DNA of 37,056 bases, taken from assembly GCA_024704765.1 (NCBI GenBank), contig JAKMXF010000305.1, positions 1-37,056 of the forward strand. The letters run 5' to 3'. Below the pieces are notes generated by a model that saw nothing but the letters and a program-made list of their open reading frames with translations, was not told where the DNA came from and searched no databases. The position numbers and the translations under genes are program-made. This document shows positions 1 through 37,056 of the stretch, piece after piece (position 1 is the stretch's first letter; each line of letters starts with the position of its first letter). The stretch comes from Oopsacas minuta. Taxonomy: Eukaryota; Animalia; Porifera.

Positions 1-97
1 GGGTGGATATATTGGGAAATAAATGTATGTGTTTAGAGATTATTTATAGACTAATCATTGAGTTAGTATTAGAGGGCATCAATTTCTTAACACCCTG
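1..97 (+). mobile_element. 3' end of a Tc1/mariner-superfamily element that begins upstream of the window
   Basis: Ends in CAATTTCTTAACACCCTG followed by TA (98-99); reverse complement CAGGGTGTTAAGAAATTG is a Tc1/mariner-type TIR. Bases 2-22 read GGYIGK*, similar to the GGYxE C-terminus of this superfamily. Confidence 0.6.
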
Positions 98-99
98 TA

Positions 100-1470
100 C
101 AGCGTGACAAGATGAAATTGGGAATCTTGATATTCTGGTGATTTCGCTTGTTATAACGCAACCATATATTCTAAAGTCCATTCCACTCGTTGTATTCCTA
201 GATATATCACATTTCTATACACATGTACTCTTTAAAATTCTTTTCTAACACTGCCAATGTATTTTCATCCCAACTATTGTAAAAGCTAAATTGCATATTA
301 TATTTGAATATTTTTTGTTATTTTCGTTGAAAATTATTCTCATATCATTTGAATTTCATATCAAACTAGCTCTAAATAATGGAGCAAATGCACCGAGACA
401 TGACTAGGACCTTATAACTGTCCGGTATTACGGATGCGATGGAAGTTTCTTGTCGCACAGGCATTCCGAAGAGCACAGTTTATCGAACAATTTCTAAACT
501 TCGAGCCGAGATTCAATTGAGAGGAAGAGAGGTTCCGGAAAAGGTAGAGTTATCAGCAAGAATGATACCGTTTCACTTGTCAAACTAGCTCGAAACAACA
601 GGCAAATGTCTATTAGGAAGTTGACAAACAAATTCAACACCACACGTTCGAATACGTACTCCAGGGAGACCGTGAGACAACACCTCAAGAGGGTCGGGAC
701 CCACCAGAAAAGTTGCCAAAGCGACTCCGTTCCTCACACAGAAGCGTATGGGCAGACGCGTGGCTTGGGCGAAAGATAATAAGGCTACGGATTGGGAGAA
801 GGTCGTACTCAGCGACGAAATGTCTATTTGGTTATCACAAGGAAAGCTCTGCCTGTGATGCAAAAGTGAGAACTCCCAGTGAAACCCACCTCCACGCACA
901 CACAAAAGCTTCATGTTTGGGGGGCATTTTCTGCTCGTGGCACTTTCCCTTTGAAGATCTTTCGAGAAAATTTAACTGGTTTGGGCTACTGTCGAATTCT
1001 AAATAAGTGCTTGTAGTTCAGAATCAAGTTCTCTATCCTGATGGTTGGATTTTCAGAAAGACAATGATCCTAAACACACGTCCAACATTTCTAAAGAATT
1101 CATGCAGAAGGAGTGCATAATCAGAATGGATTGGCCCGCCTGTAGTCCGGATCTCAATCCAATTGAAAATCTATGGGCCTAGATAAAAATGCAGCTGGAT
1201 TTGAGAGATCTCAAGTCTCTTGATGAGCTTGAGAGTGTTGTCAATGAAGTCTGGGACAACATTTCTATTGAATTTTTGAAGCCAGATTGGGAATCTATAA
1301 GGAAAAGGGTAGTATTAGTAAAGAAGAGTTGTGGTCAGAAGATTAAGTACTAGTGGATTTGATAGTGTAGTTGTGTATGTTGTTTGTATAGTTTAGTTAT
1401 AGAAAACGAATATATCTCTTTATTAAAAGAATATCTCTACACATCTTCTCAATTTCATCGTGTCACACTG
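100..1470 (+). mobile_element. Tc1-family DNA transposon, full length (1371 bp), defective
   Basis: TIRs CAGCGTGACAAGATGAAATTGGGAA (100-) and the inverse CAGTGTGACACGATGAAATTGAGAA (-1470); TA on both sides (98-99, 1471-1472); internal Tc1 transposase motifs. Confidence 0.93.
379..1353 (+). pseudogene. Tc1 DD34E transposase pseudogene
   Basis: Motifs across frames: IPKSTVYRTI (HTH), [33 protein letters not shown] and [17 protein letters not shown] count 34 residues between the second D and the E. Several stops and frameshifts. Confidence 0.92.
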
Positions 1471-1472
1471 TA

Positions 1473-2573
1473 TAATATACTTTGGCGTTATCCAGACGGT
1501 ATATAACCTTTTCGGCCAATCTTCAAAGATGGGAAATTTTTCAAGCTGAAATAGGTGGAGCATTAAAGCAGCTAGCTGGCACAAGATGGACCGATAGTAT
1601 GCTAGTGCTCGACCGTTTTCGAAACTCTTCTAGGGTCAAGTGCTGCTCTCGAGAAACTACAGTCTCTAAATCTAAACTCAAACAAGCGATGTGGATTGTG
1701 CATTTAGGTAGTAGTGAAACTTTCTCAGTTTCCTTGTGTTATAATGTCATCAATGTGGCTAAAGATTCTAGTAGAGATCGAAAAGCGTAGACAGTAATTC
1801 AAGTTCGGAGAACAAAAATTCATGTCGAGGTGAACAACCTTAGGTGCATCTGCATTAGGCATTTTTTCAAAGTTTCCAACTGAATTTAAGGAAGTATACT
1901 TTGAAATCATTATGGAATCTGTGCTTAGTGGAATTTCACGGGTTTTACACATGCTGAGAACATAAACTCTGTATTTGGTTTCTTGTGGATGGGATGTATA
2001 TGAAGATGAATTAGGATGTATTATCAAATTCTTATGTACAATTTGCAATTTTCTACTTCATGGATGTTTGTGACAATGATCTTCTAAGTGAAATATTTCA
2101 TCTGAAGTTTATTAAGCAAGCCAACTTGGGAGAAAGACAACTGAATCCACTCGACTTGTTAAACATTATTCACAAACAAAATTTGCAAGAGATCTTTGCA
2201 ACATTTCACTCACACTTAGTATCTTCTGCATACTCACGCTTACAATTGTCTCTGGTGAACGCAGTCTTAGCTATCATTGATTAAAACTACCTTCGAATTT
2301 CAATGGGACAGGAAAAGCTGAATGATCAAGCAGTTCTTAGCATAGAGAGCGACCTGTCATGAAACGTTGAAATTTGCTAGACAGAAAACCAGAAAAGCAT
2401 ATTTGTGGATGCTAATAATAGTGATAATATACAGATAGGTATAATTTGGTAGCATATTATAACCTTAGTGGAAAAAATCAACAATATTTGGCATGTTTTC
2501 GACTGTTCACTACATAAAAAGGAACCCCAAAAATGAGTTTCTCGCGGCCCCCTGCTAGCTATCCCGCGTACTG
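1473..2573 (+). mobile_element. 3' half of a hAT transposon (ZMYM1-like transposase) with dimerization domain and right end
   Basis: FGVIQTVYNLF..QRWEIF..LKQLAGTRW at ~1480-1590; C-terminal LRIFCILTLTIVSGERS..IKNYLRISMGQEKLNDQAVLSIE at ~2215-2350; GC-rich hAT-type end GGAACCCC..GCGGCCCCCTGCTAGCTATCCCGCGTACTG ending at 2573. The 5' half lies outside the window. Confidence 0.85.
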
Positions 2574-3269
2574 TTTATGTGTCATCAAACTATGGTTTCT
2601 TGTAATGGAATTAACCTCTACTAAAAGTAGACCGAATTTCGATTTTGTGAGTAAAACTAACATCTACTTATTTGTGAAGTAGAACTAATATCTACATGGG
2701 AATAGAACTAATGCATGCGCCCCAATTAATATACAGAATAATATATAGCCTATGAATTTTTGCTCGAATGAATAGATTTGCTTATATTTGTAGAACTACA
2801 AATTATCAAGCATTATATTCAACGAAATTCAGAAAGTTGGAAAGAAGTGTGTAGTAAGCATATATCTAGCAAATATTTCATTCTTTGATATATGATGTGT
2901 TCAATAAATATAATATCGATGTATTTTACAAAGTATATAAACTATAGAGGATGTGTAGCGCTCTAGAGTTACTGTAGGGACTATGGATCGCACATATAGA
3001 AATTATCCGAAGATAGCTAGAGAGAGTAAGAATTTATACCAATGTGTCTAGCAAATTCATTGTGTATATGCGATCTTGCGTAGCTCAAATTTGTATTCTG
3101 GTCTCTATTTGAGCTTCAATGGCGTACACTTGAAGATCGATTTATTCCAGTGCTGATGAAATAATTTAGTGGAATCCATATCAAACAGTGGAAATGTGCA
3201 TAATCTGGACAAAATAAATGAATGCTAAAAGGAGTAGTCAAAATTTATAAGAGGGAGTGATATGTAAAA

Positions 3270-4440
3270 ATGTTGTATAGCGAAATCTGTACAAACACGG
3301 AAGCCAAGAAAGGAGCAATTCAAAACTGTATACAAACTACAAAGGTAAAAATGTTAGTTAACGAAATCCGTATGGAACATGCCAATTCGAAATGAATAAA
3401 TGAGTGAAATGGATAAATGTGGGGCACTAACGGAACACAAACTATGTTTGTTAACATTTTCCTGACTAAATCGAGGAATATATTCCTAACTAGATATTTT
3501 CTAGTCGCAATTTGCTCATTAATAGATAATGAACTAAAATATTATTCAATTGCAAGTTACAAAGAATGAAAATTAGGTGGAACAATTCTGAAAGCATATG
3601 AGATATCTACGGTCTATTATCCAAAATCATTATCGTGAATTGTTTGGATAAAATTTTGTTGTCTTGTTAGCATTTGAATATTGTCACATTTGAATAAGTT
3701 ACATACATCAAATATTTGTATGCCACCTCTTGATTGAATTTAATATGTGGCAAAAAATCAACGTTATCTCCGACTATAGTAGTATTAGTAAGTCAATATA
3801 GAGATTCTCAAAGATTTTCGTGCTGTTTTCCATTCTTATGCCGACATTCAATTGATGTGCCACTTCTGCCATTGTTGGCAGATATATAAAAATGCAAATA
3901 TTTGAACAAGATTTGCTCTAAACATTCCGTAATATTCATACTGGATTAGTACAGACCATAAAATTCAAATAAGCTATCGGAATTATTCCATCTCATATGC
4001 ATTCTATGCAAACTGCAATTGAATGATCTATTCACTAATTAACCATTTAATGAGCAATGTGTGACTAGAAAATATCTAAATAGAAGGATATTCATGAATT
4101 ATGTCAGGAAAATGTTAACAAACAAATATTTCATTCAGATATATTTGCGGATGGATGCATACTCAAATTTTGCCAAATTTCCATAATTTGGAATTGTATA
4201 ATTAGTGGTGTGCAAGTCCACGTTCCGTTAGCGTACATCGAAATTTGTAACAGAGCATGGAAGCTAAGAGGCAGTTCAAAACGGGATAACAGCCTGAAAT
4301 GTAACATGTTGTATAGCAATTCTGTGCTCGTACATTGAAGCTTAGAAAGGGATAATTCAAAACTGTATAGAGACCTAAATGGAAAATGTGGTATAGAGAT
4401 ATCTGGATAAGAATATGGACGATAAGAAATTTTGAGAAAC
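3270..4440 (+). repeat. Degenerate ~81-bp repeat units in two clusters (3270-~3420 and ~4228-4440)
   Basis: ATGTTGTATAGC(G)AA(A/T)TCTGT..GAAGC..AGAAAGG..AATTCAAAACTGTATA shared by units at 3270 and 4306; next units start at 3351 (+81) and 4386 (+80); a further unit starts at ~4228. Confidence 0.5.
3445..4124. mobile_element. Old foldback / long-TIR non-autonomous element (~680 bp, ~290-bp diverged arms)
   Basis: Perfect 22-bp terminal inverse match TGTTTGTTAACATTTTCCTGAC (3445-3466 vs 4103-4124); inverted similarity continues inward (TAGATATTTTCTAGTC, TTGCTCATTAA, ATTCAATTGCA) at roughly 70-75% by eye. No clear TSD. Confidence 0.7.
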
Positions 4441-4766
4441 AGGTATACTTTTGCAATCCATCTGTCAAATCCAAACGCCCAGGTATTCAATCTCATTCAT
4501 GTAAATACGTTTGTTATTACTTCATCGATCATAAAATCATCTGTTTCAGGTTGAAACATAGTAAGTTTGTTGAGAGCCCATGAAAAGTGGGCAGGCAAGT
4601 CTATATTCATTATAGTGATGATGTCAGATAATAGTACTTCAAAATTGAATGAGCTTCTTTTGACTACGAGTGCTGATAACATATTCCTAATATGAAAAAG
4701 GCTTAGAACCTTATAGAGGTGTATTTAGTGCGAATCTAGTCAATATTAGGCCAAAACTATAGTATA

Positions 4767-4951
4767 CAGTAGAACTCGGATAAGACGTACCCCTCGGGAA
4801 ACAGAAATTAGTACGTCTTAACCAAGTGTACGTCTTATCCGAATATATTTGCATTACAAATAATGATGACTGATATTTTGGGATATAAGAAATAGTACGT
4901 CTTAACCGAGTGTACGTCTTAAGCCGAGTACGTCTTATCCGAGTTCTACTG
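4767..4951. mobile_element. pogo/Tigger-type MITE (185 bp)
   Basis: Perfect 24-bp TIR CAGTAGAACTCGGATAAGACGTAC; TA on both sides; repeated internal GTACGTCTTA. Confidence 0.92.
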
Positions 4952-5802
4952 TATTAGATTTTCCAAACTCAGATGGGCTATGGGTAAATTGTATAAAATA
5001 TGTATCATAACCATATCAAAATCAACTAGCTTAACCAGCTTGGTTAGGGTATATATGTTAGCCAAATTTGGTCAAATTGACCATGAACGACATAAATATC
5101 TCTGGCGCATGCTGGCAATTGGTGAAGGAATATAATCACCGATGAAAAACCATGTGATACATCATACGAAATTATGTCATAATATACTCATATGTAAGCA
5201 TCCGCAAACCCTTTAATAGTCAAAACTTTGTCCCAAACCTTTTGTTATGCTTCTACTTCTATTGCTACTAATTAGGACTGTCCAAAGTTGTATAATCAGA
5301 TATCTAACCAGTGACCGAGGTTAGAATGTGATTAATAGATTGAAACTTCAAGGAATTACTACAAAGAGACAAGGCATAGATTTATACAAATACGTGACGC
5401 ATGGACCAGCGCTACATCGAATAAATGTAGATGCTCTTTGGTTTTGGCCAGTGCTATTAGTGTGCACTTTCGATTGTACATCTCCCGTACTGGTAACCTA
5501 GCTATACTTGGAGCAGTGCCCAACATTATAGGCTGCAGGTCTATAATATACTTCTTGATGAGGTAACTAGAATATTTAGAGTACACCTAATAAACATATA
5601 TCTGTATAGAGATATAAAAATCATTGCATGTGCAGCATTGTATTTATACACACATACATCATGTCTGTATATAAAGTAGTTATCTGAGAATGGGTCACGT
5701 CGATAAAGTGGATGCTGTCATTATTGTTGATGAGGATTACAATAATAAAGGGAAGCACAAAACAACTCGATTTATATTTTTGACATTTGAGAGTTATATA
5801 AT

Positions 5803-5890
5803 TAGGGGCTACAATCCCGTAAAATATTTTAAGCCCCGGGATTCAAGAAAATCTCCATCCCGGATCCGGGGATTCTTCGGGATTGTATTT
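5803..5890. mobile_element. Orphan hAT-type terminus with CCCG/CGGG subterminal repeats
   Basis: TAGGGGCTACAATCCCG followed by several CCCGG/CGGGATT motifs, typical of hAT ends. It may belong to the same copy as the hAT fragment at 7265-7790, which is inference. Confidence 0.5.
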
Positions 5891-5997
5891 TGAGTACCAA
5901 ATTTTGTGAATGTCAATTGGGAAGCTTAGAGAAGAAAGATACGTATTTAATTTGATTATTGGCAAACACATAGTATAAGATGAATAACTTTTTAATA

Positions 5998-7190
5998 CCA
6001 AGGAGGTCCAAAAAGTTTTTAGAATCTATATGAAGGAATAGTTGGAAATGGATTATTATTTTATAGTTTCTCGAAGTATACACCAAATGACTGGATGCAT
6101 AAATCCATCCTTCTAAACCAACTTTCAAAACAATTTTCCCAGTCTTCATTGGTAGGTCTTGGAGGGCCTCATTATAAGCCAGTCTTGCCTCTTCTGTACT
6201 ATTGAAATTAACCCCTTTGATCTTCTTTTTAGTTTAGGGAAAAGAAAGTCGCATGGCTTCCAATCTGGGGAATATGCTGGATGGGTATCAATTTTATGCC
6301 ATTTTCTGCAAAGAAATCCATTGTCGAAGCTGCCTTGTGTGCACTTGTATTGTTATGGCGCCATTGAAGTGAGGTGAGATAGGCTTTAGGATGTAAAATG
6401 CTCCAATTTTCTATCACCTGAGGCATGCAAATGTTGGCATACCAACTCGCAGTTACAGTATTTTGCTCGACAAGGGGAATAGTAGCAACATGTCCCGTTT
6501 TAGAGATAAAACTGGCGATCATTTGCTTGTTGCCACTTTGTGCACTTTCAATTTTTGAGGGGGATCATCATCTTGAAAAGCCAAATTGAGGATTGTTGCA
6601 TCGTCTCTGGGTCATATTGGTAAATCCAAGTCTCATCTCCCATAATGAATGTACTCAATAGCTTTGAACGACCATGATCGAATTTTCCGATCATAAAATT
6701 TGGACCAATACACTCGAGTTGTCATTTGTTCTTCAGAAAGTTTATGTGGAATCCAACGTGCAGCCAGTTTCCTCGCGAAGAGATGTTCATGAAGTATGGT
6801 ATGGAGGTTTCCTCTGCTGATGTCTAAATGACTCATTATTTCGTCTATTATTATTCGACGCTCATTTTTGCTTATATTTTTAACTTTCTGGATATTTCCT
6901 GGGTTAACCGCATCTGCAGGACGTCTTGATCGCATCTCATTACTTAGAGTCTTTCGTCTATGGTTAAATTCACCGTGCCAGTTGTACACTGTAGCCAAAG
7001 ATATTGATTTTTCCAAATGTGTCCTGAAGTTGAATATGTGATTCTTTAGGACTGAGTTTTCTCATAAAGTCATAGAAAATCATTGCGCGAAAGTCCCTCC
7101 TTTCCAAATGTAAATCCATGAGAAATAATTAGGTATGAGTTTAAAATTACAGCCAAGTGCTGACTATATAAGTAGCTGTCAAAAAAGTAA
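5998..7190 (-). mobile_element. mariner element 1 (one TIR retained)
   Basis: TA then CAAGGAGGTCCAAAAAGTTTTT at 5998 (mariner-type TIR); full-length transposase remnant inside; opposite TIR not recognisable, so the right coordinate is approximate. Confidence 0.85.
6061..7119 (-). pseudogene. mariner transposase pseudogene
   Basis: MDLHLERRDFRAMIFYDF start, TVYNWHGEF, RWIPHKLS, ETWIYQYDPE, TVTASWY, HPAYSPDWKPCDFF, GVYFEKL*; span of about 352 codons with frameshifts. Confidence 0.92.
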
Positions 7191-7264
7191 TAAAGATAAA
7201 ACCTTAGATATATAAACTAGAGTAGTTATAAATAGTGTACTATAGATATAAGACGTAGTGGTGC

Positions 7265-7790
7265 GCAAGAAATGAAGTTACAGCATTCATTCTGAATCCT
7301 TCTTTGGATAATTGCTTCAATAATCCTATTGTTGTGTTCTGGAGGATGGTGATTTTGCATTTCATCAAGCAAAAATATAATCCTTGCTTATGCAGTGATA
7401 AAATTTACATCTCTTCTACACAAAGTCTCAATTGCAATCTTGATAGGGCCCAACGCTTGTCAATATGTGAAATTTGGCTGAACTCCTCATCACCTATTTT
7501 GATTTCAGAATTCAGATCAAGAAGTGTCTTTTGAACTGGTATCTGTATCCCAACAATCCTTTCGGACATGTTCAAGAGTGAACTGCAGCGAGTTTTGCAA
7601 TCAAGGATTAGCTGCAAACCATTTGAGTGCTTTTCTTTAACATAACCTTGCAAAGATTTCGTTTACAAGAGAACGCTTGAATACCTTTGAAACTCGAAGA
7701 ACCATATTGACTTTGTGAGAAATGTCAATATTTACCATCAAAGCATTTTCATGCTCAGCATCATGAATAGTTCATCTATCTGCGTCTTCC
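7265..7790 (-). pseudogene. Internal hAT transposase fragment (same type as the BED-hAT at 30301-32172)
   Basis: LQGYVKEKHSNGLQLILDCKTRCSSLLNMSER..KTLLDL matches the LILDxKTRWSSL..MxER..KALID region also seen at ~31050-31140. Confidence 0.8.
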
Positions 7791-8392
7791 ACTTCATCTA
7801 CTGGTAACGAAAACCACCTATAAACTTGGGTAAGGGAAAATACCTCTTAATGGGGAAAGGGGAATGTAGTATAATAGTAAGTAAGTAATTAATCCAAAAT
7901 AGAAGAGTATCATATGTTGGCGTTTAGACACAGACTTGGTAAATGAATCAAATATATTCAGGTCTTTATAGATTCCTATCTATTACTAGATGTTATTATT
8001 TACAAATTATACAAATATACTAATCGACAAGTTACAAACCTGAACGAGGGAATTTTCATTGACGTTTGAAATCATTTTAGAATGTACTTAGTAGTTGTAC
8101 ATAGTAGTAAATATCTTTCTACTTAGTAGAAAACAATGAGTTATTCGCATATTTAAATCGCAAATAATTTACTCAATTATCCACCGAGCTGTAGCATTTT
8201 GAAATACGAGGGGCACTCGGTGCTCCTCGTATCTCAAAACTATACCCCATTTTCAATTCATTGCAATTCTGTCGACTTTTTATATATATTCTTCAAGTGA
8301 TTATATGGTACTAAACCAAATTTCAAGTCAATACGATAATCTATTATAGATATAATTTTCTTCAAGTGTTTAGAATTTACGATTTTTGAAAT

Positions 8393-9080
8393 ATGACTAT
8401 GGATCTAAATCGAGAACATTTCCGTGGGATGATATTCTATAATTCTAAGATTGGTTAAGCTCATCATGATTGTCCTGAACGTTTGACTCAGGCATTTTCA
8501 ATATCTCCATCATTTTCAACTGTTACCTACTGGAATAGTGAATTTTCACGAAAACGGGAATAGTTTGGAGTTGCTCCAAGAACTGGTAGACCACAAACTG
8601 CGACAACAACTGGCCATATCGAGATAGTACGGTGCAGTGCGCAATATATTACTTGAAATTTTGGTCTACACAAGCTTAACAGTCGGCGGATCCCACATCT
8701 CTTGACGGATTCCCAAAAGCAAGCTAGGATTGTTGATTGGTGTAAATCTATGCTAGTGAAATTCGATATGGGGAAGTCTAGTAGAGTTTCTCAGATAATT
8801 ACAGGCGATGAGACTTGGATATATTCTTATGAGCCTGAGAAAAGAAACTATCTCAGGTTTGGGTGTTTTCTAACGAGGATGCCCCAACAAAGGTGGCGTG
8901 TGTGTAAGTGAAACTGGAAAACAAATGGTTGCCACTTTTGTTGGTAAAAGAGGTGATGTAGCAACTGTAATGTTGACAGAACAAAGAACAGTAACTGCTA
9001 AATGGCATTATACAGTTTTCCTTACAGTACTTTCTCAAAACCTCTGTGAACAGGGCCCGGATTCACCACTTAGAGGTTTA
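8393..9080 (+). pseudogene. mariner 2 transposase pseudogene, 5' part
   Basis: MTMDLNREHFRGMIFY, RTGRP, RRIPHLLT, IITGDETWIYSYEPE, KQMVATF, QRTVTAKW, ..PLRGL at the TA insertion site. Confidence 0.9.
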
Positions 9081-11406
9081 CAGGTTTTTTTTAATAAGGA
9101 ACACCTTCATAAGGAACTCAGGCTGAGAATTAACGAAAGATTAGGGAACTCTTAGAAATTGCCCAGCCTGAGATTATAAAACCATAAATAATATACCTAT
9201 CATAGAATCATTTATTAATTTATCAAGAATAATTCAACATCGTCTATATCTTTCTTTGATATATAATCAATTGTATCATCTTCAAATACTACTTTAAACT
9301 AATCATGCCTACTGTTAAAATATTGGATCTTTCCAATAAACCACCCATTTTTATATAACCTTTTAACTTGTTTTCCAACGATTTCATGGTGAAAAATCCT
9401 ATCAGCTATATTGTCCTCAAATTCTTCACTCTCATCATCATCATCAATTAGAGGACTTTCAGTCTCGGGTTCAATATCTACAATTTCATTTGGTTCTGGG
9501 TTTTGCATGTCTGGAGCCACAGAGCCCGGTTCAATCATAGAGGGAGGAGGAATGTTGTAGTCAGGTAATCCTTCTGGTTGCACCAGGTTATCCTCAGTAC
9601 CAACAGCGGTCATGAAACCACCAGTTTTGCCATATCCGCAATCTGAGTGAATCGTACTCCGAAATTATCAATTTTTTATATGCTTCACTTACCCAATGAG
9701 TAAGCAAAATCCGCCGCTCTTTCCTGTTAAAACTTTGCGTGCTTTCATACCACTTGGTGGCATTGTCATCGGAGTCAAGCCACTCACTCATGATGCTTTT
9801 GGTTTAGGAAAACTTTCAGTAATTCAGCATATCCAGTATCTACCAGTTGTCAGATGTCAGTTGCATTAGGTAATCCATACCAGCAAACGGCATTTAAATC
9901 TGAAGCAGATTTCTTAAATTCATCAGATACTTGTGCTGATTAATTGTCGCAAAACTAGACAAAACGATCAATACTATGTTTAACTATGGGGGAGAGGGTA
10001 CGTTTTACCCATTTGACAGAAAATGCGGTATCTGCCCATGCGTTTTCTTGATAATGCACATCAATATACGGGTGCCATGCATTTTTTTCATCCTCACTTA
10101 TCCTTTTCCCTTTCCATTGGATGTAATTACAACTCGAGGCTGCTTCCCAGTTGGCTGAAAACAGACTTGGAGAGTGCACTGACGTTTGTCCAAGCCACTT
10201 CCAAGTTGGGATGTCCAAACTTTATGTTCACGATTGTTTGGGTTATTCTTTTCTAACATTTCATATGTTTTCTTTGTATTAATGACAAAGGGACAAGGAG
10301 ATTGATCAACATTAAATCGCTGCTCCGGTGCATACCTATCCCATTTGGAGTTATAAGAGTCTGCACATCCTGTCCTTATCAACCGTTCTCTTGTAGTAGC
10401 ATGCCATTGTTGCATCGGGAGACGAAAGTTCTCCTTACTTAACTTACGATTTCTCTGGCGGAAGCGTAATCTTAAATCATTTCGTTTGATAAAGTTCACG
10501 ATTACATGTTTCCTTACGATGGCATTTGGATCGTTCCTTTCTGACTGTATAGAATTCTAGCTTTTGACCATATCCAGTTGAATCAACTCGGTGTCCTTTA
10601 CTACGAGCTTCTAGGAAACCTTCCTTAGGTCCCTATATAATCCCGCGTATTTTGTCAAAGGTCTGATTTTCAAGAGTTTCTTATGGTCATTTGAAGCCGC
10701 CAACATTATCTTTCCCTTTTTCAAGTGCCACATAGATAACATTGATTTGCTGTTAGTTTGTTTCTGGCTAGTACCTTAGGTGATACCCCTACTTCAAGAT
10801 TTAAAACAATTTTCGCTTTGAACACTGAATTATACTGCCGTTCATTATCTTGACCACGGGATCTTTTAGCAGGTGGCTCAATTGAAATATCTTGTGTTTC
10901 AGATACTCCTAGCTGTAGTTCTAACTGAATAAACTTTCGAAACATGTTCGATTTCAGCTATACTACTAATAAGTGGGATGTTGTTTAGTTCGACATTGGT
11001 ACTTTCTGAGATATTACCGTGTTTACATTTTAGGTGTACCGTCAATCCTTGTTGATTTTTGAATTTGTCATCACAGTGGGGACATTCCAATTTAGGCTGT
11101 CCTGAACTGTCAAGTAGAATGATTTCGTTCCATACCCCACGGTGGCTAACGCGTTATATAGATCCAAAACTCCCAAATATTGGCTGTCTGTTAGCACACA
11201 CGTAAAAGCTAAATACCCATGTTACAATGTTAAAATGTAAATAATCAGTTAATTAAGTAATTGAATACGTAGGTACCTTCTTACGTAACAATATTTCGAG
11301 CCCTAGAAAATAAAGAACGGATAAGAAACTTTGAGGGTTAAATAGGCCAAAAAATACGGAACTTCAGCCTGAAGTTTGAATTGGGGTTCCTTATAAAAAA
11401 AAAGTG
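9081..11406 (-). mobile_element. pogo-superfamily (Passer/POGK-like) transposon, 2326 bp, defective
   Basis: TA on both sides (9079-9080, 11407-11408); imperfect TIRs CAGGTTTTTTTTAATAAGGAACACC and the inverse CACTTTTTTTTTATAAGGAACCCC; shared subterminal CAGGCTGA; pogo transposase inside. Confidence 0.9.
9215..11090 (-). pseudogene. pogo DD35D transposase pseudogene with N-terminal C2H2 finger and C-terminal Tudor-like segment
   Basis: CPHC-x12-HLKCKH; Brinker-like RQYNSVFKAKIV; CENP-B-type HTH region (NFIKRNDLRLR); DDE_1 motifs FNVDQSP, KRQCTLQVCF, QENAWAD, FCDN, QLVDTG with 35 residues counted between the second and third D; several in-frame stops and frameshifts. Confidence 0.88.
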
Positions 11407-11720
11407 TATTTATGCAAACAATAATGAAAGCTCTCACACAGCCGCTGCAACCAGAGAATTCCTTGCCGACAAGCCCATTCAAGTGCTTGACCATCCGCCA
11501 TATTCTCCTGACCTCGCACCTTGTGACTTCTTTACATTCGCAAAGGTCAAAGTTCTTGTCCGTGGTTACCGTTTTCATCTCCTAGTGAAGCTGTAGACCT
11601 CTATAAAGAACACCTACATACCCTAACCAAATCTTAATTGTGCGACATTATAGGAAGTGGTTTGATAGAATGAAAAAGTGTATACAAGCTATAGGTGAAT
11701 ACTTTGGGAAGATATCATAA
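11407..11720 (+). pseudogene. mariner 2 transposase pseudogene, 3' part
   Basis: NNESSHTAAATREFL..VLDHPPYSPDLAPCDFFTF..WFDRMKKCIQAIGEYF; continues the 5' part across the TA at 9079-9080/11407-11408. Confidence 0.9.
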
Positions 11721-11780
11721 TTTTAGTTCAATATCTTGCATACTTTTTATGTGGCTATAAACCTTCCGAGCGCCCTCGTA

Positions 11781-12143
11781 TCGTATGAAATTGTTGGTGA
11801 AGCTACGGCTAAGGTGATTACGATAAGAATATTTGAATTTTTTACATGGTTACGATTATGACTACAGTTCAAACAGTTCAGTCATATTAATATGATAATT
11901 AAACATGTGAATTTCGATCCGCATTGTTGTAATTGAATTTAAGCACAATTACAGCGGAGTACTACCCTGTTACTCACATTTTCTCAAATTCAAATAAAGA
12001 TCACCTAATTATTGCTTGATTACGATAGCGATTATAATTACAATCTAAGGGGAATTCTGATCACGATTACACCCTTATAGACACATTCGATTACGATTTC
12101 AGAAAATGTGTAATCATTATAATCGTAATAAGCCCCAACCCTG
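11781..12143 (-). mobile_element. hAT-type MITE rich in GATTAC/GTAATC motifs (copy 1, one end lost)
   Basis: Ends in AGCCCCAACCCTG, the inverse of CAGGGTTGGGGCT at 29662; many GATTAC-like repeats; similar to 29662-30014 in reverse orientation. Confidence 0.75.
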
Positions 12144-13489
12144 GTCTTTGGGTTCCTAGCAAGCACAGCTTCGCTATTCAATTTTTTCCTGATTCCCATA
12201 AAAATATACAACAGAATTTGAATCGCACTTTAGCTTATTAGAAGATCGTATGTAAGTAATATCATACACTAGCATGCGAATTTCTCTAAGGCCACATAGA
12301 GAAATTTTTCACCACAATGGTGTGCTCAAAACTTATACTAACAAGTATGCATCTACTGTAATATAATTTTCATCTATGGCGTAAGGGATTATCTAGGTTA
12401 GTGGTTCTCAACCTTTCTGGCCTTCACCACCCATGAAGTTCAACCTCCCTTTGGGCCCCCCACCCTCTCCTCAAATAATTTGAAATTTATTTTTTAAATT
12501 CAAATTAACTGTAATCAATGCGAACCTTGTAAATGCTCATTAGATGCTAATATTTCAATATCTGGACTATAACTTGATGCTGATATCCTTAAATCTTCTC
12601 TGAAGTCAAGTCGCCTGCCGTGTTTTGACCTAAGAAATTTGCTGAAGAAAACGTTTCTCACAAAAATATGTTATTGGAAATGAAAGCAAAAGCAATCTTT
12701 CAGCTGTTTTGAAAAGCTTTGGTGTTACCTCCTTCACTAAAAACCAGAATTTAGTTTTGTTAGCACAAGAATATCTAGCTTTTGCCTCTTCATTTGCCTG
12801 TAAATATAACAACTCCTCTACTAGTATGTTGTCTAAGTCCATCATATCTTCCAGTGACATATCCATCGGGATTAGCAGGTATTTAGGGATTGATGGAACG
12901 TCCGAAAAGCGATTGGAAAATCAGTAACTAGATTCATCAAATTTTTTCTACAAGGGGAGTAAAATTAAATTCAAGATGTGGTGAAAGAGAAAGAATTGCT
13001 TCTACACCACGGGTAACTGAAAAAACATTATGACAAAAAAATGAGGCCGTTGTGATTTTTCACTTTCTTATACAGAATTTTATGAGGAATCCGAATATAC
13101 ACTCCAAAATTTTTCCTACCATTAAAATTCTTTTTACAGATTATACAAAAATTGATGAAATCAAAAAAATTCTGGCTAAAATAATTGTAACATATCTCCA
13201 TTTTTAATATATTATCGTGATTCTTCGCTGATACACTTCTTTCTAGAATTCAATTTAATTACTAGTTACCTAATATAATTGATGTTTTTAACAAATTCCT
13301 ATCCAAAATGTCATTAGCATGGCAACAAAATGAAACGTAGGAATTTACGCAATAGTTTTCAATCTAGCTAAGTAGTACTTGTATGTTATTAGATTTAGGA
13401 TATATACGCGTAATTATCGATGCTTAACCATAACTTAACTAATTATTTTTATTCCTAATATAATGTAGAACATGACCTAGCTTACCATA

Positions 13490-16431
13490 CTATGATTTAT
13501 TTATGAAATTGACGAAATTAACATCTGATACTGTGTTTAATAAGCACTCTGGAAATTTTTCATTTTCCTCTTGACATTTATATCTTGTCTCCCAAACTCT
13601 GCCAAATCTAGAATGGGCAGATTCAAATGCTTGTTCTGAAACTGATCCTAAACCCATTCCATCTGGAAGATAATTCGTGATAAACGGAATTAGGTGCCTA
13701 CATAGAACATGAACTTTTGTAGAGCAAGAAAGTCCTGATTGTTTAAATGATTGTTCAAAATGATATACTGCCATTTTGAAATCTCCCTTTATGTGTTTCC
13801 CGAAGCAAGAATCAACAACATCCCTGAATTTTACAAGTGTGATATAAGACGAATTACTCTTTGGAAACTCAAGTTCCAATACCTCCTTTGTGATTTTCCT
13901 CATTACATTACCTTCAAATGCTCCTCCATGGTAAGCACTTCTATGAATATTCAGTTTTTAGTATTGCTTCATGGTGTTCTTTTTCGTCCTCTGACATTGT
14001 GATGAGGATGGCATCGTATAACTTCTGTCCTATCCCAAGTAACAGATGTAACTCGGGAAGATTAAACATTTGCATGAAATCTACCAACCATACATTCAGT
14101 GCTTGGTGATCCTCAATACCATCGCAGTCAATTGCATGATTCTTAGAATCTCCCTGATACATATCTTGAAGCTTTTGAAACATCTCTAGATGGTGAGCAG
14201 ATGATCGTTCTTCCCACTGAACACTGTCTAAACCCCTTCTATTGTCCCAAGTACACCATATACAAGGGTGACGTCAGTTCATTATTCCCAAGCAATAACT
14301 AGCAGCTTTCAAATCTACCGTAAATGAAACGTTGTATTCTTCCATCAGCCGTTTTATCTGGTCATCTTGAAGCATAACGAAGAAGTTATAATTACACTCA
14401 GGGGCACTCGTAACCCATTGATAAACCAGGTTATCGACAGAATTATCATTCTGTAGACACACAAGTAGTTTAGTGAAACCACGACCAAAGTCTAATCTAA
14501 GCTTGAAATGAAGATCATGTCCGATTTTTCTCCGCTGATATTAAAGATCTTTTCTATCAGGGCATCGATATTGCAACATCTCACTATCCATGAGTTCCTA
14601 TATTCTGACTTGTATTTCTCTTTACTATAGTCTAGCTCAATCTGGATGCATTCGAATATTTCGTCGCACAACAAATGTCGTTCTCTATAGTAGCTATCCA
14701 TTGATGGACACGGTACTCCAACATCTCTAATAATTCGAGTTACTACCTTTAACTGCTTATTAGACAATGACATTCCTGAACACTTCAAATTCGCGATGTG
14801 AGAGAAATCCATTTTTGGTACTTTAGCTGGACGTTCGTCAGTACTGGAAGAGGAGATAGAAAGATGAAACGGATTCCCACCTGAAGTTTTAGGCAAATGA
14901 ATTGAAGGTTTGTTGTAGCTACATACATGTAATCTTTGGTATACATTATCACCAACGAATGTATCAATAGCGTTATGGTGTTCCAACATATTATGTGCGT
15001 TGGTAATCAATGTGTTTTTCAAACAGATACAGTCAAGGGACAAAAGTATTCGACCACACAAATATATTGTCATAAATTGTATACTCTTTCCCGCTCCTAT
15101 ATATTGTGTAGTTTATATTCGTAGCTGCTATCTAGTAATTTGCATAGAATAACATATGTTTTTCAGGAATTTCAAAAAAAAATTTCGATTTACACTTTTT
15201 GAAGGTGTTAATTATTAATAATTATTAGATAATTATTGATAGTCAAAATATGTGGTAATTCAAAGCCTATTAAGAATCTATAATTTCTGACTTGATATTT
15301 GAATTCTACGTAGGCGAGTTACCCCAGATTGATATTTCCAATCGAATTGAACAACTTTTACCAAAGTTATAGAAGAATTCCAATTTGTGCCACCTTTTGC
15401 CCAAGGTGGCACAAGTGGCCGCTACCAAGAAGTTATTTTGTAATTCAAGGGTTAGCATAGTCATATCATTCGAAAATAGTACTTTGGCTTATTCCTCCTA
15501 ACCCTAGTTGATTTCCTTGTAGTGGCGCTTTTTCCTGCCACCTGTGCCACTTTTTCAAAAAGTGGCACAAGTGGGACAAATTGGAATTCTTCTATAACTT
15601 TAGTAAAAGTTGTTCAATTCGATTGGAAATTTCAATCTGGGGTAACTCGCCTACGTAGAATTCAAATATCAAGTCAGAAATTATAGATTCTTAATAGGCT
15701 TTGAATTACCACATATTTGATTATCAATAATTATCTAATAATTATTCATAATTAACACCTTCAGAAAGTGTAAATCGAAAATATTTTTTTGAAATTCTTG
15801 AAAACATACGTTATTCTATGGAAATTACTAGATAGCAGCTACGAATATAGACTACACAATATATTGGAGCGGGAAAGAGTATACAATTTATGACAATATA
15901 TTTGTGTGTTCGAATACTTTTGTCCCTTGACTGTATTTATGTGGTCGAATACTTTTGTCCCTTGACTGTATGACTAACTCCAGGACTAACACGACTCGCA
16001 CATTTGTTGCGTATCTTGATCATCTTTTGAGGTGAATTGATCATTGGTCTTCCTGGGTTTATATGGATTATCGAAGATGAAGCTTGATTCTTGCGACCTA
16101 ACCTTGAACTCTCGACACACATTGAACATAAGTTCCCAATGCGGCAGGTGTTTAAGCGCGTGTTACGAATTAAGGGCCAATCATATCGTGCGGGTGTTCT
16201 CCTCGTGGTATCCACTGAAGACAGAGTAAACAAGTAGAGCTTAAAAGTATTACACACGATATAAGGGCGATTATCTTCTAAGTTATTGATTGGTCCCAAA
16301 TATTGGTTGTATAATTCACCTAACTTAGTGTCCTTTAGGTGATTATTCCTCAAAACAATTTTGCCAACTTTCGAACAACACCAGCTACAAATTCTAGTTT
16401 TTGCATGTTCATGTTTCGTTTCTTCACTCAT
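13490..16431 (-). pseudogene. Chapaev-type transposase pseudogene (~665 aa after removing the MITE)
   Basis: N-terminal H..CSWC..D..P..C..W..C..CSMC..GRP zinc-finger region; putative catalytic LDFGRG, VDLK and SEQAFESAH; HPCIWC, ELHLLLGIG, YHGGAFEGN, KVHVLCRH. Disabled by one insertion, two frameshifts and one in-frame stop. Confidence 0.85.
15030..15968. mobile_element. Tc1/mariner-type foldback MITE, copy 1 (~370-bp TIRs), with a duplicated right terminus
   Basis: TA at 15028-15029 and 15969-15970; termini CAGTCAAGGGACAAAAGTATT; arms ~15030-15400 and ~15550-15933 are near-identical inverted repeats; a second right terminus ends at 15968. Confidence 0.93.
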
Positions 16432-19161
16432 TTGCTTGAAGTGAATTAATCAATAATTACACGTAAATATCCTAAATGTAATTTCATACAAGTACTACTT
16501 AGCTAGATTGAAAACTATTGTGTAAATTCCTACGTTTTTTCATTTTGTTGCCAAGCTAATGACATTTTGGATAGGAATTTGTTAAAAACATCAATTCTAT
16601 TAGGTAACTAGTAATTAAATTGAATTCCAGAAAGAAGTATATCAGCGAAGAATCACGATAATATATTAAAAATGGGGATATGCTAAAATCATTTTAGCCA
16701 GAATTTTTTGATTTCATAGACTTTTGTATAATCTGAAAAAAATTTTAATGGTAGGAAAAATTTTTGGAGTGTATATTCGAATTCCTCATAAAATTCTGTA
16801 TAAGAAAGTGAAAGAATCTCAAGGACCTCATTTTTTTGTCATAATGTTTTTTCAGTTACCCGTGACACGTGGGAACATGTTCCATTTGTTGCTCAGTATG
16901 CGTAAACGATGAATTTCGACTTATTTTGAAATGTAGTCACATTTTCTATAGCCGCTTGAAGAAAAATCCCATCTCCCTGCAACCTAAGATTACTCAGGTT
17001 GGAGTAAGAGAAGATTTCAGTAAGATAAGCTAATTTCAGTTTGAAATAGATCGATGAAATCTCTTCTGTCTTGAAGAAATGTTTCTGATCTAGAAATTCA
17101 CATAACTGATCATAAATAGAATATACTCTTTCAAGAGCTTTTCCTCTACTAAGCTAGCGTACTTCTGTGTGGAAAAGGAGGACGTCGTGTTCTGCTTCCG
17201 AATCTCCACATAGTTTTTTTAGTATACGTTCGATCAAAGGACTTGATTTGACAAAGTTCACAACTTTGATGACGAGGTTAAGTGTTTCATGAAGTTCAGG
17301 CTGGAGATTTTTAGCAGCTAACGCCTGTTTATGAAGCATACAATGGATAAAACTGCACTGCAGTACTTCCCTTTTCAAACATCCCCAGAATCCAGTATCT
17401 CTACCAGTCATATTTCGAGCTCCATCTGTGCTAACTAACAACTTGGCTTAAACTAATCTGATGTGAGTCAAAATAGGATCTAACCATCTTGAAGATATCT
17501 TGTCCAGTGCAACGACATTCAAAATAATCAACGAAAAGCAATTCTTCCTTTATGCAATCGTTATCGATGAAACGCATACAGACAATAAGAGTAGAGTCTG
17601 CTCCAAATGTTGATTCATCTAATTGACCGCTGATAGGAATATCCTTTATAAGCCGAATCAATTTATCTTCTAAATTCTCCTTTTATGTATTATTAGATAA
17701 CGGGATTTGTCTAGTTTCTCAGCTGCCGCACTTCCCAGAACATGCTTGGCACAAGTCAACAGTGATACTTGATTAGAGTTTCTGCATCTCTATAAGGTTT
17801 TTTAAGCTTTGCGATTAGAAAAGATACTTCATAGGATGCCAAATCACAACATCTCAAATTGGCAGACTGAGTGAAGAGAGAAAAAGATTTTAGTTGATTC
17901 GAATAAACTTTCTTTTTCTACGAAAAGTGCTCTATTGGCTACCCCACTTTTGTGGGATGTTTTGAAAATTGATGCACTTTTAAATGATGAGGCCTCATAG
18001 AATCATTCGCCAAGCATACATGGTAGGTCAAGCAAAGAGGTTTTAATGCGTCTGGACTAGAAATGAATCCAAACTGCAGATAAGAGGGATAATAATGTCG
18101 ATTTCTGCGTTTTGCATTTGTTTCGGACATAATCTTCTGATTGTATAATAAGGTCTTGCAATGATAGGATTGAAAATCAATTAATTTGGATACAGTTCTC
18201 TGTTGTATTTATGTAGATTGTAAAATGAAAATTGTATCGATCAGTAGGATGCCGTAATATTCACATTATTGGAATTCACACATCGATTACGTATGCACAA
18301 TTGAATACATAGTCTTTATTGTCATACAAAAGCAATTTATATTTGTCAGATGCATGACATCTTTTTCGAACCCTTACATTGTAGCGCTTACATAGTATTA
18401 ATTTGTATTTCTATAAGCTCATTATGCATTTAATGAGCGAAATTTCGCTAGAACATATCAGATTAAAACATTCCCAGCAATCTTTTCAGGATAATCTTAA
18501 CTATCATAGTCATAGCGTTATTTCAGGTATACTGTCATATGCCATTTAAAATATTCGCAGTATAGCCAGAATATGTAGTTGTATATTTAGTGGTGTTTAA
18601 ATAATTATGTTCTGTTGTATATCTATAGGAATATACTGAAAACTACCGTTTTCTGCATGAAATACATAATAATCCAAATAATGTATGCAAACTAATGCAA
18701 TGCTCCCATAAAAGTCATATTATTTATATTTCTGGAAGCATTAAGGGCCAATTATTTCTCAGAGGTCATGAGTTCATTCAAATAATCATATAAGAAGTTG
18801 AAAGCACTTCCTATTGATTCGTATGCCTTAGTTAGGCTTCCTAAAGCGTGTCAATATATAAAAACACAACAGGGGCGGATCCAGTATTTTCTTAGGGGGT
18901 CCATTCGCGAGTGTAGCGAGCGTTTCTGATGGGGGGTCTGGGCCCCCAGAAAAAATTGAATATTTAGACACTGAAATAGCGATCTAAAGACATTCATTCC
19001 TACAGCAAATAGAGAAATAATTTCAAATTTATTCTTCTTTTATTCATTATTTTTGGGACAGAAAATTCAATACCGCACTCAAGTTTGGGTTCCATTTTGT
19101 TTCTCGATATGTTGGAGGTACAAAGATAATCATACAAAATACTTTTATAACTATTGTGGTG

Positions 19162-19426
19162 CAGTAGACCCTCGCTAATCCGAACACCACTGTTCCGATT
19201 GCAAAATAATTCGTTAGGATTAGTGAAATGCATCAAAACAATACTATAGAATCTCGGCTCATTCTTTCGAAAGCTATACAAACGATAGAATAGCGTCCAA
19301 CATGGGTAGTATTAGATATTGATCTGTAGTAAGGTTGGATATGAATCGTCCATATTTTTTGAGTTTCAAACAATTTCCAAATATTGTAAAGCACTAGGCG
19401 CTGTTCGGATTAGTGAGGGTCTACTG
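19162..19426. mobile_element. pogo/Tigger-type MITE (265 bp) in the 3' non-coding part of the hAT
   Basis: 25-bp TIR CAGTAGACCCTC(G/A)CTAATCCGAACA with one mismatch; flanks TG and TA (decayed TA TSD). Confidence 0.9.
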
Positions 19427-19487
19427 TATATATAATCATTCCAAAGCAAATAACTCCAGTTTATCTATTTCCGTGAAACACTAGAGA

Positions 19488-21983
19488 CTATTGTAGTTCG
19501 ATCCGACGCGGTTGACACTCAGAAAATTTTGTAACCACTTCATCTGCTTCCAGGCTCACATCTCGATGACACTGCATCATAAGTAGTCCGTTGAGCCTAT
19601 CCTCTGTTGTGGTACTTCGAAGTGATGATTTGGCGAGTTTCAACACGCTAATTGATCTTTCGCATTCACAGCTTGTGACTGAAAGTGTCTCCATCATATG
19701 GAATAACGTGCTAATATTGGGAAAGAAGTCCTTATCTATGTTCACTAGAGCCTTTTCTGGAGTATCTAACTCCTTTGCTAGGCTAGCTTCTTTTCCCATT
19801 TTCTGTGCCACAATTGAAGCTCTGCATAAAGTGATCTGATGCAGGGAAGATCATCTGCGTACATATCCAAGATGTGGGATATCTGTTGATGTTGTACTTG
19901 CACCTTAGAAGCAACCTGTTTTGAAAGGAAGCAAATCCATGAACTCATTTAGGTTGACTGAGGAAGCATCGTCAAAGCGACTGTCCAGCTCAGTTACGTG
20001 GTAGTCAAGCATCTGAATAGTCAATGTACGTTTGTAGTAATCCCGTGTATTGTCTGAAGGGATGTTCTGCCTATGCTGCTGTCTGCTAGCAAGTCGGGGA
20101 ACTGATTCATCAACATCGACATTTGAAGCAAGTAGTAGGGCTTCTTTATAGACTATTTCATGGAAGTTGTCGACTCTAAAACGAGTTCTTTTGAGGGTAT
20201 CTTTAACACACTGTATTTGTTGGTGTGCATAGACCACAGCGACGTAGCGACCTTGCAGCTTTACACTGAGTTCATTTGTAAACGCAAATACCTTCTGTGT
20301 AAAGACCAAAGCTACAATGAAAGTGAACTGGGATATTGCTAACAGGAAACTCTGTGCGTCATGGCGTGTCTCTCTATTCCATGCCACATCTTTTGCATGA
20401 GCCATCTCTTCCAGGCAACAGAATGTTGGTAGGAATAAATCTAAGAAAATCTCGAAGGCTTCATGCCGTTCTATCCACCTTGTTCGACACATTTCTTTAA
20501 GCTTGTGTCGCTTCTTGCCTTGGAGGATGTCATCGATCCACTTCTCCAGAGCAAACTGCCTCTTTGGTGAGTATTTGTAGAAACGAGATATAGAATCTGC
20601 AGTCTGCATCATATTACTCACTTCTCAGATGCTGCAGCATTTGACAATGCACAATGAGAGTATAAGGCTTTGGGATACTTTGCACATATGCGAGCAGCTA
20701 CACCTTTAGTTTGGCCTGCCATTGCTCCTGCTGCATCATATGTTTGCCCCCTGAGCAGCTGTGGTTCTAGCTGTGTGAGTATCATGTTGGCACTGGCCTC
20801 ACCTGTGGTACCTGCCTCGCACTTCAGAACGCCCATAAACCTCTCACACGGAGTACCATTTTGTACAAAACACGAATGCTCAGCGAGAGTTGCTAGATAT
20901 TAGCAAGGTCAGTGGCCTCATCTGCTACTATAGAGAAAAACCGAGCAGTGCGGATGCTTCTGAGGAGTTTTGCACATATAAGATCACCACAGATAGTAAT
21001 CAACTGGTTTTGAATTCCATAGCTTGTGTACCTAGCATTGCCTTTAGGGTTTTCCAGATGGCCCTTCAAAGCACAATCACCAGCCTGAACACGGAAGTGC
21101 AGCAAAGCTAAGAAGTTGCCAGATTGGCGAGTGGATTTTCTTGAACATCAGGATTGTCATCGCGATGGCCTCTCAAAGAGATCCCTTGCTTTCCACAAAG
21201 GATTACAGTCTCAACAATAGATTTGAGCTTGAGACAATTTTTGGCAATGTTCTTTCTCCTTATTGAGCTAAGCTGACAATCCATTGCCAATTCCTTCTTT
21301 TCCATTACATCAAGGAATGACATAGCTGCTCCTACAGCTGACTGATGTGATTTCCTCCCCTTTGAAGCTTTTCCATGGAAGTGCTCACTCAAGATCTCAC
21401 TGGCTTTCTTAAAGTTGATAAATGGCCTCTTTACGAAGACCCCTAGCCGCGAAACTGATTGACCGCACTTAGCAAACAACACACAAAACTTGCAATAGCC
21501 TCCATTATCTGTCACAAGGAGCATAGCCCGTTATACTTACCCAACCAACTGTGTTGAAAGGACCGCTGATGCCCACTGATCTCAAACGTAGGAAATGCAT
21601 AACAAGGAGATGGCACAAAGCAGTGCTTGAGCAAGGCCAACTTCTGAGTATCACTAAGACTGCGAGTAGTCTTTAGCTCAACTACCTTACCAAAGTCACC
21701 TGAACAAATGGGTAGATGTATATACTGCTATAAAGCGGAGGAAATACTTGTACCGGGCCCACTGGGTTGCTGGTCTGCGCTATTCACATGCTGTTCCTGT
21801 AAGTAAGATATTGTCTCGCTGGAAGATGCAATTCCATTCATCTCATCGTCAACTTCTGAATGTGGTTGAGACAGGGGGAGAAGTGGGGACCCTTCTGGGA
21901 GTGTGGGATCCTTCTGGTTGGGGGGAGGTTTTGGTATCTGAAAAATTGTTTCAGATTACCACACTGCCGTTTGGTACCAGCTA
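19488..21983 (-). pseudogene. hAT transposase pseudogene (TTF-type zinc finger, DUF4371-like region, hAT dimerization domain)
   Basis: RSFQHSWL..YCKFCVLF, CGKQGISLRGHRDD, IQNQLI, FSIVADEATD, RGQTYD.A.AMAG, CRTRWIERH, FPNI..VTSCECERSISVLK..LRST..RLNGL; a few frameshifts, stops and a short deletion. The start codon is not intact. Confidence 0.92.
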
Positions 21984-22279
21984 GCTGAAAGTCGTTATTA
22001 CCACGCCTTATTGCTATATTGAATATTCTAGAACTGGGTATTAACACGCCTTAATTTTACTCATATACTAAAAGAACCCTGTTCTACAGTATAGCCGTAA
22101 AAACTATCTAGAACCGTGGGAAGTGAGGCCCTTTACATATATAGTATTAATACGTTCCAAGGTAGGAACACCGAGGGGGGGTCCTAGGACCCCTAAGACC
22201 CCCCCCCTGGATCCGCCCCTGCATAACTAGTGAATAGCGACAAACGATGGATTTTTGAAACATTTGTAAAGTTCATTTC

Positions 22280-23740
22280 GTGTCCGGACACCTTGCAGAA
22301 AGACATCTTGCCGAATGACATCTTGCGGGAAGATAACAAATTAATCATATGGAACTAATTATATTCATAGAATAATTTATTTAGTGAATGGTAGGTGTTT
22401 ATACACATTCTACCAGTATAATCGCTATAAATACTGACAATATCGAGTACATACTATTATCGATAAAATGGAATTGACATCAACAATTTTCGGAGGAAAG
22501 AAGCTGATATAATGGTTACATATATATCAAAGATAAATATTCTGATCATTTAACTTATTGGCGTTGTGAGAACAGAGGTTTATTGCAATAGTCGTATGAT
22601 AACATATAGAATAAACGGATTTGTGAAAAAGTCACCTCTAAACCACAATCATCAACCCGATTTGGCATCTGTTGAGGCAGTTAAAACTATAGAAGCGATC
22701 AAAATTACGATCTACACTAACTGAAGAAGTTACTTCTTCGGTAATCCAGAATGCAACAAACTCAATCTCAATTGTTGCAGCAGTAAAGCTTCCCATTAAA
22801 TAATGCTTGTCTAAAATTGTACGACACACGAGGAAACTTCCAGATATAGATTTTTAAGAATCTATACATACACAAGAGGCCAACAATTTTAATCTCCAAC
22901 AATCCAGAGATTGATCTAATTATCCTCTGAACAGAAGAAAACATCAGAATGCTAGCTCGAAACCCAAATTGATTTGCCATGGTATATTTGATTCGCAACA
23001 CTTGGATACCAATTATACACTGTCCATGCGGTATTAACTGAGACGGTGACAATTCCTGTAATCTTTTGTATAGCTAAACTACAACAGACGTGATGTACAA
23101 TCAAATCTACTCTACTCTGAAGGAGAGTGATCCTTCATTACAACCTGATACGATAATGATCGATTTTGAAAGAGCTGCTTTAAACATTCTTACACAGAAT
23201 TTTCCAAATGCAGTACTTTAGGGGTGTTATTTTCATTTTGGGCAAGCGATTTGGCGACAGATTCAGGCCTTAGGATTTCGACTTCGCTACCAATATGATA
23301 AAGAATTCGCTGTGGTTATGAGCAATTTCGGGCATTAGCATTTGTACCGGAAGTAAATGTCATTCCATGTTATGGAGAACTCATTGATTCCCTATATAAT
23401 GATCTAGTAGATGACTTAAGTGATTTCATTCACTACTTTGAGAAGACATGGATTGGGTCAGAACATCATGGATGAAGGCGACGTCCGTTATTTTCCATAG
23501 AACTATGGAATGTTAGAGAAGAGTAGAACGAGTTCTGCCCACAGACGAATGATTCTGTGGAGGGCTGGCATAGAGCATTTGATATAAGAATCAACACAAC
23601 ACATGCAACACTCTCTAAACTAAAACGCAAAAATATTTTGGAATAGAGTGATAACGAAATTACACTAGAAAAAGTAGAGGTGGACATGAACTGCCGAAAT
23701 CTTAGAAGAAGTACGTTCAACCTTTGGGCATATTTTCCAA
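22280..23740 (+). mobile_element. Mutator (MULE) element remnant with FLYWCH-MULE transposase pseudogene (from ~22468)
   Basis: Left TIR-like repeats GACATCTTGCCGAA; GGKKLIYNGYIY..TYWRCE..HNH (FLYWCH); MIDFERAA-like segment, GCYFHFGQAIWRQIQ, RALAFVP, YFEKTWIG, LWNV, SVEGWH. Right TIR not found. Confidence 0.85.
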
Positions 23741-23861
23741 TAACTTGACACCTTCAACGTTGTGCTCTAACATACATATATTCTATACCTGAATTCTTAT
23801 ACCCTGGTAACACTGGTCAACAAAATTCTCTGCAGTTTGAACTATTTGTATTCCTTTAAGG

Positions 23862-23925
23862 CAGTGGTTCTCAAACTGTGGTACACCAGCATTGATTTCG
23901 GGGGACGCAGAAATTTTCTTCCAAA
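23862..23925. mobile_element. Orphan Charlie/Buster-type hAT terminus
   Basis: CAGTGGTTCTCAAACTGTGGTAC..; same TIR class as 12399; no partner end found. Confidence 0.6.
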
Positions 23926-26884
23926 TGTGTCTATATTGTATTCATATCAAAAGATTCCTGGATAATTTCAATCTTAAGAAACGAAGTTCTTGACTAGATG
24001 TGTTGTTAAATGTCTCCGATAAGAATTTTATTTATGCTCTACCCAAGTATTATAGTATTACACGAGGATCCATTATTTCTTCCTTTGGTAATATATGTAC
24101 TTCTAGGATAGTGAGTGGAATTTTCCATCTTTAACACCTGTCCCTTTTTGCAAAATGTTAGGATAAATGGTAATTTAATTGTGTAATCTCTATATTGTTC
24201 TCAAGGAGGTGATTACATCATAAATATTCCGGTAAAGTTTCGTGCTTTTCTAAAAATGTATTATTGAGCTACAACTAATTCAGGATCATAGCCTTATCAA
24301 GAGATAGTTAGAATTTGTAAAATTACAATTTGTGGTATTGCAATTTGTGAAGCATACCATTCGTGACATTGGTTTGATATTTAGTTTGAAGTATTCGAGA
24401 GGGAAACAAAATTACATTTATCATAGTTGACAAGTCTTACGAATCCAAAGTGAGCCAAGTATTTGTATTTTTACACAATCTTTCAGTTATTACTGTGATC
24501 ATGGCGAATTGAACACTATTGCCCTATACCTTACGGTGGTGTAGGGAAGCCCCCAACTTTTCGCAAAATTTGTCGCTAACACTAGTCTACTGGAGTTGTC
24601 TTTGCCTTGTTGCCCAATTTACAGAAACATGATATTTTTACTATATCCTACTCAGTAGGTCCAATTTCCACAAGCTTCATACAGCCATTTAATAATAATA
24701 ATGTATTATTAATCTGAGAAATACTTTTCGCTCGCTCGCTACCCTCGCTCGGAAAATATATAATACTTAGCACTTGAAACCGCCTATTACCATATCATAT
24801 TTTACAATATTTTTCCCTGCTAATACGCGAATTTTCTATAATGTACATAAATTTCTTATTAAAATTGCACTATATGTCCATGTAGAAAGATGATTATTGT
24901 ATGGCGGATTTTGCTATTAGACTAATTGCTGATATGCGGTTTACACTCTACATAAACTATACACGATGCAACTTACGCATGCAATTTTGTTTCAAGCAAA
25001 AGCAACAACGCGGTGCACATTGGTACTTGAAAACAAATTTAAATTGTGTATTGCGTGCTTTACTTTTGCATGCCGAAGCAATTATTTCGCAAAGTCATAG
25101 AATGTATATAATTGTAAACACTAACGTAACACTATCTATTATTTTTCCTATACTTCTGAGCTATCTCAGTAAAAATGGTACTAATCTACTACTGGAATTT
25201 GGCTTAGAATATGATTCGGAGCTACTTTATCATTCTCTATCTTTTTCTCCTTCCAATTCATACTTGTAAATTATTTCGGGCTCCCTCAGTTTGTTAATAT
25301 GCAGTGATGTTCAAAATGCGGTTGACTTCCACTTTGGTTCATTCTTATTAACAGCTCCAATTTCCCAAACAATTTACAATCTATTCAGAATTATAGGTAA
25401 GAGTGTTACTCTTCGCAAATAGATATCCGTTCCCAAATCATTGCTTGGATTAGACTTATTGTGTAATAGATAACCGATTTAAAAGAAAAATAGAATTTAT
25501 TGGACTTTCTATATACAGATTGCTAATAGGGCTCTCAGGGGCCACGTAATTTCCACACAATCTGCTCTCATAGAAAGCAATGAAAATGTATAATTATGTG
25601 GGTCTCTATCACTCGGCTGTTGAGATAAATTTATCCATGCAGTGGTGGTGAAAGGGAAATTATATAAGGTTGTAACTTGTGTAATTATCTCGATCGATAC
25701 TGGTTTGTTACCATAGACCACAAAAGGTAGATTCCATAATTGCATCACTCTATAATTTTTTACTTAAAATTCACTTATGAAGTTAACAAGCGATGTGCGC
25801 AGTGAGGTATGAATTCCTAAATATTTACTGTTTAACCTCAATTACATGGGTCTTAGTAAATGGTGAACTTCTATAAGCGATGCAATTGTATTTACGTCTC
25901 ACTTTCATTCACTTCAGCGAAACGAACATTTTAAAGCTGAAAATTCTAAGAAAAAAACAAAATTTATCTTGATAATTTTGTCTTTATCGCAATGATAGAT
26001 TTTTATCTTTACTTTCTACAGGAAAATGTCATAAATTTTCCATCATAGAATAATGCCGGAAGGCTCGTGTTAAAGGTTGAAAGACTCTCAGTAACAATGA
26101 TAAGTGGGTGATAGGCTGAAATACTAATATTTACATTCCCGACCTCACCTACCTAGGAACTTCGACTGTACAAACTACATATTTTATATATTGGGTATAT
26201 ATTATACACAGATGAGCCAATAGCTACGCCCTTGAAGTGACGTACAAAGATGTTCCTTATACTCATGCCACGAATAGTATCTATTCCTTTTCTAAAGATA
26301 TTTATCAACAAGAAATATTGATACCTTATCCTCAAAACCATAGCGAATTCTAATACCAAGTTATTCGAAGGGTATATTATAAAATTGAGTGAAATTTTCA
26401 ACATTTCAAAGCAATAAGCATTCAATATTAATCAATTGGGGCACTAATTATAGTATAACAAAATGGTTCATTTCAAAATAGTCCACCTCATAAATCGCTG
26501 TCTCTGGTCCAAAAATTCAATGGACTATCATTACCTTCGTTATAGAATGATATGAGTCAGATTTGGCTTGAAATTCAATTCAAATTACTACATTGATATG
26601 GCTTATGAGTGTATTTTTAGTGTTTCATTTTCATTTTTCCCACCGATTTCGAACTCATTGACCAGCATTTTCGGCATATATTTCACCAATAGGTGTGAAA
26701 ATATGATCAATCATGTTAAATGATTAATAAGTGTACGTGTTTACACTAAATAGTGTGTATTGATCAGTAAAATTGCCGTCTACAATCAATACATACTAAC
26801 ATATTACAGTATGTATATTTTAAGTTTGATATACTTTTGAAACATCAGTACGTATTTCAATGAAAGATTTTCAGTCTTTCCAGA

Positions 26885-26929
26885 TTGGAGGGTCCAAGGA
26901 CCTCCAGGCGCCCCTCTTCCACGCCTCTG
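26885..26929. mobile_element. Orphan hAT right end
   Basis: GGAGGGTCCAAGGACCTCCAGGCGCCCCTCTTCCACGCCTCTG; the inverse starts CAGAGGCG, fitting the hAT YAGNGNNG consensus; no partner or TSD found. Confidence 0.55.
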
Positions 26930-27444
26930 CTCCACGTTAGAATCACTTCTCTATTTTTGTGTAGACGGGACTGGACTGGACTGCCTCTAGCCCCGCTGTG
27001 CAGATTGGCGCTGCCAGACCCTGTATCTGCCACATACTACGTTGCACAAATCTCAATATAGGATAGGAAAATGTGCATTGGCCCTTGGAAGTTATTAATT
27101 GAGGACCCCTATTCTTAAGCAATAAATATGGTGAAATAATTGACCATAGTAGAAGGGAAAAACATAATTTATATTTTGAGTTGTGAAGCATAGGCGAGGT
27201 TGGGGAAATAGTCCACTACATTTCGTCGTAACGCGAAATTAAACTTTCTCAATAACAATTCTTCTAGCATTTACATATTGTGAGGATGCTCACTAAGGGA
27301 TACTATTTATTTATGGAATGAAATCTGCCCTTGCAAGTAGTACACCGGGTATTTATAGTTTCGAGTAGTATGAATAATTCATGGATGATAATTTTGAATT
27401 ATTATTCATAAAAAGAGGAATTTGACCTCAACTATTATTTCTTA

Positions 27445-27648
27445 CCGTATTTCCCTGAATTTGCGGCTGGGCGATTGTTTTGTGGGCATTTTTTCGCATA
27501 ATTTTTGTATAATTTTGAAAATACATTGAATAGTAAAATGAGGAGTAAAATTCATGTAAATTAATATTCTTCTAGAAGGTGGTGATAAAATTTATTCACA
27601 AGTATTTAAGCCTTTTTCTTGCCCCGATGCTTATTCAGGAAAATAACT
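27445..27648. mobile_element. Highly decayed TA-flanked MITE (tentative)
   Basis: TA-CCGTATTTCCCTGAAT.. versus the inverse of ..ATTCAGGAAAATAACT-TA; only partial identity. Confidence 0.35.
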
Positions 27649-28562
27649 TATACATTTACTTACAGATTAAGTGAGTTTTATTTGTATAGTTTGTGAATTG
27701 ATTCATTCATGGTTTATTCAAAAGAATATTTCATGAATGATTCAATTATTTATGAATTATTTTTTCATTATTCTTGACGATTTTCAATGAATTTGTCAAC
27801 TTAGGGTTTTATACAGGTGGGGGACCTTTGTGGTACCATGAGATACACCATTAATTCATACTATCAATAGTCAGGTAGGATATACCAACATAAATTTAAA
27901 TGCCATCAAAGCAGTATAAGCCCAAACACCTATAGCTGCCTTCTTTTCCTCTTCAAGATGAATATTCTCTATGAATCCCTGCTATTGGCTTGAAGTGTAT
28001 TACACCTGGTCCCGATCATTTCGTTAATAAGGGAGTTTAATCTACGCAATTGATGTATGTAATCTTCCACATTTCGTAGTATAAACTCAAACATTTTATT
28101 CTAACATTTTTTGCTTTGGACAATGATATTATGTCTAATTGTTTTGTTTTGTTATTCCATCTCTGAATAACTTTATATCGTGGTAATGTTTCATCTTTTT
28201 GTAGATTCTGACTTTTATTTCCATAATATGATCACATCTCTTGAATAATTTTTGACTGTAGTCAAGATGTCTTATAAATCAAGTTCGCATAATACCGAAC
28301 CGACTCCTAGTTCTCATACTCTTCACCTTGAGGATAATATTGATGTTTCTTTCATTCAACAGCAATCCAAATTGGACAATTTCAACCCCTCCAAACCACC
28401 TCCTTTTTATGATAAACTTTTCCCTGTTAAACATAAAATATCAATCCCTACCCAAGAATCATATATGGTACGATACCAACTAGTCTACTTCACCTTGTAT
28501 TCGTTTTGTTGTTGTTTATATATGCTATTTATTATTCAATTTCTCATCGACTTACTTTGATA

Positions 28563-28796
28563 CCTTAAACTGGGTCTACTTTGGCTTACTGGGTTTGCTT
28601 TAGCCAAATATCAAAGTTTCAAAGAGCTAGATTAGATTCAGTATTATACTTGAAAATGACTGACCAAATTTTAAACGAATTTTGAAATATCGGTAGACAA
28701 TTTCGAATACAACTACAATATCTATTCGATACGTAAGCAAATTTCAATATTTGGGCTAAAGCAAACCCAGTGGGCCAAAGTAGCCCCGGTTCACGG
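28563..28796. mobile_element. pogo/Fot1-type MITE (234 bp)
   Basis: ~50-bp TIRs CC(T/G)T(A/G)AAC(T/C)GGG(T/G)CTACTTTGGC..ACTGGGTTTGCTTTAGCC; TA on both sides (28561-28562, 28797-28798). Confidence 0.9.
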
Positions 28797-28807
28797 TATA
28801 TGATCAG

Positions 28808-29656
28808 CAGTGGCGAATCTAGGAATTGCTAGTAGGGATATTTATCCAGCTGGGTGTCTGGGGCGCTGAAATCCCCCAGTGGGGTCCAGGGGGCCTTGCC
28901 CCTGGACGACAAGCCTTATTCACCATAACATTAGTTCCCTTTCCACTGTACTTCCAATCTCTAATCATCTCTCTTTACTGAAAGTTCTTCGATTTAATAT
29001 GTAGCTCCATTGCCTCACATGTACCTTTATGAATATGTTGTATACATTTACACAAGGTAATTTTCAATACTTTAGCTATATATACATTGTGTTTATTCTT
29101 GGACTAAAAGATTAATTAGCTAATAACTCTAGGGGTCCGAATTAACGGGCGGCTTTGAAAAATTTGGAAATTTATTTTACTGAAGTGGTGGGATATATAG
29201 TTTGTTTACAATCTTCAAAGTATCGAATAAATTTGAATTATTACCTAAGGACTTACTACGGTAGAGTTATTTATAATAGATGTGAATCATGTGATATACC
29301 ATAGATTGCAGGAAATTAATTCCCAGTAAAATTCTATGATCGATGAACGATTTCGACTCAAATATTCGAATTGAATACCGAGGAGGGCGTTGAAAATCCA
29401 CTGGACCCGTCTATTCAGACATCTAGATTACCCAGCATTACAACTTCAGCCTGTAGATTAATACCTGAAATTAGGGCAATATGACATGATACTAATGTTT
29501 AGATGCGATCGGAGCAAGCCCAAATTTACTGTTGTAATAGAGCCAATATTTCAGTATATTCACATTATTTTCCAATATCAATTTGATTCCATCTCATGTA
29601 AATTTATCCTGGTGGGAGGATACATCCCCATCCCTCCCCCTCGCGATACGCCATTG
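28808..29656. mobile_element. Non-autonomous hAT element (849 bp) with a perfect 8-bp TSD
   Basis: Termini CAGTGGCGAATC and the inverse CAATGGCGTATC; TSD ATGATCAG at 28800-28807 and 29657-29664. Confidence 0.9.
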
Positions 29657-29661
29657 ATGAT

Positions 29662-30014
29662 CAGGGTTGGGGCTAATTCCGACTTTCATCGATTACACAT
29701 CTTGTTGTAATCATAATCGTAATCAAATTTATAAAGAGTGTAACATAATCATTCTTTTTTCTTGGGGTTAATTATTTTTGAATTTTGGATATGTACAATT
29801 TCATTCCCATGGTTTATATTTCAATTACAATCACACGGAACAAATTCTCACTTTTGTATCTTATACACTTTCAATTTTCTGATTAGCAGCAAACCGTAAT
29901 CATTGTCATAATCTTGCAAAAATTTATATTCAGCTTTTGAATCGTAGTCTTAATCGCTTTATAATTATCGTGATCTTAATTCAATTCACCAGAATTTATT
30001 CGGCCCCAACTTTG
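29662..30014 (+). mobile_element. hAT-type GATTAC/GTAATC MITE (copy 2, both ends)
   Basis: TIRs CAGGGTTGGGGC and GCCCCAACTTTG; the reconstructed TSD TATATGAT (28797-28804) versus TATATAAT (30015-30022) matches 7/8. Confidence 0.85.
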
Positions 30015-30049
30015 TATATAATTGCTTTTTCTACCATATAGGTTCTCTC

Positions 30050-32454
30050 TAAGGCTGTCGACGAATCCCCATTATCTAAGACCCGGATATCGAATCCTTG
30101 GGCACAGAATACTCGGGTATTTGAATTACAGTGGGATTACATGCTTTTTTTCTTACCTAAAAAGCACATTAAGTCTGCCCATTATATTGCGATATATGTT
30201 AGTCAATCATGCTAAATAGCAATATGATTTAATACAATGGATAACTAAAGACCTATCGTATTATCCTGTCATCAACTAGTAGTAATATTCTGTCAGTCCA
30301 CTATTTTGTAGTATCCTTGAAATGACCTTTCAGAAATACTAATGCATCCAAGGAGGAGTCACTTAAACTAGATCTTAACTTCGTGTTGAAAGGCCTGCTG
30401 CGGAAAATGCTCTTTTTGCTTCTACACTGGTAGGAGGGATAGTATATAGGGATTGTTCCAGCAACTGTAAATTAGAGGATTTACTACAAGTAGACTCAAA
30501 AAGGCTGAATTCTTTAGCCAGAAAATGAAAGTCGTCTTCAAGAATTTTGTTAGTTGTGGATTTGCGAGTAGATTTCCTTAGTTCATCGAGCATTAGACTT
30601 TTGGAAGGAACAAGATTCAAATTTGATAATTCAGTGGTGTTATTAATTTGTGTTGTGTTAGCCTCAATAATATCATTAGTCTCCGCTTGAATTGGGTGTA
30701 GACGTTTGAGTATACCTTTAGCAGTCTTTAGCATGTCGGATTTCTTTATAGAATTATTGATAGATGCTGGATTAAGGAGATATTTCATTAAAGCAACTAT
30801 TTCAATTACTCTTCTGTCATCTATACGTTCCTTTAGGGTTTGAAATACATCAAGTGCCGGTTGTGACCCAATATTATCAATTTGTGAATACATGAAATTA
30901 AATATTCCTTCTGCCGTTAATTGATTAGAATCTCGGCTACATAATGAAGCAACTGCGATTTCTACAGGCTATGGACATTTATGGATATCATCAAGCATTT
31001 CCCATTCATGTTCATAGATGGTAATGATACATGAAACATCAATTAGTGCTTTACTTAATGGTTTTTTCAGTTTCAAAAACCGCTCAATCATAGTGAGTAA
31101 ACTGCTCCATCTAGTTTTGCAATCAAGGATTAATTTTCAATTCCTTTCCGTTTCGAATTTCCTTAACATAACCCTGGAGAATATCATTTTTTGTTGGAGA
31201 TTTCTAAACAACCTTGCAATTATTCTGACCTTATTTATTACGAGCTTCAAATGATGCTTTAGAATCGGTAATATGATATCTATATCATATGGGTCACAAA
31301 TTTCATCATCATCATGAAGCATGTGATCGTGAAGTTCTTCATTCAATTCAACCGGTGAATTTCCGAGTATTTCAATGCTATCGTTAGTTTTGGGATCATA
31401 GAGAACATCACAAACTGCAAGATGGATGGCATGAGCAAAGCAAATTTGGTGAATTGGTTTACAAAGTTTTCCCATTTTGGTCATAACTGAGGCACCATTA
31501 GGTACCACTGCTACAACGTGTTAATTTGATGAATATCGAATTCCTCATGTTTAGATTCAAGAATTCCTTTTGCAGTTCCGGCCGGCATGGTGTTAAATAT
31601 TCTAGCAAGTCCAAGGATCCAAACTTGGAGTTTTAGATGGAGATTGAGACTCATGTACCGTCTGTTGAAATTTGAAGATATTCATCAAGAGTTATACTAA
31701 ATCGAGCATTGTTCTCGAGTATTTCAGCTAATTCTTGCTTAATAGAAGATTTCACTTGTAAAACTATATTCTCTAACTCTGATTGATATAGTAGAATGGC
31801 TCTTCGGTTGTATAAAACCCTTTGCTGATAAGGATGACCTGATAAACTTACTCTGGGAAATTCTTAAATAACTAAATCCATCTTCCGTAGCTAATCGGGA
31901 TAATACTTCACCTAGAGATTGCTGATTAGTGTAATCAAGAAGAGAAACTTGCTTATCATCCAGTTTGATCCTCTTACCTGAAAAAGTGTCCCCTTAGCTT
32001 CTTGAGCATCATCGAGCTTGTTGTGTACGGAAAATAAATGTTTTCTAAGAGCACTTGTACTTCCACCACTACAGCTGAGAATATTACCTGAAATGCATAG
32101 GGAACATTTTACTTTTTCGCCAAATATCTCAAACTGCTTCCAAACTAATGATTTTGATTTAGTTGTTGCCATTTTTCTTTCAAATTGATCAGGACTAACA
32201 TCTATTTAGTATTCATATACTATATATTATACATTGTTATTGTTGATCGGTTACCTTTGAGGATTCCACTAAATATTTTACAGGATTAATTGAATTAGTT
32301 CATTTGTATTCAATATACAATGAACACTATACTATTCCTTGTATAATATTATATTACCCAGGTACCCGAGGCTTCAATTACCCGGGTATCGAATATTAAT
32401 CGGATTATAGGAACCGAGTATACCCGGGTCTGAGAGAACCGGGTCCCACCACCA
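30050..32454 (-). mobile_element. hAT transposon with BED-finger transposase, 2405 bp
   Basis: 8-bp direct repeat GTTCTCTC at 30042-30049 and 32455-32462; decayed termini TAAGGCTG and inverse TGGTGGTG, each one change from YAGNGNNG; ACCCGGG-type subterminal repeats at both ends. Confidence 0.8.
30301..32172 (-). pseudogene. BED-finger hAT transposase pseudogene
   Basis: KSLVWKQF..KCSLC..GGSTSALRKHL..H (BED), FSITLDE, CFAHAIHLAVCDVLY, CKTRWSSLLTMIERF, IPPTSVEAKRAFSAAGL..KLRSSLSD; frameshifts and stops. Confidence 0.92.
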
Positions 32455-33547
32455 GTTCTCTCTACTTATAGAGTCGATATTCTTTATTCTCATAAGTTTA
32501 TGGGACTCAATATTGCGGTGCTTCGATTTTCACTTTTGTTTGAAAGCACACATCGCTCATCCTTTCTATTCTCTATATGTTCGGTATTGGTTTATTTTGT
32601 AAATTTTGAATGGAATATATTGGGACGTGGTAGTACCGCGATATATTATTGCAATGGTGCTGATCTGATATTTGTCCATTTTCATTCAAATTTTGTGAAA
32701 AATCTAGTTTGAGAACTATAAGAGATCTACCGCCTTATTCACTAAGATGTTAAGCACTAAGTTCTAACTTAATTCCATGAGTTCAAACTTGTTCGTATTC
32801 ACTTGTAGTTAAGGTTGAACTTAAGTACAAACATTTTGCTATGATGTTTGATGAAACATTTGTTATAGACACTATTTGTTTGATTTTATGTAGTCATCAA
32901 TAATTAGTATCACTTTCTTATAACCGATCAATCCCAGTTATTTGCTAGGTAGCTAGTGGGACATTTGTGTACAATTTGTTTGAACTTTTGAGTCAGAAAT
33001 TTTTAGTGACCCTTGTGTACAAAGCTACTGCGAGTTTATGTAATATTTTGACTACCGACTACGAGATGTATCGTAATTTTCGCTACATGAGTGCCAGCTG
33101 TGTGTTATCTCTGAAATATTTATAATATTCTCAATTGATTCTTATTTACATTGACAGACTAATTGAATCATTCAGTATAGCATTTTTATTTGAGTTCTAA
33201 AAATATCAGCACATATTTTTAATAATTATTATTAATAATAATCCACCTAAATTGCGAATTTCATAGTTTTTTAGATGGTGATACTTTTCATATAGGGTTT
33301 TGCTATTTCTTTTAGCAATTTGTATTTTCGATTCGACTCAGATTACTAAGTTTCCACAATTGCATAATAAAAGCATTTCACATTCTTTTTATACCAGAAA
33401 GTTATATATCCATGTATCTTTCACTTGGGTGGCAACATAACCACTTTGAGCCTTATTAACATCTGCCTTTAGCTTGTGAGCAGGGACAAATTTTCCAAGG
33501 AGAATGTTTCAAACATGTTTTGTGTAAATAATTTGGTCGCTCTACTA

Positions 33548-34870
33548 CTAGGGCGTTCAATAAGTCTTGCGGGCGATATCAAAGAATATGATATAAACAC
33601 TATACCCACTAATTCACTATATTATTTATTCAAAGTAATCTCCTCCTGCAGATACACAAAGTTTTAACCTTTCTACCCACTTGTAAAACGTATTTCTGTA
33701 TCTTCTTCGGGGATGGATTTGAAGTGTTAGTACAGGCCCGTTCCGAGTGCTTGTGAATTGTTAAAATCTTTGTCTTGAAGGTAGATTTTAAGCTTGGGAA
33801 TAGCCAAAGATCAGACAAAGTTGGTCTGATGAGTATGGAGAAGTAATTCTAACCCTTCTACATCCAAGAAATTTTGGTAAGCTTAGCTGTATGGGAACTG
33901 GCGTTATCAATTAAAATCTTAATTCCTCGAGTTCCGGTTTTCGGGCGGCACTTTCTGTATTTTTTATAAAATTTGGAAGCATTTGCCCTGTAAAGAAAGT
34001 AACAGTGACGGCCTTACCACTCTCACAAGGTAATTGCAAGGCAATTCCATGACTACTGAAGAAGATGGTATACATAATCTTAGGTTTTCTGAAGTCGGGC
34101 CTAGGAATTTTCGCTGGTTGTTCGTCGCCTCTCACCCATGATCACTTCTTATACTTGCTATATGGTGTTGAATAGTACACCCACGTCTCGTCACCAGTAG
34201 TAATCTCTGTTAGGCATCTAGAATCGCAGTTCTCATAAGTTTCCAAGAGTTTCTTGGCAATATTCAGTCGTGCCCAACCTTTGATTCTCACTGAGCTTAT
34301 GCGGGACCCATTTCCCACAAATCGATCGGTAGCCAAGCTCAGTCGTCAGAATTGTATGAATAGCTCCCGATGAAATCTCCATACTTTGTTCTAAGTGATT
34401 GACAGTAATGCACTTGTCTTCCATGACAATACTTTCAATGAGTGCGATATTCTCTGAAGTGGTGGCGGATACCAGTCCTCCAGATCGAGGCAAATCTGTG
34501 ACATCAGCATCACCAGATCTAAAACGGGCAGCACATCGCTATGCAGTAGATCTGGAAGGGCAATCCATGCATAATATCTCCTGTAACTCGCTGAAGATCT
34601 GTACGAGCTGGATCTTGAGTATTGTGCGAAACTCTATGTAAGCTCGCCATTTGAGGTTGAAATTATAATCCTTTGAAGCCATAATTCGACAGTAGGTATA
34701 AATTGGCTACACGTAATTATCTCAAACATTCATAATTTGTATTGAATAAGCTTGAAACTTTCAGTATATGGAGTTTAACTATATGGGCTTATAATATATG
34801 AAATTTAGATATATTACTTGACTAATTCCTAAGATATATCATGACCCGCAAGACTTATTGAACGCCATCA
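33548..34870 (-). mobile_element. mariner element 3, full length (1323 bp), defective
   Basis: TIRs ..GGCGTTCAATAAGTCTTGCGGG at 33548 and the inverse ending at 34870; TA at 33546-33547 and 34871-34872. Confidence 0.93.
33626..34682 (-). pseudogene. mariner transposase pseudogene
   Basis: RAYIEFRT, DLPRSG, KWVPHKLSENQR, TGDETWVYY, KIMYTIFF, DNASSHTA, SDLWLFP, GGDYFE*; span of about 352 codons with frameshifts. Confidence 0.92.
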
Positions 34871-35053
34871 TATAATCCCAGTATTGTTGAAACTAATCAA
34901 TGCCTATCTATAAAACGTTCCCAAATCTGCATTAAAAATAATTCATAATTATATTTTATTTTGATAAGGATTACAATATCAATTAGCATTGTTTTCGCAA
35001 GATGAATTGAGCATAAAAATCTAACAGGAAATCAATTCTTATCACCTTATATA

Positions 35054-35965
35054 CTCTAAGTGGACAAAAGTTTATTATCACACAAATATATTGTCATAAA
35101 TTGTATACTCTTTCCCGATCCTATATATTGTGTAATCTATATTCGTAGCTGCTATCTAGTAATTTGTATAGAATAACAGACGTTTTTCAAGAATTTCAAA
35201 AAATATTTTCGATTTACACTTTTTGAAGTTGTTAATTATTAATACTTATTAGATAATTATTGATATTCAAAATATGTGGTAATTCAAAGCCTATTAAGAA
35301 TCTATAATTTCTGACTTGATATTTGAATTCTACGTAGGTAAGTTACCCCAGATTGAAATTTCAAATCGGATTGAACAATTTCTACCAGAGTTATGGATGA
35401 ATTTCAATTTGTGCCATTTGTGCCACCTTTTTCCCAAGGTGGCACAAGTGGCCGCTACCAAGAGGTTATTATGGAATTCAAGGGTTAGCATAGTCATATC
35501 ATTCGAAATATTACTTCGACTTATTCCTCCTAGCCCTAGTTGCTTGCCTTGTAGTAGCGCTTTTTCCTGCCACCTGTGCCACTTTTTAAAATAAGTGGCA
35601 CAAGTAGGGCAAATTGAAATTCTTCTATAACTTTAGTAAAAATTGTTCAATCCGATTGGAAATTTCAATCTGGGGTAACTTCCCTACGTAGAATTCAAAT
35701 ATCAAGTCAGAAATTATAGATTCTTAATAGGCTTTGAATTACCACGTATTTTGAATATCAATAATTATCTAATAATTATTAATAATTAACACCTTCAAAA
35801 AGTGTAAATCGAAAATATTTTTTGAAATTCTTGAAAACATATGTTATTCTATGCAAATTACTGGATAGCATCTACGAATATAGAGTAGACAATCTATAGG
35901 AGCGGAAAGAGTATACAATTTATGACAATATATTTGTCTGTTGTAATACTTTTGTCCACTTAGAG
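35054..35965. mobile_element. Tc1/mariner-type foldback MITE, copy 2 (912 bp)
   Basis: TA at 35052-35053 and 35966-35967; termini CTCTAAGTGGACAAAAGT; body closely similar to 15030-15933, including the asymmetric central spacer. Confidence 0.93.
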
Positions 35966-37056
35966 TATATACATTGCTTAGGCTATCAGAACGCTCAAAG
36001 GACTTTCGAGGCCATGTTGTGCATTTATGATTTTTAGAATTGCAATATACAATGTATTCAAAATATTGTTCAAATATTTAGGAAAGATTTAGCATCATCT
36101 CTAAACACACGGTAAAATGTTAGTTTGTGGTGGAATTGAGGAATTTTGAATTATACAGAAACAATTAATAGAAGTTAATTCGTAGTACATGACATGAGTT
36201 AATAGTTTTGGTATATTGGGAACATATTCTAAAACAACACCAATATCAGTAACCAAATTGACCTAGCACCTTGAATTGGGACAGTATATTTGTCTGGCAC
36301 TTAACTGGGTAATCAGTGCCAAGTGCGTCTGCAATAATGAATGTCGGACATCAGAAGCAAATGAATTGTGGCGCAGCCAATGTTAAAAATGTAATTAAGT
36401 TAGGCGGCTCAGCGCTTCCTGCGAGCAGCGTTCTAGGACTAACATTTTTCCCACAAGCGTAACTAGGCTCCTGGGTCTGATGGGCAGGTGCTACCACAAT
36501 GTCTTAGTTCCGCATAAGCCGCTTCTGTAAAAGTGGGGCTGCCATGGCCTACCCCAGGAATCTCACTAGCGATGCATCCTATTTATTCAACGTGTTAATA
36601 TTAATGTCTTGTGAAGGTATCTGTAAGTGATGCTGTAGAAACCAAATTTGATCAGTTATAACCCACTCCTTGGACCCTATTTAATTCGTTCCTTTTTTGA
36701 CACCATCATACTTATGACGTTTGTTGTCTATTTGAAGACGCAGCACACCCCTGCCTGAACACACAAAATATTCTAAATGACAAGATAATGAATTATCATA
36801 CATTTATGGTTGAATCATGAACAACAGATACTACCATACTTATCAAGAATACACGTGGCTGTGTTATAACACCTAAAATGAATAACACAACTCAACAAGA
36901 TTTCTCCTCAGAGATCACATACATTTATCTTAGCATACTTTTGAATGCTGAACTCGAATCTGCAATCAGAATTTCTCTAGCATGTCTAGTTATTCTGAAA
37001 TCCAATATCCATTTTTTCAATAGTATAGTATTACCCAGTTACTAAATTGCTATATA

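Follow-up and report, generated by a model that had tools for sequence, protein, structure and literature searches.

The stretch of DNA analysed here (the window) comprises 37,056 nucleotides of contig JAKMXF010000305.1 of the sponge Oopsacas minuta and contains, nested within a mariner pseudogene, the remains of a pogo-type element read from the minus strand (Table 1). In comparison with an intact copy of the same family, its transposase reading frame carries five in-frame stops and eight frameshifting indels, the entire gene being therefore dead, beyond its tail alone, and its start codon now reads GTG (11199-11201). The stop located in the C-terminal module is just one of the five. The termini of this copy are also decayed, whereas three young sister copies have at each end a clean TA followed by CACGTT... 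Clearly, the window copy (9081-11406) is an old, dead, TA-specific cut-and-paste transposon of the pogo superfamily, that is, a pseudogene. The first-pass annotation had described at this place a minus-strand frame in which an acidic linker is followed by a module with one premature stop, at which the open reading frame track is truncated, and this description holds: the run DDDDESEEFED of the linker is found at 9413-9445, the module follows it in frame, and the mechanical list of reading frames cuts at 9299.

Table 1. Features of the decayed element in the window (-, minus strand; residue numbers are those of the intact copy).
Feature	Position	Strand	Basis or remark
Whole decayed pogo-type element, 2.3 kb	9081..11406	-	94% identity to young sister copies
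TA target-site duplication, left	9079..9080	.	Comparison with young copies
Terminal inverted repeat, transposase 3' end	9081..9104	-	CAG-GT8AATAAGGAAC; slightly decayed
Remains of the transposase reading frame	9215..11201	-	Compared with intact copy L004:1700-3685
Natural stop codon (TAA) of the transposase	9215..9217	-	Minus-strand frame
Predicted Tudor module, 65 codons, one interrupting stop	9218..9412	-	Frame, Pfam, model, structure matches
Premature TAG in the module	9299..9301	-	Glu635 of intact copy; Glu in intact sister copies
Acidic, proline-rich linker	9413..9577	-	No structure predicted
Third catalytic Asp, D456	9838..9840	-	35 residues from the second, hence DD35D
Second catalytic Asp, D420	9946..9948	-	Alignment
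First catalytic Asp, D300	10305..10307	-	Alignment
CENP-B/pogo-type helix-turn-helix DNA-binding region	10470..10840	-	Limits approximate, frameshifts run across
N-terminal C2H2 zinc finger	11019..11087	-	Pfam; conserved in family alignment
Terminal inverted repeat, transposase 5' end	11383..11406	-	CAC-T9ATAAGGAAC; minus 2 bases
TA target-site duplication, right	11407..11408	.	Comparison with young copies

When applied to the fragmented frame of the window copy, Pfam yields just a hint of the C2H2 finger and family PF21743 at E 0.2, and an intact sister copy was used instead. Intact members of the family had been called for by the first-pass annotation, and the search for them was successful: three sister copies with a mutual identity of 99.7-99.9% occur elsewhere in the Oopsacas minuta genome, one of which is intact, with a single open reading frame of 662 codons (662 aa) between the terminal inverted repeats. 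In total the genome holds about five long and at least five short copies. The order of elements in the intact protein is a C2H2 finger, a CENP-B-like helix-turn-helix, a DDE_1 domain of DD35D type, an acidic linker of 55 aa (16 D/E, 2 K/R and 9 P) and a single Tudor module, which occupies L004:3491-3685. Thus the module, the annotated fusion partner of a pogo DD35D transposase within the inverted repeats, is indeed encoded there in one reading frame with the enzyme.

The assignment of the enzyme is equally sustained by the intact copy, in which the DDE_1 domain scores 32.4 bits (cut-off 22) and the last two catalytic aspartates are separated by 35 residues; in the family alignment no sequence departs from D300 or D420, and at least 90% of the sequences keep D456. 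The family profile matches CENP-B (PDB 1hlv) with E 6e-6 and Brinker with 1.3e-3, which is the type of helix-turn-helix that characterizes the pogo superfamily; in addition, relatives give Pfam matches to HTH_Tnp_1, CENP-B_N and BrkDBD, and the full-length predicted model has helices across residues 125-241. The TA duplication with its inverted repeats, the DDE_1 triad and the helix-turn-helix place the element in the pogo superfamily, within the IS630-Tc1-mariner group.

Tudor domains are small folds which normally act as readers of methylated histones, and a resemblance of the C-terminal module to Tudor/SH3-like barrels had been noted on first inspection. The structural analysis bears this out. 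AlphaFold predicts for the module a five-stranded barrel (strands 15-20, 23-33, 38-43, 48-52 and 61-64) with a pLDDT of 95.3, for which the best Foldseek matches are all Tudors, namely PHF1, PHF19 and MTF2, as well as RDM15 at a TM of 0.67/0.75. A comparison with 48,161 chains using VIA-align, in which Foldseek was not used, placed the RDM15 Tudor first (Z 7.9, rmsd 2.2, 54 of 58 residues) and about one Z unit ahead of other chains, this first rank being obtained in both VIA-align runs; the Tudor of Spindlin is also among the best structural matches. Against the assignment, small barrels whose functions are unrelated (KOW, TraI, CarD and BAH) also reach Z 6-7 in VIA-align, close to the 7.9 of RDM15.

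The sequence profiles point to one particular family. Pfam PF21743 scores 22.0 bits on the sponge module, below its gathering score of 27.2 (E 1.4e-4), is detected at E<=0.01 in 11 of 23 relatives (best 5.1e-6) and is already present as a precomputed call in three relatives. In the reverse direction, a profile built from the module finds the proteins P0194 (E 3e-17) and P0254 (E 2e-14), which contain four and six tandem PF21743 domains and score 167.6 and 146.6 bits in Pfam, and the nearest ESM Atlas clusters of the module also correspond to PF21743. Profiles of 5 and 42 sequences run against the PDB gave weak matches to Agenet and KDM4A Tudor domains (E 0.15-2), a link to Tudors that is suggestive only; the sole PDB match of a search with the single module sequence was BlaR1, a short NGWF match which we attribute to chance. 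Since the AlphaFold model, the Foldseek and VIA-align matches (RDM15, PHF1/19 and Spindlin) and the PF21743 profile links agree, the module is very probably a genuine Tudor-type barrel, of the PTM/DIR17 type (Pfam PF21743).

We have carried out an analysis of residue conservation at the positions where Tudor domains hold their aromatic cage. Among 47 distinct sequences Y20 is fully conserved (100%), F25 is aromatic in 74% and F43 in 98%, whereas alanine replaces F25 in 11% of the relatives; the acidic residues D45 and D49 are conserved in 96% and 98%, respectively. Along the barrel, Y20 falls where strand 1 ends, F25 where strand 2 begins and F43 where strand 3 ends. HMMER aligns Y20 and F25 to the tyrosine and the second tryptophan of the YNDGWW motif of ADCP1, residues which, as assigned by spacing, would be Y129 and W134, the pair whose double mutation abolishes binding of H3K9me2 (PMC6318295). 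Moreover, the distance of 18 residues between F25 and F43 is the same as that between Y623 and Y641 of RDM15 and between Y47 and F65 of PHF1, and D45 occupies the position of D643 of RDM15 (PMC8184781). At the level of sequence, then, a candidate cage pattern of three aromatics (Y20, F25 and F43) with two acids (D45 and D49) is present, in agreement with the aromatic cage originally proposed.

The proteins that provide these matches are well-described readers: the RDM15 Tudor (PDB 7DE9) of H3K4me1, the ADCP1 Agenet (6IE4-7) of H3K9me1/2, and the Tudors of PHF1 and PHF19 of H3K36me3. They share with the sponge module the five-stranded barrel and cage aromatics in line with Y20, F25 and F43, and RDM15 shares in addition the aspartate two residues past the third aromatic. 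They differ in being host chromatin proteins with a sequence identity of only 13-30%; the second aspartate of RDM15 is a serine or threonine in the transposase module, and the fourth aromatic of PHF1 has no clear counterpart in it.

A word-indexed protein search with the module alone returned one protein, and an exhaustive search of representatives was then run: among 1.84 billion proteins, 599 cluster representatives match the module profile at E<=0.001. Absence of the segment from other family copies, which would have spoken against the proposal, is contradicted by the homologues, 46 of 120 of which have it as the very last part of the protein. Sponge, Nematostella and marine metagenomes are the sources of the 47 distinct module-bearing relatives; all of these have Y20, G27 and N33, and other positions hardly vary, in transposases that are just 40-55% identical. 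In two metagenome relatives (L041 and L048) the Tudor-bearing reading frame lies between TA-flanked inverted repeats of the same type as those of the sponge element, so that, as in the intact sponge copy, the putative histone reader is encoded in the element's own enzyme and inside the element ends. The Nematostella locus (L121) has a gene model with introns, and no inverted repeat of the sponge-element type was found there; it may be either a decayed element or a host gene.

In the phylogenetic tree the backbone of the clade is made of Tudor-bearing lineages, and the Tudor tail looks ancestral within it. In at least three sublineages the Tudor has been replaced by a short tail, and these still have the appearance of transposons, which indicates that the Tudor is dispensable for transposition as such; in the relatives without it, the equivalent place is taken by a short C-terminal motif of acidic and hydrophobic residues, of GNIFDIID type. 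That the window copy is dead and that some relatives lack the module could suggest a neutral or chance extension devoid of function. Such an explanation is, however, extremely improbable, considering that the invariant residues are found in 47 distinct sequences and not in near-copies of a single one, that the module recurs across the 599 cluster representatives, that its fold is predicted with confidence, and that the tree puts it as ancestral to the clade.

Retroviral integrases, which are also DDE enzymes, have a C-terminal barrel of SH3/Tudor-like type, and the module could in principle be its counterpart, binding DNA or holding subunits together in the synaptic complex rather than reading chromatin. 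A role in subunit contacts would find a parallel in CENP-B, which has a C-terminal dimerisation domain, and in the pogo transposase, which self-associates (PMC4231638). However, the best 50 of the 48,161 chains compared with VIA-align include no integrase C-terminal domain, nor does the Foldseek list, and the module has been lost in three sublineages. It is, moreover, strongly acidic and placed on an acidic linker, which argues against DNA binding. We therefore reject a DNA-binding role like that of the integrase domain on the basis of charge and structural ranking, and regard the integrase-type explanation as a whole as improbable.

Tudor domains are also able to bind methylated proteins other than histones, and the barrel could thus be a tether to a non-histone host factor active in replication, repair or silencing, of which it would recognize a peptide with or without methylation. 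In this way the transposase would be recruited or linked to some process of the cell, much as happens through the C-terminal PCNA-binding motif of Drosophila pogo. Readers of methylated arginine, such as the SMN Tudor, are marked by an aromatic at +3 and an asparagine at +5; both are missing after F43, which counts against a tether and for which reason methyl-arginine reading is ranked lower, the SMN pattern serving as a lead only. The C-terminal tails of pogo-type proteins are known sites of host-factor binding or dimerisation, through the PCNA-binding domain of pogo and the dimerisation domain of CENP-B (PMC4231638), and the short motif of the Tudor-less relatives resembles a peptide ligand motif. 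Yet it is histone readers (RDM15, ADCP1, PHF1/19 and Spindlin) that match the module most closely in structure, and only among them were sequence matches at the level of a motif found; we consider a tether of this kind unlikely.

Reading of histones by the module would operate as follows. The acidic linker would act as a flexible leash carrying the Tudor domain, which would bind methylated lysine on a histone tail; judging from the closest structural and motif matches, of RDM15/ADCP1 type, the preferred mark may be H3K4 or H3K9 in a low state of methylation. The net charge of the module, with a median of -8 among relatives (range -11 to +1), suits basic histone tails. Binding would hold the complex of transposase and DNA on marked nucleosomes, and TA sites in marked chromatin would be hit preferentially, as chromodomains do for the integrases of chromoviruses. 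We give about an even chance to the Tudor tail being a reader of histone methyl-lysine that biases integration. The overall explanation, of a dead copy belonging to a pogo family whose transposase carries a histone-reading Tudor that would steer TA insertion, is the one we hold to be somewhat probable.

With respect to known systems, the closest parallel is that of the chromoviruses (Ty3/Gypsy, for example MAGGY), which also place a methyl-lysine reader of the Royal family at the C-terminus of the DDE enzyme of the element, and whose chromodomain, according to 10.1101/2021.11.30.470311 (citing Gao et al. 2008), is accepted as guiding integration towards chromatin that bears the mark. Chromoviruses are nevertheless LTR retrotransposons, in which a chromodomain is joined to an integrase of retroviral type, whereas the sponge family has a TA-specific cut-and-paste pogo transposase and a Tudor on a long acidic linker, its targeting being putative. 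The Ectocarpus element Gypsy-10_Ec32 has a polyprotein that ends in a Tudor domain and is, to its authors' knowledge, the first transposable element reported with one (PMC12477816, 2025); the likeness is one of description, and it is an LTR retrotransposon of brown algae, the sponge family being one of DNA transposons that occurs in sponges, cnidarians and marine eukaryotes. Within the superfamily, a survey tabulates pogo/Fot1-like transposases with PHD fingers, which are likewise histone readers placed C-terminally, albeit zinc fingers where the sponge family has a Tudor barrel; the part of its table covered here lists no fusion of DDE_1 and Tudor, in a survey that scanned only the Pfam TUDOR family at gathering score. 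The Drosophila pogo transposase and CENP-B share the CENP-B-like helix-turn-helix and the DDE_1 core followed by a C-terminal addition (a PCNA-binding motif and a dimerisation domain, respectively), but both are devoid of the Tudor and of the N-terminal C2H2 finger (PMC4231638). In the literature searched we found no report of a pogo transposase with a Tudor, or of a Tudor on any cut-and-paste transposase. Given that reader domains are known on transposable elements in chromoviruses, in the Ectocarpus Gypsy element and on pogo/Fot1-like transposases, the union of pogo and Tudor is a new combination and not a new principle, so that the novelty initially claimed stands for the former and not for the latter.

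Apart from short target motifs, little is understood of what decides where DNA transposons land and, to our knowledge, chromatin-guided targeting is established for retroelements and not for cut-and-paste transposases. Tentatively, this pogo family may be the first case in nature of a cut-and-paste DNA transposon whose own transposase chooses TA targets through reading of low methylation of H3K4 or H3K9; the arrangement would be old, common to sponges and cnidarians, and its tail would have been exchanged more than once for a short peptide motif. The window copy is a mere fossil, the worth of which is to point to this family; as the latter is compact, with an intact copy, very recent activity and a built-in Tudor, the question of chromatin targeting is directly testable in it. 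If true, transposase vectors with a bias to chosen chromatin states could be modelled on this natural family. The family also shows that mobile elements have acquired reader domains as far back as early-branching animals.

The pogo-type element on the minus strand of the window is decayed, its transposase-like frame being scattered over all three frames (translation of 9150-11700), yet the C-terminal reading quoted in the first-pass annotation, comprising the acidic run DDDDESEEFED, the module and one premature stop, is recovered by minus-strand translation. We have analysed the module together with its relatives. The proposal that it is a Tudor-like barrel agrees with structure prediction: using AlphaFold with an 18-sequence alignment, the last 65 residues fold into five strands (pLDDT 95.3), and all top Foldseek matches in the PDB are Tudor-type (PHF1, PHF19, MTF2, RDM15 with TM 0.67/0.75, ADCP1 Agenet, Spindlin, PHF20, 53BP1), the E-values being modest, from 4e-3, which is to be expected of a domain this small. 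An independent VIA-align scan of 48,161 chains placed the RDM15 Tudor first (Z 7.9, rmsd 2.2, 54/58 residues), as did a VIA-align re-check of the matches; the following rows (Z 6-7) mix Tudors with KOW, TraI, CarD and BAH barrels, so that structure alone gives an SH3-like barrel with Tudor as the best fit. At the profile level, PF21743 (PTM/DIR17-like Tudor) matches the module with E 1.4e-4, under the Pfam gathering score; it also matches 11 of 23 relatives and has a precomputed call in three. A module-only profile retrieved 599 proteins at E<=0.001 from 1.84 billion representatives, including proteins in which PF21743 occurs four and six times in tandem (Pfam 168 and 147 bits), and the nearest ESM Atlas clusters are PF21743, then Spin/Ssty, Tudor-knot and Agenet. 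From the modelled fold (AlphaFold, Foldseek, VIA-align) and the PF21743 profile links we conclude that the module is a predicted member of the Tudor clan, PF21743 being its nearest family.

Conservation of the positions expected to form an aromatic cage, and of several others, was scored over 47 distinct module sequences: Y20, G27 and N33 are conserved in 100%, D49 in 98%, D45 in 96% and W24 in 94%, and an aromatic residue occupies Y31 in 100%, F43 in 98%, Y50 in 83% and F25 in 74%. HMMER aligns the module LYENGWF to the ADCP1 Agenet motif FYNDGWW. In ADCP1 the cage consists of Y129, W134 and F151, and H3K9me2 binding is lost in the Y129A/W134A double mutant (PMC6318295); as Y129 and W134 are by spacing the Tyr and second Trp of this motif, Y20 and F25 would be their equivalents. 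The F25-F43 spacing of 18 matches Y623-Y641 in RDM15 and Y47-F65 in PHF1, and D45 and D49 would stand at the places of RDM15 D643, which contacts the methylammonium group, and E647, which contacts H3R2 (PMC8184781). The agreement with known cages is at the level of sequence.

The assignment of the remainder of the protein to a pogo DD35D transposase holds, as DDE_1 exceeds the Pfam cut-off (32.4 versus 22 bits) and, in the alignment, D300 and D420 never vary while D456 is kept in at least 90%, the second and third Asp being separated by 35 residues. HTH_Tnp_1 and C2H2 are weak Pfam matches, and the family profile matches the CENP-B DNA-binding domain (1hlv, E 6e-6). The full-length AlphaFold model (mean pLDDT 77) has a small N-terminal zinc-finger unit, disorder at 64-119, helices at 125-241, a catalytic core to ~530, then a linker that lacks structure, with pLDDT <50 at 573-594, and finally five strands at 612-661 as a unit of their own; the linker comprises 55 residues, of which 16 are acidic, 2 basic and 9 proline. 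The N-terminus also carries a conserved motif, (K/R)(K/R)Q-x-T-L-x-x-F-G-F-x-K, at residues 5-16, which we take to resemble the PIP boxes through which MSH6 and UNG2 bind PCNA at their N-termini. In Drosophila pogo transposase PCNA is bound through a C-terminal motif (PMC4231638).

A DNA search of the O. minuta assembly (61.46 Mb in 365 contigs) found, besides the window copy, four long copies and a number of short derivatives with deletions. Three long copies, L002, L003 and L004, are 99.7-99.9% identical to each other, a sign that the element transposed very recently in this genome; the ORF is intact in L004 (662 uninterrupted codons), and of the other two copies one carries a single stop and the other a single frameshift. 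Both ends of each read TA followed by CACGTT(T/G)T8-9ATAAGGAAC, that is, a TA target-site duplication and terminal inverted repeats, and the L004 ORF, module included, lies inside these ends, as had been proposed. In the short derivatives ~110 bp from the 5' end and ~200 bp from the 3' end are joined, and in some of them the final 47 codons of the Tudor frame survive.

The window copy is 94% identical to these three. Inter-copy homology ends at 9084 and 11403, and as its termini are short by two or three bases the element limits are set at 9081-11406. Compared with the L004 ORF it has lost the start codon and carries 8 frameshifting indels and 5 in-frame stops, one within the module; its codon differences, 90 nonsynonymous and 21 synonymous, suggest little or no constraint, and the cage-position residues are retained in this pseudogene. 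Removal of the element and one TA, with joining of the flanks, regains a mariner C-terminal frame (…SHTAAATREFL…HPPYSPDLAPCDFF…), and therefore the pogo element inserted into a mariner pseudogene. The G+C content of the window is 36%, which together with its mariner-like pseudogenes marks the DNA as eukaryotic.

Coordinates of the window copy, its surroundings and related elements
Feature	Position	Strand	Remark
Acidic run DDDDESEEFED	9413-9445	minus	translation
Tudor module	9218-9412	minus	translation
Premature TAG within module	9299-9301	minus	translation
Natural stop TAA	9215-9217	minus	translation
TA duplication	9079-9080 and 11407-11408		flanks element; comparison with sister copies
PIP-box-like motif	L004:1712-1747; window ~11154-11189		
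Mariner-like pseudogene split by pogo copy	8380-9080 and 11409 to ~11650	plus	frame restored on excision
Second mariner-like pseudogene	6229-7119	minus	transposase ORF pieces with typical mariner motifs
L004	G000:C199:252900-255154		long sister copy; ORF at L004:1700-3685
L002	G000:C306:53129-55383		long sister copy
L003	G000:C44:904163-906415		long sister copy
Short internal-deletion derivatives	G000:C222:418165-418485, C44:353852-354172, C308:109222-109533, C358:103342-103553, C244:274292-274655		
Terminal inverted repeats, L041	184-209 / 2811-2836		metagenome locus
Terminal inverted repeats, L048	44-66 / 2733-2755		metagenome locus

The module is not confined to the sponge copies. A word-indexed search found 124 relatives of the full-length protein at 30-57% identity, with the exception of one fragment 97% identical, from sources including Nematostella, Hydra and many marine metagenome contigs; 46 of 120 listed relatives carry the module, invariably at the extreme C-terminus. 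The Tudor-bearing ORFs of L041 and L048 lie between TA-flanked inverted repeats of the CAC[GT]CTnATAAG type, which identifies both loci as mobile elements rather than host genes. The repeat CAC[GT]CT7-9ATAAG… is common to the sponge and metagenome elements despite transposases only ~45-50% identical. C-terminally complete relatives lacking the Tudor end ~72 residues past the PEGL motif, with an acidic run and a short motif; GNIFDIID, DGWIFDL or NLFDFL occupy the Tudor position in P0008, P0011, P0013, P0035-P0040, P0044, P0049 and others. Such an ending may represent a different peptide tether, or what is left of the segment preceding the barrel. In a maximum-likelihood tree of the transposase core with tails removed, a quick search in which several forks lack resolution, Tudor-bearing lineages run along the backbone of a clade whose SH-aLRT support is 100%. 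The short-tail forms make up three groups nested within it, and no module is present in the outgroups, a pattern we read as probably a single ancient gain and three or more replacements. The Tudor type of the module also occurs alongside an HTH where the DDE core is missing (P0167, P0185, perhaps products of internal deletion), beside C2H2 finger arrays (P0163, P0215, P0176) and as 4 to 8 copies in tandem (P0128, P0194, P0254).

Regarding novelty, two large pogo classifications mention no such domain ("Tudor" appears there as the name of a scientist who wrote on pogo in 1992), the accessible part of a published table of transposable element domain fusions, from a scan that used only Pfam TUDOR, holds no DDE_1 + Tudor fusion, and in the literature searched we found no report of a Tudor domain on a cut-and-paste transposase. 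The combination of pogo and Tudor thus looks unreported, but the principle of a reader domain on a transposable element is already known from chromoviruses and from PHD fingers on pogo/Fot1-like transposases, and a Tudor-bearing Gypsy element was described in Ectocarpus in 2025, per its authors the first such element known (PMC12477816).

With respect to function, a DNA-binding role is argued against by the acidic nature of the module (median net charge -8) and by the absence of retroviral integrase C-terminal domains from its structural matches (best 50 of 48,161 chains). Tails of pogo-type proteins bear other add-on modules, namely the PCNA-binding motif of Drosophila pogo and the dimerisation domain of CENP-B (PMC4231638), and the main rival explanation is that the module tethers the transposase to another host protein. 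By analogy with known readers, its most likely role would be to tether the transposase to methylated histone tails, thereby biasing integration.

Follow-up and report, generated by a model that had tools for sequence, protein, structure and literature searches.

A dead copy of a DNA transposon, very probably a Chapaev, and its intact relatives in the glass sponge Oopsacas minuta

What kind of element would carry, on a single polypeptide, a zinc finger resembling the N-terminal region of RAG1, which assembles antibody genes, and a transposase core of the Transib/RAG1 type? The question is raised by contig JAKMXF010000305.1 of the glass sponge Oopsacas minuta, in which a first-pass annotation made from the letters alone had proposed a Chapaev-type transposon with these two parts. 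Positions 13008-16864 of the window (the whole stretch of 37,056 nucleotides analysed here) hold, on the minus strand, a copy, now dead, of a 2.9-kb DNA transposon (Table 1). [quoted passage not shown] The two TIR arms, of about 415 nt, are 92.8% identical to each other. The TIR was examined for subterminal repeats and none was convincing; an A-rich block behind the terminal heptamer was considered as an analogue of the nonamer and ruled out, as it is missing in two other sponge families.

Table 1. Features of the transposon copy, in window coordinates.
Feature	Positions	Strand	Basis
TSD ACAC, left copy	13004..13007		read directly; same letters as 16865-16868
TIR, element 3' end; terminus ...ACCCGTG on minus strand	13008..13421	-	arm alignment
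ORF piece 4, residues 513-667 and natural stop	13490..13957	-	tblastn vs P0114, 98.1% identity
Frameshift, 2 nt missing vs intact copy	13954..13960		alignment to intact locus L005
ORF piece 3, residues 325-512	13956..14519	-	tblastn vs P0114, 96.8% identity
Premature TGA at Gly406 position	14274..14276	-	P0114 and relatives in L002/L003 have G
Frameshift, 1 nt missing vs intact copy	14520..14521		alignment to intact locus L005
ORF piece 2, residues 155 to ~324, linker and start of putative RAG1-like core	14522..15028	-	frame from 15028 = ICLKNTLITN...
Nested foldback MITE, 939 bp, arms ~370 nt; not part of the Chapaev-type element	15030..15968		TA at 15028-9 and 15969-70
ORF piece 1, residues 1-154, Chapa-like zinc module	15970..16431	-	alignment to intact P0114, codon check
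TIR, element 5' end; terminus CACGGGTAACTG... on minus strand	16449..16864	-	arm alignment
TSD ACAC, right copy	16865..16868		read directly

Between the TIRs, the coding sequence survives as four ORF pieces that jointly span residues 1-667 of an intact paralogue, P0114, with 92-98% identity (86% for an HSP running into MITE-derived residues), and a transposase of about 665 aa can thus be rebuilt, as the first-pass annotation had held. The frameshifts, the stop and the insertion that it had listed were all located (the frameshifts near 14521 and near 13955-13960, the stop at 14274-14276 and the insertion at 15030-15968). When the MITE is taken out, ...SPGVSH joins ICLKNT... in frame, matching the relatives; the corresponding joint 15027>15969 (941 nt skipped) occurs in contigs of all four public sequencing runs, in which the MITE words reach depths of 1e4 to 4e5. 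The contigs of these runs also have two extra letters behind 13954 (four of four runs), one extra letter behind 14520 (three of four) and a C at 14276 that gives GGA instead of the stop (four of four). MITE, stop and 2-nt deletion are hence missing from the majority contig form in every run, and the 1-nt deletion in three.

Every motif named at first reading could be placed by codon: LDFGRG (D334, 14490-2), VDLK (D393, 14313-5) and PCIWC (C410, 14262-4; C413, 14253-5) in piece 3, which also holds L481-H482 (14046-51), and KVHVLCRH (H595, 13709-11; H600, 13694-6) and SEQAFES (E620, 13634-6) in piece 4. Piece 1 contains H7, C15, C18, P56, C60, F63, C96, C102 and C105, followed by GRP (127-129) and by a C2HC knuckle with R141, C144 and H154. 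The degenerate C-x2-F and the knuckle without its first Cys are mutations of the window copy only: in place of its F63 and R141, the intact paralogue shows Cys (C63, C141), so that two zinc ligands are lost. Given this loss and, besides, the MITE, the two frameshifts and the stop, the window copy is unable to make transposase and, taken alone, is ordinary genomic debris; since both 27-nt termini are perfect, intact copies could still mobilise it in trans.

The search for intact copies that had been recommended led to P0114 in the same genome (KAI6661451.1, 667 aa), with 96.8% DNA identity to the window copy, which makes 'recently disabled' a reasonable description of the latter. Clustering at 90% identity or more gathers 26 variants around P0114, and O. 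minuta carries intact ORFs of 667 aa and 661 aa. An intact family member is 2.93 kb long, with TIRs of about 415-430 bp and a single intron-less 667-aa ORF; at locus L005, for instance, the element measures 2928 bp, of which the TIRs take up about 2 x 430 bp and the ORF 2004 bp, so that a second gene would not fit. Compared in pairs, five copies are 95.5-98.8% identical at the DNA level. A related family in another sponge-like assembly has five copies with 99.9% identity, all carrying one and the same intact ORF of 666 aa, and was apparently active recently.

The termini CACGGG...CCCGTG are found in the window copy, in L005-L008, in L009 and in L010-L014, and the terminal heptamer CACGGGT is common to three sponge families. 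Perfect 4-bp TSDs flank 8 of 11 copies from these three families, all starting CACGGG (ACAC in the window, ATAA in L006, AAGC in L007, ATCG in L008, ATTT in L010, AGCC in L011, AGTA in L013 and TTAA in L014); a clean 4-bp TSD is absent in L005, L012 and L009, and a 5-bp TSD of the Transib/RAGL type was found in none of the 11. The 4-bp length read in the window thus held in other copies. This structure also bears on the idea that the locus is a domesticated host gene or its pseudogene with incidental inverted repeats, to which the names of the relatives might lend some colour (the intact paralogues are annotated by NCBI as hypothetical proteins, and UniRef calls N-terminal fragments 'ZAD domain-containing protein'). 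The copies lie at many unrelated loci with the same 415-bp TIRs and different 4-bp duplications, and they are 95-99% identical and decaying independently; the multi-copy TIR/TSD structure already refutes a host gene, which we regard as having almost no chance of being correct.

Published descriptions of Chapaev transposons give them invariable 5'-CAC...GTG-3' termini and a 3- to 4-bp TSD (PMC4079192), a DDE transposase with the motifs C(2)C, LH and H(4)H (Yuan & Wessler 2011, in the part quoted in PMC4079192), and a Chapa finger fused to a core distantly resembling that of Transib/RAG1 (Kapitonov & Koonin 2015; Hong et al. 2026). We looked for the termini, the TSD length, the three motifs and the N-terminal Chapa module in the sponge family, and found each of them. 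Like the Repbase elements Chapaev-1/2_BF, Chapaev-1/2_NV, Chapaev_HM and Chapaev_ACa (CMC), the sponge elements have CAC...GTG termini with a 4-bp TSD, one ORF for a transposase in which C(2)C, LH and H(4)H (invariant or nearly so) accompany the DDE residues, and an N-terminal Chapa module of the form H-x7-CRxC ... PxxxCxxC ... CxxC. They differ by their hexactinellid host, by the GRP motif and C2HC knuckle after the Chapa module in a protein devoid of a RING finger, and, comparing by description only, by their very long TIRs (about 415-430 bp). The literature searched contained no report of Chapaev in sponges. The window copy, decayed and non-autonomous, very probably belongs to the Chapaev group of cut-and-paste DNA transposons, a membership defined here by published hallmarks rather than by a tree with named Chapaev reference sequences. 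By the same token, a Chapaev family is in all likelihood resident, and was recently active, in O. minuta. The Chapaev type proposed at first reading is borne out, but to present the combination of finger and core as an unusual chimera was to overstate it, as the literature defines Chapaev by this very pairing; the family was also too readily put forward as a candidate undescribed one, its proteins being already in GenBank as hypothetical proteins. On this assignment, the sponge family is a further Chapaev, and both the Chapa-plus-core combination and the kinship with RAG1 were already known.

Residues H7, C15, C18, P56, C60, C63, C102, C105, C144, H154 and C156 are invariant in 15 relatives, and so is the ligand layout H-x7-CxxC ... 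PxxxCxxC ... C-x5-CxxC. This layout agrees with the published Chapa/RAG1 alignment (PMC4411706 supplement) and also fits the ligand scheme of the RAG1 NZD, with which it shares the order N-terminal His, CxxC, CxxC and a C-terminal cluster ending in CxxC (Hong et al. 2026). The model of the N-terminus is of moderate confidence (pLDDT 76); its best structural matches are ZAD domains, with weak scores (Z 4.8, Foldseek E 1.9), and Foldseek gave no significant match. Residues 13-76 align best with ZAD (1PZW, 7POK, 7PO9), which has also been reported as the closest solved fold to the ZFa module of the RAG1 NZD (Hong et al. 2026, bioRxiv 10.64898/2026.01.24.700457). Sub-threshold matches were also obtained with Pfam zf-AD (6 of 15 members, best E 1.3e-4), with RAG1_imp_bd (1 of 15, E 0.018, on the H..CRxCG segment) and, among PDB sequences searched with a profile built from 17 full-length relatives, with ZADs. 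Ligand pattern, predicted ZAD-like fold and sub-threshold Pfam matches support the likeness to the RAG1 N-terminus that had been noticed in the window. In contrast to the RAG1 NZD, the sponge module, likened to it by ligand scheme and not by superposition, is without the vertebrate H2 helix insertion.

We propose that the N-terminus forms a two-zinc, Chapa/NZD-like module, in which C15, C18, C60 and C63 would make a ZAD-like C4 site and H7, C96, C102 and C105 probably the second site, whose fourth ligand would be Cys (C96), as opposed to His in RAG1. The GRP motif would then lead to a C2HC knuckle (C141, C144, H154, C156) and a helical linker. The GRP and knuckle segment between Chapa module and core gave no structural match; that it might, together with the helices, be the counterpart of RAG1 ZFA/NBD is rather doubtful. 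An NBD as such is not recognisable in the sponge element. No RING pattern and no Pfam RING match were detected in the relatives. The hallmarks of ProtoRAG/RAGL, a RAG2-like second ORF and a RING in RAG1L, are thus both lacking, and the first-pass annotation was right to see neither.

In the core, D334, D393, C410, C413, L481 and H482 are invariant in alignments of 17 and 29 sequences, K593, H595 and H600 are nearly so, and the SEQAxES motif (E620) is conserved among relatives. We modelled with AlphaFold2 the core of the intact paralogue P0114 (about 441 aa), used in place of a repaired window ORF (pLDDT 92.5, pTM 0.89). Foldseek returned 49 matches at E<=1e-3, all of them RAG1, BbRAGL or HzTransib (best E 2.9e-12), the next match being at 0.047. 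The whole 441-aa model superposes on the cores of RAG1, BbRAGL and HzTransib (4WWX, 6XNY, 6B40, 6PQX): VIA-align gave Z 23.8 for RAG1 (413 residues on RAG1 462-1001, rmsd 3.9 A), 23.5 for HzTransib (368 residues on 24-476) and 21.4 for BbRAGL, as compared with 13.2 for the P element, 9.5 for ISCth4 and 8.8 for Hermes. Identity to the RAG1, BbRAGL and HzTransib structures is 11-15%. Sequence comparison followed another course: Pfam RAG1 and RAG1_RNase_H had no match at E<=1 (ORF pieces, full-length relatives) or E<=10 (29 cores), the ORF pieces and the profile of 17 full-length relatives retrieved neither RAG1 nor Transib among PDB sequences, and an ESM Atlas feature search with the pieces was blank. 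The Transib/RAG1-type core claimed at first reading is therefore strongly supported by the predicted fold and unsupported by sequence.

The core, of about 440 aa, would adopt an RNase H fold with D334, D393 and E620 as likely catalytic residues, and C410/C413 with H595/H600 would be the counterpart of the RAG1 ZnC2/ZnH2 zinc site. We infer these equivalences from spacing, not from superposition: D393-17-C410-x2-C413 and H595-x4-H600-20-E620 mirror D708-19-C727-x2-C730 and H937-x4-H942-20-E962 of RAG1, whereas the first two catalytic Asp would be 59 residues apart in the sponge protein and 108 in RAG1.

Could the element be a Transib proper, or belong to a RAG1L-like lineage, its Chapa-like N-terminus being a lineage-specific addition? 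The core model fits HzTransib as well as RAG1, an ESM Atlas neighbour cluster (TM 0.80) carries PF26100 RAG1_RNase_H, and the termini start with CAC, like RSS and Transib heptamers. On the other hand, 8 of 11 copies have a TSD of 4 bp and not the 5 bp of Transib/RAGL; Pfam, PDB-sequence and profile searches detected no homology to RAG1 or Transib; a RAG2-like ORF is absent; and Transib N-termini are reported to be without any NZD-like domain (Hong et al. 2026, bioRxiv 10.64898/2026.01.24.700457). The sponge families have no heptamer-spacer-nonamer pattern in common apart from CACGGGT. Moreover, the sole sequence affinities of the core, weak and below gathering scores, lie on the CMC side, with DUF1280 (5 of 29 members) and Transposase_21 (tnp2; 1 of 29); CACTA/En-Spm and nematode DUF1280/DUF1258 are the only Pfam families weakly matching sponge cores, and they differ from them in having no Chapa module. 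Nematode DUF1280 proteins that form one ESM Atlas cluster share the fold (TM 0.80), and DUF1280 may derive from Mirage-type transposases. A Transib or RAG1L origin thus appears very unlikely.

A separate, unnamed lineage between CMC/Chapaev and Transib/RAG1, having hallmarks of both and being a member of neither, would account for the rarity of the family (a search of 1.84 billion representative proteins yielded no more than 87 relatives at E<=1e-3), for its non-bilaterian hosts, for the GRP and knuckle domain matched to nothing and for the fact that no relative found bears a transposon name. The missing names, however, reflect the poor annotation of eukaryotic transposases, and the absence of named matches is uninformative because the searched collection has no Repbase entries; each published Chapaev hallmark that could be checked is present, and we consider such a lineage improbable. 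A word search with a 193-aa piece found three broken relatives, full-length kin being outside its length window, and a profile word search added only close relatives, none of them named.

By analogy, the enzyme would bind the TIRs with their terminal heptamer CACGGGT, cut at the CAC ends and integrate with a 4-bp stagger; hairpin chemistry would be expected if it works like RAG/Transib. The high-confidence model places the Chapaev core fold with RAG1 462-1001 and HzTransib, clearly apart from P element and hAT, and strengthens, on structural grounds, the contested placement of Chapaev together with Transib/RAG1. A more speculative idea, which we consider rather doubtful, is that sponge Chapaevs may still show how the whole RAG1 lineage was ancestrally organised, i.e., NZD/Chapa plus a complete core (the equivalent of RAG1 DDBD through CTD) in a non-bilaterian. 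If true, this would speak for one ancient fusion that preceded the Chapaev/Transib/RAG split (Kapitonov-Koonin model) rather than for separate NZD acquisitions by RAG1 and by Chapaev (Hong et al. model), and CMC and Transib would be one structural superfamily. Being naturally intact and apparently recently active, the glass-sponge Chapaevs open the biochemistry of a Chapaev transposase without reconstruction, and the family is a tractable system for the role of a RAG1-type N-terminal zinc domain in a transposase, which Hong et al. list as a limitation (bioRxiv 10.64898/2026.01.24.700457). The wider group is called CMC by Yuan & Wessler and the 'Transib superfamily' by Kapitonov & Koonin.

[quoted passage not shown] Its termini are CACGGGTAACTG... 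and the reverse complement of that sequence; the first 27 nt of both ends are identical (0 expected, 100 shuffles) and the inverted repeat extends over about 415 nt with 92.8% identity. Lesions were called against a natural intact 667-aa paralogue, P0114 (KAI6661451.1, whose numbering is used for the residues of the element). Four ORF pieces jointly span residues 1-667 of this protein with 92-98% identity; the first-pass estimate for the rebuilt transposase was about 665 aa. The insertion at 15030-15970, the frameshifts near 14510 and 13940 and the stop at 14274 reported with that estimate were recovered as the MITE, the two deletions and the premature TGA of the table. When the MITE is excised in silico, ...SPGVSH meets ICLKNT... 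in frame, the same junction as in relatives. Two zinc ligands have also been lost by substitution (C63F and C141R).

Features of the window copy, its neighbourhood and the loci of relatives
Feature	Position	Strand	Remarks
Chapaev-type element	13008-16864	ORF on minus strand	Sequence inspection
TSD ACAC	Both flanks of 13008-16864		Direct reading
2-nt deletion (frameshift)	Near 13955-60		Against intact paralogue
Premature TGA at Gly406 position	14274-6		Against intact paralogue
1-nt deletion (frameshift)	Near 14521		Against intact paralogue
Foldback MITE	15030-15968		939 bp, with TA duplication; nested in the Chapaev element
Tandem duplication of MITE end	15899-15968		35 nt
ORF directly beside the insertion	16869-17030	+	Starts MGTCSICCSVC...KCSHIF; weak RING-like match PF17123, E 0.004
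Copy of second O. minuta family	L009 925-3753		Termini CACGGGTCTCTC..., TIR about 164-245 nt
rve integrase fragment	L002 4509-5480		Adjoins a relative's copy
Mariner-type Transposase_1 ORF	L008 52-1125		Adjoins a relative's copy

The window copy itself is dead and ordinary. In contigs from four public sequencing runs of one sample aligned to the element, the high-depth form skips the MITE and has C at 14276 (Gly instead of the stop), and the bases missing at both frameshifts are present (at the 1-nt site, in three runs out of four). The predominant form of the family is thus free of every ORF lesion of the window copy, which can fairly be described as recently disabled within a family that is live or was so until recently; the earlier wording, "fairly recently disabled", is reasonable given the 96.8% DNA identity to the intact locus L005. 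The MITE has arms of about 370 nt and ends in CAGTCAAGGGACAAAAGTATTCG...; with word depths of 1e4 to 4e5 in the four runs, against 1e2 to 3e3 for the Chapaev element, it is probably among the most abundant repeats of the O. minuta genome.

Searches with the ORF pieces of the window alone were nearly blank, because the word search was confined to a length range that excludes full-length relatives. Of 1.84 billion representative proteins, just 87 matched a core-piece profile at E<=1e-3, about 10 of them full length; one led to the 670-aa protein P0092, and a word search with P0092 to the O. minuta proteins. The window's family (a cluster at >=90% identity) comprises 26 protein variants in GenBank, including P0114, all named "hypothetical protein LOD99_*", and O. 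minuta LOD99 locus tags are found on all annotated relatives in our collection. The window itself corresponds to contig JAKMXF010000305.1 of GCA_024704765.1, an assembly listed under the glass sponge Oopsacas minuta in a table of a genome paper. The intact element at L005 measures 2928 bp, and its terminal inverted repeats (TIRs), about 430 bp long, are 97.9% identical; pairwise DNA differences among five family copies are 1.2-4.5%. A second O. minuta family, with about 60% protein identity to the first, has intact 661-aa members (P0123, P0125 and P0127); the search for intact copies suggested at first pass thus yielded ORFs of both sizes. A related family of 2616 bp, with 128-bp perfect TIR cores, is present on five contigs (230-530x) of the ENA metaMDBG assembly ERZ25071281, whose source is probably another sponge. 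Its five copies share 99.9% identity and all code for one intact 666-aa protein, P0131; judging from these sequences, this family looks currently or very recently active. We also observed a complete 679-aa relative, P0016, with Chapa module, GRP motif, knuckle and core, in the transcriptome of the non-animal, rotosphaerid protist Pompholyxophrys punicea (EukProt EP00733). The sequence may be genuine, derived from prey or a contaminant; if genuine, it would take Chapaev-like elements beyond Metazoa.

Perfect 4-bp TSDs flank 8 of 11 copies from the three families, each with a chance of 1/256, which settles the TSD length and agrees with the first-pass expectation for other copies. They are ACAC (window), ATAA (L006), AAGC (L007) and ATCG (L008) in the window's family, where the flanks of L005 (GTAT/TATA) give no clean TSD, and ATTT, AGCC, AGTA and TTAA in the ERZ25071281 family, where one copy of five is irregular; the single second-family copy examined (L009) has TTAG/ACAC, with no clean TSD. 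CACGGGT opens all three families, two of which share their first 12 nt. In element orientation, A is the first base of six of the eight clean TSDs (ATAA, AAGC, ATCG, ATTT, AGCC, AGTA), which may reflect a weak target preference in this small sample (n=8).

The core of P0114 (residues 227-667), modelled from a 29-sequence alignment, gave a confident prediction (mean pLDDT 92.5, pTM 0.89). All 49 Foldseek matches in the PDB at E<=1e-3 are RAG1, amphioxus BbRAGL or HzTransib; the lowest E is 2.9e-12, the TM score by query reaches 0.71, and the first match outside this threshold has an E of 0.047. VIA-align scores were highest with RAG1 (Z 23.8; 413 of 441 residues, rmsd 3.9 A, RAG1 462-1001), HzTransib (Z 23.5, 368 residues) and BbRAGL (Z 21.4), followed by P element transposase (Z 13.2), ISCth4 (Z 9.5), Hermes (Z 8.8) and retroviral integrases (Z about 5). 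The fold of the model thus bears out the Transib/RAG1-type core proposed at first pass. The nearest predicted folds in the ESM Atlas (TM 0.80-0.88) are unannotated cnidarian and poriferan clusters and clusters with C2H2 fingers, together with a nematode DUF1280 cluster (TM 0.80) and an arthropod cluster with PF26100 RAG1_RNase_H. At the sequence level, no link to RAG1 or Transib was detected with Pfam (ORF pieces, full-length relatives and the 29 cores) or with a profile of 17 full-length relatives against PDB sequences; the only Pfam affinities of core members are weak, with DUF1280 (5 of 29, best 3e-5), DUF1258 and the Transposase_21/tnp2 of CACTA elements (0.023). The sequence therefore leans towards the CMC superfamily (CACTA, Mirage, Chapaev), whereas the fold is that of RAG1/Transib. 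The distant relatives P0064, P0068 and P0073 also weakly match DUF1280 and DUF1258, nematode families of unknown function that may be remnants of CMC/Mirage-type transposases.

In an alignment of 17 full-length relatives, K330, D334, G336, K341, E365, D393, K395, C410, C413, R429, P479, L481, H482 and G528 are invariant; D393, K395, C410, C413, R429, H482 and G528 remain so across 29 cores, several of them partial. K593, H595 and H600 are nearly invariant and the SEQAxES motif (E620, E624) is conserved in these alignments. The spacing of the conserved residues (D393-17-C410-x2-C413; H595-x4-H600-20-E620) mirrors that of RAG1 (D708-19-C727-x2-C730; H937-x4-H942-20-E962; established RAG1 numbering), a likeness of spacing and not a residue-level superposition.

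Among 15 N-termini, H7, C15, C18, P56, C60, C63, C102, C105, C144, H154 and C156 are invariant and C141 nearly so, in the layout H-x7-C(R)xC ... PxxxCxxC ... C-x5-CxxC; this Chapa module is succeeded by a GRP motif and a C2HC knuckle. The pattern agrees with the Chapa/RAG1 alignment in Additional file 5 of Kapitonov and Koonin (2015), as the RAG1-N-terminal-like finger of the first-pass annotation implied, and fits the ligand scheme of the RAG1 N-terminal zinc domain (NZD; ZFa C110/C113/C175/C178, ZFb H102/H206/C210/C213), C96 probably standing in for H206. Confidence in the model of the N-terminus is moderate (pLDDT 76). Foldseek returned nothing significant for this model in the PDB (top row the ZAD of Pita, E 1.9), and the top five rows of an exhaustive VIA search were five ZAD domains (1PZW, Z 4.8, residues 13-76). 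Pfam zf-AD is matched by 6 of the 15 N-termini (best 1.3e-4) and RAG1_imp_bd by one, across the H..CRxCG segment (E 0.018); two N-terminal fragments are auto-named "ZAD domain-containing protein" in UniRef. These results agree, indirectly, with a report in which ZAD comes closest among solved folds to the ZFa module of the RAG1 NZD, and in which the Chapa domains of Chapaev take the NZD architecture (Hong et al., 2026).

The first-pass observation is thus confirmed and its interpretation supported. The Chapaev-type identity stands, CAC...GTG termini, a 3-4-bp TSD and the C(2)C, LH and H(4)H motifs being Chapaev hallmarks (PMC4079192). The combination itself is not new: the Chapa domain is common to Chapaev, TransibSU and RAG1, Chapaev being a distant clade of the Transib superfamily (Kapitonov and Koonin, 2015), and Chapa type I and II folds, with a Chapaev core less similar to RAG1, have been described (Hong et al., 2026). 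In the light of these descriptions, the element has a textbook Chapaev architecture and is not a new chimera. No report of Chapaev in sponges was found in the searchable literature, nor a mention of it in the O. minuta genome paper, which has just the entry "Other (Mirage, P-element, Transib)", amounting to 1.22% of the genome; nor did that literature yield a comparison of the structure of a Chapaev core with that of RAG1 or Transib. As a natural system, the family is of use for questions on Chapaev and the origin of RAG1.

The element is TIR-bounded, TSD-generating and multi-copy, and its one ORF codes for a DDE enzyme that has an RNase H fold, the architecture of RAG1/Transib and zinc modules at the N-terminus. 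The transposase lacks a RING finger, and a second ORF would not fit into the 2.9 kb of the element, as expected from the earlier remark that neither a RING finger nor a RAG2-like ORF was visible. D334, D393 and E620 would hold the catalytic metals, and C410/C413/H595/H600 would form a structural zinc site. The enzyme may recognize the conserved CACGGGT terminus and internal TIR sequence, cut at the CAC ends (probably forming a hairpin on the flank, like RAG, Transib and hAT) and insert with a 4-bp stagger. With its perfect termini, the window copy could be moved in trans by intact copies.

The insertion site of the window copy may be the 5' border of a RING/TRIM-type gene, and two loci of relatives (L002 and L008) sit among other mobile elements.
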